Positions 1 to 64,000 of a stretch of 64,000 bases of DNA are shown piece by piece (the first letter of the stretch is position 1; every line of letters begins with the position of its first letter). Position numbers and translations under genes: made by a program. The notes beneath the pieces were generated by a model that saw only the letters and a list, made by a program, of their open reading frames with translations, did no database searches and was not told the DNA's origin. The DNA comes from an uncultured Gemmatimonadales bacterium (GTDB lineage Bacteria > Gemmatimonadota > Gemmatimonadetes > Gemmatimonadales > GWC2-71-9), in contig CAWETL010000003.1 in assembly GCA_963812085.1 (NCBI GenBank), positions 215,314 to 279,313 of the forward strand, given 5' to 3'.

Positions 1-1
1 G

Positions 2-160
2 GACGAGCTCAACGCCAAGCTGGCCGAGTTGAAGGAGGAGCGGTTCCGCCTGCGGTTCCGTTCCGCGACCGAGTCGATCGACAACCCGATGCAGTTCCGC
101 ACGCTGCGCCGGGACATTGCGCGGATCCTGACGGTCCTGCGCGCGCGCGCGGCCAAGTAG
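2..160 (+). CDS. rpmC: 50S ribosomal protein L29 (5' end cut by window edge)
   Basis: Open frame from the window start reads DELNAKLAELKEERFRLRFRSATESIDNPMQFRTLRRDIARILTVLRARAAK*. Typical L29 C-terminus, directly upstream of S17. Confidence 0.85.
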   Translation, partial: DELNAKLAELKEERFRLRFRSATESIDNPMQFRTLRRDIARILTVLRARAAK

Positions 161-188
161 CGGCGCCCCGCGGACCCCTTTGGACGAG

Positions 189-464
189 ATGACCATGGCA
201 GAGACGGACACGACGACCCGCACCCAGCGGAAGACCCGCACCGGCGTCGTCACCAGCGACAAGATGACCAGGACCGTGACGGTCGAGCTCACCCGGCGTT
301 TCGCGCACCCGGTGTACGGGAAGCGGATGACCCGGAGCACCTCCGTCAAGGCGCGGGACGAGCACGGCGCGAAGGTGGGGGACACCGTCCGCCTGATGGA
401 GACGCGGCCCCTGGCGAAGACCGTCCGGTGGCGCGTGACCGAGATCGTCCAGCGGGCCAAATAG
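189..464 (+). CDS. rpsQ: 30S ribosomal protein S17
   Basis: ORF 180..464. [15 protein letters not shown]...HPVYGK...VGDTV motif pattern of S17. Start ambiguous (TTG 180, ATG 189 or ATG 195). Confidence 0.9.
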
Positions 465-511
465 TCGCAGGGGCGCACCATGGTGCGCCCGTGCGGAGAA
501 ATCGAGGAATC

Positions 512-880
512 ATGGTTCAGCAAGAGAGCATTCTCAAGATCGCGGACAACTCGGGCGCCCGGAAGGCGCTGGTGATCCGCGTCCTGGGCGGGAGCCGGCG
601 CCGCTACGCGGGGCTCGGCGACACCGTGGTGGTGGCCATCAAGGACGCCATCCCGACCGGCCAGGTGAAGAAGGGCGACGTGGCCAAGGCGGTCATCGTG
701 CGCACCGTGAAGGAGACCCGGCGCAAGGACGGCTCCTACATCCGGTTCGACGAGAACGCCGCGGTCCTCATCGACGACAAGGGCGAGCCGCGCGCGACCC
801 GCATCTTCGGCCCGGTGGCCCGCGAGCTCCGCGAAAAGCGCTATATGAAGATCGTCTCGCTGGCCCCGGAGGTGCTCTGA
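512..880 (+). CDS. rplN: 50S ribosomal protein L14
   Basis: Internal ATG at 512 gives [27 protein letters not shown]..., the canonical L14 N-terminus. The upstream part of ORF 428..880 overlaps the rpsQ end. Confidence 0.95.
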
Positions 881-881
881 C

Positions 882-1262
882 ATGAAGCCGCTCGTGCACC
901 ACAAGGCCAAGCGCGTCCGGCAGAAGCCGGTGGTCCGGCTCAGGCTCCGGATCACCAAGGGCGACACCGTCCAGGTCATCTCCGGCGACGACAAGGGCAA
1001 GCGGGGCAAGGTGCTCCGGGTGTACCCGAAGACCGGCCGCCTGACCATCGACGGGGTCAACGTCGTCAAGCGGCACCGGCGCCCCACGCAGACCAGCGAG
1101 GGCGGGATCATCGAGTTCCCGGCGCCGATCCATCATTCGAAGGCGATGCTGATCGACCCGAAGAGCGGCGAGCCGACGCGGGTGCGCCGGCGGCGGGACG
1201 CCGACGGGACGGCCGAGCGGATCGCGGTGAAGTCGGGCCAGCCGATTCCGAGGAGCAGGTAA
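882..1262 (+). CDS. rplX: 50S ribosomal protein L24 (about 20 aa basic N-terminal extension)
   Basis: KOW-type motif [24 protein letters not shown]. Operon position between L14 and L5. Confidence 0.9.
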
Positions 1263-1263
1263 G

Positions 1264-1953
1264 ATGGCGACGACCAAGGACACCAAGGAAAAGGCGCCCA
1301 AGGAAAAGGCGCCCAAGACCGGCGGCGCCAAGGCCGGCAAGGAAAAGGCGGTCGCCGGCGCGACCGACGCCGCCCCCAAGGCGGTGGACGGCACGCCCCG
1401 GATGCGGACGCACTACGAGAAGGTGGTGCGGCCCAACCTGGCGCGGGAGTTCGGCATCACCAACCCGATGCAGATCCCCCGCATCACCAAGGTGGTGCTG
1501 AACGTCGGCATGGGCGAGGCGAGCAAGAACCCGAAGCTGCTCGACGCCGTGGTCATCGAACTGGGCCAGATCACCGGCCAGAAGCCGGTGATCACGCGGG
1601 CCAAGAAGTCGATCGCCAACTTCGGCCTCCGCGAGGGGGTGCCGGTCGGCGCGTCGGTGACGCTGCGCGGGGCGCGGATGTACGAGTTCCTCGACCGCTT
1701 CATCACGCTGGCGGTGCCGCGGGTCCGCGACTTCCGCGGGCTCCCGAACAAGAGCTTCGACGGCCGTGGCAACTACACGACCGGCATCAAGGAACAGCTG
1801 ATCTTCCCCGAGATCGACTACGACAAGGTCGAGAAGATCCACGGGATGGACATCACGGTGGTGACGACCGCCGGCCGGGACGACCTGGCGATGGCGCTGC
1901 TGCGCGAGTTCGGCTGGCCGTTCCGCGGCGAGACGCCGACCGCCGCGGCGTGA
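1264..1953 (+). CDS. rplE: 50S ribosomal protein L5 with a Lys/Ala/Pro-rich N-terminal extension
   Basis: The conserved L5 core starts near [13 protein letters not shown] (ATG 1402). The frame is open, with GC-rich third codon positions, from ATG 1264, 1 nt after the rplX stop. Confidence 0.9.
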
Positions 1954-1990
1954 GAACCCGGCACCCCGCGGGGTGCCACCTGGAGAGACG

Positions 1991-2176
1991 ATGGCAAAGA
2001 CTAGTTGGATCGAACGAGCCAAGCGCACGCCCAAGTTCAAGGTGCGCGCCGTCCGCCGCTGTCAGCGGTGCGGGCGGTCCCGGGCAGTCCTGCGGCGGTT
2101 CGGCCTCTGCCGAATCTGCTTCCGTGAGCTCGCGCTGAAGGGGGAGATCCCGGGCGTGCGCAAGGCCAGTTGGTAA
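1991..2176 (+). CDS. rpsN: 30S ribosomal protein S14, zinc-binding type Z
   Basis: [61 protein letters not shown]. 61 aa with CxxC...CxxC. Confidence 0.9.
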
Positions 2177-2191
2177 GGGGACGCGTGTAAC

Positions 2192-2587
2192 ATGAGCATG
2201 ACAGATCCCGTCGCGGATATGCTGACTCGCATCCGGAACGCCTGCTCCGCGGGCCACCGGCGAGTCGACGTGCCGGCGAGCAAGCTCAAGGTCGAGCTGG
2301 CGCGCCTGCTCCAGGAAAACCACTACATCGCCGAGTGCAAGGTGCTCGAGGATGGCGGTCGCGGCGTGCTGCGGCTGTACCTCAAGTACCACAACGAGCT
2401 CCCGGTCATCCGGGAACTCCGGCGCGTCTCGACCCCCGGCCTCCGGCGCTACGTGAAGTGCCGCGACCTGCCGCGGGTCAAGAACGGCCTCGGCATGGCG
2501 ATCGTCTCGACGCCCAAGGGTCTGATGACCGACCGGCAGGCGCGGACGGCCAACCTCGGCGGCGAGCTGCTCGCCGTCGTCTGGTAG
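2192..2587 (+). CDS. rpsH: 30S ribosomal protein S8
   Basis: DPVADMLTRIRNA... N-terminus and ...GGELLAVVW C-terminus are typical S8. Confidence 0.95.
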   Translation: MSMTDPVADMLTRIRNACSAGHRRVDVPASKLKVELARLLQENHYIAECKVLEDGGRGVLRLYLKYHNELPVIRELRRVSTPGLRRYVKCRDLPRVKNGLGMAIVSTPKGLMTDRQARTANLGGELLAVVW

Positions 2588-2595
2588 GAGGCGCC

Positions 2596-3135
2596 ATGTC
2601 GCGAATCGGCAAGCGGCCGGTGGCGGTGCCCGCCGGCGTCACGGTGGCCCTCAAGGGCAACACCATCGCGGTGAAGGGCCCCAAGGGCGAGCTGGCCCGG
2701 GCGCTGCACCCCGAGATGGCCGTGGCGTACGCCGACGGCCAGGTCTCGGTGTCGCGCCCCAGCGACGAGAAGCGGCACAAGGCGCTGCACGGCCTGACCC
2801 GCACCCTCGTGGCCAACATGGTCGAGGGCGTCACCGCCGGCTACCAGAAGGTGCTGGAGCTGCAGGGCGTCGGCTACAAGGCCGAGATGAAGCCCTACGG
2901 CATCAACCTCGTCGTCGGCCTCTCCCACCAGGTGCCGTTCCACGCGCCGGCGGGGATCAAGATCACGGTCGAGGGCAACACGGTGGTGCGGATCCAGGGC
3001 GCGAGCAAGGAGCTGGTCGGCCAGGTGGCCGCCGAGATCCGCTCCGTCCGTCCGCCCGAGCCCTACAAGGGCAAGGGCATCCGCTACCAGGGCGAGCACG
3101 TCCGCCGCAAGGCCGGCAAGACAGGAGCGAAGTAA
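2596..3135 (+). CDS. rplF: 50S ribosomal protein L6
   Basis: ATG 2596 gives MSRIGKRPVAVPAGVTVALKGNTIAVKGPKGEL..., the canonical L6. Confidence 0.95.
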   Translation: MSRIGKRPVAVPAGVTVALKGNTIAVKGPKGELARALHPEMAVAYADGQVSVSRPSDEKRHKALHGLTRTLVANMVEGVTAGYQKVLELQGVGYKAEMKPYGINLVVGLSHQVPFHAPAGIKITVEGNTVVRIQGASKELVGQVAAEIRSVRPPEPYKGKGIRYQGEHVRRKAGKTGAK

Positions 3136-3137
3136 GC

Positions 3138-3509
3138 ATGCGTGCCATTCATGCCCCCAAGACGCGCCGCGAGCAGCGCTACCGGCGGCACCTCCGCGTC
3201 CGGCAGAAGGTCGCCGGGACGCTCGAGCGTCCGCGCCTGGTGGTGTTCCGGTCGCTGAAGCACATCTACGCCCAGCTGGTCAACGACGATCTCGGGGTGA
3301 CGATCCTCGGCGTCGCGGACACCAGCGAGGGCATCAAGGTCGAGGGCGCGGGCAAGGTGGCCCGGGCCAAGGCCGTCGGCCAGCTGCTGGCCGAGAAGGC
3401 CAAGGCCGCGGGCTTTGCCGCCGTGGTCTTCGACCGGGCGGGTTACCGATACCATGGCCGCGTGCAAGCGGTCGCCGACGGCGCACGCGCCGGCGGACTG
3501 GAGTTCTAG
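3138..3509 (+). CDS. rplR: 50S ribosomal protein L18
   Basis: [31 protein letters not shown]...[25 protein letters not shown], an L18 pattern. Confidence 0.9.
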
Positions 3510-3510
3510 C

Positions 3511-4152
3511 ATGGCCGACGAACAGGCAGCAGTGCCCGGCACCACCACCGAAGCGCCCTCCGAGCAGCCCCAGCGGCGCGGCCGCGGCGGCCGCGGCGAG
3601 GGTCGCGGCGACAACCGGGGTCCCCGGCGCGACCGTGACCGCGGCAACGACCGCGGCAGCGACCACATCGAGAACGTGGTCGCCATCAACCGCGTGGCCA
3701 AGGTGGTCAAGGGCGGCCGGCGGTTCTCGTTCAACGCGCTCGTGGCCGTCGGCGACGGCAAGGGCAAGGTGGGCGTGGCGACCGGCAAGGCGAACGAGGT
3801 GTCCGAGGCGGTCCGCAAGGCCGTCGACGCCGCCAAGCGGAAGATGATCGAGGTGCCGCGCACCGGCACGACGATCCCCCACGAGATCCTCGGCAAGCAC
3901 GGCGCGGGCGAGGTCCTGCTCAAGCCGGCCGCCACCGGTACCGGCGTCATCGCGGGCGGACCGATCCGCGCCGTGCTGGCCTGCGCCGGGGTGACGGACA
4001 TCCTGACCAAGAGCCTCGGGTCCTCCAACCCGCACAACATGGTGGGTGCGACGATGAACGGCCTGAGCCGTCTCGTCTCGGTCCGCCAGCTGGCGCGCGA
4101 GCGGGGCATCGAGGCGGACCAGATCGGCTACAAGCCGCGGCAGGAGGGCTGA
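3511..4152 (+). CDS. rpsE: 30S ribosomal protein S5 with an Arg/Gly-rich N-terminal extension
   Basis: ATG 3511. S5 core [39 protein letters not shown], preceded by about 50 aa of RG-rich sequence. Confidence 0.9.
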
Positions 4153-4155
4153 TCG

Positions 4156-4416
4156 ATGGGACGCAATCCAGTCGTCGGGCGGCAGGGCCCCAAGCACCAC
4201 GCGGCCACGATCCCGGACGAGAAGCACGCCAAGCGGCTCGCCGTCAAGCAGATCCGCTCCGGCATCGGCCACGCGGCCACCATGCGGCGGACCCTCGAGG
4301 CACTCGGCTTCCAGCATCACCAGCAGGTCATCGAGATCGTGAACAACGCCTCGGTGCGCGGGATGCTCTTCAAGGTGCGGCACCTCGTCGAGGTGACGCC
4401 GGCGCAGGAGGCGTGA
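4156..4416 (+). CDS. rpmD: 50S ribosomal protein L30 (about 25 aa N-terminal extension)
   Basis: Core [25 protein letters not shown]...[14 protein letters not shown] matches the L30 pattern. Position between S5 and L15. Confidence 0.8.
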
Positions 4417-4889
4417 TGGCGAAGGCGAAGGAAGTGGCCGCAAAGAAGCCGACGGTGACCCTGTCGACGCTGCAGCCGGCGGCGGGCTCGACCCAGTCGC
4501 GCAAGCGGCTCGGGCGCGGCCCGGGCTCCGGGCTCGGCAAGACCTCCGGCAAGGGCCACAAGGGCCACAAGGCGCGCACCGGCGGCTCGACCAATCCGGG
4601 CTTCGAAGGCGGCCAGATGCCGATGTACCGCCGGCTCCCCAAGCGGGGGTTCACCAACCCGTTCCGGGTGGCGGCGGTGCCGGTCAACCTGGCGAGCCTC
4701 GCGGCCCTGCCGGGCGGCGACGTCACGCCGGACTCGCTGGCGGCGGCGGGCATCCTCGCCGGCGCCGGGCAGAAGGCCAAGATCCTCGGCTCCGGTGAGG
4801 CCACCCGGGCCTACACCGTCCGCGGGCTCCAGGTGTCCGCCTCCGCCCGCGCCAAGATCGAGGCGGCCGGCGGCAGCGTCGAGGCGTAA
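4416..4889 (+). CDS. rplO: 50S ribosomal protein L15
   Basis: [23 protein letters not shown] motif. GTG 4413 or ATG 4416 overlaps the rpmD stop. Confidence 0.9.
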
Positions 4890-6203
4890 GTGACCGCTCC
4901 CAGCGCCCCGACCCTCTCGTTCGACCCCGAGCTCAAGCGCAAGCTCCTCTTCACCGCGCTGGCCCTGCTCGTCTACCGGACCGGCGCGCACATCGCCGCG
5001 CCGGGCGTGAACGTGCAGGCGCTCTCGGACTTCATCCGGAACTCGGCTGCGGCCGGGTTCTTCGGCCTCTACGACATGCTGGGCGGCGGGCTCTCCCGCG
5101 CGACGGTCTTCGCCCTCGGCATCATGCCGTACATCTCCGCCTCGATCATCTTCCAGCTGGTCGGCGGCGTCGTGCCCTCGATCGGCAAGATGCAGAAGGA
5201 GGAGGAGGGCCGGAAGACGCTCACGCAGTGGACCCGGTACATGACCGTGTTCATCGCGTTTGCGCAGGCCTGGACCTTCACGCTCTTCACCGAGTCGATC
5301 CCCGGCGCCGTCGTCAACCCGGGCTTCACCTCGCGGCTCGTGATGGTCGCCACGCTCACCGTCGGCGCCATCTTCGTGATGTGGCTGGGCGAGCAGATCA
5401 CCGAGCGCGGCATCGGCAACGGGATGAGCCTGCTGATCACCTTCTCGATCCTCGAGCGGCTCTGGCCGGGCCTCCTCCAGCTGGGCTCGCTCATCAAGGG
5501 GAGCGTGGTCTCGCCGCTCGGCGCGGTGTTCTACATCCTGATCCTCGTCGGCATCGTGGCCGCCACGACCGCGATGACCGTCGCCTCGCGCAAGATCCCG
5601 ATCCAGATCCCCCGCAAGGTCATGGGCCGCGGCCGGATCCGCGAAGGGCAGAAGACGTTCATCCCGATCCGGCTCCTCACGGCCAGCGTGATGCCGATCA
5701 TCTTCGCCCAGACCATCATCATCGTGCCGGGGACGCTCGCGAGCTTCACCAAGAGCCCGCTCCTCCTCGACGTGGCGAACTTCTTCTATCCGGGCAGCCT
5801 CCCGTACGCCGTCGTCTTCTCGCTGATGGTGCTGCTCTTCAGCTATTTCTACACGTCGATCATCTTCAACTCGGTGGACCTCGCCGAGAACCTGAAGAAG
5901 CAGGGCGGCTTCATCCCGGGCGTCAAGCCGGGCGCGAGCACCGCCGACTACATCGACGAGGTCCTGACCCGGATCACGCTGCCGGGCGCCATCTTCCTCG
6001 CCGTCATCGCGCTGGTGCCGGTGTTCCTGAGCACCAAGATGGGCGTCCAGCAGCAGTTCGGCGGCACCTCCGTGCTCATCGTGGTCGGCACGCTGCTCGA
6101 CACGCTGGCGCAGGTGGAGCAGCACCGCCAGCTCCGCAAGTACGACGGGTTCATGAAGTCGGGCCGGGTCAAGTTCCGCGGGCGGCAGCAGCGGTTCATC
6201 TAG
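4890..6203 (+). CDS. secY: Preprotein translocase subunit SecY
   Basis: 437 aa polytopic protein with the GIMPYISASIIFQL and LGEQITERGIGNG motifs. GTG start right after the rplO stop. Confidence 0.95.
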   Translation: MTAPSAPTLSFDPELKRKLLFTALALLVYRTGAHIAAPGVNVQALSDFIRNSAAAGFFGLYDMLGGGLSRATVFALGIMPYISASIIFQLVGGVVPSIGKMQKEEEGRKTLTQWTRYMTVFIAFAQAWTFTLFTESIPGAVVNPGFTSRLVMVATLTVGAIFVMWLGEQITERGIGNGMSLLITFSILERLWPGLLQLGSLIKGSVVSPLGAVFYILILVGIVAATTAMTVASRKIPIQIPRKVMGRGRIREGQKTFIPIRLLTASVMPIIFAQTIIIVPGTLASFTKSPLLLDVANFFYPGSLPYAVVFSLMVLLFSYFYTSIIFNSVDLAENLKKQGGFIPGVKPGASTADYIDEVLTRITLPGAIFLAVIALVPVFLSTKMGVQQQFGGTSVLIVVGTLLDTLAQVEQHRQLRKYDGFMKSGRVKFRGRQQRFI

Positions 6204-6339
6204 GTCCGGGACGCGGGGAAGGCCAGTGGATCGAGGACTCAGGACTGAGGGGAGGTGAAGGGAGAAAGGGTGTGCCTGGCGCCGTCTCCTCCACGCTCGT
6301 CCTCCGAGTCCTCTGTCCTTTTGCAGGGGAGGCGGCGCA

Positions 6340-6907
<568 letters not shown>

Positions 6908-6912
<5 letters not shown>

Positions 6913-7661
6913 TCACCCTCAAGTCGCCCCGCGAGATCGAGGCGATGGCCCACGCCGGGCGCATCGTCGGCGCGGTGCTGGCGCTGCTCACCCGCGAGAC
7001 CAAACCGGGGATGTCCACCGAGGACCTCGACCGGATCGCGGAGACCTTCATCCGTAGCCACCCGGGGGCGACGCCCTCGTTCAAGGGGCTCTACGGCTTC
7101 CCCAAGACCCTCTGCACCTCGATCAACCAGGAGATCGTCCACGGCATTCCCTCGAAGAAGCGGGTGCTCCGCGAGGGCAACATCGTGAGCGTGGACGTCG
7201 GGGTGCACTACGAGGGGATGCACGCCGACTCGGCCACCACCATCGCGGTCGGCGAAATTTCCCCGGAGGCGACGCGCCTGCTGGCCGTGACGCAGGAATC
7301 GCTGGCGGCCGGGGTGGCCGCCGCCCAGGTCGGCCATCACGTCGGCGACATCGGGCACGCGGTGCAGACGGTGGCCGAAGCGGCGGGGTACGGCGTGGTG
7401 CGGGAACTGGTGGGGCACGGCATCGGGGCCAAGTTCCACGAGGAGCCCCAGGTGCCCAACTACGGCTCGCCGCGCCGCGGCCCGCGGCTCCTCGAGGGCA
7501 TGACCATCGCCATCGAGCCGATGATCACGATGGGCGACCCCGCCACCCGGACCCTGCCCGACAAGTGGACCGTGGTGACGGCCGACGGAAGCCTGTCGGC
7601 GCACTTCGAGCACACGGTGGCGATCACGGCGGACGGGCCGAGGATTCTGACGAAGGAATAG
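6908..7661 (+). CDS. map: Type I methionine aminopeptidase
   Basis: GTG 6908 overlaps the adk stop. Contains VHGIPS, VSVDVGV, GHGIG, AIEPM and FEHTV metal-ligand motifs. Confidence 0.95.
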
Positions 7662-7713
7662 GGCGGGGGGCAGGGAGGCAGCAGGGCGGACGGGGGCACC
7701 GGCCGCAGTCGAC

Positions 7714-7800
7714 GATGGGGTGGGGCGCAAATTCTTGACGGGGTAGGGGCGCAGGTTTGTGATGGGGTAGGGGCGCACAGCCGTGCGCCCCTACCCCATC
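7714..7800. repeat. REP cluster: three tandem GA(T/C)GGGGT(A/G)GGGGCGCA half-sites, the last forming a perfect 18-4-18 palindrome (7761-7800)
   Basis: GATGGGGTAGGGGCGCAC-AGCC-GTGCGCCCCTACCCCATC read directly. Overlaps the 3' end of the RAYT gene. Confidence 0.85.
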
Positions 7801-8324
7801 CGGATTTCTGATGGTGTCGGCCCGCGCCAGCGCCGGGGGTTCTCACTGACGTACCATCTTGCACGTGCTATCGCGTCCGGGGTCCGGAGAATCGATTCGT
7901 AGAAGCTGCGTTGCCATATCCGTCTGGGATCTATCCCAAAGGGCGACGGGTTCTGCACTGACCGCAATGCGCGGATCTTGCTTGTCGAGGTGGCCTTGAA
8001 CTGCGCGATCAGCGATCCCAGTGATCGCCCAGGTCGCTCCATCCGTGGTTCGGAGTGAGAGTGGGGCCGGGCTGATGCAGGACGAAAAGTGACGATGGCA
8101 TGAAAGTGGTCAGGCATGATGACGAATGCGTCGAGCAACACTTCCTTGCGCAGCTCGGCCGATCGCAGCCATTCGCGACGCACGATTCGGCCGGCCGCGC
8201 TGAGCACCATCCGACGCCTGACGACGGCGCCGAGAATCGGCGCCCGCGCCTGGGTCACAATGGTCACGAAGTACGTGGCTGGGCCCGCGTAGTCGAAGCC
8301 GGGCAATCGTATGCTGCGACGCAT
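7791..8324 (-). CDS. REP-associated tyrosine transposase (RAYT; IS200/IS605-like Y1 HUH family)
   Basis: 177 aa with HUH motif PDHFHAIV and C-terminal catalytic-Tyr context IWQRSFYESILR. Flanked on both sides by related GTAGGGG(C/T)GCAC palindromes. Confidence 0.8.
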   Translation of the reverse strand: MRRSIRLPGFDYAGPATYFVTIVTQARAPILGAVVRRRMVLSAAGRIVRREWLRSAELRKEVLLDAFVIMPDHFHAIVTFRPASARPHSHSEPRMERPGRSLGSLIAQFKATSTSKIRALRSVQNPSPFGIDPRRIWQRSFYESILRTPDAIARARWYVSENPRRWRGPTPSEIRMG

Positions 8325-8408
8325 GTCGCAGGATAGGGAAGGTGGTCCGGCGTTGGCCCATCACCACGGCGGTGACCGGTGCCGCGCAACGCAGCGCGGG
8401 TACATTCG

Positions 8409-8440
8409 GCGTAGGGGTGCACGGCTGTGCACCCCTACGC
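8409..8440. repeat. REP palindrome GCGTAGGGGTGCAC-GGCT-GTGCACCCCTACGC
   Basis: 14-nt perfect arms on the 5' side of the RAYT gene, overlapping the suhB-like stop codon. Confidence 0.8.
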
Positions 8441-9220
8441 CCCGACCACCCCCAGCAACCATTCGTGCATCGCCGGGTTTCCCGCCACGAGGCCGGTGTG
8501 TTCCGCGCCGACCGATCGCCCCGCCAGGTCCGTCACCACGCCCCCCGCCTCCCGGATCAGCAGGATCCCGGCCGCGATGTCCCACGGCGCCAGCACGAGC
8601 TCCCAGAACGCGTCGAACCGCCCCGCCGCCACGTCCGCCAGGTCGAGCGCGGCCGCGCCCGGTCGGCGAATGCCGCTGGTCGCCGCGGCGACCGCGGCGA
8701 ACTGGCGCTGGTATTCCCCGATCCGGTCGATCTCCTTGAACGGAAAGCCGGTGCCGACGAGCGCCTGCGACGGGTCCCGCAGCGCAGAGACCGAGAGCCG
8801 CCGGCCGTCCTCCCAGGCCCCCCCGCCCTTGCTCGCGCCGTACAGCCGCCCGCGGGGCACGTCGAGCACCACCCCGGCCAGGAGCTCGCCGTCGAGCGCC
8901 ACGCCGATCGACACCGCCCAGACCGGGAATCGGTGCAGGAAGTTGGTGGTGCCGTCGAGGGGATCGACGAACCACACGAGGCCGTCCGTCGCGCCGGTGG
9001 GGGAGAGCTCCTCGCCCAGGATCCGGGAGCCCGGGGCGGCGGGCAGCAGGGTCTCCGCGATCAGCCGCTCGGACTCGCGATCGATGTGCGTGACGAAGTC
9101 CCGCTGCCCCTTGACGGACCATTCCGCGGGGCCGGGCGGGTCCCCGACCGAGCGGAGGTAATGCCCGGCCCGCTGGGCCGCGGACTCGGCGATGTCGAGT
9201 AAGTCTATGGGCGATAGCAT
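8435..9220 (-). CDS. suhB: Inositol monophosphatase family protein (SuhB-like)
   Basis: 261 aa from ATG 9220 (MLSPIDLLDIAES...). Motifs WFVDPLDGTTNF and WDIAAG. Confidence 0.85.
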   Translation of the reverse strand: MLSPIDLLDIAESAAQRAGHYLRSVGDPPGPAEWSVKGQRDFVTHIDRESERLIAETLLPAAPGSRILGEELSPTGATDGLVWFVDPLDGTTNFLHRFPVWAVSIGVALDGELLAGVVLDVPRGRLYGASKGGGAWEDGRRLSVSALRDPSQALVGTGFPFKEIDRIGEYQRQFAAVAAATSGIRRPGAAALDLADVAAGRFDAFWELVLAPWDIAAGILLIREAGGVVTDLAGRSVGAEHTGLVAGNPAMHEWLLGVVGA

Positions 9221-9256
9221 CTTGCGGCTCCTGCCCCGGGTGGGTAGCTTGCCAAA

Positions 9257-10255
9257 ATGCCCCGTATCTTTTCCGGCATCCAACCCTCCGGCGAACTGCA
9301 TATCGGCAACTGGCTCGGCGCCGTCCAGAACTGGGTGGCGCTGCAGGAGCACAACGAGTGCTTCTACTCGATCGTGGACCTGCACGCCATCACCGGTCAG
9401 CACGACCCGGCCACGCTCCAGCGCCGCACCATCGACATGGCCATCGGGCTGCTGGCGGCCGGGGTGGACCCGTCGCGGGTCACGCTCTTCGTGCAGTCGC
9501 ACGTGCCCGAGCACGCGGAGCTGATGTGGCTCCTGACTTCGGTGACGCCGCTCGGCGAACTGGAGCGGATGACGCAGTTCAAAGATAAGTCCCAGCGGGT
9601 CGAGAGCATTCCCGCCGGGCTCCTCAGCTACCCGATCCTGATGGCGGCCGACATCCTGCTCTATCGCGCCGAGCAGGTGCCGGTGGGCGACGACCAGATC
9701 CAGCACCTCGAGCTGGCGCGGGTCATCGCGCGGCGGTGGAACGCCGAGTACGGCGGAGGGAGCGCCTTCTTCCCGGAGCCGCAGTCGCTGTTGACGCCGG
9801 CCAGGCGCATCCTCGGCCTCGACGGGCAGGCCAAGATGTCGAAGAGCCTCGGCAACACCATCGGGCTGCTGGAGAGCCCGGAGGAGATCTGGCAGAAGCT
9901 CCGGCCGGCGATGACCGACCCGGCGCGCAAGACGAAGAAGGATCCCGGCACGCCCGAGATCTGCAACATCTACGCGCTGCACAGGTATTTCTCGCCGCCG
10001 GAGACGGTCACGGAGGTCGCGCGGAAGTGCCGAGGCGCGGAGTGGGGCTGCCTCGACTGCAAGCGCGTGCTGGCGGACAACATGTCGGCGGCGCTCGCGC
10101 CGATCCGGGAGCGGGCCGCGGCGCTCCGCGCCGACGAGGCGGCGGTGCACGCCGTCCTGGCCCGGGGCGCGGCCCGTGCGCGCGCCGAGGCGCGCAAGAC
10201 GCTCGACCAGGTCAAGGCGAAGATGGGCTTCCTCGACGCGCAGGCGTCCCGGTGA
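9257..10255 (+). CDS. trpS: Tryptophan--tRNA ligase
   Basis: Class I motifs GELHIGN (HIGH) and KMSKS. 332 aa. Confidence 0.95.
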   Translation: MPRIFSGIQPSGELHIGNWLGAVQNWVALQEHNECFYSIVDLHAITGQHDPATLQRRTIDMAIGLLAAGVDPSRVTLFVQSHVPEHAELMWLLTSVTPLGELERMTQFKDKSQRVESIPAGLLSYPILMAADILLYRAEQVPVGDDQIQHLELARVIARRWNAEYGGGSAFFPEPQSLLTPARRILGLDGQAKMSKSLGNTIGLLESPEEIWQKLRPAMTDPARKTKKDPGTPEICNIYALHRYFSPPETVTEVARKCRGAEWGCLDCKRVLADNMSAALAPIRERAAALRADEAAVHAVLARGAARARAEARKTLDQVKAKMGFLDAQASR

Positions 10256-10278
10256 CCTCCCCTGCCCCCGGAGTGACC

Positions 10279-11349
10279 ATGGAGAAGATCATCAAGGCGG
10301 CCGTCGAACGCGGGGCCTCCGACCTGCACATCAAGGCCGGCGACGTCTTCCGCGCGCGGATCAACGGCCGGCTGGTGCCGCTGACCAAGCAGCGGCTCAC
10401 GCCGGACCAGACCCGCGCCATCGCGCACAAGCTGATCCCCAGCGAGCAGGACCGGGCCCATCTCGAGCGGCTCCGCGACTTCGACTGTTCGTGGGGCATG
10501 CCGGGCGTGGGGCGGTTCCGGGTCAACGTCCTCCGCCAGCGCTCCTCGTTCATGATCGTGATGCGGGTCATCCCCTTCGCGGTCCCGTCCATCGAGTCGC
10601 TGGGGCTGCCCGAGGCGCTCGCCACCCTCGCCGACTCGGACCGCGGCCTCCTCCTCGTGACGGGAGTCAGCGGGAGCGGGAAGACCAGCACCGTCGCCGC
10701 GCTGATCGAGCGCATCAACCGGACCAAGCAGAAGCACATCGTCACGATCGAGAACCCGATCGAGTTCCTGCACCGCGACGTCAACTGCTCGGTGACCCAG
10801 CGCGAGGTGGGGGTGGACACCGAGAGCGTGGCGGTCGGGCTCCGGGCCGCGCTCCGGCAGGACCCCGACGTGATCCTCATCGGCGAGACCCGCGATCCGG
10901 ACACCGCCGACATCGCGGTCAAGGCGGCGGAGACGGGCCACCTCGTCATCTCCGCGATGCCCACCCCCGACGTGACGACGACGCTCGAGCGCCTGGTGGC
11001 CATGTTCCCCGCCGAGGAGCGCGACATCGGCCGCGTCCGCCTGTCGGAGGCGCTCCGCGGCATCGTGTCGCAGCAGCTCCTGCCCCGGGCCGACGAGGAG
11101 GGCAGGGTGGCGGCGTTCGAGATCCTGGTGAACACGCCGCAGGTGCGCGCCTGCCTCAAGACCCCGGCGAAATGGGGGGAGCTCCGGACGCTCATGGCCC
11201 AGGGCCGCGAGGCGCACGGGATGCAGACCTTCGAGCAGAGCCTGGCCGACCTGGTGGCCGCGAAGTCCATCACCGAGGAGACGGCGGCCGCGGCGGCCCG
11301 CGGCGACCCGGTCCCCGAGGGACGCGACCGCCGCAAGAAGGCGCGCTGA
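10279..11349 (+). CDS. pilT: PilT/PilU-like type IV pilus retraction ATPase (divergent)
   Basis: ATG 10279. DLHIKAG N-terminus, Walker A GVSGSGKTS, IENPIEF, LIGETRD and AAETGHLV. Confidence 0.75.
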   Translation: MEKIIKAAVERGASDLHIKAGDVFRARINGRLVPLTKQRLTPDQTRAIAHKLIPSEQDRAHLERLRDFDCSWGMPGVGRFRVNVLRQRSSFMIVMRVIPFAVPSIESLGLPEALATLADSDRGLLLVTGVSGSGKTSTVAALIERINRTKQKHIVTIENPIEFLHRDVNCSVTQREVGVDTESVAVGLRAALRQDPDVILIGETRDPDTADIAVKAAETGHLVISAMPTPDVTTTLERLVAMFPAEERDIGRVRLSEALRGIVSQQLLPRADEEGRVAAFEILVNTPQVRACLKTPAKWGELRTLMAQGREAHGMQTFEQSLADLVAAKSITEETAAAAARGDPVPEGRDRRKKAR

Positions 11350-11351
11350 GG

Positions 11352-12434
11352 GTGGCGCGGGCCCGGGAGCTCCTGGCGCTCCTGCTGGATGCGCCGCGCG
11401 AGGCCGGCACCCCCGCGGCGGCGCACGCCCGGCGCCTGGTGAGCGACCACCTCACCGGCCTCGGCTACCAGGTCGAGGAGCAGCCGTTCACCTTCTACCC
11501 CTCCAGCCTCAACGCCATGCCGATGTTCGGCGCCGGCCTGGGCTGGCTCACCCTGCTCCAGATTCCCCTCTGTACGGTCGCCGGCGCGCCCCCCTGGGCG
11601 GCGCTGGCCGCCTGGCTCTTCGGCCTGCTGGCGCTCGCCGGGCTGGTGCGCGGCACCGCGCTCGGCGGGTCCTCGCTGGGCGGCGGCGTGCGGGAGGACG
11701 CGAACCTGGTCGCGACGCGCGGCGCGGCGCCGGTGCGGCGCTGGTTTGTCGCGCACCTCGACACCAAGGCGCAGGGCCACTCGCTGGCCGGTCGGGCGGT
11801 CGCGGCGGTGGTGGTGCTCCTTGCGATCCTGGCCCTCAGCACGCTCGCGATCCTCCGCCTTCGCGGCCCGGTGGACAGCGACGAGATGGCCGGCGTGGCC
11901 ATCCTGGCGCTGGTGGCCTGCGGCCTCGCGGCGCGCGGCGCCCTCCGGGGGGCCTCCCAGGGGGCCCGGGACAACGGGTCGGGCCTCCTGGCGGCCCTCC
12001 TGGCGGCGGAGGCCGCCTCGGACGACGGCGTCGGCGTGCTGATCACCGGCGCCGAGGAGTTCGGCCTCGTGGGCGCCCGGGTCTTCGCCCGGGAGCACGG
12101 CCCCCAGCTGGTGGGCGTCGAGGTCGTGAACTTCGACATCCTCGACGACCGGGGCGCGCTCTACGTGGTCTCGCACGACGCCTCCGGCGACCGCCTGGCG
12201 GACCGGGAAGCCGAGCGCCTCGAAGCGACCGGGCTGGTCGTGCGGCGGCGGAGCCAGCCGCTCTGGGCGTTCGCCGACAGCCAGCCGCTCGCCCGGGCGG
12301 GCGCGGCGGCGGTGACGGTCGCCCGGCTCGACTGGGCGACGCTCCGGCTGGTGCATACGCCGCGGGACACGCCGGCCGGCATGGCGTTCCAGACGGCGGA
12401 ATCGGTCGGGCGTCTCCTGGCCGGAGCGATTTGA
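11352..12434 (+). CDS. Membrane-embedded M28-family metallopeptidase-like protein
   Basis: GTG 11352. HLDTK...H, ARDNGSGLLAALLAAE and ITGAEEFGLVGAR resemble M28 zinc-ligand blocks, interrupted by several hydrophobic helices. Confidence 0.6.
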   Translation: MARARELLALLLDAPREAGTPAAAHARRLVSDHLTGLGYQVEEQPFTFYPSSLNAMPMFGAGLGWLTLLQIPLCTVAGAPPWAALAAWLFGLLALAGLVRGTALGGSSLGGGVREDANLVATRGAAPVRRWFVAHLDTKAQGHSLAGRAVAAVVVLLAILALSTLAILRLRGPVDSDEMAGVAILALVACGLAARGALRGASQGARDNGSGLLAALLAAEAASDDGVGVLITGAEEFGLVGARVFAREHGPQLVGVEVVNFDILDDRGALYVVSHDASGDRLADREAERLEATGLVVRRRSQPLWAFADSQPLARAGAAAVTVARLDWATLRLVHTPRDTPAGMAFQTAESVGRLLAGAI

Positions 12435-12475
12435 CCGGAGCGCGGACGGCGGCTAGCTTTTCCCTGAGGATACAC

Positions 12476-12498
12476 GGGCCCCGCGAGGGGCCCTTTTC
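12476..12498 (+). terminator. Rho-independent terminator candidate after the M28 gene
   Basis: GGGCCCC-GCGA-GGGGCCC stem-loop followed by TTTT. Confidence 0.6.
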
Positions 12499-12524
12499 GT
12501 TGGCTTCAGCCCGAGTGAGGGGCC

Positions 12525-13802
12525 ATGTTCGATCCGAAGACCCAGTGTGTGGTGGTGGTGGGCGCCCAGTGGGGCGACGAGGGGAAGGGAAAGCTGGTCG
12601 ACGTCCTGTCCGAGCGCGCCGACTGCGTGGTGCGCTACCAGGGAGGCGCCAACGCGGGGCACACGGTGGTCATCGGCGAGGAGCAGTTCATCCTCCAGCA
12701 GATCCCCTCGGGGATCCTGCATGCCCGGACCAGCTGCGTCATCGGCAACGGCGTGGTGCTCGATCCCGAGACGCTCTTCATGGAGCTCGACGGGCTGACG
12801 GGGCGGGGGGTGGACACGTCGGGCCGGCTGTTCGTCTCGGAGCGGGCCCATCTCGTGCTGCCCTATCACAAGCTGCTCGACGCGGCCAGCGAGAAGTCGC
12901 AGAAGATCGGCACCACCGGCCGCGGCATCGGGCCGACCTACGAAGACAAGTACGGCCGCCGCGGGGTGCGCGTCATCGACCTCCGGGACGGCGCCGCCCT
13001 GCGCGGCCTGCTGGCGGAGCGGCTCGACCGGGCCAACCGGCTGCTCGGGATGATGGGGGCCGCGCCGGCGTCGCTGGAGGAGCACGTGGCGCTCCTCGAG
13101 CGCCTGGCGCCGCGGCTCCTGCCCCTGGCCACCGACACCGGGCTCCTGGTGCACCGCGCGCTTCGGGCGGGGAAGCGGGTGCTGCTCGAGGGGGCCCAGG
13201 GGGCGCTGCTCGACGTGGACCACGGCACCTATCCCTACGTGACGAGCTCCAACACCACCGCGGGCGGGGCCTCGGTGGGCGCGGGCATCGGCCCGACGGC
13301 CATCGACGGCGTCCTGGGGGTCGTGAAGGCCTACACGACGCGGGTGGGGAACGGCCCGCTGCCGACGGAAGCACTGGGAGAGGGCGGGGAGGCGCTGCAG
13401 CGGATCGGCGGCGAGTTCGGCGCGGTCACCGGGCGGCCCCGGCGCTGCGGCTGGTTCGACGCCAACGTGGTGCGGTACTCGGTCCGCGTGAACGGGCTCA
13501 CCGGGCTGGCGGTCACCAAGCTGGACGTGCTGGACACCTTCGCCGAGATCCCGGTCGGGACCGGGTACCGGGTGGATGGGGAACTGACGGAGGAATTGCC
13601 GGCGGAGGTGGAGCGGCTGGAGCGGGTCGACCCGGTGTACGAGGTGCTGCCGGGGTGGCGGAAGTCCACCGAGGGCGCCCGGCGGATGGCCGACCTGCCC
13701 CCGCAGGCCCGGGCCTACCTGGACCGGCTGCAGGACCTCGCCGGCGCCCCCATCCGCTACGTGAGCGTGGGGACGCGGCGGGACCAGATCATCGAGGTGT
13801 AG
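12525..13802 (+). CDS. purA: Adenylosuccinate synthetase
   Basis: GAQWGDEGKGK P-loop and TTGRGIGPTYEDK. 425 aa. Confidence 0.95.
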   Translation: MFDPKTQCVVVVGAQWGDEGKGKLVDVLSERADCVVRYQGGANAGHTVVIGEEQFILQQIPSGILHARTSCVIGNGVVLDPETLFMELDGLTGRGVDTSGRLFVSERAHLVLPYHKLLDAASEKSQKIGTTGRGIGPTYEDKYGRRGVRVIDLRDGAALRGLLAERLDRANRLLGMMGAAPASLEEHVALLERLAPRLLPLATDTGLLVHRALRAGKRVLLEGAQGALLDVDHGTYPYVTSSNTTAGGASVGAGIGPTAIDGVLGVVKAYTTRVGNGPLPTEALGEGGEALQRIGGEFGAVTGRPRRCGWFDANVVRYSVRVNGLTGLAVTKLDVLDTFAEIPVGTGYRVDGELTEELPAEVERLERVDPVYEVLPGWRKSTEGARRMADLPPQARAYLDRLQDLAGAPIRYVSVGTRRDQIIEV

Positions 13803-13814
13803 CGCGGACCGGGC

Positions 13815-14750
13815 TCAGCTGACCCGGTTCTTCTCGTATTTCAGGTTTCGCGGCGCGAACCACCACTGGTAGTTGCGGGTCACGGGCAGGCCGCCGTTGA
13901 GCCGGATGTCGGTCGGGTCCGACTGCAGGGTGGCGAACACCCGCGTGGCCATGATGTCGTTCCAGTCGTTCTCGCCGCTGGCATCGGTGGGGTCCGCGGT
14001 CGGGGCCAGGTTCCCGTTGGTGAAGACCAGGTTGACCTTGATGCTGTCCACCCCCGTCGCGATCAGCTCCCCCGCCGGCGTCCGGTCGGCGTTGAGCCGT
14101 TCCGCCCGCATCAGCCGCTGGTTCTGCACGTAGTACTCGACGAACTTCAACTTCATGATGACGGTGCTGGTGCTGCTGAGCTGCAGGTTGCGGGCGTAGG
14201 CCCCTTCGTGCTGCAGCAGCGTGCTGTCGGGGGAGAAGGTCACCGAGGCCTTGCTCCCCGTGCGCGTCACGTTGGTCACCTGGATCAGCCGGCGCTCGTT
14301 GCTCGACTGCAGCAGCGCGAGGTCCCCGATGGCGATGTCGAAGCCCACCGTGTCCACGTCGACGCAGTAGGTGCCGCAGGTGCCGGTGGCCGGTGCCAGG
14401 GCCGGCCCGGCGTACTGGATGGTGTGGGGCGAGGCCGGCACGTTGTTGGTGTAGGGCACGCTCAGGATCACGATGGTGTCGCCGCGGGCGGAGAGGGTGC
14501 CGAAGCGCACCGAGGAGCTGATGCCGACGCCGGTCTCGGAGAGGTCGCGCATCAGCGCCTCGTTGATGAACCGGGCGTTGCGCTCGATGCCCTCCCGCTC
14601 CCGGTTGCCCGACATGCCGCGCCAGGTGGAGGCCACGAGGCCGGTCGCGGCGGCGAGCACGACGAGCCCCACCGTCATGGCGATCAGCAGCTCGACGAGG
14701 GTGAAGCCGGCCCGGCCGCTGGAAGCGTGGTGCGTGCGCATGGCGATCAC
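13815..14750 (-). CDS. PilW-like minor (pseudo)pilin, set 1
   Basis: Prepilin-type N-terminus GRAG|FTLVELLIAMTVGLVVL. 311 aa. Confidence 0.7.
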   Translation of the reverse strand: MIAMRTHHASSGRAGFTLVELLIAMTVGLVVLAAATGLVASTWRGMSGNREREGIERNARFINEALMRDLSETGVGISSSVRFGTLSARGDTIVILSVPYTNNVPASPHTIQYAGPALAPATGTCGTYCVDVDTVGFDIAIGDLALLQSSNERRLIQVTNVTRTGSKASVTFSPDSTLLQHEGAYARNLQLSSTSTVIMKLKFVEYYVQNQRLMRAERLNADRTPAGELIATGVDSIKVNLVFTNGNLAPTADPTDASGENDWNDIMATRVFATLQSDPTDIRLNGGLPVTRNYQWWFAPRNLKYEKNRVS

Positions 14751-15118
14751 CGGTAGATGAGGGTGACGATCTGGACGGGCTGGGCACCCTGCGGATAGGT
14801 CACGTTGCAGGTGACCCGGTAGAGGTTGTTGCCCAGGTCGGCCACTTCGAGCGAGCGCCGGTACTTGCCGTCGGCGGCGAGGGTCCCGGTCTCGTCCACC
14901 GAGACGGCGGGTTCCGCGACCGGATCGGGCGTGCGGCTCCGCACCTCCTCGACGTAGTTGCGGGAAATCCCCAGGGCCACGCTGCGCATGGCGCTGGTGG
15001 ACTGGGCGTGGAGCAGCACCGCCTGGGACTTGGTCAGGGCCAGGAGCCCGATGGTCAGGATGACCACGGCCATGATGACCGAGATCAGGGTGAATCCCGC
15101 CTCGCTGTTGCGCTTCAT
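14747..15118 (-). CDS. PilV-like minor pilin, set 1 (Ser instead of Glu at +5)
   Basis: N-terminus SEAG|FTLISVIMAVVILTIGLLAL. 123 aa. ATGA overlaps on both sides. Confidence 0.65.
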   Translation of the reverse strand: MKRNSEAGFTLISVIMAVVILTIGLLALTKSQAVLLHAQSTSAMRSVALGISRNYVEEVRSRTPDPVAEPAVSVDETGTLAADGKYRRSLEVADLGNNLYRVTCNVTYPQGAQPVQIVTLIYR

Positions 15119-15678
15119 CGCCAGGTGCCCCCTTCAGAAGTCCAGATGCGGATGCCGCCGGCGCCCGACACGGTCACCGCCGCGACCGCCGTATTGTCGC
15201 CGGGTCGGCGCACGTAGATGACGCCCCGGGTGCCGAAGGGCGTCGTCAGCCCCCGGGCGTCGAAGTCGATCTGCGGCGTCGGGAAGGTGATGCTGCCGGC
15301 GCCGGAGAAGTCGGGGATGTCGGGCTGCGTCGCGCGGCCATAGGTCACGTCGTTCGGCAGCGTCCGCGTCCCGCCGTACAAGTGCAGCGAATCCCGCTCG
15401 GCGGTGCTCTGCCCGATGACGCCGTCGCGGTCGAAGTCGAGATACCCGGTGTAGGAGTTCGACGCCGGGGTGAAGACCACCCGGACCACGGCCCGGTAGG
15501 CCATCGCCTTGCTCCGGGCCAGTTCGAGGTCCGCCGCCAGGAGCGAGGCGGCCGCCCGGGCCTTCGTCTGGTCCGACACCCGGAGCCGGGGCACCATGAT
15601 CATCATGCCGATTCCCATGACGACGATCACGATGAGCATCTCGACCAGCGTAAAGCCGGAACGCGCGCGCGCAGTCAT
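15115..15678 (-). CDS. FimT/GspH-like minor pilin, set 1
   Basis: RSG|FTLVEMLIVIVVMGIG N-terminus. C-terminus ...GGIRIWTSEGGTWR parallels its paralog at 21322..21912. Confidence 0.65.
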   Translation of the reverse strand: MTARARSGFTLVEMLIVIVVMGIGMMIMVPRLRVSDQTKARAAASLLAADLELARSKAMAYRAVVRVVFTPASNSYTGYLDFDRDGVIGQSTAERDSLHLYGGTRTLPNDVTYGRATQPDIPDFSGAGSITFPTPQIDFDARGLTTPFGTRGVIYVRRPGDNTAVAAVTVSGAGGIRIWTSEGGTWR

Positions 15679-15687
15679 CGCCGGCTC

Positions 15688-17511
15688 CTAGTACACGGGC
15701 CGGAAGGAGGTCTGGAACACGCTGCCGACCACCGGGGTGCCCGGGGGCAGCTGCGTCGGGTCCTTGAAGCGCAGGTCGAACCGCCAGTCACGGGTCGGGA
15801 CGCCGTAGTAGTTGGTCCAGCTCCAGCGCCGCCGGGCGGCGTACTGGCTCTGGAACAGCGACACCAGCGAGCCGCGGTAGGTGACGGTCCTGCCGCTCCA
15901 GTTTTCCAGGAAGCGCGGGAAGTTCTCCAGCCCGCCGCCATAGCTGCCATTCGCCGTCGCTGGCGGGGGCGTGGGCACCGTGCACCCGCTCCGCTGCCAG
16001 TCGCACGGGGTGGCGGAGTGGCCGGCCGCGATGGCGGCGTAGACCGTCATGTTGCTCGCCGTGTTCTGGGGCGGGTTCGTCCAATCCGGGCCGCCGCCGG
16101 CCACGGTGTGGGTCCCGCCGCCGCCGGTGACGACGTGCGCGGCGTCGGTCCACGAGCCCGACAGGAAGGTGATCGCGTCCGCGATGAACGAGCTCGGGTA
16201 CCAGGTGCCGCCGGTGTTGTAGTCGCCCCAGAGGTACAGCGGGCGGTCGGTCGCGACGGTCACCGGCTGGCGGAGGGTCGCGCCGTTCCGGATGCGCACC
16301 ACGGGGTAGTCCCGCGACGGGTTCGTCGGGTCGACGTTCGTGAAGGTGATGTAGATGATGCTGTAGTTCCGGGCCGCGCTGGCGATGGCCCAGGTCTGGA
16401 GCGCGCCCATGTCGATCTGGAAGACGTCGGCGCCGATGTTCTCGCGCCCGTCCCAGAAGCCCTGGGGCAGCCCGGCGAACATGGCGCAGCTGGCGCCGGT
16501 GGGGAGCGGCGAGCCGATGATCGTGATCCCGGCGCAAGTGTTCACGTTGGCGAGCTGCGCCATGTCCACCGTCAGGTGCGCGGTGGCCTTCCAGGAGAAC
16601 TTGACGCCCTGCACGTCCGGGGTGTCGCCGCCGTTCCGGGGCATGACCAGCTGGATCGGGGGCATCCCGGCCGGCAGCGGGAGCGAGAGCGGCTGGACGC
16701 CGCTCACGCCGGTCATGATCCGGCCGTCGACGAGGCTGGTGCTGGCGGACACGAAGGAGCTGCCCGGGTTGCTCCGGCTGTCGAAGTTGAGGGTCCTGGC
16801 CACGCCGGAGGCGTTGTCGATCCGCACGCCGTTCTGGCGCTCGCTGTAGGCCTTGCGCTGCCAGAAGATGCTGTCGGGGGTGGTAATCAGGTCGTGGAAG
16901 CTGGTGATCGCCGAGCCGCCTGGCGTGAGGTAGAGGTTCGAGTTGGTGTGCACCCACCCGGCGAAGTCCATGTTCTGGCCGTTGTGGATCTCGAGGTCCT
17001 CATTGTAGAACACGCCGAACTGGAAGAGCGGAATCGACTGGGCATCGGCGCTGATGATCACCTGGCCGCGGTTGCCGGCGGGGTCGGTCGCGGTGATGCC
17101 GATGTCGATCTGCTGGTTGAGCCCGATGAGGCCGGCGTAGGTGCCGCTCGTGATGGTCCTGGGGATCGGGGCGCCCACCATCGTCACGGTCGGCGTGGCG
17201 AAGGTGAAGCCGGAGAGCGTGGGCAGGGTGACGGCGCTGATGTCCGCGGCGGTGATGACGCCGTCGGTCATGCGCTGGGCGAGCTGGCTCACCACCGCGT
17301 CCGAACCCGCCTCGGCGGCGTACTGCACCCGGGTGGCGCGGTAGTCGACGCTGCCCGACTTCTGCACCATCACGTAGCTGGCGACCGAGATGGCCACCAG
17401 GAGCGAGATCAGCACCAGGACGACCATCGTCGCCTCGAGCGCGAAGCCGCGCCGGTCGGCGAGCCGGGTCGTCGTCCGGCGGGGGGCCGGCAGGGGGCGA
17501 ACGAGCTGCAT
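15688..17511 (-). CDS. Large PilX-N-terminal-like pilus-associated protein, set 1 (607 aa)
   Basis: N-terminus RRGFALEATMVVLVLISLLVAISVASYV (PilX_N-like, without the classical G|FTLxE site) followed by about 560 aa of Gly/Thr/Asn-rich extracellular-type sequence. Confidence 0.55.
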   Translation of the reverse strand: MQLVRPLPAPRRTTTRLADRRGFALEATMVVLVLISLLVAISVASYVMVQKSGSVDYRATRVQYAAEAGSDAVVSQLAQRMTDGVITAADISAVTLPTLSGFTFATPTVTMVGAPIPRTITSGTYAGLIGLNQQIDIGITATDPAGNRGQVIISADAQSIPLFQFGVFYNEDLEIHNGQNMDFAGWVHTNSNLYLTPGGSAITSFHDLITTPDSIFWQRKAYSERQNGVRIDNASGVARTLNFDSRSNPGSSFVSASTSLVDGRIMTGVSGVQPLSLPLPAGMPPIQLVMPRNGGDTPDVQGVKFSWKATAHLTVDMAQLANVNTCAGITIIGSPLPTGASCAMFAGLPQGFWDGRENIGADVFQIDMGALQTWAIASAARNYSIIYITFTNVDPTNPSRDYPVVRIRNGATLRQPVTVATDRPLYLWGDYNTGGTWYPSSFIADAITFLSGSWTDAAHVVTGGGGTHTVAGGGPDWTNPPQNTASNMTVYAAIAAGHSATPCDWQRSGCTVPTPPPATANGSYGGGLENFPRFLENWSGRTVTYRGSLVSLFQSQYAARRRWSWTNYYGVPTRDWRFDLRFKDPTQLPPGTPVVGSVFQTSFRPVY

Positions 17512-17703
17512 GTGGCACTCCTGAACGGGTCACGGGGTCGAGTGCTGTGGCCAGCAACTGCCAGATCGGAATCGCAATTCGGGTGCCCCGCAGATCCAGT
17601 TCGGTAACAACATACGGCGCAAGAAGATATGCATTTTATCGACATGGTTTGCCGCGCAGCCGGATGCCGATCGTGCCGTGCCTTGCGTGCAACCCATTGC
17701 ACG

Positions 17704-17736
17704 GAAAACGAAAGGCCCTCCGGGTCAATGGAGGGC
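17704..17736 (-). terminator. Rho-independent terminator candidate between the two pilin sets
   Basis: The minus strand reads GCCCTCC-ATTGACCC-GGAGGGC followed by CTTTCGTTTTC, about 55 nt after the stop of the 17790..19709 gene. Confidence 0.5.
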
Positions 17737-17789
17737 GTTTCGAGGGCAGCGCGCCCGGTCGGCGACCGCGAGTCGCCGGCCGGGGAGTG

Positions 17790-19709
17790 TCAGTTCTGGT
17801 TGGCCGCGTACCAGCCGGCCACGTTGAACCGGGTCGGGTCGAGTTCGTAGAACCGGTTCTTGATGAACACGCCGGTGGTCGGGTAGTACGGCGGCGGGTC
17901 GGTGGCGCCGCAGGCGTCGTACTGGTAGCGCTTGACGTAGCCTTCGCCGCTGGTGAGGCCCACGGCGCCGCGCCGGGACTGGATGATCCCGCCGAACGTC
18001 ACCAGGCAGCCGCGCCCGGCGTTGAAGCTCCCGCCGATGAGGCAGCGCTCGGTGTTGCTGGCCCCCTCGGCGTTTTCTTCCGCGCCGAACGTCTTGAGGG
18101 TCAGGAAGAAGCCGTGGATCGTCTCGTCGGTGTTGGTGACGTAGCTCCGGAAGGTGCCGGTGGGCGAGGTCGCGTGGGAGGCGTCGTTGTTGATGGTCTG
18201 GGGCGCGTTCATGGTGTTGTTGGCCACGATGAGCGACTGGCCCGAGAAGTACCCGGCGATGTCGCCGGTGGTGCAGTCGCGGGTCTGGCCCTGGTAGTAG
18301 GTGATGTCGTCGCCGAAGATGATGTTGCCGGTGGCGGCGACCGTGACCCGGCCGTGGATCACGCCGTCCACGATCACCTTGCCCGCCACGAAGATGACGC
18401 CCTTGAAGCTGGTGTTGAACTGGCGGCTGAGCGGGAAGAGGTAGGCCGCGTCGGGACGGTTGGTGATGACCCCGCCGAGCGCGGCCAGCGAGGCCTGGAT
18501 GCCGCCCGGGGCCTGCACCCACGCGCCGCCGTCGGGATGGCCGGTGGTCAGCCAGTTGGCGTTGCCGCCCGTGGCGATGGCCGGGATGGTGAGCACCGAG
18601 TCCCCGCCGAGGAAGCAGCGGGAACTGTTGCCCTTGACCAGCGACGAGTCGCGCCGCGCGATCTTGTTGGCGTTCGTGGTGCCGGCCACGTGCAGGTGAA
18701 TGGCCTGCGTGGTGGTGTCGTGATAGTACGCCGGCATGAAGCGGCCGCCGGCGGCGAAGTCGCCGCAGTTCGGCGAGCGCTCGAGATAGCTGCCCGTGGT
18801 GGAGGTCGTGATGGGCAGGCTGGCGGAGACGTACTTTTCCGGCGGGATGATGGTCGTCGTCGTCCCGCCCTGGTAGACCATGAAGAAGCCCATGACGCCG
18901 TAGGGCGCGCCGAGGTCGATGGTCAGGAAGTGCACCCGGGTCTTCGCCTCGCCGGCGTCGCCGGCGGTGGAGCCCGTGAAGCGGGTGCTGCCGATGGTCG
19001 CCATGCTGTCGAGCTTGTTCAGGTCCGCCACGGTGGGCATCGGGATGCGCGCCACGCCGAGGAGGGGCGGCTTGCCGAAGACCGCGTTGCCCTGGTTGTT
19101 GATCGTCGAGTTGGCGGTGGAGACCTGGTCGAAGAAGGTCGCCGCCGGGCTGGGCGAGGTGTTGATCCGGATCAGGTCGTTGGAGTGCACCGGGCCGCGG
19201 ATCTGGTCGCCGCCGCCGAAGACGATGGTGCTCCCGCTGGTGTCGGTCTCGAAGTCGGTGAAGTACGCGAACTTGGAGAAGCTCTCCTGGTTCACCTCGA
19301 GCCGCCGGACCGCCTTGTTGCCGAAGCTGTCGCGCGCCACCGAGATGATGCTGCCGACCACGCCGTACTGCCCGCTCGCGATGCCGCTGGGGCCGACGTA
19401 GGTGGACCGGGTCACCTTGGGGATCACCACGTTGCCCGCCGTCTTGACCGCCACGTCGTTCTCGATGGTGGTGTAGCCGGTGGTCGGGTAGAGCGTCCGG
19501 GTCGTGTTGAGCCGGCTCCGGGCCTCCTCGAGGCCGGAGAGCGCCGCGGCGTCGACGGCGGCCGCCCGTTCGGTGTTCTTGCCGACGAGGTTGGCGTTGA
19601 GCGTCATCATCACCGCCGCGATGGCGATCGCGGAGACGGCGAACGCCACCAGCATGGTCGTGATGAGCGCGATGCCGCGCCGGTCGCGCAGGAAGCGCAG
19701 GGAGCACAT
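17790..19709 (-). CDS. Large PilX-N-terminal-like pilus-associated protein, set 2 (639 aa)
   Basis: ATG 19709 gives MCSLRFLRDRRGIALITTMLVAFAVSAIAIAAVMM. The C-terminal part has beta-helix-like repeats (KGVIFVAGKVIVDGVIHGRVTVAATGNIIFGDDITY). Confidence 0.55.
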   Translation of the reverse strand: MCSLRFLRDRRGIALITTMLVAFAVSAIAIAAVMMTLNANLVGKNTERAAAVDAAALSGLEEARSRLNTTRTLYPTTGYTTIENDVAVKTAGNVVIPKVTRSTYVGPSGIASGQYGVVGSIISVARDSFGNKAVRRLEVNQESFSKFAYFTDFETDTSGSTIVFGGGDQIRGPVHSNDLIRINTSPSPAATFFDQVSTANSTINNQGNAVFGKPPLLGVARIPMPTVADLNKLDSMATIGSTRFTGSTAGDAGEAKTRVHFLTIDLGAPYGVMGFFMVYQGGTTTTIIPPEKYVSASLPITTSTTGSYLERSPNCGDFAAGGRFMPAYYHDTTTQAIHLHVAGTTNANKIARRDSSLVKGNSSRCFLGGDSVLTIPAIATGGNANWLTTGHPDGGAWVQAPGGIQASLAALGGVITNRPDAAYLFPLSRQFNTSFKGVIFVAGKVIVDGVIHGRVTVAATGNIIFGDDITYYQGQTRDCTTGDIAGYFSGQSLIVANNTMNAPQTINNDASHATSPTGTFRSYVTNTDETIHGFFLTLKTFGAEENAEGASNTERCLIGGSFNAGRGCLVTFGGIIQSRRGAVGLTSGEGYVKRYQYDACGATDPPPYYPTTGVFIKNRFYELDPTRFNVAGWYAANQN

Positions 19710-19720
19710 GGGCGTGGGCC

Positions 19721-20905
19721 TCACGGGTGGAGGGGCGGTGTGACCGTCGCCATGGTCGAGAGCGACGGGGTGCAGTCCTGGGCGGCGACGGCGTACTGGT
19801 ACGCCGAGTCGACGAGCGCCGACTGGTCGGCGAAGCTGGGCGACGTGGCGCCCGAGGGCACCGACGCGAGCGGCTCGTTCCACGTCGTGGCCCCCACCAT
19901 GCGGCGCCAGATGATGTAGGCCTGGACGTCCGACTCGCCGCCGGTCTCGTCCACCGCCTGGTTCCAGCGGAGCAGCATGAAGGTGTCGGGCGGCGCCGCG
20001 GCGGTGTTGATGGTCCACGTGGCGGTCAGCCCCGAGCCGAAGATCGGCAGGTCGCCGCAGCTGGTGACCTTCTTGGTCCCGACGTTCGGCATCGGCACCA
20101 TGAACGAGATCGCCCGGGTGCGCTGCGCGGCCCCCGTGAGCCCGTTGGTCACCGTGAACGCCACCTCGACCGACGCCAGGCTGTCGATCCGGGCCGCCGC
20201 GGCGGTGTCGGAGGGCATGCCGTGGACGCCCTGGGTGTGACGGAGCGGCATCCAGGCGGTCGGCACGCTGTCGAGGGAGGACATCGACGTGCCGGCGGCG
20301 GGCACGCGCTTGTAGTAGTAGCGGAAGAAGTTCCGGCCGGTGGTCGGGATGACGTTCCGGATCACCACCTCCGGCGCCTGGTCGTTGACCTGGCGCTCGA
20401 GGACGTAGTCGTTGGTCGGCGTGGCGGTCGAGGTGTCCAGCTGGAAGAACCAGGTGATCGTCTCGGCCGGGCTGTTGATGCCGGCGTTGCCGTCGGCGGA
20501 GTAGCTGGAGTCGGGATAGTTGAACGCCGGGCTCGACCCCGGCAGGGCGAAGCGCTGCGAGGCGGTGAGCGCGTTGCGCTGGCCGGCCGGGAGCCCGGGG
20601 TTGTAGTACACGGTGTAGAGGCTGTCCACGTTCGAGGCGTAGTCGGCGTTGAAGCTCACCGAATTGGTGCCCGCGTAGATGATGACGGGCTGCTTGTACG
20701 GCACGTTGGCCCCGGCCATCCGGATCTCCTCCTGCAGGAGCGAGCCGGAGAAGGTCAGGTTCTGGAGCATCCCCATCTCCTGCGAGTTCTTGTCCAGCCC
20801 CTTGCCCTGGGTGGACAGGAACTTGAGCGCGGCGCCCAGGATGATCGTGAAGACGGTGAGCGCGATGAGCATCTCGATCAGGGTCATGCCGCGGCGGTTC
20901 CGCAT
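19721..20905 (-). CDS. PilW-like minor pilin, set 2
   Basis: ATG 20905: MRNRRG|MTLIEMLIALTVFTIILG. 394 aa. Confidence 0.7.
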   Translation of the reverse strand: MRNRRGMTLIEMLIALTVFTIILGAALKFLSTQGKGLDKNSQEMGMLQNLTFSGSLLQEEIRMAGANVPYKQPVIIYAGTNSVSFNADYASNVDSLYTVYYNPGLPAGQRNALTASQRFALPGSSPAFNYPDSSYSADGNAGINSPAETITWFFQLDTSTATPTNDYVLERQVNDQAPEVVIRNVIPTTGRNFFRYYYKRVPAAGTSMSSLDSVPTAWMPLRHTQGVHGMPSDTAAAARIDSLASVEVAFTVTNGLTGAAQRTRAISFMVPMPNVGTKKVTSCGDLPIFGSGLTATWTINTAAAPPDTFMLLRWNQAVDETGGESDVQAYIIWRRMVGATTWNEPLASVPSGATSPSFADQSALVDSAYQYAVAAQDCTPSLSTMATVTPPLHP

Positions 20906-20919
20906 GGCCGGTCGCTCCT

Positions 20920-21321
20920 TCACTTGGCCACCGTGATCGTCCGGCTGACCGACGGCGTGAGGCCGGTGCCGGTGACGACGACGGTGATCCGCTTGTAGTT
21001 GTTGAGGGAGTCGGCCACGCCGGAGAGCGTGGCGTCGCCCGTCACCGTCGTGGTCCGCGTGAAGCCGTAGGTGCCGAGCCCGGTGACGGTGCCCTTGCAC
21101 TTGCCGGCGGAGGTCGAGTCGAGGGCGGCGTAGTTCGGTTCCGCCCGGCAGCGCGCGATCCAGGCGTCGGCGATGGCGTTGGCCTCGTTCCGGATCCGGT
21201 TGGTTCCCACGGCGTGGGTGAACTTGACCTGCGCGGCGGGGATCACCAGCAGGACGATGGCGAGCACCGTCACCGCGAGGACCACCTCGATCAGCGTGAA
21301 GCCTCCGACTCCCTTGCGCAT
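20920..21321 (-). CDS. PilV-like minor pilin, set 2
   Basis: KGVGG|FTLIEVVLAVTVLAIVLL. 133 aa. Confidence 0.7.
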   Translation of the reverse strand: MRKGVGGFTLIEVVLAVTVLAIVLLVIPAAQVKFTHAVGTNRIRNEANAIADAWIARCRAEPNYAALDSTSAGKCKGTVTGLGTYGFTRTTTVTGDATLSGVADSLNNYKRITVVVTGTGLTPSVSRTITVAK

Positions 21322-21912
21322 TCAGAACCCCCGAATCCAGGTGGTGCCGTTCCACCGCAGCCACTCGGCGCGGCCGGTGGCGCGGCTGATTTCCATGGCC
21401 CAGGTCTCGCTGCCGTGTCCTGGCGCTCCCGCCATCGCCTTGGCCGTGCTCAGGTAGACGCCGCCGGCCTCCTTGGCGCTCCCGTTGCGGTAGAACACGA
21501 TGTCGGGGAGGCTGGTGGTCTGCTCGGTGCTGATGAAGTTGATCGCGTTCGCGCCGAAGGGGCGGGCGGTGACCGTGGCCGGCTTCCCGAAGACGACGCC
21601 TTCGCCCAGGGAGACCGCCCGGACGCGCTCGCCGGGAGAGATGGACTCGTCATTGGTGGAATCATCGACCACCCGGAGCTGGCGGCGCGTGGCGTCGACG
21701 ATGACGACGACGTTGTGCTGCTTGGCGATCGCGTCCCGCTGCAGGGCCAGCATGGTGGTGCCCAGGGACTGCACCGACGACTTGGACCGGATCCCGGAGA
21801 GGTTGATGCTGGGGAGCGCGATCGCCGCCGTGATGCCGACGATGATGATCACGATCAGCATCTCGACCAGGGTGAACCCCGCCCGGGCCCTGACATGTCG
21901 CTTGCTCCCCAT
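21322..21912 (-). CDS. FimT/GspH-like minor pilin, set 2
   Basis: ATG 21912: MGSKRHVRARAG|FTLVEMLIVIIIVGITAAIALPS. The stop abuts the next gene's start. Confidence 0.7.
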   Translation of the reverse strand: MGSKRHVRARAGFTLVEMLIVIIIVGITAAIALPSINLSGIRSKSSVQSLGTTMLALQRDAIAKQHNVVVIVDATRRQLRVVDDSTNDESISPGERVRAVSLGEGVVFGKPATVTARPFGANAINFISTEQTTSLPDIVFYRNGSAKEAGGVYLSTAKAMAGAPGHGSETWAMEISRATGRAEWLRWNGTTWIRGF

Positions 21913-22236
21913 CGGTTCTCCCGCACGGATTCGAGTGGCCGGAACAGCCGGCGGCCGGGTGGGTGGCGAAGCGGCCGCCCGGTGGCGCCGAAGAACACGC
22001 CGGTCTCTGTGGAGAAAGAGCAATTCGAGTGCCCACTGTCGGCAATTACATAAGCGCTTGTTGCAGAATGGGTTGGACGCCGACCGCCGGCCACCGATCG
22101 CGCACGTGACCGCCGATCGTGCCGCGGATTGCGCGCAGTGCCTTGCATCCGGCCCGTTGCTTGTCGGTCCCCCGGGCCCCGTCTATTATCCGCCCGTACC
22201 CGAAGCGATCCCTTCCCCGACCCCGCGAGCCGGCAG

Positions 22237-23568
22237 ATGGCCGACACCACCCTCATGGACAAGATCGTGTCGCTCTGCAAGCGGCGCGGTTTCATCTTTC
22301 AGTCGTCGGAGATCTACGGCGGCCTCGGCTCCGTCTGGGACTACGGCCCCCTCGGCGTCGAGCTCAAGAAGAACGTCAAGGACCGCTGGTGGCGGGCCAT
22401 GGTCCACGCCCGCGACGACATCGAGGGTCTCGACGCGGCCATCCTGATGCACCCCAAGGTCTGGGAGGCCTCGGGGCACGTCTCCGGATTCACCGACCCG
22501 CTGGTCGACTGCAAGACCTGCAAGGCGCGCTTCCGCGCGGACAAGATCCAGGACGCCCAGTGCCCGCAGAAGCCCAGCAAGCGGCCGGGCGAGCACACCA
22601 CCTGCGAGCTGACCGAGCCGCGGATGTTCAACCTCATGTTCAAGACCTTCATGGGGCCGGTGGAGGAGTCCGCGGCCGTGGTGTACCTCCGCCCCGAAAC
22701 GGCGCAGGGGATCTACGTCAACTACCTCAACGTCCTCCAGGGTTCGCGGCAGAAGGTGCCCTTCGGCATTGCGCAGATCGGGAAGGCGTTCCGCAACGAG
22801 ATCACGCCCGGCAACTTCATCTTCCGGACCCGCGAGTTCGAGCAGATGGAAATGCAGTTCTTCGTCAAGCCGGGCACCGACGCCGAGTGGTTCGAACACT
22901 GGCGGGAGTGGCGGATGGCCTGGCACCACGCCCTCGGCCTCAATCCCGCCAGGCTGCGCTGGCACGAACACGGCCCCGGCGAGCTGGCGCACTACGCCAA
23001 GGCGGCGTACGACATCGAGTACGAGTTTCCCTTCGGCTGGAACGAAATCGAGGGGATCCACAACCGCACCGACTTCGACCTGCAGCGGCACCAGAGCTAC
23101 TCCGGCAAGAAGCTCGACTACTTCGACCAGCCCAACAACGAGCGGTTCGTCCCCTTCGTCGTCGAGACCTCGGCGGGCGCCGACCGGGTGACGCTCACCA
23201 CGCTGGTGGACGCCTACCGCGAGGAGCAGGTGGAGGGGGAGACGCGCGTGGTGCTCGGCTTCCACCCCGCCATCGCCCCCGTCAAGGTCGGGGTCTTCCC
23301 GCTCGTCAAGAAGGACGGGATGCCGGAGTACGCCACCCGCCTCTATCACGAGATCAAGCAGCACGTCAACGCGTTCTACGACGACAGCGGCGCCGTGGGC
23401 CGCCGGTACCGCCGCATGGACGAGGCCGGCACGCCGTTCTGCGTCACGGTGGACGGACAGACGCTGCAGGACGGCACCGTGACGGTGCGGCACCGGGACG
23501 CGATGAACCAGGACCGCATCGCGGCGGACCAGCTCAAGGGGTGGGTGAAGGCACGGGTCGAGGGCTGA
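22237..23568 (+). CDS. glyQS: Glycine--tRNA ligase (dimeric class II, GlyQS type)
   Basis: ATG 22237: [46 protein letters not shown]... [21 protein letters not shown] (motif 2). Confidence 0.95.
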
Positions 23569-23584
23569 GCAGAGAGGCGGCACG

Positions 23585-24856
23585 ATGAGCGGGGACCTGC
23601 GCGAAATCGGCGGGCGGAAGCTGCGCCCCGAGAGCCTGATGATGAGCTACGGGTACGACCCGCGGCTGAGCGAGGGCGCGGTCAAGTGCCCCATCTTCCA
23701 GACCTCGACCTTCGCCTTCGAGTCGGCGGAGCAGGGCAAGGCCTTCTTCGAGTTGGCGTACGGCCTCCGGGAGCAGGGCCGCGACGAAGAGGTCGGGCTG
23801 ATCTACAGCCGCCTCAACAATCCGGACCTCGAGATCCTCGAGGGCCGGCTGGCGCTCTGGGACGAAGCCGAATCCTGCGCGGTGTTCGCCAGCGGCATGG
23901 CGGCGATCACCACGTCGCTCTTGGCCTTCCTCACCCCCGGCGACGTGCTGGTCCACAGCGAGCCGCTCTACGGCGGCACCGACCATTTCATCAAGCACTT
24001 CCTCCCGCGGCTGGGCGTCATCCCGGTCGGCTTCCTGGCCGGCGTGCCGATGGCGGAACTGGCCGCGGAGCTGACCGCCCGCATCGGCGGACGGCCAGTC
24101 GCCGCGGCGCTGGTCGAAACGCCCGCCAACCCGACCAACGGGCTGGTGGACATCCGGGGCCTGAGCGACCTGGTGCACGGCATGGCCGCCCCTGGCCGCC
24201 CCGCCGTGATGATGGTGGACAACACGTTCCTCGGGCCGCTCTTCCAGCACCCGCTCCAGCACGGCGCCGACCTGGTCATCTATTCCGCCACGAAGTTCAT
24301 CGGCGGGCACAGCGACGTGATCGCCGGCGCGGTCTCCGGCTCCGCGGCCGCGATGCTGCCGGTGCGCACGCTGCGGTCCTTCATGGGCACGATGGCGGGG
24401 CCGTGGAGCGGCTGGCTGCTGCTCCGGAGCCTCGAGACCCTCAAGATGCGGATGACGGCGGCGATGAAGAACGCGCGCTACGTGGCCGACTTCCTGGCCG
24501 ACCATCCCAAGGTCGAGGCGGTGCACTACCTCGGCCACCTCGCCGAGAGCGACCCGATGTACCAGCTGTACCGGCGGCAGTGCGTGGCGGCGGGCTCGGT
24601 GATCTCCTTCGACGTGCGCGGCGGGCAGCCGGGGGCGTTCCGCTTCCTCAACGCCCTCCAGATGGTGAAGCTGGCGGTGAGCCTCGGCGGCACCGAGTCC
24701 CTCGCCGAACATCCGGGCTCGATGACCCACGCCGACGTGCCGCCCGCCGACCAGGCCCGCATGGGGATGACGCCGGGGATGGTGCGGCTGTCGGTGGGCG
24801 TGGAGCACTATGAGGACTTGATTGCGGACCTCGGCCAGGCGCTCGAAGCGGTCTAG
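23585..24856 (+). CDS. Cys/Met-metabolism PLP-dependent enzyme (methionine gamma-lyase / cystathionine gamma-synthase family)
   Basis: PIFQTSTFAF N-terminal block and PLP-lysine block YSATKFIGGHSD. 423 aa. Confidence 0.85.
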   Translation: MSGDLREIGGRKLRPESLMMSYGYDPRLSEGAVKCPIFQTSTFAFESAEQGKAFFELAYGLREQGRDEEVGLIYSRLNNPDLEILEGRLALWDEAESCAVFASGMAAITTSLLAFLTPGDVLVHSEPLYGGTDHFIKHFLPRLGVIPVGFLAGVPMAELAAELTARIGGRPVAAALVETPANPTNGLVDIRGLSDLVHGMAAPGRPAVMMVDNTFLGPLFQHPLQHGADLVIYSATKFIGGHSDVIAGAVSGSAAAMLPVRTLRSFMGTMAGPWSGWLLLRSLETLKMRMTAAMKNARYVADFLADHPKVEAVHYLGHLAESDPMYQLYRRQCVAAGSVISFDVRGGQPGAFRFLNALQMVKLAVSLGGTESLAEHPGSMTHADVPPADQARMGMTPGMVRLSVGVEHYEDLIADLGQALEAV

Positions 24857-24892
24857 AACGGGACCGAGGATCGGGAGCGCGACCACCTGCTT

Positions 24893-24979
24893 CTGTCATT
24901 GCGAGGCCACGCAGTGGCCGAAGCAATCTGTCCCGAGATTGCTTCGTCGGCCCCTGGTGGGGCCTCCTCGCAATGACAG
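24893..24979. repeat. Family-B palindromic element (CTGTCATTGCGAGG...CCTCGCAATGACAG termini)
   Basis: 14-nt terminal inverted repeats enclosing nested hairpins (CCGAAGCAATCT...AGATTGCTTCG). A second copy in the opposite internal orientation lies at 59900-60000. Confidence 0.8.
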
Positions 24980-24993
24980 AATCGAGGAGCGCC

Positions 24994-25695
24994 ATGCGGC
25001 TGAGTGATTTCCGATCCCTGGTCGCCCGCCTCAGCCGGGAGGTGCCCGGGGAGTTCCTCGACGGCATCTCGGAGATCACCGTCTCCCCGCGCGCCGTGCC
25101 GCATCCCACCCGCGCGGAGATCTTCACCCTCGGCCAGTGCATTCCCTTCCACGCCGGCGAGACCGGCGCCCCCGACGAAATCCAGAGCCGGGTGGTCCTC
25201 TATCACGGCTCCTTTCGCGCCCTGGCCGAGCTCGACCCCGCGTTCGACTGGCGGACCGAGGCCTGGGACACCCTGACCCACGAACTCCGGCACCACCTCG
25301 AATGGCGGGCCCGCGAGGGGGCGCTCGAGGCGTTTGACGAAGCCGCGGAGGAGAATTTCGCGCGCCTTGACGGCGAGCCCTTCGACCCCGAGTTCCACCT
25401 CGGCGGGGAGCGGGTCGCAGACGGCGTCTACCAGGTGGACGACGACTTCTTCCTCGACCGGGTCGTCCGACGGCTGCCCGCGGTCCTGGAGTTCGGCTGG
25501 CACGGGCGCCCCTACCGCGCCGCCATGCCGCCGGGCGCCACGCTGCCCGCCTTCCTCACCGTCGAAGGCGTCTCGGACCCGCCGCCGGGCGAACTGGTGG
25601 TGGTCCTCCGCCGCCGCGCCGGGTGGCGGGCCCTCTTCCGGCGGCCCGCGGCGTTCCAGGCCGCCGTGGCGGCGGAAGCGGCGGGGGGCGATTAA
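24994..25695 (+). CDS. Putative zinc metallopeptidase-like protein (HExxH)
   Basis: Single HExxH motif (THELRHHLEW). Start placed at ATG 24994, downstream of the repeat. Family assignment not verifiable here. Confidence 0.45.
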   Translation: MRLSDFRSLVARLSREVPGEFLDGISEITVSPRAVPHPTRAEIFTLGQCIPFHAGETGAPDEIQSRVVLYHGSFRALAELDPAFDWRTEAWDTLTHELRHHLEWRAREGALEAFDEAAEENFARLDGEPFDPEFHLGGERVADGVYQVDDDFFLDRVVRRLPAVLEFGWHGRPYRAAMPPGATLPAFLTVEGVSDPPPGELVVVLRRRAGWRALFRRPAAFQAAVAAEAAGGD

Positions 25696-25731
25696 CTTCC
25701 GCGGAGATTCCCAACGCGCCGGAGGGGTGTC

Positions 25732-26883
25732 ATGCGGGGCATGCTGTACGTGGGGCTCGCGCTCGCCGCCGCGCCGCTCGCGGCCCAGACGGCCGCTCCG
25801 GCGTACCGGGTGGGCGTGGTGAGCGAGTCGGGCGACATCGTGACCTGGCTCCGGCCCGAGGGAAACACCCTGGTCGTGGATCACGTGCTCCCGGTCGGGA
25901 TCATGCCGGCCGACATCGACGGACCCCACAACATCACCGTCTCCCCCGACCAGAAGTGGTACTACGTGTCGATCGCGCACGGCACGCCGTACGGCAGCCT
26001 CTGGCGCTTCGACGCGACGAACGACACGGTGGCAGGGCGCGCGCCGATCGAGCTCTTTCCCACCACCATCTCCGTCACGCCCGACGGCGACTTCGCGTTC
26101 GTGGCCAACTCCGACTTCTACGGCGACCACCCGCGGACCAACTACGTCTCGGCGGTGTACACCCCCGAGATGAACACCATCACCGAGATCGAAGCCTGCG
26201 ACATGCCGCACGGCGTGAAGGTGAACCACGCGGGGACGGCGGTGTGGGTCTCCTGCATGCACAGCGACGAGATCCTGCAGATCGACGTCTCCTCGCTGGC
26301 CGTGGTCCGGCGCGCCAAGACCGGTTCCGGGATGAGCATGCCGGCCGCGGCGGCAGGCGCGCACGCCGGAATGAACCACGGCGCCCTCGTGCCGGCCCCG
26401 ACCGCTCCGCAGCCCGCGGTCACCACCCCGGCGGCGCCGGTGGTGGACAACGAATGCGCGCCCACCTTCGTGAGCGTCTCGCGCGACGACCAGACGCTCT
26501 ACGTGGCCTGCAACCACAAGGGCACCCTGCAGGTGTGGGACGCGGTGGCACTCATGATGAAGGCCGAAGTGCCGACCGGCGCTGGGGCGTACAACGTGGA
26601 GCCGTCGCCCGACGGGCGAGTGGTGATCGTGACCAACAAGAAAGCCCAGAGCGTGAGCATCATCGACGCCGCCACGCTGAAGGAGCTGGCCCGGGTGGCC
26701 ACGACCAAGAAGATCGTGCACGGCATCGCCTACAGCCCGGATAGCCGCTACGCCTACGTCACGCAGGAGTCGATCGGGGCCGACCCCGGGGCCGTCGACG
26801 TCGTCGACCTGACCACGCTCACCAAGGTGAGCACGACGCCGATCCCGGCGCAGCCGACCGGCATCACCATCCTCAAGCGCTGA
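25732..26883 (+). CDS. Secreted YncE/YVTN-type beta-propeller repeat protein
   Basis: Signal peptide MRGMLYVGLALAAAPLAAQ. Recurrent ...P.GI..SPDG...YV.N... repeats (VSPDQKWYYVS, VTPDGDFAFVAN, PSPDGRVVIVTN, YSPDSRYAYVT). Confidence 0.6.
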   Translation: MRGMLYVGLALAAAPLAAQTAAPAYRVGVVSESGDIVTWLRPEGNTLVVDHVLPVGIMPADIDGPHNITVSPDQKWYYVSIAHGTPYGSLWRFDATNDTVAGRAPIELFPTTISVTPDGDFAFVANSDFYGDHPRTNYVSAVYTPEMNTITEIEACDMPHGVKVNHAGTAVWVSCMHSDEILQIDVSSLAVVRRAKTGSGMSMPAAAAGAHAGMNHGALVPAPTAPQPAVTTPAAPVVDNECAPTFVSVSRDDQTLYVACNHKGTLQVWDAVALMMKAEVPTGAGAYNVEPSPDGRVVIVTNKKAQSVSIIDAATLKELARVATTKKIVHGIAYSPDSRYAYVTQESIGADPGAVDVVDLTTLTKVSTTPIPAQPTGITILKR

Positions 26884-26891
26884 GCCACACC

Positions 26892-27164
26892 ATGGTCCAC
26901 GAGACGCTGACCACACTCGACGGCGCGGAGGTGATCCGCCGCGCCAAGGCCTTCTTCAGCCAGCGCGTGCCGCAGATGGCCGCGTTTCCCGAGGAGGAAG
27001 GCCCCGCGTTCCTGACGCTTCGCGGGCAGGGTGGCGAGGAGATCGCGCTGGCGGTCTTCGCCGCCGAGGGCGGCACCCGGGTCCGCGCATCCACGCTGTA
27101 CTTCGACCAGGGAATCGCGCGCTTCCTGTCCACGCTGCCGGAACCGGCGGAGGTGACGGCATGA
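26892..27164 (+). CDS. Hypothetical protein (90 aa)
   Basis: GC3-rich ORF 8 nt after the propeller gene. Its stop overlaps the next start (ATGA). Confidence 0.45.
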   Translation: MVHETLTTLDGAEVIRRAKAFFSQRVPQMAAFPEEEGPAFLTLRGQGGEEIALAVFAAEGGTRVRASTLYFDQGIARFLSTLPEPAEVTA

Positions 27165-27421
27165 GCGGCGCGCTCCGCCTTCGGGTCACGGTGCAGGACG
27201 CCTGGGACGCGGTGCCGCTCGAGCTCCCGGACTCGACGCCGGTCGCCGAGTTGAAGCTGCGCGCGCTCGCGATGGCGCACGTGACCGGGGATCCGGGCGG
27301 GTACGAGGTGAAGTTTCGCGGCGCGACGCTCCGGAACGAGGCCGTGACGCTGGCCGACGCGCGCGTCGTGGACAACGCGGCCCTGATCGTGCTCCCCGTC
27401 CGCCGCCAGGCGGTTCGCTAG
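27161..27421 (+). CDS. Hypothetical small protein with a ubiquitin-like (beta-grasp) sequence pattern
   Basis: 86 aa. LRLRVTV...PVAELKLRAL...YEVKFRGATLRNEAVTLADARVVDNAALIVLP mirrors the ubiquitin secondary-structure order. No C-terminal GG. Confidence 0.4.
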   Translation: MSGALRLRVTVQDAWDAVPLELPDSTPVAELKLRALAMAHVTGDPGGYEVKFRGATLRNEAVTLADARVVDNAALIVLPVRRQAVR

Positions 27422-27445
27422 CTCCCTCCTCCATCGGCGGGCTCG

Positions 27446-28342
27446 ATGGCCGTCGCCGTCTTCAGTCATCCCAGCTGCGTGCTCCACGACCCCGGCCCCG
27501 GGCATCCCGAGGCGCCGGGGCGGCTCACGGCCGTGCTGGACGCGCTGGCCGAATTGCCCGGGGTGGATCTCTGCGTTGCGACGCCGGCGAACCCGGACAC
27601 CCTCCTCTCGGTGCACCCACGGGCCCATCTCGAGATGCTCGCCGAGGCGAGCGCTGCGGGCGGGCGGCGCCTCGACGCGGATACCGTCGTCTCTCCCTCG
27701 AGCTGGGATGCCGTCCTCGGTGCCACCGGCGCGGTGCTCGAGGCGGTGGCGCGGGCGCACGGCGGCACCTCCCACGCCTTTGCCGCGGTGCGGCCGCCGG
27801 GGCACCACGCGCTGGCCGACCGGGTGATGGGCTTCTGCCTGGTGAGCAACGCCGTGGTGGCCGCCCGGCGGTTCCAGGCGCTCGGGCGCCGGCGCGTGCT
27901 GATCGTGGACTGGGACGTGCACCACGGCAACGGGACCCAGGCGCTGGTGGAGCACGACGCCGACATCCGCTTCGTGTCGCTGCACCAGTGGCCCTGGTGG
28001 CCCGGGACGGGCGCGGCGGACGAGCGGGGGGTGGGCAACATCTTCAACGTGCCGCGGCCCGCGGGCCTGGCGCCCGAGGAGTACGTGCGGGACCTCTGGC
28101 TGGCCATCGAGGCGGCGACAACGAACTGGGGTGCGGAGGCGGTGATCGTCTCGGCCGGGTTCGACGCGATGGCCGGCGATCCGCTGGGGGGATTCACGCT
28201 CGAGCCGCGGCACTACCGGATCCTGACCGAACGGCTCAGAGCGCGCCTGCCGGATGTCCCGATCGTCGGGACGCTGGAGGGCGGGTACATCCCCGGCCGG
28301 CTGGCCAAGGGGACCGCGGCGTTCGTGGCGGCGCTCGCCTAG
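27446..28342 (+). CDS. Histone deacetylase-family amidohydrolase (AcuC / acetylpolyamine deacetylase-like)
   Basis: RPPGHHA, FCLVSN, VLIVDWDVHHGNGTQ, SAGFDA and LEGGY motifs. Confidence 0.85.
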   Translation: MAVAVFSHPSCVLHDPGPGHPEAPGRLTAVLDALAELPGVDLCVATPANPDTLLSVHPRAHLEMLAEASAAGGRRLDADTVVSPSSWDAVLGATGAVLEAVARAHGGTSHAFAAVRPPGHHALADRVMGFCLVSNAVVAARRFQALGRRRVLIVDWDVHHGNGTQALVEHDADIRFVSLHQWPWWPGTGAADERGVGNIFNVPRPAGLAPEEYVRDLWLAIEAATTNWGAEAVIVSAGFDAMAGDPLGGFTLEPRHYRILTERLRARLPDVPIVGTLEGGYIPGRLAKGTAAFVAALA

Positions 28343-28362
28343 TTCCGCCCTCAAGGGCAAAG

Positions 28363-28474
28363 ACGAGGGAGGGTCGGAAAAGAGCCGGAGAATCAGAACT
28401 TGGGAATGGAGGGTGGCGGTCGCGCCCACTCAGTCGGTTTTTCCGACCTTCCCTTTCTTCCGACCCTCCCTCGT
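28363..28474. repeat. 112-bp element with 17-nt terminal inverted repeats
   Basis: ACGAGGGAGGGTCGGAA (28363-28379) versus its reverse complement TTCCGACCCTCCCTCGT (28458-28474). A partial extra right-arm copy sits near 28441-28453. Confidence 0.65.
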
Positions 28475-28527
28475 TTCAGTACTTGCGGGGCGTTAACTTG
28501 CCTCTGCTCCCGTATCGACCGTGCCAT

Positions 28528-29568
28528 ATGCACCCACGAATGGACGAGTCCATGCTGCGTCTCCAGGCTGAATTCCTCGCGCTCCGCACCAAGCATCCCT
28601 TCATCATTGCCCGCGGCGGGCAGAGCGACTACCGGACCGTCTGGGTCAAGATCACCGACGCCGACGGCACCGAAGGCTGGGGCGAGGCGGCGCCGACCAA
28701 GTTCTACGGCGAGACCGCCGAGACGGTCACCGAGACGCTCGAGGTCTACGCGCAGCACCTGGGCGACGACCCCTTCGACCTCGAGGGAATCGACCGCCGC
28801 ATGGAAACGGCGCTCAAGGGCAACCCCTCCGCGCGCGCCGCCATCAGCGCCGCCTTGCACGACCTGGTGGGCAAGCGGCTCGGCGTGCCGGTGTACAAAC
28901 TCTGGGGGCTCGATCCCGCCAAGGCGCCGATGTCCACCTTCACCATCGGCATCGACACCGCCGAGCGGATCCGGATGAAGGTGCACGAGGCCGCCGAGTA
29001 TCCGATCCTGAAGGTCAAGCTCGGCAGCGACCGGGACCTCGAAATCCTGCGGACCATCCGCGACGCCACCGACCGCGAGCTCCGGGTGGACGCCAACGCC
29101 GGCTGGACCGTCAAGCACACGCTGCGGATGCTGCCGATACTGGAGGAGTTCGGCGTGACGGTGCTGGAACAGCCGCTGGTGCCGACCGACCTCGAGGGGT
29201 TGGGGGTCATCCGCCGGGCCGCGACCATCCCGCTCATCGCCGACGAATCCTGCCGGACCGTGGCCGACATCCCCGCGCTGGTGGGGCAGGTGGACGGCAT
29301 CAACATCAAGCTGGCCAAGTGCGGGAGCCTCCGCGAGGCCATCCGGATGATCGCCGTGGCGCGCGCCCACCACCTGATGGTGATGGTCGGCTGCATGATC
29401 GAGAGCTCGCTGGCCATCACGGCGGCCGCGCACTTCACGCCGCTGGTGGACATCGTGGACCTCGACGGAGGCGCCCTGCTCGCGTTCGATCCCTTCGTCG
29501 GCGCCACCATCGCGGGCGGCCAGGTGCGCCTGCCCACCGGTCCGGGACTCGGCGTCACGCCGCGATGA
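28528..29568 (+). CDS. Enolase-superfamily dipeptide epimerase (L-Ala-D/L-Glu epimerase-like)
   Basis: KVKLG, LRVDANAGW, LEQP, IPLIADES, INIKLAKCG and DLDG blocks. Start 28528, 28541 or 28552. Confidence 0.8.
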   Translation: MHPRMDESMLRLQAEFLALRTKHPFIIARGGQSDYRTVWVKITDADGTEGWGEAAPTKFYGETAETVTETLEVYAQHLGDDPFDLEGIDRRMETALKGNPSARAAISAALHDLVGKRLGVPVYKLWGLDPAKAPMSTFTIGIDTAERIRMKVHEAAEYPILKVKLGSDRDLEILRTIRDATDRELRVDANAGWTVKHTLRMLPILEEFGVTVLEQPLVPTDLEGLGVIRRAATIPLIADESCRTVADIPALVGQVDGINIKLAKCGSLREAIRMIAVARAHHLMVMVGCMIESSLAITAAAHFTPLVDIVDLDGGALLAFDPFVGATIAGGQVRLPTGPGLGVTPR

Positions 29569-31979
29569 CCGGACGGTTCGCGCAGGTCGCGCTCCCGCTC
29601 CCCCTCGCCACACCCTACACCTACCAGATACCCGAGACCCTGGCCGACCGCGTGGCGGCCGGGGCACGCGTCGTGGTCCCGGTCCGCGGCCGCGAGCTGA
29701 TCGGCATCGTGACGTCGCTCGACGCCCCGGCGCCGAGCGTGGCCGCGCGCGACATCCTGGCGGCACCCGACGACGAACCGGCACTGACGCCGGCGCTGCT
29801 CCGCACGGTCGAATGGATGGCGGGCTACTACGGCGCGCCGATTGGGCTGGCACTCAAGGCGGCGCTGCCCGGCGGGCTGTGGGGAAGCTCGGAGGTGATC
29901 GTCGAGGTGGCGGTGAGCAGCAGGGTGCCCGGCGGGACCGGCGCCGAGATCCTGCGATGGCTCGAGCGGAAGGGCGGGTCGGCGCCGGTGAGCGCGATCG
30001 GGCGGGCGCTCAAGCGCAGCGTGTGGGACGCGGTGGACCGGCTGGCGCGGGTCGGCGCGGTCACCCTGCGGATCGAGCCGCCCGACACCGGCGGGGGCGC
30101 CGTGGCGGAGCGTGTGCTGGTCCTGCCGCGCGATCGTCCGACCCTGCTCGAGCGGCAGGCGCTCTTCGGCGGCACGCCGCGGCAGCGCGCCCTGTACGAG
30201 GCGCTCGAGCAGCTGGGCGGGAGCGCCCCGGTGGCCCACCTCCGCACCCAGCTCGGCTTCGGATCCGCGCTCCTCCGCGTGCTGGTGACGCGCGGCCTGG
30301 CCCGGGTCGAGGAGGTGGAGCGGGCCCGCGACCCCTTCGCCGGGGAGGTCGGCACCCCCCCGCCGGATTCGCTGAGCGCCGACCAGCGCGACGCGCTCTC
30401 GGCGATCGAGGAACTCGCGCCGGGCGAGGGGGCGCTGCTGTTCGGCATTACCGGCAGCGGCAAGACGTTCGTGTACCTCGAGGCCATCCGCCGCGCGCTG
30501 GCCGGCGGGCGCGGAGCGATCATCCTGGTGCCGGAGATCGGCCTCACGCCGCAGACGGTGCGCCGGGTGCGCGGCGTCTTCGGCGACGACGTGGCGGTGC
30601 TTCACAGCGGGCTCTCCGACGGCGAGCGGGCCGACGCGTGGCGCGCGCTCCGCCGCGGCGAGCGGCGCGTCGCGGTGGGTGCGCGCTCCGCGGTCTTCGC
30701 GCCGATCCCCTCCCTCGGCGTCGTCGTGGTGGACGAGGAACACGAGGCCACCTACAAGAACGGCGAGACGCCGCGCTACCACGCGCGGGAGGTGGCGGCC
30801 GTGCGCGCCCGGCTCGAGGGCGCCCGGCTCGTGCTCGGGAGCGCCACGCCGTCGCTCGAGAGCTGGGCGCAGGCCGGGGAGCGGCTCCGGGTGGTCCGCC
30901 TGCCGGAGCGCGCCGGCGCGGGCCGGCTCCCGGCGGTGTCGCTGGTGGATCTTCGCACCGCGCCCAAGGTGCGCGGCTCAGGCGCCATCCCCTGGTCGGA
31001 GGCGCTGGACGCCGCGGTGGCCGGGGTGCTCGCGCGCGGGGAGCAGGGGATGCTGCTCCTCAACCGGCGCGGCTTCGCCTCCTTCCTCCAGTGCCCGGAG
31101 TGCGGGGACGTGCCGCAGTGCCCGCACTGCAGCATCAGCCTCACCGTGCACCAGGCGCCGCCCGCGCTCCGCTGCCACTACTGCGCTTACGAGGCGCCGC
31201 TTGCCGCGGCATGCGCCAAGTGCGGGCACCCGGTCCAGCAGATGCGCGGGATCGGCACCCAGCAGCTCGAGCGCTGGCTGGCCGAGCGGTTCCCGGCTGC
31301 GCGACTGGCCCGCATGGACCTCGACACCACGAGCACCCGCTGGGCGCATCATCGCATCCTGGGCACGGTGGAGCGGGGCGAGGTGGACCTCCTGCTGGGC
31401 ACGCAGATGATCGCCAAGGGACTCGACTTCCCGAACGTGACGCTGGTCGGCGTGGTGGACGCCGACACGGCGCTGCACCTGCCGGACTTCCGGTCGGCGG
31501 AGCGGACCTTCCAGTTGATCGCGCAGGTGGCGGGGCGGGCGGGGCGGGGGCCGCGCGGCGGGCAGGTGATCGTGCAGAGCCGGCAACCGGCGCATCACGC
31601 ACTCATCCGCGCCGCCGCGCACGACGCGGAGGCCTTCCTGACCGAGGAACTCGTCCAGCGGCGGTCACCGGCGTACCCGCCGGCGATCGGCCTCGTGAAC
31701 CTCGTGATTTCGGGCCGGGAGGAAGTGGCGGTCGGCCGCGTGGCCGCCGAGGTGGCGGAATGGGCCACGTCGCTGGGAGCGAAGCACGAGCTGGCGCTCA
31801 CCGTGCTGGGGCCGGCGCCCTGCCCGCTGGCGCGGATCCAGGGCCGCTGGCGGTGGCACGTGCTGCTCAAGGGAGACGGGGCCGTGCTCGGGCGCGTGGT
31901 TCGTTACGCGGCGGTGCGCCTGGCGGGCTCGGGCGAGCCCCGGATCACGATCGACCGGGACCCGGTGAGCCTGCTGTAG
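29565..31979 (+). CDS. priA: Primosomal protein N' (replication restart helicase PriA)
   Basis: ATG 29565 overlaps the upstream stop. GITGSGKT, DEEH and a Cys-rich zinc module CPECG...CPHC...CHYC...CAKCG. Confidence 0.95.
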   Translation: MTGRFAQVALPLPLATPYTYQIPETLADRVAAGARVVVPVRGRELIGIVTSLDAPAPSVAARDILAAPDDEPALTPALLRTVEWMAGYYGAPIGLALKAALPGGLWGSSEVIVEVAVSSRVPGGTGAEILRWLERKGGSAPVSAIGRALKRSVWDAVDRLARVGAVTLRIEPPDTGGGAVAERVLVLPRDRPTLLERQALFGGTPRQRALYEALEQLGGSAPVAHLRTQLGFGSALLRVLVTRGLARVEEVERARDPFAGEVGTPPPDSLSADQRDALSAIEELAPGEGALLFGITGSGKTFVYLEAIRRALAGGRGAIILVPEIGLTPQTVRRVRGVFGDDVAVLHSGLSDGERADAWRALRRGERRVAVGARSAVFAPIPSLGVVVVDEEHEATYKNGETPRYHAREVAAVRARLEGARLVLGSATPSLESWAQAGERLRVVRLPERAGAGRLPAVSLVDLRTAPKVRGSGAIPWSEALDAAVAGVLARGEQGMLLLNRRGFASFLQCPECGDVPQCPHCSISLTVHQAPPALRCHYCAYEAPLAAACAKCGHPVQQMRGIGTQQLERWLAERFPAARLARMDLDTTSTRWAHHRILGTVERGEVDLLLGTQMIAKGLDFPNVTLVGVVDADTALHLPDFRSAERTFQLIAQVAGRAGRGPRGGQVIVQSRQPAHHALIRAAAHDAEAFLTEELVQRRSPAYPPAIGLVNLVISGREEVAVGRVAAEVAEWATSLGAKHELALTVLGPAPCPLARIQGRWRWHVLLKGDGAVLGRVVRYAAVRLAGSGEPRITIDRDPVSLL

Positions 31980-31988
31980 AGCCGAAGC

Positions 31989-33200
31989 TCACAACACGGC
32001 CTTGACCAGCCGGTTGAGCAGCTCCTGCAGGGAGAACATCGTCAGCGTCAGCGGCAGCACGGGCAGCAGCGTGACGAGTGCCAACTGCAGCACGCTCTGC
32101 AGGGTGAACGGGGTCACCCGCATGCTGTTGATCACCTCGAAGCCGTTGCCCAGGTCGGCCAGCGACTGAATGTCACCGCTCCCGAGGAACGCCTCGTCCT
32201 TCGCCGCGCCGCCGCGCAGCCACTTCACGTCATATTCCCGCACGTAGCGCTGGGCCAGGCCGCCGTACTCCAGCTGGCCGCGGCGCTTGGCGGCCGCGAG
32301 TCGCGGGCTGAAGACGAGCAGTGGGCCGAGGACGACGAGCAGCATCAGCACCACGATCGCGAACAGTTCCGGCTTGAACTGGGGCAGGCTGGCCCCCGCG
32401 TGGAAAATCCGGCTGGCGATCATCCCGGCAAGCAGCACGCCCTGGGCGAGCATCAACGGCGCAAACACCTTGCTCTCCATTGCCAGGAAGCCGAGGCCTC
32501 CACTTCGGTCCGGATGGGTCGGCACGATGTTCAGCTCGAGGCGCGCGACCTGCCAGAAGAAGCGGGCAATGATGAAGAGCCGGAAATACCAGCGCAACAG
32601 GAGGAACTGAAGCATCGGCAGGCTCACGCACCCGAGCCACCAGCCCGCCGGGGACGGGTGCAGCCGGCCATCAACCGGCGTGCCGTACCAGCTCGCCACG
32701 TCGAGCGCCACCTCGTTCCGCCACACGAAGCCGACCCCGACGACATACACAAGGGCGAGTATCAGCACTTCGGCCGTGACCGAATTGCGCAGGCGCATCG
32801 CGGAGTCGATCGCCGCGTCGAACTGTGCCCGCGCTTGGCCGGTGACGAGGCCCCGGTCAAGGAACGCACGGACCATGGGGCGCATCCGCTGGTGCACGCT
32901 GAGTTCCGCCGCGATCAGGAGCGGCAGCGCCACCAACATGCGCGTCTGGATCTCCACGTCCTTCAGGAAGGCCAGTTCGATGCCAGTGCCCCAGGCGGTG
33001 CCGTTCGCGAGGGACAGCACCAGCAGCGGCAGCCAGGCCAGTACCACCAGCGTGAGGACACGCCGTTGCGGCCACTGAAGGTCGTCCCCGGACAGGCGTG
33101 TCCGCCGCCAGAGCTGGAAGAGGGGCCCGCCGCTCACCAGCGAAAAGTCGCCGGGCTCCTTCAGGATCGGATGGGGGGAACTGGAGGTCGGCGTGCTCAT
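31989..33200 (-). CDS. Hypothetical polytopic membrane protein (403 aa)
   Basis: Several hydrophobic helices and GC3-rich codons. No recognisable family motif. Confidence 0.5.
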   Translation of the reverse strand: MSTPTSSSPHPILKEPGDFSLVSGGPLFQLWRRTRLSGDDLQWPQRRVLTLVVLAWLPLLVLSLANGTAWGTGIELAFLKDVEIQTRMLVALPLLIAAELSVHQRMRPMVRAFLDRGLVTGQARAQFDAAIDSAMRLRNSVTAEVLILALVYVVGVGFVWRNEVALDVASWYGTPVDGRLHPSPAGWWLGCVSLPMLQFLLLRWYFRLFIIARFFWQVARLELNIVPTHPDRSGGLGFLAMESKVFAPLMLAQGVLLAGMIASRIFHAGASLPQFKPELFAIVVLMLLVVLGPLLVFSPRLAAAKRRGQLEYGGLAQRYVREYDVKWLRGGAAKDEAFLGSGDIQSLADLGNGFEVINSMRVTPFTLQSVLQLALVTLLPVLPLTLTMFSLQELLNRLVKAVL

Positions 33201-33378
33201 GCGGTGAGTTCTCCGGCACGGCGTGAGAGTGCGCGGGCGGGGTCACGAAACAGTCTCGACCGGCATCCCTGAAGGCATCGTGAACGCGCCGGGAAGATAC
33301 CCAATCGTTCCGCACCGGAGCCCATCATGTCGGGCCGCCTTGAATCCCCTCCCGGCCACCCCTAAGATTCCCACTCCT

Positions 33379-34477
33379 ATGGCTTCTCCACGATATACCG
33401 CGCCCGATTTCAGGCAGCCGCCCTTTGCCGGCGCTCCCGCGGCCCGCTTTGCCCCGCTCCCCGCCGACGGCGTGCTCCCCGAGGGCTTCTTCTCCACCTC
33501 GAACCTCCCGACCTACGTGCACCTCGGCGGGGGGCGGTGGGTCATGCCCGGCCGCCCGCGCATGGACTGCGTGATCATGCGGCGCGGGGAGGCGCTGGAG
33601 ATCGTCGAACCGCGCCGGCTCAAGGCCGGCGAGCAGATCGTGATGGGGGAGTCCGAGGACGGGTCGCAGGGCGTGTTCGTGCACACCGCCGGCTTCCTGG
33701 CGGGCGCGCACAGCGCCAACGAGTTCCGCTTCATGTCCACCGAGGTGAGCCGCGAGCGCCCGGTCAACTACGAGGAACTCGCCGCCCGCCTGGGCGAGGA
33801 AAGGAAGCGCGGCGGCTACCTGCTCTGGGTGGTCGGGCCGGCGCTGGTGCACTCCCGCGCGCGGGCCGATTTCGAGTGGTTCATCCGCCAGGGCTACGTG
33901 CAGGCGGTGCTGGCCGGCAACGCCGTCGGCGTCCACGACATCGAGGCCGCCATCTACGGCACCACCCTCGGGATGTCCAACACCGGCCAGCCCACCGAAG
34001 GCGGGCACGGCCTCCACATGCGGGCGATCAACCGGGTGCGGGCGCTCGGCTCCATCGAAAGCGGCGGTCGAGACCGGGCTCATCAAGAGCGGCATCATGC
34101 ACGCCCTGGTGACCTCGAAGGTGCCCTACGTGCTGGCGGGCTCGATTCGCGACGACGGCCCGCTCCCCGGCGTCGTTTCCGACTCGCTCGCGGCGCAGGA
34201 CGCGATGCGCGAGCACGCGGTCCGCGCCACCGGGGCGATCTTCGTGGCCACGGCGCTCCACGCGATCGCGGTGGGCAACATGCTGCCGGCCTTCCACACT
34301 CACTATGACGGCCACCCCAGCGAGCTGATGACCATCTGCGTGGACCAGACCGAGTTCGTGGTCAACAAGCTCAAGGACCGCGGCACGCACCAGGCCTACG
34401 GCGTGGTCACCAACGCGCAGGACTTCATGCACGTCCTCCGGCTCTACGTGGAAAAATGGGAACAGGCTACCCGCTAG
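33379..34477 (+). pseudogene. TIGR00300 / LOR-SDH-type (archaeal-type ornithine cyclodeaminase-like) protein, +1 frame break near 34057-34061
   Basis: Frame 1 reads ...VVGPALVHS...LAGNAVGVHDIEAAIYGTTLG...GHGLHMRAINRVRALGSIE. It continues in the next frame as AAVETGLIKSGIMHALVTSKVPYVLAGSIRDDGPLPGV... Family named from memory of the GSIRDDGPLP block. Confidence 0.6.
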
Positions 34478-34860
34478 CGCCGCCGGCCGAGCCGGGGGTC
34501 GGGGCAGGGTGGGCGCTCCTGGCGGATGCCGTGGCGGCACAGCTCCCGGTCGCGGAGTGCCACGGGCTCTGGGTCTTCCGGCCCTTCCGGCGCGACGGCA
34601 AGGAATACGGGACCGCCATCCTCTCCCGGCTCGAGGGCGACCGGCTCCGGATCTTCACCGCGCGCTATGCGCACACCCTCAAGGGCAAGAAACGGGGCGA
34701 GTTCGCCGCCGAGGTGGCCGAGGTGGGGAGCGGTCCCCTGGAAGCGCTCGACGAACTGGTGGCCCTGGTGCCGAAGCGCACCGAGGAGGAGCCGCCGGTC
34801 CAGATCCCCCTGGAGCGCTGGTACCCGGGCGGACCCGATGGCACGCCTGACGCCGGCTGA
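34456..34860 (+). CDS. Hypothetical protein (134 aa), overlaps both neighbours
   Basis: ORF with GC3 bias. Overlaps the preceding gene by 22 nt and the fur start by 23 nt. Start uncertain. Confidence 0.35.
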   Translation: MGTGYPLAPPAEPGVGAGWALLADAVAAQLPVAECHGLWVFRPFRRDGKEYGTAILSRLEGDRLRIFTARYAHTLKGKKRGEFAAEVAEVGSGPLEALDELVALVPKRTEEEPPVQIPLERWYPGGPDGTPDAG

Positions 34861-35308
34861 GGCGGCCGACCTCCTCGAGCGATTCCATCGCTATCTCCGT
34901 GATCACCGGCTGCCGGTCACGCGTCAGCGGGACCTCATCGCCAGCACCCTGTTCACCTCGCCCGAACACCTGAGCGCCGAGGCGCTCCACCGGAAGGTGA
35001 CCGGCCACGGCGAGCGGGTCGGCGTCGCCACCGTCTACCGGGCCCTGGACCTGCTCAACCGGAGCGGCCTCGTCCGGGTGCACGAGTTCGGCGACGGCTC
35101 CAGGCGCTACGAGGGCGCGACGCCCCAGGGCTCGCACGGGCACCTGGTGTGCATCCTCTGTGGTGGCGTGGAGGAGTTCACCAACGAACGGATGGAGCGG
35201 ATGCTGCCGATCATCGCCGACGAGCGCCACTTCCGCTACGAGCGGCACCGCGTGGAAGTGCACGGCACCTGCCGCGACTGCCAGCGTCGCGCCCTGGAGA
35301 CCCTGTGA
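34838..35308 (+). CDS. fur: Fur-family metalloregulator
   Basis: ATG 34838. RVTRQRDLI..., VATVYRALDLL, HGHLVCILCGGVEEF and HGTCRDC motifs. Confidence 0.85.
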   Translation: MARLTPAEAADLLERFHRYLRDHRLPVTRQRDLIASTLFTSPEHLSAEALHRKVTGHGERVGVATVYRALDLLNRSGLVRVHEFGDGSRRYEGATPQGSHGHLVCILCGGVEEFTNERMERMLPIIADERHFRYERHRVEVHGTCRDCQRRALETL

Positions 35309-36033
35309 ACCAGCCCGACCAGCTCGGCTTCTTCGTGGCCTTCGCCGCCGGCGTGCTGAGCTTCCTCTCGCCCTGCGTGCTGCCGCTGGTGCCGAGCTAC
35401 CTCGGCTTCCTCACCGGGATGACGCTGGACGAGATGAGCGGGCGCCGCCGGATTGCCATGGTGCACGCGCTGCTCTTCGTCCTCGGCTTCGGGCTCATCT
35501 TCGTGATCCTGGGCGCGAGCGCGACGGCGCTCGGCTCCGCGCTCAAGTACTACCAGGTCTGGCTGTCGCGGGTGGGCGGGGTGCTCATCATCCTCTTCGG
35601 CCTGTATTCGATGGGCGCGATCAAGCTCGGCTTCCTGCAGCGGGAACAGCGGGTCCAGCTCGACCGGAAGCCGATCGGGTACCTCGGCTCGGTGCTCGTG
35701 GGGATGGCGTTCGCGGCGGGGTGGACGCCCTGCATCGGGCCGATCCTGGGCGCGATTCTCGGGCTGGCGGCCACCCAGGGGGACGTGGCGCACGGCACGC
35801 TGCTGCTGGCGGCCTACTCCGCGGGGCTCGCGGTGCCCTTCCTGCTGGCCGCCTGGGCGATGGAGGGGTTCCTCGACTGGTTCCAGCGCTTCCGCAAGTA
35901 CCTGCCGTGGGTCATGCGGATCAGCGGGCTCTTGCTGATCTTCGTCGGGCTCCTGATGGTGACGGGCGAATTCACCCGGCTGGCGGGATGGCTGCAGGGG
36001 CTGACGCCGGAGTTCCTGAAGGGGAGGCTGTAA
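35305..36033 (+). CDS. ccdA: Cytochrome c biogenesis thiol-disulfide transporter CcdA (DsbD_2 family)
   Basis: GTG 35305 overlaps the fur stop. FLSPCVLPLVPSYLGF and WTPCIGPILG motifs. Confidence 0.8.
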   Translation: MNQPDQLGFFVAFAAGVLSFLSPCVLPLVPSYLGFLTGMTLDEMSGRRRIAMVHALLFVLGFGLIFVILGASATALGSALKYYQVWLSRVGGVLIILFGLYSMGAIKLGFLQREQRVQLDRKPIGYLGSVLVGMAFAAGWTPCIGPILGAILGLAATQGDVAHGTLLLAAYSAGLAVPFLLAAWAMEGFLDWFQRFRKYLPWVMRISGLLLIFVGLLMVTGEFTRLAGWLQGLTPEFLKGRL

Positions 36034-36041
36034 GCGGGAAA

Positions 36042-36076
36042 GCGGGGAAGCGGGGAAGACCTCCCCACTTCCCCGC
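36042..36076. terminator. Hairpin built from the GCGGGGAAG motif between convergent ccdA and sulfatase genes
   Basis: GCGGGGAAGCGGGGA-AGACC-TCCCCACTTCCCCGC (14/15 paired). No clear U-run, so it may act as a bidirectional stop or be only a repeat. Confidence 0.4.
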
Positions 36077-36105
36077 CGTGTTGCATTCCCGCCGTGCTGC
36101 CCCGC

Positions 36106-37665
36106 CTAGTTGTTCTGCTGACTCGCGTTTTGCAGCGAGCGAAGGGCGTCATCGACGGTGAAGCTACCGGCCTTCTGGCGCGGCGGGAACGCCACGAAGG
36201 TGCTCAGGAATTTCGCCACGTACTGCTGCGCGGGGACCAGCACAAACACGTGCTCCACGCGCCACTTGTCGTAGCTGATGCTCTCGTGGTCGCCGATCTC
36301 GAAGGGATCGGAGCGCAGGTTGAAGAGCTTCGGGAAGCGGAGCGGTGTGAAGGGGTCCTGCCAGACGTCCAGCCCCTGTGATCTCTGCTCGGCGAAGACG
36401 ACCTTGTATTGCTGGTAGCGCAGCGCCACCAGCGAGCCGTCGTCGTTGAAGTAGAAGAAGTCCTTCCGCGGATCGGGCCCCTTCCCGCTGAGATAGTCCG
36501 TGAGGTTGTACCCGTCGAGGTGCACCTTGAAGGTCTTGCCCGCCGCCGGATACCCCGTGAGCAGCTGGTCCGTCACGTTCGGGTTGCCGGCGGCGGCGAC
36601 CAGCGTGGGCACCCAGTCCTCGTGCGACACGATGTCGTTGAGCACCGTGCCCGGCTTGATGGTCCCGGGCCAGCGGATCATGCCGGGGACGCGGTAGGCG
36701 CCTTCCCAGTTGCTGGCCTTCTCGTTCCGGAAGGGGGAGGTGCCGCCGTCCGGCCAGGAGAACTTCTCCGCGCCGTTGTCGGTCGAGTACATCACGATGG
36801 TGTTGTCGGCGATGCCGAGGCTGTCCAGCAGGTTGAGCAGCCGGCCCACGAGCGCGTCGTGCTCCACCATGCCATCGGGATAGACGCCGAGCCCGGTCAC
36901 GCCCTCGCTCTTCGGCTGCAGGTGGGTCCAGATGTGCATCCGGGTGGAGTTGAACCAGACGAAGAAGGGCTTGTCCCCCTTGGCCGACTTCGTGATGAAC
37001 GACTTGGCCGCCGCCTCGAACTCCTCGTCGATCGTCTCCATCCGCTTCTTGGTGAGCGGGCCGGTGTTCTCGATCCGCTGGCCGCCGTTCGGCAGCGCCC
37101 AGGTGTGCAGCACGCCGCGGGGCGCGTACTTGGCCCGGAAGGCGGGATCCTTCGGATAGTCGGGGTCTTCCGGCTCTTCCTCGGCGTTCAAGTGGTAGAG
37201 CGAGCCGAAGAACTCGTCGAATCCGTGCATGGTGGGCAGCATGGCGTCGAGGTCGCCCAGGTGGTTCTTGCCGAACTGCCCGGTCACGTAGCCCTGCGGC
37301 TTGAGAAGTTCGGCCAGCGTCGGATCCTCGGGTTGCAACCCTTCCTTGGCGCCTGGCAGGCCCACCTTGAGGAGGCCGGTACGGAAGGGACTCTGGCCGG
37401 TCAGGAAGGCGCCGCGGCCGGCGGTGCAGCTCTGCTGCCCGTAGAGGTCGGTGAAGAGTGCGCCCTCGCGCGCGATCCGGTCGATGTTGGGGGTGTGGTA
37501 CCCCATCTGCCCGAGGTTGTAGGCGCTGACGTTCCAGTAGCCGATGTCGTCGCCCCAGATGACGAGAATGTTGGGCTTGCCGGCGGGCTTCTTGGCCGGC
37601 TTCTGGGCCTGCGCCACGGGCGCGAGCACCAGTGCGAGGGCGAGGAGCAGGAAGAGCTTTCGCAT
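36106..37665 (-). CDS. Secreted arylsulfatase-family protein
   Basis: Signal peptide, then NILVIWGDDIGY and active-site motif SCTAGRGAFLTGQ (a C-x-A-x-R variant of C-x-P-x-R). Confidence 0.85.
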   Translation of the reverse strand: MRKLFLLLALALVLAPVAQAQKPAKKPAGKPNILVIWGDDIGYWNVSAYNLGQMGYHTPNIDRIAREGALFTDLYGQQSCTAGRGAFLTGQSPFRTGLLKVGLPGAKEGLQPEDPTLAELLKPQGYVTGQFGKNHLGDLDAMLPTMHGFDEFFGSLYHLNAEEEPEDPDYPKDPAFRAKYAPRGVLHTWALPNGGQRIENTGPLTKKRMETIDEEFEAAAKSFITKSAKGDKPFFVWFNSTRMHIWTHLQPKSEGVTGLGVYPDGMVEHDALVGRLLNLLDSLGIADNTIVMYSTDNGAEKFSWPDGGTSPFRNEKASNWEGAYRVPGMIRWPGTIKPGTVLNDIVSHEDWVPTLVAAAGNPNVTDQLLTGYPAAGKTFKVHLDGYNLTDYLSGKGPDPRKDFFYFNDDGSLVALRYQQYKVVFAEQRSQGLDVWQDPFTPLRFPKLFNLRSDPFEIGDHESISYDKWRVEHVFVLVPAQQYVAKFLSTFVAFPPRQKAGSFTVDDALRSLQNASQQNN

Positions 37666-37814
37666 TGGGGGCGCGGCTCCAGCTGAAGGGTGGGGGGCTG
37701 GGTCTGATCTGGCCCCAACAGGACGGTCATCCTGCGAGAGTGTATCAAGCTAACGGCACCTTCCCGGTCGCGTAATCCTCAGCCGCGGTCGATGCAGTCC
37801 TCACCCGCTGTCCA

Positions 37815-37835
37815 CCTCTCCACCATGTGGAGAGG
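37815..37835. repeat. Family-C palindrome CCTCTCCAC-CAT-GTGGAGAGG
   Basis: Same core as the three copies at 49818-50160. Confidence 0.7.
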
Positions 37836-37994
37836 GGAGACTCGCGGGGGAGATCGAACTTGGGCGCCGGCCGACGAAGGGATTGGTCCGGAGGGGCGTC
37901 AGTCAACGATGCGATGGTCGGGTGGACCAATCGGTGCGCCGCTGACTGTCCGCCCCGGAGGACCAACCCGAGGAGGCCGACGCGACGCAAGCGG

Positions 37995-38732
37995 TCAATC
38001 CTTGAGGGAATATTCGACGGTCGTCACCACCCGAACCTTCTTGCCAATCTGTCCCTGCTCCTGGATCCCCGGCGCCTGGTCGCGCGCCAGGATCTCGAAG
38101 ACTCCCTGGTTGGCCCGGCGGATCCCGCCAAGGTGGCTCTTGGAGTCGGTGGCGAACTGATCCGCCGCCTCGCGGGCGCGGGAGGTGGCCTCGGCGATCA
38201 TCGCCGGCTTGAGGTCGTTGAGCCCGCTGAACACGAACGTCGGCCCGCCCGTGCCGTACTCCCCGCCCGACGAGAAGACCACCCCGGCCTGCACCAGCTC
38301 GCCCACCTTCTGGCTCGCCGCCAGCACCTTCTCCGGTTCGGTGCTCCGGACCATCAGCGTCTGGTTGATCACGTAGCGCGCGGCCACCACGTTGGAGGTG
38401 CGGTACTGGTTGGTGAAGGCGTCGGCCACCGAGAAGGACTGCAGCTCGGTGAGCGAGGTGTCGATCCCCTGCCGCACCAGGAAGGCGCGCACCAGCTTGA
38501 GCTGCGATTCCAGGCTGGCGTAGGCGCGCGGCAGGTCGTTGTCGCTCACCACGAGGCGGAGCGGCCAGAGCGCCAGGTCGGCCTTGGCATCCCGCTCCGA
38601 AATGCCCTTGACCGTCACGGAACGGTCGGCCATTCGGGCCCGGGCGATCCCTGCGCCGCCGAGCCAGCCGGCGGCGGCAAGGCCCAGCGCGATCATGATG
38701 GATGCTGTGATCACCGGTTCGGGCTTTTTCAC
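37995..38732 (-). CDS. SIMPL-domain (DUF541, YggE-like) protein
   Basis: N-terminal anchor, then a length and pattern (RSVTVKG...A.AD.A....V......A......) typical of SIMPL proteins. 245 aa. Confidence 0.6.
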   Translation of the reverse strand: MKKPEPVITASIMIALGLAAAGWLGGAGIARARMADRSVTVKGISERDAKADLALWPLRLVVSDNDLPRAYASLESQLKLVRAFLVRQGIDTSLTELQSFSVADAFTNQYRTSNVVAARYVINQTLMVRSTEPEKVLAASQKVGELVQAGVVFSSGGEYGTGGPTFVFSGLNDLKPAMIAEATSRAREAADQFATDSKSHLGGIRRANQGVFEILARDQAPGIQEQGQIGKKVRVVTTVEYSLKD

Positions 38733-38756
38733 GTCGGACTCCTGTTCGCGCTATGT

Positions 38757-38877
38757 GATCGTCACCCCGGCGCAAGCCTGATCGTCACCCCGGCGCAAGC
38801 CTGATCGTCACCCCGGCGCAAGCCGGGGCCAGTGCGCTCGTACCGGCTGGATTCCGGCTTGCGCCGGAATGACGGGC
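38757..38877. repeat. Family-A palindromic element with a triplicated left arm
   Basis: GATCGTCACCCCGGCGCAAGCCT x3 (23-nt period), then the loop and right arm CTGGATTCCGGCTTGCGCCGGAATGACGG. Confidence 0.85.
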
Positions 38878-38902
38878 GGCCCCACTGCTCCGCGTCGCCG
38901 CC

Positions 38903-40660
38903 TCAGACCTCCAGCTGTTCCTCGATCTCCTGCCGCTTGAGCAGTTCCCAGTACCTTCCGCCCGCCGCGAGCAGATCCGTGTGCACGCCCTGCTCGACGA
39001 TCATCCCGCCGTCCAGCACGATGATCCAGTCGGCGTCGCGCACCGCGGCGAGGCGGTGGGAGATGATGATGCTGGTTCGGCCGGCCAGCGCGTCGCGGAG
39101 CCCGGTCAGGATCCGCGCCTCGGTGTGGGCGTCCACCGCGCTCAGCGCGTCGTCCAGCAGGAAGACCGGCGGGTCCTGCGCCAGCGCCCGCGCGATGGCC
39201 GCCCGCTGCTTCTGCCCGCCCGAGAGGTTGATGCCCCGCTCGCCCAGCATGGTGTCGTAGCCGTTCGGGAGGTCGGGCAGCGCCTCGGCGAGCTGCGACA
39301 CCTCGGCCACGCGCTCGAGCCGGCCGTCGTCCGGGGCGCCGAGGAGGATGTTCTCCCGCACGGTGGCGCTGAAGAGGAAGGTCTCCTGCGGCACCACGCC
39401 GAGGTTCCTCCGCAGCTCCTCGAGCGAGAGGGCACGGGTGTCCACGCCGTCCAGCAGGATCCGGCCGCGGTCGGGGTCATAGCTCCGCGCGATCAGTTCG
39501 GCCACCGTGGACTTGCCTGATCCGGTGGCGCCGACGATGGCCAGCGACTGCCCCGGCTCCACCCGGAACGAGACGTCCTGCAGCACCCACCCCCGGTCCA
39601 CCGCGCCGGGGTAGCGGAACCAGACGCCCTCGAGCGCCAGGCCGCGCGCGCCGCGCCGGGGCGGCAGCACCGCGGGAGCGGCGGGCGAGGAGATCGCGGG
39701 GCGCTCGTGGAAGAGGGCGTTGATGCGGCCCATGGCCGCTTCCCCCCGCTGCACCAGGTTCACGGCCCAGCCCAGGGCGATCATCGGCCAGACCAGCATC
39801 ATCAGGTACACCCCGAACGCCACGTACTCGCCGACGCTCACCGCACCGGAGATCACCAGCCGGCCGCCGACCGCAAGCACCACGACGCCGCCCAGCCCGC
39901 CGAGGAGCGCCAGCAGGGGATGGAAGGCGCCCTGCGCCCGCGCGAGCGAGATGTTGCGGTCGAAGTACTCGTCGTTGAGCTGCCGGAACTGGTCGGATTC
40001 GGCGCGCTCCTGCCGGTAGGCCCGGACGATCCGGACGCCCGAGAGATTCTCGTGCACGTGGCTGGTGAGGACGCCGAACTGGTCCTGGATGGCCAGCGAG
40101 CGGTTGTGGATCTGCTGCCCCAGCGACATCATCACCAGCGGCAGGCCGAGGAGCGGCGTCAGGGCGAGCAGGGTGAGCTTGGGGCTCATGGCCAGCATGA
40201 CCGGCAGGACCAGTGCGATCCGCACCGCCGTGTCCACCGTGTACATGAGGGCGGGGCCGGCGGCCATCCGGGCGGAGAGCAGGTCGTTGGTGGACCGCGC
40301 CATGAGGTCGCCGGTCGAGGCGCGGTCGTAGAATGCGGGGGAGAGCCGCTGGAGCTTCTGGAAGAGGTCGTTGCGGAGGTCGTATTCCACCCGGCGGCTG
40401 CCGCTGTTGAGCAGCTGCCGCATGCCGTAACGGGCCAGGCCACCGAGGAGGGTGACGCCCACCAGGAGGGCGGCGACCCGGGCGACGGCCCCACCCGGGG
40501 CCCCGCCATCGATCAGGTTGATCCCGCGCTCCAGGATCTTTGGCCCCGCCGTGATCAGTGTGTTCGAGATCACGACACAAACCATGCCGACCGCGTATGT
40601 TCTACGGTAGTTGGCGAGGTAGGGCCGGAGCGCGCGGAGTTCCTTCAGCATATCTTGCAA
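38903..40660 (-). CDS. ABC exporter, fused permease/ATPase (MsbA/ABCB-like)
   Basis: Six-helix N-terminal domain. Walker A GATGSGKST, signature LSGGQKQR and Walker B VFLLDDALSAVD. Confidence 0.9.
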   Translation of the reverse strand: MQDMLKELRALRPYLANYRRTYAVGMVCVVISNTLITAGPKILERGINLIDGGAPGGAVARVAALLVGVTLLGGLARYGMRQLLNSGSRRVEYDLRNDLFQKLQRLSPAFYDRASTGDLMARSTNDLLSARMAAGPALMYTVDTAVRIALVLPVMLAMSPKLTLLALTPLLGLPLVMMSLGQQIHNRSLAIQDQFGVLTSHVHENLSGVRIVRAYRQERAESDQFRQLNDEYFDRNISLARAQGAFHPLLALLGGLGGVVVLAVGGRLVISGAVSVGEYVAFGVYLMMLVWPMIALGWAVNLVQRGEAAMGRINALFHERPAISSPAAPAVLPPRRGARGLALEGVWFRYPGAVDRGWVLQDVSFRVEPGQSLAIVGATGSGKSTVAELIARSYDPDRGRILLDGVDTRALSLEELRRNLGVVPQETFLFSATVRENILLGAPDDGRLERVAEVSQLAEALPDLPNGYDTMLGERGINLSGGQKQRAAIARALAQDPPVFLLDDALSAVDAHTEARILTGLRDALAGRTSIIISHRLAAVRDADWIIVLDGGMIVEQGVHTDLLAAGGRYWELLKRQEIEEQLEV

Positions 40661-40710
40661 TGTCGCCGGGTGCGGCCGCGCCCGGCAAGTTGACTCTACA
40701 GGAGACCCCC

Positions 40711-41487
40711 ATGAGAGCGATCGTCGCCACCCTTTGCGTCCTGTCCCTCGCCGCCTGCGGCGGCAAGGACAAGGCCAATCAAGCCACTGCCGACAGCCTG
40801 AGCCGCGACCTCCAGATGGCGCAGCACGACTCCACCATGCCGATGAAGGACACCGCCGCGGCGGCGCCTGCGCCGGCTGGTGCGGCCACCCCGGCGCCGA
40901 CCACGCCCGCCGCCGCCCCGAAGCCGAAGCCGGCCGCTCCGAAGCCGGCCGCCCCGAAGCCCGCCCCGTCGCTGGCCGCCGGCACCAACTTCTCGGCCGC
41001 CGCCAAGGACTCCGTGAGTTCGCGGACCACCAAGGCGGGTGCGACGATGGTGGCCACGGTCGGCGAGGCCGTGACCGCCGCCGATGGCCGGGTCGTCATT
41101 CCGGCCGGCTCCACGGTCACCATCCGGCTCGACCAGTTCAAGTCGGCGGGCTCGAAGGGCGGCAAGGAGACGTTCGCCGCCTCGCTGGTGTCGGTGGACG
41201 TGAACGGCGTCACCTACCCGATCACCGGGACGGTGGACCACATGACCTACACCCTGAAGGGGCGGGGCATCACGACGGGCACGGCGGCCAAGGTCGGCGC
41301 CGGCGCCGCGGCCGGCGCGCTCCTCGGCAAGGCCATCGGCGGCAATGCGACGGGTGCGATCGTCGGTGGCGTGGCCGGCGCTGCAGGCGGCGCGGCCGTG
41401 GCAAACGAAACGGGCGACCAGGACATCACCATCCTGCCCGGTGCCGCGATCACGATGACGGTGACAGCGCCGTTTACCGCCAAGTAG
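40711..41487 (+). CDS. Lipoprotein with an Ala/Pro-rich linker and a C-terminal glycine-zipper segment
   Basis: Lipobox LSLAAC at ATG 40711. (AAPKP)n linker. GAGAAAGALLGKAIGGNATGAIVGGVAGAAGGAAV. Confidence 0.6.
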   Translation: MRAIVATLCVLSLAACGGKDKANQATADSLSRDLQMAQHDSTMPMKDTAAAAPAPAGAATPAPTTPAAAPKPKPAAPKPAAPKPAPSLAAGTNFSAAAKDSVSSRTTKAGATMVATVGEAVTAADGRVVIPAGSTVTIRLDQFKSAGSKGGKETFAASLVSVDVNGVTYPITGTVDHMTYTLKGRGITTGTAAKVGAGAAAGALLGKAIGGNATGAIVGGVAGAAGGAAVANETGDQDITILPGAAITMTVTAPFTAK

Positions 41488-41495
41488 CGCGGGGC

Positions 41496-41535
41496 GGGGA
41501 TGTAGGGGCGCACAGCTGTGCGCCCCTACATCCCC
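41496..41535. repeat. REP palindrome GGGGATGTAGGGGCGCAC-AGCT-GTGCGCCCCTACATCCCC
   Basis: 18-nt perfect arms with the same core as the RAYT-flanking REPs. Lies between convergent genes. Confidence 0.85.
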
Positions 41536-41550
41536 GCTTCCCCGCCTTTT

Positions 41551-43257
41551 TCAGTATCCCGAGCCACCCCCACCATACCGCGGGTCGCTGACGCCCTGCC
41601 AACCCGTCGGCGTCCTGATGATCGCCTCGACGTCGCCGCTGGTGCCGCCCTCCGACACCTGGTGCCCCATCTTCCGGAGCGCATCCAGCGTGGCGGGCTG
41701 GAACCCGCCGCGCTCCACCCGGATCACGTCGGGCAGCCCCTGGTCGTGCAGCCGCGGCGCCGAGACGGCGTCGGCCAGGCTCATGTGGTGGTCGATCACG
41801 TTGCTGATGACGTGATAGACCATCGTGATGATCCGCGGGCCCCCCGGCGTGCCCACCACCATGAGCAGCTTGCCGTCCGGCCCGATCACCAAGCTGGGGG
41901 CCATCGCCGAGAGCGGGCGCTTGCCCGGCTGGATCGCGTTGGAGTCGCCCTGCACCAGTCCGTACATGTTGGGGCGGCCGGGGGCGCTCGCGAGGTCGTC
42001 CATCTCGTCGTTGAGCAGGAAGCCGCCGCCGGTCACCGTCACCCCGCTGCCGTAGCTGTTGTTGAGCGTCGTCGTGATGCTCACCGCGTTCCCCTCGGCG
42101 TCCACGATCGAGTAGTGCGTGGTGGAGGGGCCGTCCTTGATCCCGGGCGTGAGTTCGGTGGCGGGCGTGGCGCGCTTCGGATCGATCGTGGCGCGCCGCT
42201 CGGCGGCGTAGCTCTTGGAGAGCATCTGGTCGAGCGGATTGTGCACGAAGCCGGGGTCGCCCATGTACGCGTTCCGGTCCATGAAGGCCCGCGCCATCGC
42301 CTCGGATTCGAGGTGCATGAGCTGCGCCGAGCCGAAGGGGGGAAGGGGGGAATATCCTTCCATGATGTTGAGGATCTCTCCCATCGTGGTGCCGCCGGAG
42401 CTCGACGGGGGCATCGAGTAGACGGTGTCCCCCCGATAGGGAACGACGACCGGGTCCCGCCAGTACGTCTTGTAGGCGGCCAGGTCGGCGTGCGAGATGA
42501 GCCCGCCGCTCCGCTCCATCTCCGCCACGATGAGGTCGGCCACCCGGCCGGTGTAGAAGCCGGCGGCGCCCTTGTCGCGGATGGCCTCGAGGGTGCGGCC
42601 GAGGTCCTTCTGCACCAGCATGGTGCCGGGCTGCGGCGGCGCGTTGTTCGGGAGGAACTGCGCGCGCGACGCGGGGAAGAGGTAGAGCCGCGACATTGCG
42701 TCGCCGATCGACTGGAAGCGGAAGCTGTCCACGAGGTAGCCCTCGTTGGCCAGCGTGATCGCGGGGTTGATCACCTGCGCAAAGGGCAGGCGGCCGAAGC
42801 GGCGGTGCATCTCCACCAGCCCGGCCGGCGAGCCGGGCACCGCCACCGCCAGCGCGCCGGTGAGGCTCAGGTCGGAGGGGTCGCCGTCGGGCTCGAGGTA
42901 CATGTCGCGGGTGGCGCCGGAGGGCGCCTCCTCGCGGTAGTCGAGCGCGTAGGCCTTGCCGTCGGCCGTGCGGTACATCAGGAAGCCGCCGCCGCCGATG
43001 TTGCCGGCCTCGGGGTGCACCACCGCCAGCGCGAAGCCCACGGCCACCGCCGCGTCGATCGCGTTGCCGCCCTGTTGCAGGATGTCGCGGCCGACCTGGC
43101 TGGCGAGCGGGCTCCCCGAGACGACCACGCCGTGCGCGGCGTCGGTGATCCGGTCCTTGCCGGTGAATGTCCAGGTGCTGGCGATGCCGGAGGGCTGGGG
43201 CCCGGCGCAGGCCGCGAGCGAGAGGACCAGCAGGGCGCTGAGGTGGCGATGGGTCAC
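41551..43257 (-). CDS. ggt: Gamma-glutamyltranspeptidase
   Basis: Lipoprotein signal LSLAAC. Autoprocessing site ...GPSTTHYSIVD. GGFLLNDEMDDF-like block. 568 aa. Confidence 0.9.
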   Translation of the reverse strand: MTHRHLSALLVLSLAACAGPQPSGIASTWTFTGKDRITDAAHGVVVSGSPLASQVGRDILQQGGNAIDAAVAVGFALAVVHPEAGNIGGGGFLMYRTADGKAYALDYREEAPSGATRDMYLEPDGDPSDLSLTGALAVAVPGSPAGLVEMHRRFGRLPFAQVINPAITLANEGYLVDSFRFQSIGDAMSRLYLFPASRAQFLPNNAPPQPGTMLVQKDLGRTLEAIRDKGAAGFYTGRVADLIVAEMERSGGLISHADLAAYKTYWRDPVVVPYRGDTVYSMPPSSSGGTTMGEILNIMEGYSPLPPFGSAQLMHLESEAMARAFMDRNAYMGDPGFVHNPLDQMLSKSYAAERRATIDPKRATPATELTPGIKDGPSTTHYSIVDAEGNAVSITTTLNNSYGSGVTVTGGGFLLNDEMDDLASAPGRPNMYGLVQGDSNAIQPGKRPLSAMAPSLVIGPDGKLLMVVGTPGGPRIITMVYHVISNVIDHHMSLADAVSAPRLHDQGLPDVIRVERGGFQPATLDALRKMGHQVSEGGTSGDVEAIIRTPTGWQGVSDPRYGGGGSGY

Positions 43258-43377
43258 GGGAACCTCGTGAAGGCAGGCCCGGGGGCGGAGGTTGCCCCGG
43301 AGTGAAAGGATGCCCTAATTTAGCGAAGTCGCCCTCGCGGCAAGTCTCATCCTTCATTCCCCGGTCCAGGTGCCCCC

Positions 43378-44292
43378 GTGCGCGATCCCAGGCTCACCGA
43401 GCGGCGGAACCCCCGGACCGCGGCGATCGACACCGCCTCCGCGCTCGACATCGTGGACCTGATGGCGGCGGAGGACGCCGAGGTGCCCGCCGCCGTGGCC
43501 CGCGCCCGGGAGCCGATCGCCCGCACCATCGACCTCATCGAGGCCGCCTTCCGCGCCGGAGGGCGGCTGTTCTATGTCGGCGCCGGCACCAGCGGACGGC
43601 TCGGCGTGCTCGACGCCTCCGAATGCCCGCCGACCTTCGGCAGCCCGCCGGAGATGGTCCAGGGCATCATCGCCGGCGGGCTCCCGGCGCTGGTCACGTC
43701 GATCGAAGGCGCCGAGGACAGCCTCGACGCCGGCGCCGCCGCCATCGACGAGCGCCAGGTGTCCGCCACCGACGTGGTGGTGGGCATCGCCGCCAGCGGC
43801 ACGACGCCGTTCGTCGGCGCCGCGCTGGGACGCGCCCAGGCCCTCGGCGCCAGGACGGTCTTCCTGAGCTGCAGCGATCCGCCGAAGGCCCTGCGCGAAA
43901 GCTGCGACGTGTGCATCACGGTGCCGGTCGGCCCCGAGGTGGTGACCGGCTCCACCCGGCTCAAGGCGGGCACCGCCACCAAGCTGGTGCTCAACATGCT
44001 CACCACCGGCGCGATGATCCGGATCGGGAAGACCTACGGCAACCTGATGGTGGACCTCCAGGTCCGGAACCAGAAGCTGGTGGACCGCGGCGAGCGGATC
44101 GTGATGGAGGTGGCCGGTGTGCCGCGGGACAAGGCGAAGGCGGCGCTCGAGGGCGCGGGCGGCAGCGTGCGCACCGCGATCGTCATGGTGCGCGCCGGCG
44201 TCGATCGCGCGGAGGCGGAGCGGCGCATCGCGCAGGCGGGCGGCCGGCTCCGCGGCATCCTGGGCGACCCGCCGCCGGTGGAACACGCCTGA
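43378..44292 (+). CDS. murQ: N-acetylmuramic acid 6-phosphate etherase
   Basis: SIS-domain pattern LFYVGAGTSGRLGVLDASECPPTFG...TGSTRLKAGTATK. Confidence 0.9.
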   Translation: MRDPRLTERRNPRTAAIDTASALDIVDLMAAEDAEVPAAVARAREPIARTIDLIEAAFRAGGRLFYVGAGTSGRLGVLDASECPPTFGSPPEMVQGIIAGGLPALVTSIEGAEDSLDAGAAAIDERQVSATDVVVGIAASGTTPFVGAALGRAQALGARTVFLSCSDPPKALRESCDVCITVPVGPEVVTGSTRLKAGTATKLVLNMLTTGAMIRIGKTYGNLMVDLQVRNQKLVDRGERIVMEVAGVPRDKAKAALEGAGGSVRTAIVMVRAGVDRAEAERRIAQAGGRLRGILGDPPPVEHA

Positions 44293-45396
44293 TGGAACGC
44301 GCCTCGCTGATGGTCGGGCTCATGTCGGGCACCTCGCTCGACGGGATGGACGCCGCCCTGGTGCGCCTCGACCGGGCCCACCCGCGCGGAGCTGCTTGCC
44401 TTCGCGTCCCGGCGGTACGACGCCGGCGAGCGCGCCGCGCTCCGCGCCGCGGTGTCGGGCCCGACCGCGCCGGCCGACCTGGCCCGGCTCCACGTGCAGC
44501 TCGGCGAGTGGGCGGCCGAGGCGGTGCAGTCGGTGCTGCACGCCGGCGGCGTGCGGGCCGACCAGGTGGACGGCATCGCCTTTCCGGGGCAGACCATCTG
44601 GCACCAGCCGCCGCTGGTGAGCTGGCAGCTGGGCGAGCCGGCGGTGCTCGCCGAGCGGTTCGGGGTGCGCGTGGTGAGCGGCTTCCGGGCGCGCGACGTG
44701 GCGGCGGGCGGGCAGGGCGCCCCGCTGGTGCCGATGGCCGACCTGCTGCTGTTCTCGAGCGCGACCAAGAACCGGGTGCTGCTCAACCTCGGCGGGATGG
44801 CCAACCTGACATACGTGCCGCGGGGCGGAGTGGAGGAGGGTGCCATCGCCTTCGACACCGGGCCCGGCGTGGCGGTCATCGACGGGGTGGCCCGCCGGGT
44901 CGATCCCGCCCTGAGCTGCGATCTCGACGGCAAGCTCGCGGCCCGGGGGCGGCCCAACGAGGACCTGCTCACGGAGCTGTTGTCCCATCCGTTCCTGCAT
45001 GGGCCGCCGCCCAAGAGCACCGGCCGCGAACACTTCGGCGAGGCGTTCGCCGAGGAGATCCACCGGCGCTGCCCAGGGCCCGACGGCGTGGCCACGGCAG
45101 TGGAGTATACGGCCCGGTCGGTGGCCGACGCGGTGCAGCGCTGGATGCCGACCGCGGAAGAGGTCGTGGCCTCGGGCGGCGGCGTCCACCATCCGGGGCT
45201 CTTCCGCGCGCTCGCCGGGCACCTGGCGCCGCTCCCGCTCCTGCGGTTCGATTCGCTCTACTTCGACGGCGACGCCAAGGAAGCGGCCGCCTTCGCCCTC
45301 CTGGGGTACCTCACGCTGCACGGCCAGCCCGGCAACCTCCCCGCCGCCACCGGCGCCCGCGGCGCCCGCGTCCTCGGCTCCATCACGCCTCCGTGA
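44292..45396 (+). pseudogene. anmK: Anhydro-N-acetylmuramic acid kinase, +1 frame break near 44370-44385
   Basis: ATG 44292 (ATGA overlap with murQ) gives MERASLMVGLMSGTSLDGMDAALVRLD. It continues one frame over as ...RAELLAFASRRYDAGERAALRAAV...FRARDVAAGGQGAPLVP... Confidence 0.8.
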
Positions 45397-46885
45397 TTCA
45401 TGGCCGCCTGATCCTCCCCGCGCTCCGCTGGCGGGACGACACCGGCTTCGCCCACGAGGCGGGCACCATCGCCGCGGCGCTCGGCTTCGGCGCGGGCGGG
45501 TTCATCCTCTTCGGCGGCCGGCCCGACGCGGTCCGCGCGCTGACCGCCGAACTACGCGAGCGCGCCGGCCGGCCGCTCCTCATCGCCGCCGACCTCGAAC
45601 GCGGGGCGGGCCAGCAGTTTCCGGGGCTCACCGAGTTTCCGCCCCCCGGCGCGCTGGCTTCGCTCGACGATCCCGGCGCCATCCGCGCCGCCGCGTCCAC
45701 CACGGCGAGGGAGGCGCTCTCCCTCGGGATCAACTGGGTGCTCGCGCCCGTCGCCGACCTCGACGTCGAGCCCGCCAATCCCATCGTGCAGTCGCGATCG
45801 TTCGGCGCCGATCCCGCGCAGGTGGCGGACGCCGTCGCGACCTGGGTCGAGGCCTGCCAGGCGGCGGGCGCGCTCGCGTGCGTCAAGCATTTTCCCGGGC
45901 ACGGCCGCACCACGCGCGACTCGCACGACCACCTGCCCACGGTGGAGGCCGACCTGGCCACCCTCGAGCGGACCGACCTGGTCCCGTTCCAGCGCGGCAT
46001 CGCGAGCGGCGTGGCCACCGTGATGACCGGACATCTCCGGGTGCCGGCGCTCGATCCCTCGGGCGCACCGGCCACCTTTTCCGCGCCGATCCTCGGGTAC
46101 CTGCGGAAGCAGCTGCACTTCGACGGCCTGATCGTGACGGACGCGCTCATGATGGGCGCGGCGGCCACCGGAGCGGCGGGGTCGCCGGCGGTGCGGGCGC
46201 TGGCGGCGGGCTGCGACCTGCTCTGCTATCCCGGCGGATCCGATCGCGGCGCATGGCGGCGATCCAGGCGGCGATCGCGGACGGGACGTTGAGCCGGGAG
46301 CGGGTGATCGAGGCGATCGGGGGGTATGAGGAGGCGCTGGCACGCGTGACCCGCGCGGCGGGGAGACAGGAACGCGGGGGAGAGCGTCATCCCGGCGGAA
46401 GCCGGGATCCAGCGGGTCCGGATCAACTGGACCCCGGCTTTCGCCGGGGTGACGGAGGGGCCTTGGCGATGGACATCGCCGATCGCGTCGTCGCCCGTGG
46501 CCTCCTTCGCGGCGACGCGCCGCGGCTTCGGTCTCCCCTCGACGTCGTCATCGTGGACGACGACCAGGGCGGCGCGTGGCCCGCCTCCCCGAACACGTAC
46601 GTGACGCTGGCGCTGCAGGACGCGCACGTGGCGCTGGGGCCGGGCGGCAGCCGGATCGTGCTGGCGTTCGCCGAGCCGAGGGCGTCGAAGGGCAGGGCAG
46701 GGTTCGGGGCGGAGTCGCTCGAGGTGCTGGAGGGGTTCGCCCGCGAGGCCGACGCGGTGATCCTCTTCGGGCATCCGCGGCTCGCGGCCCAGGTGCCGCG
46801 CGGCGCGCCGCTCCTGGTGGCCTGGCACCGGCAGCGCCTGATGCAGGAGGCGGCGGCGCGCTGGATCCTGGAGCGGCTGGCGTGA
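45393..46885 (+). pseudogene. nagZ: Beta-N-acetylhexosaminidase NagZ (GH3) with a C-terminal extension, two +1 frame breaks (about 46230 and 46252)
   Basis: GTG 45393 overlaps the anmK stop. KHFPGHGRTTRDSH and VMTGHL GH3 blocks. The reading path is ...CDLLCY | PADPIAA | MAAIQAAIADGTLS... across three frames. The ORF then runs through a family-A repeat to 46885. Confidence 0.75.
46385..46455. repeat. Family-A palindromic element (1 left + 1 right arm) lying inside the nagZ open frame
   Basis: CGTCATCCCGGCGGAAGCCGGGATCCAG...CTGGACCCCGGCTTTCGCCGGGGTGACGG, translated in frame as HPGGSRDPAGPDQLDPGFRRGD. Confidence 0.85.
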
Positions 46886-48516
46886 AGCCGCTCGACTGGG
46901 GCGTGGTGGTCCTCTACCTCGCCGGCACGCTGGCGCTGGGGCTCTGGGTGGCGCGCCGCGGCGCCAGCAGCCTCACGGAGTTCTTCGTGGGCGGACGGGC
47001 CATCCCGTGGTGGCTTGCCGCCACCTCGATGGCGGCCACCACCTTCAACGTGGACACGCCGCTCTACGTGGCCGGACGCGTGGCGCGCGACGGCGTGGCC
47101 GGCAACTGGGAGTGGTGGTCCTTCGCGCTGATGCACGTGCTGGTGGCGGTGGTGCTGGCCAAGCTCTGGCGCCGGGCCCGGGTGCTCACCGACATGGAGT
47201 TCACCGAGCTCCGCTACGGCGGCCCGCCCGCCGCGGGGCTCCGCGCCTTCCGGTCGTTCGTCACCGCCGTCCCGCTCAACTGCATCAGCATCGGCTACGG
47301 CATGCTCGCCATGCGGAAGGTCGTCATCGCCCTCGGCGTCTTCGACGGCCTGCCGAATCTTCCCGGCGACGAGCGGCTCTGGGCCATCCTCCCCATCCTC
47401 GTGATCGTGGTGACCTATACCGCCGCCGCCGGGCTCTGGGGCGTGGTGGCCACCGACTTCCTCCAGTACATCCTGGCGATGGCCGGCGCCTTCCTGGTCA
47501 TGTTCTACGCCCTGCACGAGGTGGGCGGGCTCTCGGGGCTCACCGCCTCGCTCCGCGCCACCGGCCAGGGCGACAAGCTGGCGCTCCTTCCCACCTCGAA
47601 GGACGCCACGCTCCCGCTCAGCACCTTTGCGGGGTACCTGTTCGTCCAGTGGTGGGCCTTCCGGAACAGCGACGGCGGCGGGATGTACGTCCAGCGGATC
47701 TCTTCCACCGCCAACGAGCGGGAGGCCACCCGCGCGGCGCACCTCTTCAACATCCTCAACTACGTGGTGCGCACCTGGCCCTGGGTGCTGGTGGGGCTCG
47801 CGGCGCTCGTGGTGCTCCCGCACCTGGCCGACCCGGAGCTGGCCTACCCGATCATGATGGTGCGGTACCTCCCGACCGGCGTGCTGGGGCTGGTGTTCGC
47901 GAGCCTGCTCGCCGCGTTCATGTCCACCGTTTCGACCCAGGTCAACTGGGGGGCGAGTTACGTCGTCCACGACTTGTACGCACGGTTCTCGGGCGAACGG
48001 GACGAGCACAAACTCATGCGCTCCGCGCGCTGGGCCTCGATCGGCCTCGCGGTCCTGGCCGGCGTGCTCTCCTTCTTCATGGACAGCGTGGGCGCAGTGT
48101 TCCGTTTCCTGATCCTCATCGGGACCGGGCCGGGGCTGGTGCTGCTGCTGCGCTGGTTCTGGTGGCGGGTCAACGCCTGGGCGGAAATCGCGGCGATGGT
48201 GGCGGGGCTCCTGCTGGCGATCCTCGGCTCGACGCCGGCCTTCGCCGACTTCACCTTCGGCCAGCGGCTGATGCTCTCGGCGTTCGGCTCCATGGCGGTG
48301 TGGTTGCCGGTGATGTACCTGACGCCGCCGGAGAGCCCCGCGGTGCTCGACGCCTTCTACGCGCGGGTGCGTCCCGCCGGCGCCTGGGGCCCCGTGCGGG
48401 CGCGCACCGGCCTTACCGCCCTCGACGACGGGGTGCGGGATGCGCGGCGCTGGCTGCTGTGGTCGGTGGTGATCCTGGGGGGGACGTTGGGAATTGGGTG
48501 GGTGATTCTGGGGTGA
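46882..48516 (+). CDS. Sodium:solute symporter (SSS) family transporter
   Basis: GTG 46882 overlaps the nagZ stop. About 13 helices. FFVGGR...WWLAATSMAATTF N-terminal SSS pattern. Confidence 0.8.
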   Translation: MKPLDWGVVVLYLAGTLALGLWVARRGASSLTEFFVGGRAIPWWLAATSMAATTFNVDTPLYVAGRVARDGVAGNWEWWSFALMHVLVAVVLAKLWRRARVLTDMEFTELRYGGPPAAGLRAFRSFVTAVPLNCISIGYGMLAMRKVVIALGVFDGLPNLPGDERLWAILPILVIVVTYTAAAGLWGVVATDFLQYILAMAGAFLVMFYALHEVGGLSGLTASLRATGQGDKLALLPTSKDATLPLSTFAGYLFVQWWAFRNSDGGGMYVQRISSTANEREATRAAHLFNILNYVVRTWPWVLVGLAALVVLPHLADPELAYPIMMVRYLPTGVLGLVFASLLAAFMSTVSTQVNWGASYVVHDLYARFSGERDEHKLMRSARWASIGLAVLAGVLSFFMDSVGAVFRFLILIGTGPGLVLLLRWFWWRVNAWAEIAAMVAGLLLAILGSTPAFADFTFGQRLMLSAFGSMAVWLPVMYLTPPESPAVLDAFYARVRPAGAWGPVRARTGLTALDDGVRDARRWLLWSVVILGGTLGIGWVILG

Positions 48517-48528
48517 CTCGCCCGCGGC

Positions 48529-48702
48529 CGTCACCCCGGCGAAAGCCGACGTCACCCCGGTGAAAACCGCCCTCACCCCGGCGGAAGCCGACGTCACCCC
48601 GGCGGAAGCCGACGTCACCCCGGCGGAAGCCGACGTCACCCCGGCGGAAGCCGGGGTCCATGTGGTCCGATGAGTTGGACCCCGGCTTTCGCCGGGGTGA
48701 CG
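48529..48702. repeat. Family-A element: six tandem 21-nt left arms + loop + one right arm
   Basis: CGTCACCCCGG(C/T)G(A/G)AA(G/A)CCGA units at 48529, 48550, 48571, 48592, 48613 and 48634. Right arm TGGACCCCGGCTTTCGCCGGGGTGACGG ends at 48702. Confidence 0.9.
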
Positions 48703-48717
48703 GCGACTCCTCTTCAG

Positions 48718-48767
48718 CTACTGCAACTGATCCAGCAATTCCAGCGCAAACTGCACCGGCACCGCGT
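48718..48767 (-). pseudogene. Orphan copy of the 3' end of the FHA-protein gene
   Basis: 47/50 identical to 50164-50213. Encodes AVPVQFALELLDQLQ* and has no long ORF upstream. Confidence 0.75.
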
Positions 48768-48901
48768 GAGCGAGGGAGGGCGCGCGAGGCCTGGATGTGG
48801 CAAAGGGGTCCAGGGGGTGAGGCCAAAGCGAGGAGAGGAGCGCCGAGGCTCGACTGCCGGCCGCCCATCCCCGGGCGGTCGGCCAGCCGAGCCGCGGCGT
48901 G

Positions 48902-49306
48902 CTACTGCATCTGCAGTGCGAAGTTGATGGTCCCCGTGTAGTTCACGAGCGTGACACGAACCGTCCAGGAGCCGCCCGTTCCGGTGGGGGGCGTGATGTC
49001 GCCGCTGGCGGGCACGGCGCCATTGTAGATGACGGCGCCGAGGGCGTCCTTGATGTTGAGGGTGATCGTCCCGGCCGTCGTGGCCGTCGCGGGGTGGATG
49101 ACGATCTTCCCGGAGGAGACGCTCCAGGTGTAGTTGACGATGTCGCTGACATCCTTCAGCCCGGTCGCCTGGAAGCTGAAGGCGACGTTGGGCGTGTTCA
49201 CGACCTGCGGCTGGTACTGCGGGCCCAGCGCGCTGTCGCTGCTGCAGGCCGCCGTCATTACCGCGAGCCCCAGGGTGGCCAGGGTGACCCGATAACTCAT
49301 TCGCAT
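48902..49306 (-). CDS. Small lipoprotein (134 aa), lower GC than its surroundings
   Basis: Lipobox LAVMTAAC. Beta-rich Thr/Val/Asn sequence. No family recognised. Confidence 0.55.
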   Translation of the reverse strand: MRMSYRVTLATLGLAVMTAACSSDSALGPQYQPQVVNTPNVAFSFQATGLKDVSDIVNYTWSVSSGKIVIHPATATTAGTITLNIKDALGAVIYNGAVPASGDITPPTGTGGSWTVRVTLVNYTGTINFALQMQ

Positions 49307-49600
49307 GATACGGTCCTCCGTTCGTGGGTGAGATCCGCCAGGCCGCGAACCTCACTTCGCGGGCGGTCGTGCCCGTCCAAATGGCAATCACCGGACCGAC
49401 TAGGACGGCAGGGGGGCCCATCGTGGGAACTGGCTGTCGGCTATGGGTTTGCACGAACCTACCTGCCAGTCTGGCCGAGTCGAAAACCAGTCGACCAGCA
49501 TCGATTCGATACAGGCCCTTCATTTCGATGCACGCTCTCGGTCAAGCGGCGGATCGGTCGGCGGCCGACCACGGCGCGCGGGATCGGCGGAGCGGCGGCC

Positions 49601-49657
49601 GTGGTCGGTGGCTATCAGGGGCGGACGTTGGCGAATGGATGGAAGATTCTGGCGTGA
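49601..49657 (+). pseudogene. Degenerate copy of the 3' end of the SSS transporter gene
   Basis: Collinear with 48459-48516 at a constant 1141-nt offset, including the stop codon. ...RTLANGWKILA* versus ...GTLGIGWVILG*. Confidence 0.6.
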
Positions 49658-49669
49658 CTCGCCCACCGA

Positions 49670-49770
49670 CGTCACCCCGGTGAAAGCCGACGTCACCCCG
49701 GTGAGAGCCGACGTCACCCCGGTGCGGCCGACGTCACCCCGGCGAGCGCGACGTCATCCCCGGCGGCACC
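49670..49770. repeat. Family-A left-arm array (five 20-21-nt units, no right arm)
   Basis: CGTCACCCCGGTGAAAGCCGA and variants at 49670, 49691, 49712, 49732 and 49752. Confidence 0.85.
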
Positions 49771-49817
49771 AAGCTCGGGCCGACCGTGGTTGGCCACACC
49801 ATCGGAATCACGCACAT

Positions 49818-50160
49818 CGTCCCCCCTCTCCACTGGTGGAGAGGGGACGGGGGTGAGGACTGCGCGAGAGAGAAGGACCGGGGGTGACGGCGTGCGTCGC
49901 TGGTCGGGGTGACGGCTCTCTGGTGGGGTGACGGCTGCTCTGGTGGGGTGACGACGTCTCTGGTCGGGGCTGACGGCTCTCCACATGGTGGAGAGGGGGA
50001 CGGGGGTGAGGACTGCGCGAGAGAGAAGGACCGGGGGTGAGGCGAACGCGTGCGGGTCGCTCGGTCGGTAGCTGCTTACACGTCCCCCCTCTCCACATGG
50101 TGGAGAGGGGGACAGGGGGTGAGGACTGCGCGAGAGAGGGGACAGGGGGTGTGGACTGCG
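49818..50160. repeat. Three family-C units (CCTCTCCAC..GTGGAGAGG + GGGGTGAGGACTGCGCGAGAGAG...) plus an 18-19-nt micro-array
   Basis: Units at 49818-49890, 49977-50042 and 50081-50160. Between the first two, four CTGGT(C/G)GGG(G/C)TGACG(G/A)C repeats (49891-49977). Confidence 0.8.
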
Positions 50161-50163
50161 GTG

Positions 50164-51576
50164 CTACTGCAGCTGATCCAGCAGCTCCAGCGCAAACTGC
50201 ACCGGCACCGCGTCGTACTGCCGGCCGCCCGCCGCGGGGGTCGCGGAGGAGATCATCCCCGCCACCGAGCCGTCGGGCGCGATGACCGGGGTCCCCGGCG
50301 AGAGCACCGAGCCCCATCCGTCGATCATCAGGAAACCCTTCGACACCTTCACGGCGGTGCCGGTCACGGCCACCGGCCTGAGGGTCGACTTCTTCCAGTC
50401 GCCGTTGGGCGGAAGCTCCACCGGCGGCGGATAGCCCACCACCGACACCGGCTCACCCTGGCCGACCGGCGGCTCCTTGTAGCCCAGCGCCGGCACGATC
50501 GGCACGCCGCCCTTCTGCTGCAGCCGGAGGAGCGCCACGTCTTCCTTGCTGTGGAGCGCGAGGATCCGCGCCGGCAGCGGTTGCGCCGCGCCGGGGAATA
50601 CCACGATCACGCTGACGGCCTGCTCGCCGGCGGCGTTGACCAGCGCCGCCTTCGTCGTCAGGAGCACCCCGCCGGTTCCGTCCCGCCGCACGGCGAATCC
50701 CGTCGTCTGGGTGCTGCTCCCGTCGGCGAACTGCGCCACCACCAGCCCCACTGCCGCCTGGCTCGGCGCCGCGATGGCGACCGGGTCGAACCGGCCGGCC
50801 GCCGCTACCTCCTCTGCCCGGGCGATGGCCGAGTCGAGGCCGGTCAGCACCGGCGCAGCGGCGTCGGGATCTCGGCCCACCTGCTGAAGCGTCGCGCGGA
50901 GGCGGCCGGCGTCGGCGCGGGCGGAGTCCAGCGCGCCGCGCATGGCGGGGGCGCTCACCGCGACGCCCTGTACGGTGGCCATCAGGCTGTCGGCCCGGTC
51001 GAGATTGAACTTGAGCGCCGCCGCCTCGGCCTGCCGGGTGGTGTACATCCGCCAGCCGATCGTGGCGGCCGTCGCGAGCACCAGCCCCGCCGCGACCAGG
51101 ACGACCCGCCGGATCAGCAGCTTCCGCCGCTCCGCCTTGGCGGCTTCGTGTGCGGCGCGTGCGGCCTCCGCGTCCTCGAGCACCTTGGTGAGTTCCGCGG
51201 AGCTGATGCGCGGCACCGGCATGTCCACGTGGGTCGCGGCGAGGCTCGGCACGGCGAGGGGGCCTTCGTCGGAGAGCTGGAACTGCAGCTCCGGTCCCGA
51301 GGCGCCGAGCCGGATGACGTCGCCGTCGGCGATCGGGTGGGCGCCGGACACCTGGTTGCCGTTCACGAAGGTACCGTGCACGCTGCCGAGGTCCCGGATG
51401 GTGTAACCGTCGTCCACCCGCTGGATCACGGCGTGCCGGGTGGAGACTTCCGTGTCGTGGTCGGGATCGAGCCGCACCGCGCAGGTGGGGTGACGGCCGA
51501 TGCTGGTCATCGGGCCGGTGAGCTTCTCGACGGCGCCGGCACGACCGCCGGAGATGATGGCGAGCCGCGGGTTCAT
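50164..51576 (-). CDS. FHA domain - transmembrane - trypsin-fold (probably inactive) domain protein
   Basis: N-terminal FHA pattern (IGRHP...VSTRHAVI...IRDLGSVHGTFVNG), helix VVLVAAGLVLATAATIGW, and a C-terminal S1-like pattern (TTGFAV...DVALLRL...). Confidence 0.7.
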   Translation of the reverse strand: MNPRLAIISGGRAGAVEKLTGPMTSIGRHPTCAVRLDPDHDTEVSTRHAVIQRVDDGYTIRDLGSVHGTFVNGNQVSGAHPIADGDVIRLGASGPELQFQLSDEGPLAVPSLAATHVDMPVPRISSAELTKVLEDAEAARAAHEAAKAERRKLLIRRVVLVAAGLVLATAATIGWRMYTTRQAEAAALKFNLDRADSLMATVQGVAVSAPAMRGALDSARADAGRLRATLQQVGRDPDAAAPVLTGLDSAIARAEEVAAAGRFDPVAIAAPSQAAVGLVVAQFADGSSTQTTGFAVRRDGTGGVLLTTKAALVNAAGEQAVSVIVVFPGAAQPLPARILALHSKEDVALLRLQQKGGVPIVPALGYKEPPVGQGEPVSVVGYPPPVELPPNGDWKKSTLRPVAVTGTAVKVSKGFLMIDGWGSVLSPGTPVIAPDGSVAGMISSATPAAGGRQYDAVPVQFALELLDQLQ

Positions 51577-52625
51577 CGGCGGAGCAGGAAGTAGAGAAGG
51601 ACCGCGACGAACATGATGATGACGGTGATCTTCCCGACCGGCGGGCGGGGGCGCACCGGGACGGGGACGGGGACGGGTGCGCTGCGCGCGACCGACCTGA
51701 TTTCCCCGGTGCGGAATCCGGTGGAGGTGTTCTCCTCCATCGGCGTGTCGCCCGGAAGCGCGAACACATGGTAGCCCGGCTCCTGCGCGGTGGCCTCCGG
51801 TTCCTGCAGCCCCGCGCCCTCGAAGCGCGCCGCCACCACGGTGATGTTGTCGGGGCCGCCGCGGCCGTTGGCCAGGTCGATGAGCGCGCTGCAGAGCTGG
51901 TCGAGGTCGGTCAGGCGGACGGCGTGCTCGGCGAACTCCTCGCGCTTGACCTGCCCGCTCAATCCGTCGGAGCAGAGGATGAGGAGGTCGCCGCGGCGGA
52001 GTTCCTCGTAGGTCAGGTCCACCCGCACCTGCGGCTCGGGACCGAGCGCCTGGAGGATGATGTTCCGCCGCTCGCTCTTTTCGGCCTCCTCCTCGGTGAG
52101 TTCGCCGGCGTCCACCAGCCGCTGGGTGAGCGACTGGTCCTTGGTGAGCTGGGTGGCCTGCCCCCGGCGCACGAGGTAGGCCCGGCTGTCGCCGATCTGG
52201 GCGAGGTAGAGATCGTGGCCGAAGACGCCCGCCACCGTCACCGTCGTTCCCATGCCCCGGACGTCGGGGTGCTCGATGGCATAGGTATGGATCCGCCGGT
52301 TGGCCTCCTCCACCGCCTCCCGCACCCGGAAGGCGAACTGCTGCGGCGTCGCGGCGTGGTCCTGGCTCCAGGTCGTGCGGAGGTGGTCGTAGATCGCCTC
52401 GCTGGCGAGCGCGCTGGCCACCTCGCCCGCCGCGGCGCCGCCCATCCCGTCGGCCACCATGAACAGCGAGCCGCGCGGCCCCACCGGGTGCGCGTCCCGC
52501 GCCGGCGACAGGCTGGCGTCGCCGGTGCTCAGGTCGGCCACGAGGAAGGTGTCCTCGTTATGGTCGCGGGTGCGGCCCAGGTCGGTCTTGCCGGCCACGG
52601 TCACCAGGACGGGAGGCAGAGTCAC
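51573..52625 (-). CDS. PP2C-family Ser/Thr phosphatase with a C-terminal membrane anchor
   Basis: GRTRDHNEDTF, MVADGMGG, CSDGLSG and GGPDNITVV motifs. Stop overlaps the FHA gene start. Confidence 0.9.
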   Translation of the reverse strand: MTLPPVLVTVAGKTDLGRTRDHNEDTFLVADLSTGDASLSPARDAHPVGPRGSLFMVADGMGGAAAGEVASALASEAIYDHLRTTWSQDHAATPQQFAFRVREAVEEANRRIHTYAIEHPDVRGMGTTVTVAGVFGHDLYLAQIGDSRAYLVRRGQATQLTKDQSLTQRLVDAGELTEEEAEKSERRNIILQALGPEPQVRVDLTYEELRRGDLLILCSDGLSGQVKREEFAEHAVRLTDLDQLCSALIDLANGRGGPDNITVVAARFEGAGLQEPEATAQEPGYHVFALPGDTPMEENTSTGFRTGEIRSVARSAPVPVPVPVRPRPPVGKITVIIMFVAVLLYFLLRR

Positions 52626-52777
52626 GATTCCGAGTGGTGAAAGGCCCGGCGGGCGACGCGGAATGGCACGTTGGTGGCGCTCCGGACCGAAGTGGTGGGG
52701 GGACGGCGGAATCTAGGTCGCCCCCGAAGGGAGGTCAATCTTGTCGTAACTCGTGTTTTGGGAGTACCTTCCGCCCC

Positions 52778-54778
52778 ATGATCCGCCGCCTCGCCGCGCT
52801 CCTCATGATCCTCGTTGCAATGGCCGCGCCAGTTGCCGCGCAACAGGGCAAGCCCGCGACCAAGCCGAAACCCAAGGCCGCCGCCGCCAAGCGGCCGCCC
52901 AAGCCGCTCGATCCCAACACCGGACGCCTGCCGCCGATCGCCAGGGTGACGGGGCCGATCAAGCTCAATGTGGTGTATCCGGCGCCGACCGACGTGGTGG
53001 ACGCCGGCGCCACCTCTTTCCTCCTCGGCAGCACCGGCACCGGCGACGCGCGGCTCACCATCAACGGCGACACGGTGCACGTCTGGCCCAACGGCGCCTT
53101 CGTGGCGTGGGTGCCGTTCCCGAACGACACCGTCATCGACTTCAAGCTGGTGGCCTTCCGGCCCAGCGGCCAGAAGGACTCGCTGGTCTACCCGGTGCGC
53201 CGAGCGGTCCGCGCCGAGCCGCCCACCGGGCCGCTCTGGATCGACACCCTCTCCATGCGGCCCCGGGGACGCGTCTGGTGGCCCGACAACGAGTACCTCC
53301 CGCTCTCGGTGCGCGCCGCCGAGGGGTCGGAGGTCCGCCTGTTATTGCCTGACGGATCAGCGGTCCCGCTGGTTGCGTCGCTCGGGTACGACGAGGTGCC
53401 GTGGGGCGTCCGCGCCTTCGACCGCGACACTGCCAACCTCGACCGGCCGGTAAAGGCCGACCGCTACGTGGGCTTGCTCCGCGGCCGCGCCATCGGCGCC
53501 GATCCCGGCCCCCTCCTCGGCGCGGAGCCGCGGGCGACGGGATGCCCGCGCTGCCGCCGGGCGGCCGCCGCCGCCGACACCGGGGGCGTCATCATCGAGG
53601 CCATCAAGGGAGCCGACACGGTGCGGGCCCGCTGGCCGCTCCGGGTGGCGTTGCTCGACAGCCTGCCGTCGGTCATCGAGCTGGACGACGACACGGCGCG
53701 GGTCGGCAACACCGACCGGCTCAGCGTCGGGCGGGCCACGCCGGGCGCGACCTACAACTGGTTCTTCCCGAACGGCACCCGCGCCAACGTCTCCGGCCGC
53801 CTCAACGGCGACCTGCGGCTCCAGCTCTCGGCCACCTCGGTGGCGTGGGTCGGCGTGGCCGACGCGCATCCGCTCCCGGTGTTCACGCCGCCCCTCGCCG
53901 CCACCGTCGGCTCGGTGGTGCTGAGCTCGGCGCCCCAGAGCGCCACGCTCCGGATCCCGCTCAACATGCGGGTGCCCTTCCAGGTCACCGAGGAGGAGTC
54001 GTCGATCACGGTGCGGATCTACTCCGCCACCGGGAACGTGGACTGGATGCGCTACGGCGGCGGCGATTCGCTGGTGAAGCGGATGACCTGGGCCCAGCCC
54101 ACGGCGGACGAGGTCACCATCACGCTCGACCTGGCCAAGCCGGTCTGGGGCTACCGGACCCGCTGGGACCGGAGCGACCTGCTGCTGGAAGTCCGGCGGC
54201 CGCCGGCCATCGACAAGCTGCACCCGCTCAAGGGGCTCCGGATCGTGGTGGACGCCGGACATCCGCCGGGCGGCGCCACCGGCCCGACCGGGTATCGCGA
54301 AGCCGAGGCCAACCTGGCCGTGGCGCTGGAGCTCCGGACGCTGCTCGAGAAGGGCGGGGCGCAGGTCATCATGACCCGCACCGCCGACGTGCCGGTTTCG
54401 CTCGCCTCGCGGCCCATCTTTGCCGACAGCGTCAACGCCGACCTCCTGATCTCGATCCACAACAACGCCCTGCCAGACGGGGTGAACCCCTTTACCAACA
54501 GCGGCACCAGCGTCTTCTACAACCAGCCCCGGAGCGCCCCGCTGGCGCGGGCCGCCGACGCCGCGCTGGTCCAGCGGCTGGGCCTTCGGGACTTGGGCGT
54601 GGGCCGGGGCGACCTGGCCCTGGTCCGCCCCACCTGGATGCCGTCCATCCTGACCGAGGGGATGTTCATGGCGATCCCGGAGCAGGAGGCCGCGCTGCGG
54701 CTGCCGGTGGGACAAAAGATGTACGCGGCGGGGGTCTACGCGGGGATCGTCGGGTATCTGAACGCGGTAGGGAAATAG
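52778..54778 (+). CDS. N-acetylmuramoyl-L-alanine amidase (Amidase_3) with a large N-terminal domain of unknown function
   Basis: Signal peptide at ATG 52778. C-terminal IVVDAGHPPGG...REAEANL...ADLLISIHNNA...SGTSVFY blocks. Confidence 0.8.
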   Translation: MIRRLAALLMILVAMAAPVAAQQGKPATKPKPKAAAAKRPPKPLDPNTGRLPPIARVTGPIKLNVVYPAPTDVVDAGATSFLLGSTGTGDARLTINGDTVHVWPNGAFVAWVPFPNDTVIDFKLVAFRPSGQKDSLVYPVRRAVRAEPPTGPLWIDTLSMRPRGRVWWPDNEYLPLSVRAAEGSEVRLLLPDGSAVPLVASLGYDEVPWGVRAFDRDTANLDRPVKADRYVGLLRGRAIGADPGPLLGAEPRATGCPRCRRAAAAADTGGVIIEAIKGADTVRARWPLRVALLDSLPSVIELDDDTARVGNTDRLSVGRATPGATYNWFFPNGTRANVSGRLNGDLRLQLSATSVAWVGVADAHPLPVFTPPLAATVGSVVLSSAPQSATLRIPLNMRVPFQVTEEESSITVRIYSATGNVDWMRYGGGDSLVKRMTWAQPTADEVTITLDLAKPVWGYRTRWDRSDLLLEVRRPPAIDKLHPLKGLRIVVDAGHPPGGATGPTGYREAEANLAVALELRTLLEKGGAQVIMTRTADVPVSLASRPIFADSVNADLLISIHNNALPDGVNPFTNSGTSVFYNQPRSAPLARAADAALVQRLGLRDLGVGRGDLALVRPTWMPSILTEGMFMAIPEQEAALRLPVGQKMYAAGVYAGIVGYLNAVGK

Positions 54779-54804
54779 GCGGGGAAGCGGGGAAGTAGCA
54801 GCCG

Positions 54805-54866
54805 CGTCATTCCGGCGAAAGCCGGAATCCAGTGCAGATGGACCCCGGCTTGCGCCGGGGTGACGG
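54805..54866. repeat. Family-A palindromic element (1+1 arms)
   Basis: CGTCATTCCGGCGAAAGCCGGAATCCAG-TGCAGA-TGGACCCCGGCTTGCGCCGGGGTGACGG. Confidence 0.85.
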
Positions 54867-54928
54867 ACGGTGTGAATACTCCAGCCGCTCGGGCGTCTCC
54901 TCCACGAGACCTCCCAACGCTTAGGCTC

Positions 54929-57181
54929 ATGACTCTTCACCGCACCAGTCGTCACTGCCCCGCTGCCCCGCCGCCCCGCTGGTTTCGAGCCGGAGCCGTG
55001 GTCGGGCTGCTCGTACTCCTGGCTTCCCCGGCGCGGGCCCAGTCGCCCGACCAACGGGCCGAGCTCGAGGCCTGGCGCGACACGCTCTCCCAGATCACCG
55101 ACACCATCATGCTGCTCCGCCGCGAGCGGCTCGGCATCATCGACGCCAAGGCCGATCGCGACAACGCGATGCTGCACCTCCACCTCGGCTTCCTCTCCCT
55201 CCGCTTCGGCGACCTGGTCGGCACTCCCCACTACGACGACGCCGCCTCGGAGTTCGAGTGGGCCTCCCAGCTCCAGCCCACCTGGCCCTATGCCTGGTAC
55301 GGCCTCGGCCTCGCCGAACTCGGCATCGGCGACACGCCGATCGCCCTGGTCACCGGCCTCAAGTCCATGTTCGGGAAGGACGCCCTGGCCAAGTCGGCCC
55401 ACGACTTCGCGCAGTCGGCCGTGGTGGACCCGAGCTTCGTCCAGGGCCTGGTCGAACTGGCCAACACCGCCCTGCGCCAGCGGGTCAACATTCGCCTCAA
55501 CGTGGCGCTCGACGCCCTCCGCCTGTCGGCCAGCACATCGGCGGCCAGGAACCCCGAGGTGCTCCTGGCGCGCGGGCGGGTCGAGCGCGAGGTCGGCGAC
55601 CCCGACTCCTCGCAGGCCGCCTTCGAGGGCTACCTGGCGTCGGGCGGGGACCAGGGGCTGGGCTTCCTCGAGCTGGCGCGGACGCAACTCGGCGTGGGGC
55701 TCGACCAGGGCGCCAAGCACTACTACGAGGGGGCGGCCTTCGACGACACGCTGAGCGTGCCGCTCTACCGGAAGGACCTGGCGTACATCGCTTCGCCGGT
55801 GGAACTGGCGGAATTCGACACCGCCGCGGGCGCCGGGCGGGTCGGCTGGCTGGAGCAGTTCTGGAACGGCCGCGACCGCGCGAGCCTCCGGAGCACCAAC
55901 GAGCGGCTCAAGGAGCACTACCGGCGGCTCTACTACGTGCGCCGCAATTTCATGCTGGCCAGCACCAACCGGCACTACCAGATCGAGGAGATCTACCACT
56001 CGGGGAGCACCGAGTTCGACGACCGCGGCATGATCTACCTCAAGCACGGTGACCCGACCGACCGCGCCTCGCTCACCGGGGCCGACGTCGAACCCAACGA
56101 GACCTGGCGGTACGCCCGGCCCGACGGGGACCTCATCTTCAACTTCGTGTCGCGGGAGGACGTGCAGGATTACAAGCTGGTCGAGAGCCTGCTGGACATC
56201 CTGGGCTACTCCACGGCGGTGCAGCTGGAGGGGAGCGACACGCCGCTCGCCTTCAACCCCGCGACCGAGCGGCTGCTGTCGTCCCGCGAGAACCTCTCGC
56301 CGGTCTACACCAAGCTGAAGGGAGCCGGGAGCGGCTCGGTCGGGCGCTACCTGTCGGAGGAGCGGGCCAGCGGGCGCAAGAGCATGGAAGTGGGCACCAC
56401 GACCGACAGCTACGAGCTGCACTTTGCGCACACCCTCAACGCCAAGGTCCAGGTCCTGGCGGTGGGGCACGACTCCGCGGGCGCCCTGGTGCAGGTGGCC
56501 TACGCCGTCCCGGGCTCGGCGCTCATCGCCATCACGACGCCGAGGGGGCAGGTCTATCCGATCCGCCTCCGGTTCGTGGCGCTCGACTCCGCGGGGCGGT
56601 CGGTCGCGGCCATCGACACCACGCGGTTCTTCCTCTCCCGCACGCCGATCCCGACCACCGAGCACCTGGTCGGCCGGGCCCAGGTCCACGTGCCGCCGGG
56701 CGTCCACCGCTACCGGGTGATGCTGCAGGAGGCGGAGGAGCTGGGGGTGGTGTTCCCCACCGATACGGTTCGGGTCAGCAACGACCCGCGGCTGGGAGTG
56801 AGCGACCTGGTCCTGGGCCGCCGGGCCAACAACCTGGCCTGGGTCGCGTCGCCCGAGGACACGGTCTTCATCAACCCGCTCCAGGCCTTCCACCGGGGCG
56901 AGGACATGCAGGTGTACTACGAGGTCTACGGCGCCGCGCCCGGGATGACGCTCAAGACCGAGGTCGCCGTCAAGAAGGGGAGCGGCGGTGGCCTCTTCGG
57001 CGGCGGCTCGGCGATGACCTTCAAGTTCGAGGAGCCGTCGGCGGGACAGGTGGACCGGCTCCTCCGCGACGTGTCGCTCAGCAAGCTCAAGGCGGGGAGC
57101 TACACCATGGTGGTGACGGTGACCCGGCCGGACGGGTTCAGCGACAAGCGCTCGCAGCAGTTCGTCGTCGTAGACCCGTAG
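54929..57181 (+). CDS. Secreted TPR-like / GWxTD-like domain protein
   Basis: Signal peptide. Central block EFDDRGMIYLKHGDPTD...NETWRY resembles the GWxTD-domain signature (recalled from memory). Confidence 0.5.
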   Translation: MTLHRTSRHCPAAPPPRWFRAGAVVGLLVLLASPARAQSPDQRAELEAWRDTLSQITDTIMLLRRERLGIIDAKADRDNAMLHLHLGFLSLRFGDLVGTPHYDDAASEFEWASQLQPTWPYAWYGLGLAELGIGDTPIALVTGLKSMFGKDALAKSAHDFAQSAVVDPSFVQGLVELANTALRQRVNIRLNVALDALRLSASTSAARNPEVLLARGRVEREVGDPDSSQAAFEGYLASGGDQGLGFLELARTQLGVGLDQGAKHYYEGAAFDDTLSVPLYRKDLAYIASPVELAEFDTAAGAGRVGWLEQFWNGRDRASLRSTNERLKEHYRRLYYVRRNFMLASTNRHYQIEEIYHSGSTEFDDRGMIYLKHGDPTDRASLTGADVEPNETWRYARPDGDLIFNFVSREDVQDYKLVESLLDILGYSTAVQLEGSDTPLAFNPATERLLSSRENLSPVYTKLKGAGSGSVGRYLSEERASGRKSMEVGTTTDSYELHFAHTLNAKVQVLAVGHDSAGALVQVAYAVPGSALIAITTPRGQVYPIRLRFVALDSAGRSVAAIDTTRFFLSRTPIPTTEHLVGRAQVHVPPGVHRYRVMLQEAEELGVVFPTDTVRVSNDPRLGVSDLVLGRRANNLAWVASPEDTVFINPLQAFHRGEDMQVYYEVYGAAPGMTLKTEVAVKKGSGGGLFGGGSAMTFKFEEPSAGQVDRLLRDVSLSKLKAGSYTMVVTVTRPDGFSDKRSQQFVVVDP

Positions 57182-57189
57182 CTCCTGCT

Positions 57190-57337
57190 CGTCACCCCGG
57201 TGAAAGCCGGGAGGGACTGCCAGTCGGTCGTCACCCCGGCGAAAGCCGGGAGGGACTGCCAGTCGGTCGTCACCCCGGCGAAAGCCGGGGTCCAGTTGTG
57301 CCGGAACGCTGGACCCCGGCTTCCGCCGGGGTGACGG
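57190..57337. repeat. Family-A element with a 39-nt-period left-arm triplication
   Basis: CGTCACCCCGG(T/C)GAAAGCCGGGAGGGACTGCCAGTCGGT x2, then a full palindrome ...GGGGTCCAG-loop-CTGGACCCC...GGGGTGACGG. Confidence 0.9.
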
Positions 57338-57398
57338 TGCCTGCCCTGCCGCCCCACTGCCTTCCCCGCCTCCCTGCCTCTCTGTAACTTCCATCCCC

Positions 57399-59373
<1,975 letters not shown>

Positions 59374-59388
59374 GCCGCCGAGCGACGA

Positions 59389-59892
59389 TTGCGCGTGCCG
59401 ACCATCCATCCGACCGCCTACGTGGCGCCCACCGCCGTCGTCATGGGGAACGTGACCCTGGGGGCCGAATCGAGCGTCTGGTACACCTCGGTGGTCCGGG
59501 GTGACATGGCGCCGATCGTGATCGGGGCCCGGACCAACATTCAGGACGGGACGATCGTGCACGTGGACGCCGGCTTTCCGTGCACTATTGGCGAGCGGGT
59601 GGGGGTGGGGCACCGGGCCATCCTGCACGGCTGCACGGTGGAAGACGAATGCCTGATCGGGATGGGGAGCGTGCTGCTGAATGGCGTCAGGATCGGGAAG
59701 GGCAGTGTCGTGGCAGCGGGAGCGGTGGTGCCGGAGGGGATGCAGGTGCCGCCGGGCAGCCTGGTGATGGGCGTGCCGGGGCGCATTGTGCGGCAGGTGA
59801 CGCCGGATCTGGCCGAACGGATTACGTCCACCTGGCAGCATTACGTGGATCAGGCCAAGGACCACCGGGCGGGGAAATATCCGGTGGTGTGA
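59389..59892 (+). CDS. Gamma-carbonic-anhydrase-like hexapeptide-repeat protein (YrdA/PaaY family)
   Basis: IHPTAYVAPTAVVMGNVTLG...SVWY..VVRGD...I.IG.RTNIQDGTIVH, a left-handed beta-helix pattern. Confidence 0.85.
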   Translation: MRVPTIHPTAYVAPTAVVMGNVTLGAESSVWYTSVVRGDMAPIVIGARTNIQDGTIVHVDAGFPCTIGERVGVGHRAILHGCTVEDECLIGMGSVLLNGVRIGKGSVVAAGAVVPEGMQVPPGSLVMGVPGRIVRQVTPDLAERITSTWQHYVDQAKDHRAGKYPVV

Positions 59893-59899
59893 CACGGTT

Positions 59900-60000
59900 C
59901 TGTCATTGCGAGGAGGCCCCGCAGGGGCCGACGAGGCAATCTCGGCCTTGGAAGCGGCAATCGAGATTGCTTCGGCCACTCCGTGGCCTCGCAATGACAG
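59900..60000. repeat. Family-B palindromic element, second copy
   Basis: CTGTCATTGCGAGG...CCTCGCAATGACAG termini. Internal hairpins are in reversed order relative to 24893-24979. Confidence 0.8.
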
Positions 60001-60020
60001 AAGGGAGGCGCCGCCACGTT

Positions 60021-60240
60021 CGTCACCCCGGCGCACGAATCGTCACCCCGGCGCACGAATCGTCACCCCGGCGCACGATCGTCACCCCGGCGCAAGCCGG
60101 GGTCCAGCGTTCCGGCACAACTGGATCCCGGCTTTCGCCGGGATGACAGAACGGCTTTCGCCGGGATGACAGAACGGCTTTCGCCGGGATGACAGCGGGG
60201 TTGCGCCGGGATGACGGAGTCCTTCGCCGGGATGACATTG
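60021..60240. repeat. Family-A element with both arms amplified (4 left, 5 right units)
   Basis: CGTCACCCCGGCGCACGAAT x3 plus a full left arm, then the loop, then (AAC)GGCTTTCGCCGGGATGACAG-type units x5. Confidence 0.9.
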
Positions 60241-60299
60241 AATCGGTGTCATGCCGCCCAATTCCTCGCCATCATCTTTGTGATGTTAACACCTGATTT

Positions 60300-60322
60300 G
60301 CCCGTCACTGCGGGCTTTTTTT
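60300..60322 (+). terminator. Rho-independent terminator candidate
   Basis: GCCCG-TCACT-GCGGGC followed by TTTTTTT, in a low-GC spacer. Confidence 0.55.
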
Positions 60323-60417
60323 GACGATTGCTTCGCATCATCGTTTCACCTACTTTGCATCCCACTCTTCGGTACTGTCCCGTTATCTTCTAGAGACATT
60401 CCGAACCACCAAAAATT

Positions 60418-60435
60418 TCCCTTCATATGAAGGGA
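60418..60435. promoter_or_regulatory. Perfect 18-bp palindrome TCCCTTCAT|ATGAAGGGA overlapping the nrdJ Shine-Dalgarno region
   Basis: Read directly. The right half-site contains AAGGGA, 11-16 nt upstream of ATG 60446. Confidence 0.5.
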
Positions 60436-60445
60436 TGGGGCCTGC

Positions 60446-63031
60446 ATGACTCAAACCTCGCCGCGGGGCGCGCTCGACCTGTCCCCGAACGCCCTGACCG
60501 TCCTCGAAAAGCGCTACCTGATCAAGGACGACGCCGGGAAGCCGGTGGAAGCGTCCGAGGACCTCTTCTGGCGTGTGGCGAGGACCATTGCCGGTGCCGA
60601 CAAGAAGTACGGCGCCTCCAGCGGGGCCATCGAGGAGCTGGCCACGGCCTTCTACCGCTCCATGGCGCACCGCGAGTTCATGCCCAACAGCCCCACTCTC
60701 ATGAACGCCGGCCGGCCCCTGGGCCAGCTCTCGGCCTGTTTCGTGTTGCCGGTGGAGGACAACCTCTCCAACGGCAAGAACGGCATCTACGACACCCTCC
60801 GCGCCATGGCGCTGGTGCACCAGTCGGGCGGCGGCACCGGCTTCGACTTCAGCCGGCTCCGGCCCAAGAACGACGTGGTGCGCTCCACCATGGGCGTGGC
60901 CTCGGGCCCGGTCTCGTTCATGTCCCTGTACGACGCCTCCACGGAAGTCGTGAAGCAGGGCGGCACCCGCCGGGGCGCCAACATGGGCATCCTCCGGGTG
61001 GACCACCCCGACATCCTCGACTTCATCGAGTGCAAGTCGGACACCACCAAGATCACCAACTTCAACATCTCGGTGGCCATCACCGACGCCTTCATGACGG
61101 CGGTGGAGCAGGACGCCGAGTACGAGCTCTTCCACCCGCGGAGCAAGGCGGTGGTGGGCAAGCTCCGGGCGCGCGAGGTCTGGGAAAAGATCATCCACGG
61201 CGCCTGGAAGACCGGCGAGCCGGGGGTGTTCTTCATCGACAAGGCCAACTACTACAACCCGGTGCCGCACCTGGGGGCCTACGAGGCCACCAACCCCTGC
61301 GGCGAGCAGCCGCTGCTCCCGTACGACGTGTGCAACCTCGGCTCGATCAACCTCGGCGTCTTCGTCGAGAACGGCTCGCTCAACTGGGACCGGCTCCGGC
61401 AGGCCGTCCACCTCTCGAGCCACTTCCTCGAGAACGTGATCGACGCCAACGCCTATCCGCTGCCCGAGATCACCGACCTGGCCCAGCGGATCCGCCGCAT
61501 CGGGCTCGGGCGTCATGGGCTGGGCGGACGTCTTGATCAAGCTCGGCATCCCCTACGACTCCGAGGAGGCCGTGCACGCTCGGCGCCCGGGTCCAGGCCT
61601 TCGTGGACAACGAGGCCAAGGTGGAGTCGGAGCGGCTGGCGGCCATCCGCGGCCCCTTCCCGGAGTGGGAAAAGAGCATCTGGGGTCCCGACGCCACCTG
61701 CGCCCGCGGCCCCAAGGGAGAGCGCGTCCGCCCGATGCGAAAGCTCCGCAACTGCAACGTCACCACCGTGGCGCCCACCGGCACCATCAGCATCATTGCC
61801 GGCTGCAGCAGCGGGATCGAGCCGCTCTTTGCGGTGGCGTTCATGCGGAACCAGGCCGGCGTGCTGATGCCGGACGTGAACGAAGACTTCGTGGCCATTG
61901 CCAAGCGGGAGGGGTGGTACTCCGAGGCGTTGATGACCCGCATTGCCGAGGCGGGGCACATCAACTTCGAGGAAGTGCCGGAGAAGTGGCAGCGGGTGTT
62001 CGTCACGGCCAATCACATCAAGCCGGAGTGGCACATCCGGATGCAGGCCGGCTTCCAGGAGGCCAACGACAGCGCCATCTCGAAGACCTGCAACTTTGCC
62101 CACGACGCCACCGAGGCGTACGTCGAGGAGATCTACCGCCTCGCGTACCACCTGAACTGCAAGGGCGTGACGGTCTATCGGGACGGCATCGCCGTGACAT
62201 GCAGGTGCTTGTCGACCGGCGCAACGGCCCAGAAGGTCCACGCACAGGCGCTCAGCACTGGTTCCTCAGTGGCAAGGTCCGATCTCGCGCCTGTGGGCGG
62301 GGAAGCGGGGACGCGGGGAAGCTCGGTGGTTGATCAGGCCGACTTGATGGGCGAGTTGGCCGAGATCCGGGCCGAGAATGAACGGCTGCGGAAGATGGTG
62401 CACGACCTGGAGGCCGAGAACCTGCAGCGCCGGCAGAAGCGCTCGCGGCCGGAGGCCCTGAAGGGCACCACCCGCCGGGTGGAGACGCCGCTGGGCACGC
62501 TCTACGTGACCATCACGGAAGACGACCGCGAGCCAGCCGTTCGAGGTGTTCATGAGCCTCGGCAAGGCCGGCGGGGCCCTCATGGCGGACGTGGAGGCGA
62601 TGGGCCGGCTGGTGAGCCTGGCGCTCCGCTCAGGGATCCCGATGAAGGAGATCCACCGGCAGCTCCGCGGCATCAGCTCGGACCGGACCATCGGCCTCGG
62701 CACCCACAAGGTGCTCTCGGTGCCGGACGCGGTGGGCATTGCCATCGAGAAGTGGATGCAGGACAAGCAGGGCATCCAGCAGGAGCTGATCCCGGGCACG
62801 GCGGCCCAGGCCGAGGTGGCGCCGACGGTGAAGGTCACCCAGGGGGCGCAGCAGTTCGAGATGATGAGCCATCACGAGCCGATGGCCGGCGCCTGCCCCG
62901 ACTGCGGCTCCCAGCTGGAGTACGCCGAGGGGTGCATGAAGTGCCACGTGTGCGGGTTTAGTGAATGTGGGTGGTTCCCAGCTGGAATACGCCGAGGGGT
63001 GCATGAAGTGCCACGTGTGCGGGTTCAGTGA
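60446..63031 (+). pseudogene. nrdJ: Class II (adenosylcobalamin-dependent) ribonucleotide reductase, three +1 frame breaks and a duplicated 3' end
   Basis: [67 protein letters not shown] and a C-terminal CPDCG...CMKCHVCG zinc finger. Frame changes near 61508-61511, 61578 and 62528-62533. Confidence 0.85.
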
Positions 63032-63039
63032 ATGTGGGT
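62906..63039 (+). repeat. 67-bp direct tandem duplication of the nrdJ 3' end
   Basis: 62906-62972 versus 62973-63039: 64/67 identical. The junction converts the first copy's TGA into TGG. Confidence 0.9.
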
Positions 63040-63145
63040 GAGGTGAGGGGCGGGATCCGGGTCTGGCGCAGACCCGATTGTCACACCACTCTACTAGCAT
63101 AGGGTGGGCGAGGGGGCCCCGAGAGGGGCCTCCTAGTGTATTCGG

Positions 63146-63607
63146 TTGTTTGTCGAGACGGGGCTCGCTGACAATGTTTGGGTGATCAATCGCCGGAGCT
63201 CACAATTGCAGACTGTCCGCGTGGTTGCATCGGTCATCCGCCGCGATGCTCGCGTGCTGGTGTGCGAGCGTCCAGCGCACAAGCGCCATGGTGGGATGTG
63301 GGAATTTCCCGGTGGAAAGCTCGAACTTGGGGAGACAATTCTCGACGCTGCGCGCCGCGAACTCGCCGAGGAATTGGCGGTCCAGGTTCACTCAGTTGGT
63401 GAACAGCTCTTCGCAATCCAAGATCCTGGCTCGCAGTTCGTAATCGAGTTCCACCATGTTGAGATCACTGGCGAGCCGACATGTCTTGAGCATTCCTCGT
63501 TGGCATGGGTGTCGTACGCAGACCTTGTAAAGCTTCCGCTGGCACCAAGCGATCATCAGTTCGCCCTCTTTCTCGCTGAAAGAGGTCCTCAAGCCAATGG
63601 CGAATAG
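63146..63607 (+). CDS. Nudix hydrolase (MutT-like)
   Basis: Nudix box GGKLELGETILDAARRELAEELAV. TTG 63146 or GTG 63182 start. GC visibly lower than the rest of the window. Confidence 0.75.
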   Translation: MFVETGLADNVWVINRRSSQLQTVRVVASVIRRDARVLVCERPAHKRHGGMWEFPGGKLELGETILDAARRELAEELAVQVHSVGEQLFAIQDPGSQFVIEFHHVEITGEPTCLEHSSLAWVSYADLVKLPLAPSDHQFALFLAERGPQANGE

Positions 63608-64000
63608 GCCTCGACTGACCAGAGCCCCCGCCACAAGGCTTCTTCGTGCTTGGGCACGCAAATGGGGGCTGCCAGGCCTGGAGGACGGCGTGACAGTGAC
63701 ATTCAGCCAGCGTCTCCGGCACACCCTCGGCAAGTGTACCCCCGTTCGTGGCAAGATTGTTTTGAGCGCGGCGCTCCGGTCCGCTCCGACGAGCCAGTTG
63801 GCGCCAGTGCTCTGCCACGAAGCGGCCCATGTGGCGGCCTTCCTACTCTATGGCGGGGCGATCGCCCCTCACGGAAAGGAGTGGGCGGCACTGGTCCGGG
63901 CAGTCGGGCATACCCCCAGTATGAGCCTCCTTCATCGGTCAACTCATACCCTTCAGCTACCTGCCACTCACCGGGGGGCCTTTCGGTTCGAGCATAGGTG
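63597..64000 (+). CDS. SprT-like zinc-metallopeptidase-domain protein (3' end beyond the window)
   Basis: Frame open from ATG 63597 to the window end, so it is absent from the ORF track. RLRHTLGKC...GKIVLS...LCHEAAHVAA (HExxH). Overlaps the Nudix stop by 11 nt. Confidence 0.5.
   Translation, partial: MANRPRLTRAPATRLLRAWARKWGLPGLEDGVTVTFSQRLRHTLGKCTPVRGKIVLSAALRSAPTSQLAPVLCHEAAHVAAFLLYGGAIAPHGKEWAALVRAVGHTPSMSLLHRSTHTLQLPATHRGAFRFEHR

What the first reader, a model, noticed from the sequence alone, without database searches (positions are those of the whole stretch)
13815..21912. Two circularly permuted minor-pilin sets, each with a roughly 600-640 aa PilX-like protein; no PilY1 or major pilin
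Eight co-oriented genes form two paralogous quartets.

- Set 2 is ordered FimT/GspH-like, PilV-like, PilW-like, large PilX-like (21912 down to 17790).
- Set 1 is ordered large PilX-like, FimT/GspH-like, PilV-like, PilW-like (17511 down to 13815).
- Six of the proteins carry G|(F/M)TL(I/V)E-type prepilin N-termini.
- The two large proteins carry only a PilX_N-like hydrophobic N-terminus (RRGIALITTML..., RRGFALEATMVV...).
- From memory, characterised PilX proteins are much shorter, and minor-pilin operons usually end with PilY1.

The large Gly/Thr/Asn-rich, partly beta-helix-like C-terminal regions may therefore replace PilY1 as tip or adhesin modules. In this window no prepilin peptidase, PilB/C/M-Q or major pilin gene is linked.
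Basis: partly seen in the sequence, partly recalled or inferred. Interest (0 to 1): 0.65.

Follow-up and report, generated by a model that had tools for sequence, protein, structure and literature searches.

The report
Two pilus-tip gene sets, giant caps
A soil Gemmatimonadales bacterium carries two old, diverged four-gene sets for the tip complex of its single type IV pilus, each with a roughly 600-residue cap protein. One cap resembles the Thermus DNA-receptor pilin ComZ and the other the cyanobacterial HpsA, a layout recently described in cyanobacteria but not in this phylum.

Summary
**Observation: confirmed.** Eight intact, co-oriented minus-strand genes form two quartets.
- Set 2 is ordered A2-B2-C2-D2 (21912 down to 17790). 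Set 1 is ordered D1-A1-B1-C1 (17511 down to 13815).
- Each protein's best match inside the cluster is its counterpart in the other set, at 26-32% identity.

**What it is.** These are two alternative core minor-pilin (GspH/I/J/K-like) priming and tip sets.
- They must feed the one type IV pilus machine encoded on another contig, which holds pilA, pilBTC, pilMNOPQ and pilD.
- D2's model matches only ComZ of Thermus in the PDB (Foldseek E 7.6e-7). ComZ is a tip pilin with an inserted beta-solenoid.
- D1 shares two collinear motifs with cyanobacterial HpsA (PilX_EPS). It belongs to a superfamily of about 4,000 clusters at 50% identity.
- Both operon types keep their internal gene order in the loci examined, occur alone or together, and show dN/dS of 0.21-0.47. 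They are not remnants.
- No PilY1 match was found, but that search had no positive control.

A bulky PilX standing in for PilY1 fits the evidence. A 2026 preprint on cyanobacteria proposes the same thing.

**Novelty.** This is a new member of a known kind.

**Oddity.** In set 1 the PilV-like protein has Ser5 and the cap has Glu4. Both are conserved and unexplained.

The parts
21322..21912 (-). A2: GspH/FimU-like minor pilin of set 2 (196 aa, GFTLVE)
   Evidence: N_methyl scores 29 bits against a 21.2 cut-off. GspH and ComGD match the N-terminal half at E 1e-9 to 1e-10, below their cut-offs. 27% identical over the full length to A1, which passes Pfam GspH.
20920..21321 (-). B2: PilV/GspI-like minor pilin of set 2 (133 aa, GFTLIE)
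   Evidence: N_methyl scores 27.8 bits. TIGR02523 PilV scores 28.4 bits, below its 52.2 cut-off, and GspI gives E 4e-5. Glu5 is present in 12 of 12 homologues.
19721..20905 (-). C2: PilW/GspJ-position minor pilin of set 2 (394 aa, GMTLIE) with a C-terminal Fn3-like domain
   Evidence: N_methyl scores 34.5 bits. The family profile A4 matches titin Fn3 domains over residues about 284-385, E 1e-20. The PilW/GspJ label rests on gene position and size only.
17790..19709 (-). D2: cap pilin of set 2 (639 aa; alternative GTG start at 19724), ComZ-like, no Glu5 (RGIALIT)
   Evidence: DUF4900 scores 28.1 bits, just under the 29.4 cut-off, and homologues carry PF16241. The AF2 model has pLDDT 78 and shows a long alpha-1 helix, four beta strands, then many short strands. 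Foldseek against the PDB gives ComZ 6qvi at E 7.6e-7, probability 1.0; the next hit is at E 1.3. No Glu5 in 13 of 13 homologues.
17512..17789 (-). 278-nt spacer between the two operons, with a terminator-like hairpin (17736-17715) and a GTGCAA-N4-TTGCAC palindrome
   Evidence: GCCCTCC...GGAGGGC followed by CTTTCGTTTT was found by the terminator scan, and the sequence was read directly. An AGGAG Shine-Dalgarno site lies ahead of the D1 ATG.
15688..17511 (-). D1: cap pilin of set 1 (607 aa), short HpsA/PilX_EPS-like protein, N-terminus RRGFALEA (Glu4)
   Evidence: PilX_N scores 19.4 bits, below the 25.5 cut-off. The HpsA model NF038301 matches two collinear pieces: D1 156-218 to HpsA 283-344, and D1 517-559 to HpsA 1353-1393. 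AF2 pLDDT is 80. No significant PDB fold match. The profile finds 3,988 clusters at 50% identity.
15115..15678 (-). A1: GspH/FimU-like minor pilin of set 1 (187 aa, GFTLVE)
   Evidence: Pfam GspH scores 37.9 bits against a 21 cut-off, and N_methyl 30.2 bits.
14747..15118 (-). B1: PilV/GspI-like minor pilin of set 1 (123 aa, GFTLIS, no Glu5)
   Evidence: N_methyl scores 24.9 bits. TIGR02523 PilV scores 35.7 bits, below its cut-off, and GspI matches over the full length at E 1.5e-4. Ser5 is present in 70 of 76 homologues.
13815..14750 (-). C1: PilW/GspJ-position minor pilin of set 1 (308-311 aa, GFTLVE)
   Evidence: N_methyl scores 30.5 bits. The profile is homologous to C2 only over the first 71 columns (hhalign probability 97.6%). 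No family match beyond the N-terminus.
10246..11349 (+). PilT-like ATPase. It is context only, kept near these sets in the one distant locus checked, and may not be part of the system.
   Evidence: Pfam T2SSE scores 153 bits. The same trpS - PilT-like - M28 - purA neighbourhood lies beside a set-2 operon in locus L009.

Best explanation
The region holds two separately transcribed operons. Each encodes a complete alternative core minor-pilin set: a GspH/FimU-like adaptor, a GspI/PilV-like subunit, a GspJ/PilW-position subunit and a GspK/PilX-position cap.

**Proposed mechanism.**
- Prepilin peptidase PilD processes the small subunits.
- The four proteins assemble in the inner membrane on the single PilC/PilMNOP platform and prime polymerisation of the major pilin.
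- The complex ends up at the pilus tip.
- The cap subunit is a pilin-like domain carrying a body of roughly 450 residues, too large to fit in the pilus shaft.
- D2 is ComZ-like and has no Glu5. D1 is a short HpsA/PilX_EPS-like protein.
- The cap closes the tip and sets what the tip binds. In a genome without a detectable PilY1, it plausibly takes over the PilY1 plug and adhesin role.
- Which set primes a given pilus would decide the kind of filament made. By analogy, the ComZ-type set would serve DNA capture and the Hps-type set adhesion, motility or polysaccharide-linked functions.

**Shown here:** the gene content, the homologies, the conservation and the presence of only one machine.

**Inferred:** tip location, priming, the PilY1-substitute role and the division of labour between the sets.
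For: **Pilin identity.**
- Six small proteins carry class III signal motifs above the Pfam and TIGRFAM cut-offs. A1 passes Pfam GspH.
- The cognate pairs are each other's best matches within the cluster.

**D2.**
- Its N-terminus is GspK/PilX-style with no Glu5 in 13 of 13 homologues.
- The AF2 model (pLDDT 78) has a 60-residue alpha-1 helix and a four-strand sheet, then many short strands.
- ComZ is its only significant PDB fold match (E 7.6e-7, probability 1.0). ComZ is a tip pilin that binds PilA2 and DNA (PMC6561018).

**D1.**
- Two collinear matches to the HpsA model.
- Ten of ten distant D1 relatives match the same two HpsA regions, and four of ten pass PilX_N.
- The D1 and D2 profiles are homologous over the pilin domain and the start of the added body (hhalign probability 95%).

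**One machine.**
- The genome has one secretin, one PilC and one PilD, plus PilB, PilT, PilMNOP and two pilA genes, all on contig C9.
- ComEC is present.

**Conservation.**
- About 55 of 80 set-1 loci read D1-A1-B1-C1, and most other readings are short contigs or ORF-sorting effects.
- Set 2 keeps A-B-C-D in nearly all of the roughly 15 loci that hold it. It lies upstream of set 1, downstream of it, or is absent.
- In 151 genomes of the phylum, the D1 family occurs in 40, the D2 family in 65, and both in 15.
- dN/dS is 0.21-0.47 for all eight genes.

**Separate operons.** A terminator-like hairpin lies in the 278-nt spacer.

**Precedent.** Cyanobacteria have two core minor-pilin sets, Com and EPS, with beta-solenoid PilX proteins. 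Mutants show they prime different filaments (bioRxiv 10.64898/2026.02.12.705559).
Against: - There is no experimental or expression evidence for this organism. No metatranscriptome held the region.
- The ComZ match is at fold level only. TM-scores are 0.22-0.26, RMSD is about 16 A, and there is no sequence signal even with a profile.
- D1 has no significant PDB fold match. It scores 48 bits against the HpsA cut-off of 400.
- C1 and C2 are called PilW/GspJ-like from gene position alone.
- PilX_N is below its cut-off for D1 and not detected for D2.
- The absence of PilY1 rests on a search whose controls never gave a hit.
- Some Gemmatimonadota are reported to have PilY1.3-like homologues (PMC13190605).
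- Set 1 breaks the rule that only the cap lacks Glu5: B1 has Ser5 and D1 has Glu4. Its stacking order may therefore differ from the model.
- A third small pilin-like trio sits in the main pilus cluster and could be the housekeeping primer.
- Both pilA genes read as frameshifted in this assembly, probably through indel errors.
Confidence: 0.7

Rival explanations
1. One or both sets build a short periplasmic pseudopilus that drives secretion of a polysaccharide or protein, as first proposed for HpsA-D in Nostoc. On this view they do not prime surface pili.
For: - D1 carries the HpsA motifs, and set 1 has the hpsA-then-pseudopilins gene order.
- hpsA-D are described as a membrane protein plus pseudopilins that may work with the type IV pilus system to export hormogonium polysaccharide (PMC6495340).
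- A1, A2, B1 and B2 score about as well against the T2SS GspH and GspI models as against pilus models.
- A second PilB-like ATPase stands alone at C9:325577-327862.
Against: - The genome has only one secretin, one PilC-type platform protein and one PilD, all in or matching the pilus cluster.
- No GspG-type major pseudopilin lies next to the sets.
- No glycosyltransferase or polysaccharide genes flank them. The neighbours are purA and glyQS.
- In cyanobacteria the EPS-type set was shown to prime long motility pili.
Confidence: 0.13
2. The large proteins are not pilus subunits. They are membrane-anchored or secreted surface proteins, such as adhesins or carbohydrate-active beta-helix enzymes, that are merely co-transcribed with pseudopilins.
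For: - Beta-solenoids are typical of glycan-binding and lytic proteins. ComZ's solenoid most resembles an ice-binding protein.
- PilX_N is below its cut-off for D1 and absent for D2.
- D1 has no pilin-like hit in the PDB.
Against: - Both N-termini have the RG(I/F)AL hydrophobic segment of GspK/PilX.
- Both models start with a helix of about 60 residues followed by a beta sheet.
- D2's only significant fold match is a pilin.
- Distant D1 relatives pass PilX_N and touch the GspK N-terminus.
- D1 is linked to A1-B1-C1 in nearly all of the 80 loci.
Confidence: 0.07
3. The two sets are redundant duplicates drifting towards loss, made dispensable by the third pilin-like trio in the main pilus cluster.
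For: - A third trio with a short PilX-like protein lies beside pilA and pilMNOPQ.
- Many genomes of the same family lack D1, D2 or both.
- One genome (G126) has a D2 copy with four internal stop codons.
Against: - All eight ORFs are intact.
- dN/dS is 0.21-0.47 against three close relatives.
- Gene order and the N-terminal signatures are conserved across 80 loci down to about 43% identity.
- The two sets share only 26-32% identity, so they are old, separately maintained lineages and not recent duplicates.
Confidence: 0.03

Closest known systems
Cyanobacterial dual core minor-pilin sets, PilX_Com and PilX_EPS/HpsA (Schuergers et al. 2026, bioRxiv 10.64898/2026.02.12.705559)
   Same: - Two diverged FimT-PilV-PilW-PilX sets in one genome feed one pilus machine.
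- Every PilX is a pilin fold with a bulky added beta-rich body.
- One lineage is HpsA-related and the other is not.
- PilY1 is absent, and the bulky PilX is proposed to act as the tip plug.
- Some genomes have one set and others have several.
   Different: - The phylum differs: Gemmatimonadota.
- D1 is 607 aa against about 1,500 aa for HpsA. It shares only two short motifs (48 bits against a cut-off of 400).
- No polysaccharide genes are linked.
- D2's assignment to the Com lineage rests on the ComZ fold match alone.
- Set 1 has Ser5 in its PilV-like protein and Glu4 in its cap. Whether the cyanobacterial EPS sets share this was not tested.
- The functions here are untested.
ComZ of Thermus thermophilus HB27 (PDB 6QVI; Salleh et al. 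2019, PMC6561018)
   Same: - A pilin-like protein of 500-640 aa encoded among the minor pilins.
[quoted passage not shown]
- It is the only significant PDB fold match of D2 (E 7.6e-7).
- It was argued on steric grounds to sit at the tip.
   Different: - There is no detectable sequence similarity, and global TM-scores are low (0.22-0.26).
- Gene order differs. In Thermus comZ lies between pilA2 and pilA3, whereas D2 is last in its set.
- DNA binding and the ComZ lysines were not examined.
- Whether the insertion point lies between the last two strands could not be checked without model coordinates.
HpsA-HpsBCD of Nostoc punctiforme (NCBIfam NF038301, NF038303, NF038304; PMC6495340)
   Same: - A large protein is encoded first, followed by three pseudopilin genes, as in D1-A1-B1-C1.
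- D1 matches HpsA regions 283-344 and 1353-1393 in the same order.
   Different: - D1 is far below the HpsA equivalog cut-off and lacks the central roughly 1,000 residues.
- There are no hpsE-K glycosyltransferase genes.
- Matches to HpsB and HpsC are confined to the N-terminal helix.
FimU-PilVWX-PilY1 of Pseudomonas and Myxococcus, and GspH-I-J-K of type II secretion
   Same: - Four-subunit priming logic.
- Set 2 has the H-I-J-K gene order.
- In set 2 only the last subunit lacks Glu5.
- Several sets per genome, as in M. xanthus.
   Different: - No PilY1 was detected.
- The cap subunits are several-fold larger than proteobacterial PilX or GspK (from memory).
- Set 1 has a permuted gene order and a non-canonical Glu pattern.

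Membership tests
Type IV pilin / pseudopilin (class III signal, PF07963 / TIGR02532) | A G|(F/M)xxxE prepilin cleavage and methylation motif followed by a hydrophobic alpha-1N helix, scoring above the curated cut-off | tested here: met
   A1, A2, B1, B2, C1 and C2 score 24.9-34.5 bits against a 21.2 cut-off. B1 has Ser in place of Glu5. A PilD peptidase is present in the genome.
GspH / FimU-FimT adaptor pilins (PF12019) | A GspH domain above the Pfam cut-off | tested here: met
   A1 scores 37.9 bits against a cut-off of 21. A2 does not pass on its own but is 27% identical to A1 over its full length.
PilV / GspI (TIGR02523, TIGR01707) | A score above the equivalog cut-off | tested here: inconclusive
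   B1 scores 35.7 bits and B2 28.4 bits against a cut-off of 52.2. GspI gives E 1.5e-4 and 4.4e-5. These are the best-scoring small-pilin families for B1 and B2, but both are sub-threshold.
PilW / GspJ | Sequence or fold similarity of the globular domain to PilW or GspJ | tested here: not met
   C1, C2 and their family profiles give no match beyond the N-terminal helix. The label rests on gene position and size.
PilX / GspK cap pilins (PF14341 PilX_N) | A PilX_N-type N-terminus above the cut-off, no Glu5, and last position in the set | tested here: inconclusive
   D1 scores 19.4 bits against a cut-off of 25.5, and D2 has no match. D2 lacks Glu5 in 13 of 13 homologues, whereas D1 has Glu4. Four of ten distant D1 relatives pass PilX_N. 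D2 is last in its set and D1 is first in its set.
ComZ-like tip pilins | A pilin domain plus a large beta-solenoid, shown by fold similarity to 6QVI | tested here: met
   For D2, Foldseek gives E 7.6e-7 and probability 1.0 over about 700 columns, and the next hit is at E 1.3. The caveat is TM 0.22-0.26. D1 does not meet this test.
ComZ-like tip pilins | [quoted passage not shown] | not testable with these tools
The secondary-structure order is compatible with the topology. Binding needs experiments.
HpsA (NCBIfam NF038301 equivalog) | A full-length score of at least 400 bits | tested here: not met
   D1 scores 48.5 bits, from two collinear local matches only. It is related to HpsA but is not an HpsA equivalog. 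D2 has no match.
DUF4900 (PF16241) | A score above the 29.4-bit gathering cut-off | tested here: inconclusive
   D2 scores 28.1 bits, just under the cut-off. Most D2 homologues carry a precomputed PF16241 hit.
PilY1 (PF05567) | A C-terminal PilY1 beta-propeller domain | tested here: not met
   There is no match in D1 or D2, in the genome, or in 151 genomes of the phylum. The search never gave a hit in any control genome, so absence is not proven.

The most novel reading that the evidence does not exclude
The split between a ComZ/Com-type and an HpsA/EPS-type core minor-pilin set is not a cyanobacterial peculiarity. It would be an old, widespread way for PilY1-less bacteria to make two kinds of filament from one machine.

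Within it, the Gemmatimonadota Hps-type set uses a different tip architecture. Its PilV-like subunit has no Glu5 and its cap has an invariant Glu4. That pattern implies a changed stacking order or register in the priming complex.
Probability: 0.3. Interest if true: 0.6.

Novelty: new member of a known kind. Interest (0 to 1): 0.4.

Why it matters
- **Reach of the model.** The finding extends a very recent model to Gemmatimonadota, a common but little-studied soil phylum. In that model two alternative priming sets, each with a bulky PilX cap in place of PilY1, specify different pili. So far it has only been shown in cyanobacteria, with a structural precedent in Thermus.
- **An unnamed superfamily.** The HpsA-like cap proteins belong to a very large superfamily of about 4,000 clusters at 50% identity.
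- **Testable predictions.** The cap proteins should sit at the tip, the two sets should have separate functions, and PilY1 should be dispensable.
- **A concrete question.** The conserved Ser5/Glu4 pattern in set 1 bears directly on how tip complexes assemble.
- **Limits.** This is not a new kind of system, and nothing here is shown experimentally.

Tried and rejected
- **PDB sequence searches.** D1, D2, C1, C2 and the profiles A1-A4 gave nothing for the pilin bodies. The exception was an Fn3-like domain at the C-terminus of C2.
- **Foldseek on D1.** No significant PDB hit.
- **PilY1 search.** PF05567 gave no match in this genome or in 151 genomes of the phylum, and the tool's control genomes never gave a hit. 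Absence is suggestive only.
- **The "534-aa large pilin" on C9.** I rejected this as an artefact. It is pilA-2 read through a frameshift into a histidine-kinase ORF.
- **A separate type II secretion system.** Rejected, because the genome has one secretin, one PilC and one PilD.
- **Expression.** No metatranscriptome run held the region.
- **Search for D1 relatives outside the phylum.** The 80 loci kept from genome contigs were nearly all labelled Gemmatimonadota, with one labelled NC10. Names for distant superfamily members were mostly missing; one was from Verrucomicrobiae.
- **Sigma-54 promoter in the spacer.** None was convincing by eye.

Full report
**1. The observation**

The window is about 70% G+C. 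Homologues of the large proteins are named Gemmatimonadales. Between purA (12525-13802, plus strand) and glyQS (22129-23568, plus strand) lie eight intact minus-strand genes:

| Gene | Coordinates | Length | N-terminal motif |
|---|---|---|---|
| A2 | 21322-21912 | 196 aa | GFTLVE |
| B2 | 20920-21321 | 133 aa | GFTLIE |
| C2 | 19721-20905 | 394 aa | GMTLIE |
| D2 | 17790-19709 | 639 aa | RGIALIT |
| D1 | 15688-17511 | 607 aa | RGFALEA |
| A1 | 15115-15678 | 187 aa | GFTLVE |
| B1 | 14747-15118 | 123 aa | GFTLIS |
| C1 | 13815-14741 | 308 aa | GFTLVE |

- Within each set the genes abut or overlap by 4 nt.
- A 278-nt spacer separates the sets. It holds a terminator-like hairpin just after the D2 stop, followed by a 6-4-6 palindrome. 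The two sets are therefore most likely separate operons.
- In an all-against-all BLASTP, each protein's best partner is its counterpart in the other set.
  - A1/A2: 27% over the full length.
  - B1/B2: 32%.
  - C1/C2: 28% over 100 aa.
  - D1/D2: 26% over about 290 aa.
- The two-quartet reading and the permuted order (A-B-C-D against D-A-B-C) are correct.
- Two corrections apply. B1 lacks Glu5, so five proteins, not six, have the full motif. D1 and D2 are related only in their first 200-290 residues.

**2. The small proteins**

- All six pass the N-terminal methylation motif models.
- A1 passes Pfam GspH at 37.9 bits. A2 matches GspH and ComGD only N-terminally but aligns with A1 along its whole length.
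- B1 and B2 score best against PilV and GspI, below the cut-offs.
- C1 and C2 match nothing beyond the helix, even as family profiles. The PilW/GspJ label is positional only.
- The C2 family has a C-terminal Fn3-like domain at residues about 284-385, matching titin Fn3 at E 1e-20.

**3. The two large proteins**

*D2*
- DUF4900 scores 28.1 bits, just under the 29.4 cut-off. Most of its more than 400 homologues, nearly all unnamed, carry that domain.
- An AlphaFold2 model built from 39 sequences has pLDDT 78. It shows a 60-residue N-terminal helix, four long strands, then many short strands.
- Against the PDB its only significant match is ComZ of Thermus thermophilus (6QVI). E is 7.6e-7, probability 1.0, over about 700 columns. 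The next hit is at E 1.3.
- The global TM-score is low (0.22-0.26). Neither the single sequence nor the profile detects ComZ. The similarity is therefore at fold level only.
- ComZ is a GspK-like pilin domain with a roughly 380-residue triangular beta-solenoid. It binds the neighbouring minor pilin PilA2 and DNA, and for steric reasons was placed at the pilus tip (PMC6561018).

*D1*
- PilX_N is weak at 19.4 bits.
- NCBIfam HpsA matches in two collinear pieces: D1 156-218 to HpsA 283-344, and D1 517-559 to HpsA 1353-1393. The total of 48 bits is far below the 400-bit equivalog cut-off.
- The model has pLDDT 80 and again starts with a long helix and a sheet. It has no significant PDB match.
- A profile of the D1 family finds 3,988 clusters at 50% identity with E of 1e-3 or better, and 1,042 with E of 1e-30 or better.
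- Ten of ten distant members tested hit the same two HpsA regions. Four pass PilX_N and two touch the GspK N-terminus. One is from Verrucomicrobiae.
- D1 is therefore a short member of a very large HpsA-like PilX superfamily.

*D1 against D2*
- Their profiles align with 95% probability over the pilin domain and the first conserved motif of the added body, QESF...GPVHSND against QSIPLFQF...GWVHTN.

**4. The rest of the genome**

The assembly is 3.28 Mb in 18 contigs and 97% complete.

- It has one secretin, PilQ.
- It has one PilC, a single ORF with both T2SSF domains.
- It has one prepilin peptidase.
- PilB and PilT lie with PilC on contig C9. There are extra PilT-like ATPases and a second, stand-alone PilB-like ATPase.
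- The PilQ gene is followed by four ORFs read by position as pilP, pilO, pilN and pilM. Next come a PilR/PilS-type regulator pair, read by eye, and two tandem pilA genes.
- Between the putative pilM and pilR genes lies a third, small pilin-like trio:
  - a PilV-like protein of about 115 aa;
  - a 281-aa pilin that passes N_methyl;
  - a roughly 150-aa protein whose N-terminus looks PilX-like by eye but has no Pfam match.
- That trio is followed by a DUF4382 lipoprotein and not by a PilY1.
- ComEC is present.
- PF05567 (PilY1) finds nothing here or in 151 genomes of the phylum. The tool's control genomes contain no PilY1, so the negative result is unvalidated. A 2026 survey reports PilY1.3-like homologues in some Gemmatimonadota (PMC13190605).
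- With only one machine, all three sets must feed the same platform. A separate type II secretion system is not encoded.

**5. Comparative evidence**

- About 55 of the 80 loci carrying D1 homologues (43-80% identity) read D1-A1-B1-C1. Nearly all are labelled Gemmatimonadota and one is labelled NC10. Most other readings are short contigs or effects of how overlapping ORFs were sorted.
- The set-2 operon lies directly upstream in about 5 loci, as in the window. It lies downstream in about 9, or is absent. Its order is A2-B2-C2-D2 in nearly all of them.
- In 151 sampled genomes of the phylum:
  - the D1 family occurs in 40, including other classes;
  - the D2 family occurs in 65, only in the window's class;
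  - both occur in 15;
  - several genomes carry two to four copies of one type.
- Against three close relatives (dS 0.38-0.76), dN/dS is 0.21-0.47 for all eight genes. High GC3 makes dS rough, but the direction is clear.
- The sets are two old, independently maintained modules. They are neither recent duplicates nor remnants.

**6. N-terminal signatures**

- Set 2 follows the textbook rule. A2, B2 and C2 have Glu5 and only the cap D2 lacks it.
- Set 1 does not.
  - A1 and C1 have Glu5.
  - B1 has Ser5 in 70 of 76 homologues.
  - D1 has an invariant Glu one position early (GFALE, 80 of 81).
- Distant D1-superfamily members lack this Glu4.
- I cannot explain the pattern. It suggests a different register or stacking order in the set-1 complex.

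**7. How it most likely works**

- *Shown:* two complete, conserved H/I/J/K-like sets, one pilus machine, bulky cap proteins of two lineages, and no detectable PilY1.
- *Inferred from established T2SS and T4P priming models and from ComZ:* each set forms a priming complex on PilC/PilMNOP that starts pilA polymerisation and stays at the tip. The D body lies on the fibre axis, where it caps the tip and provides the binding surface.
- *By analogy only:* the ComZ-type set 2 may serve DNA capture, and the Hps-type set 1 may serve adhesion, motility or polysaccharide-linked functions.
- I put about 0.7 on the priming and tip-cap reading. I put about 0.3 on that particular division of labour.

**8. 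Comparison with what is known**

- The closest described system is the pair of cyanobacterial core minor-pilin sets (bioRxiv 10.64898/2026.02.12.705559).
  - All PilX proteins there carry a beta-solenoid like ComZ.
  - One subfamily is HpsA-related (PilX_EPS) and the other is competence-linked (PilX_Com).
  - Mutants show that the two sets prime different filaments.
  - The authors propose that the solenoid replaces the PilY1 plug.
- New here:
  - the phylum;
  - the compact 600-aa versions of both cap types;
  - the fixed D-first order of the Hps-type operon;
  - the Fn3 module on C2;
  - the Ser5/Glu4 signature.
- Neither D protein meets a curated family cut-off, so I file them as relatives and not as members.

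**9. Verdict**

- This is a new member of a known kind, of moderate interest (0.4).
- The region is a sound lead for extending the dual-priming-complex model beyond cyanobacteria, but it is not a new type of system.

**Side finding**

- Both pilA genes read as frameshifted in this assembly.
- Contigs from other soil and wetland metagenomes differ from the assembly by one base at both shift sites.
  - Three carry one extra base at the pilA-2 site.
  - Two lack one base at the pilA-1 site.
- Either change would restore the reading frame. These are most likely assembly indels.

Noticed in passing
Genome contig C9:448540-449454 (locus L108:6040-6955), outside the window: Both tandem major-pilin genes read as frameshifted in this assembly. 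In each, the N-terminal half is in one frame and the Cys-pair C-terminus is in another. Contigs from three other metagenomes carry one extra base at the pilA-2 shift site, and contigs from two lack one base at the pilA-1 shift site. Either change restores the frame, so these are probably single-base assembly errors. An apparent 534-aa 'large pilin' is a read-through artefact into a PilS-like kinase ORF.
   Followed up: partly
Genome contig C9:444002-445690, outside the window: A third, small pilin-like trio lies inside the main pilus cluster, between the ORF read by position as pilM and the pilR-like gene. It comprises a PilV-like protein of about 115 aa, a 281-aa pilin that passes N_methyl, and a roughly 150-aa short PilX-like protein with no Pfam match. 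A DUF4382 lipoprotein follows it, and there is no PilY1.
   Followed up: partly
window 19721-20020 (C-terminal part of C2): The C2 family has a C-terminal Fn3-like domain. Its profile matches titin Fn3 domains at E 1e-20, although a Pfam scan of the single sequence missed it. C2 is therefore a modular minor pilin with an Ig-like add-on.
   Followed up: partly
window 14747-15118 and 15688-17511: The Glu pattern in set 1 is non-canonical and conserved. The PilV-like B1 has Ser5 in 70 of 76 homologues, and the cap D1 has Glu4 in 80 of 81. Distant relatives of D1 lack Glu4.
   Followed up: partly
window 10246-11349: A PilT-like ATPase (T2SSE, 153 bits) lies between trpS and an M28 peptidase, 2.5 kb from set 1. 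The one distant locus checked (L009) keeps the same neighbourhood next to a set-2 operon.
   Followed up: partly
Genome contig C9:325577-327862, outside the window: A stand-alone 761-aa PilB/GspE-like ATPase has a C-terminus that looks by eye like a response-regulator receiver domain. No other secretion or pilus genes lie next to it.
   Followed up: no
window 7791-8324: An IS200/Y1-type transposase-like ORF (Y1_Tnp, 23.1 bits) lies beside the trpS region.
   Followed up: no
Locus L009:12087-14156: In a relative that has only set 2 at this locus, a 689-aa protein with no Pfam match and an HD-domain protein occupy the place where set 1 lies in the window.
   Followed up: no
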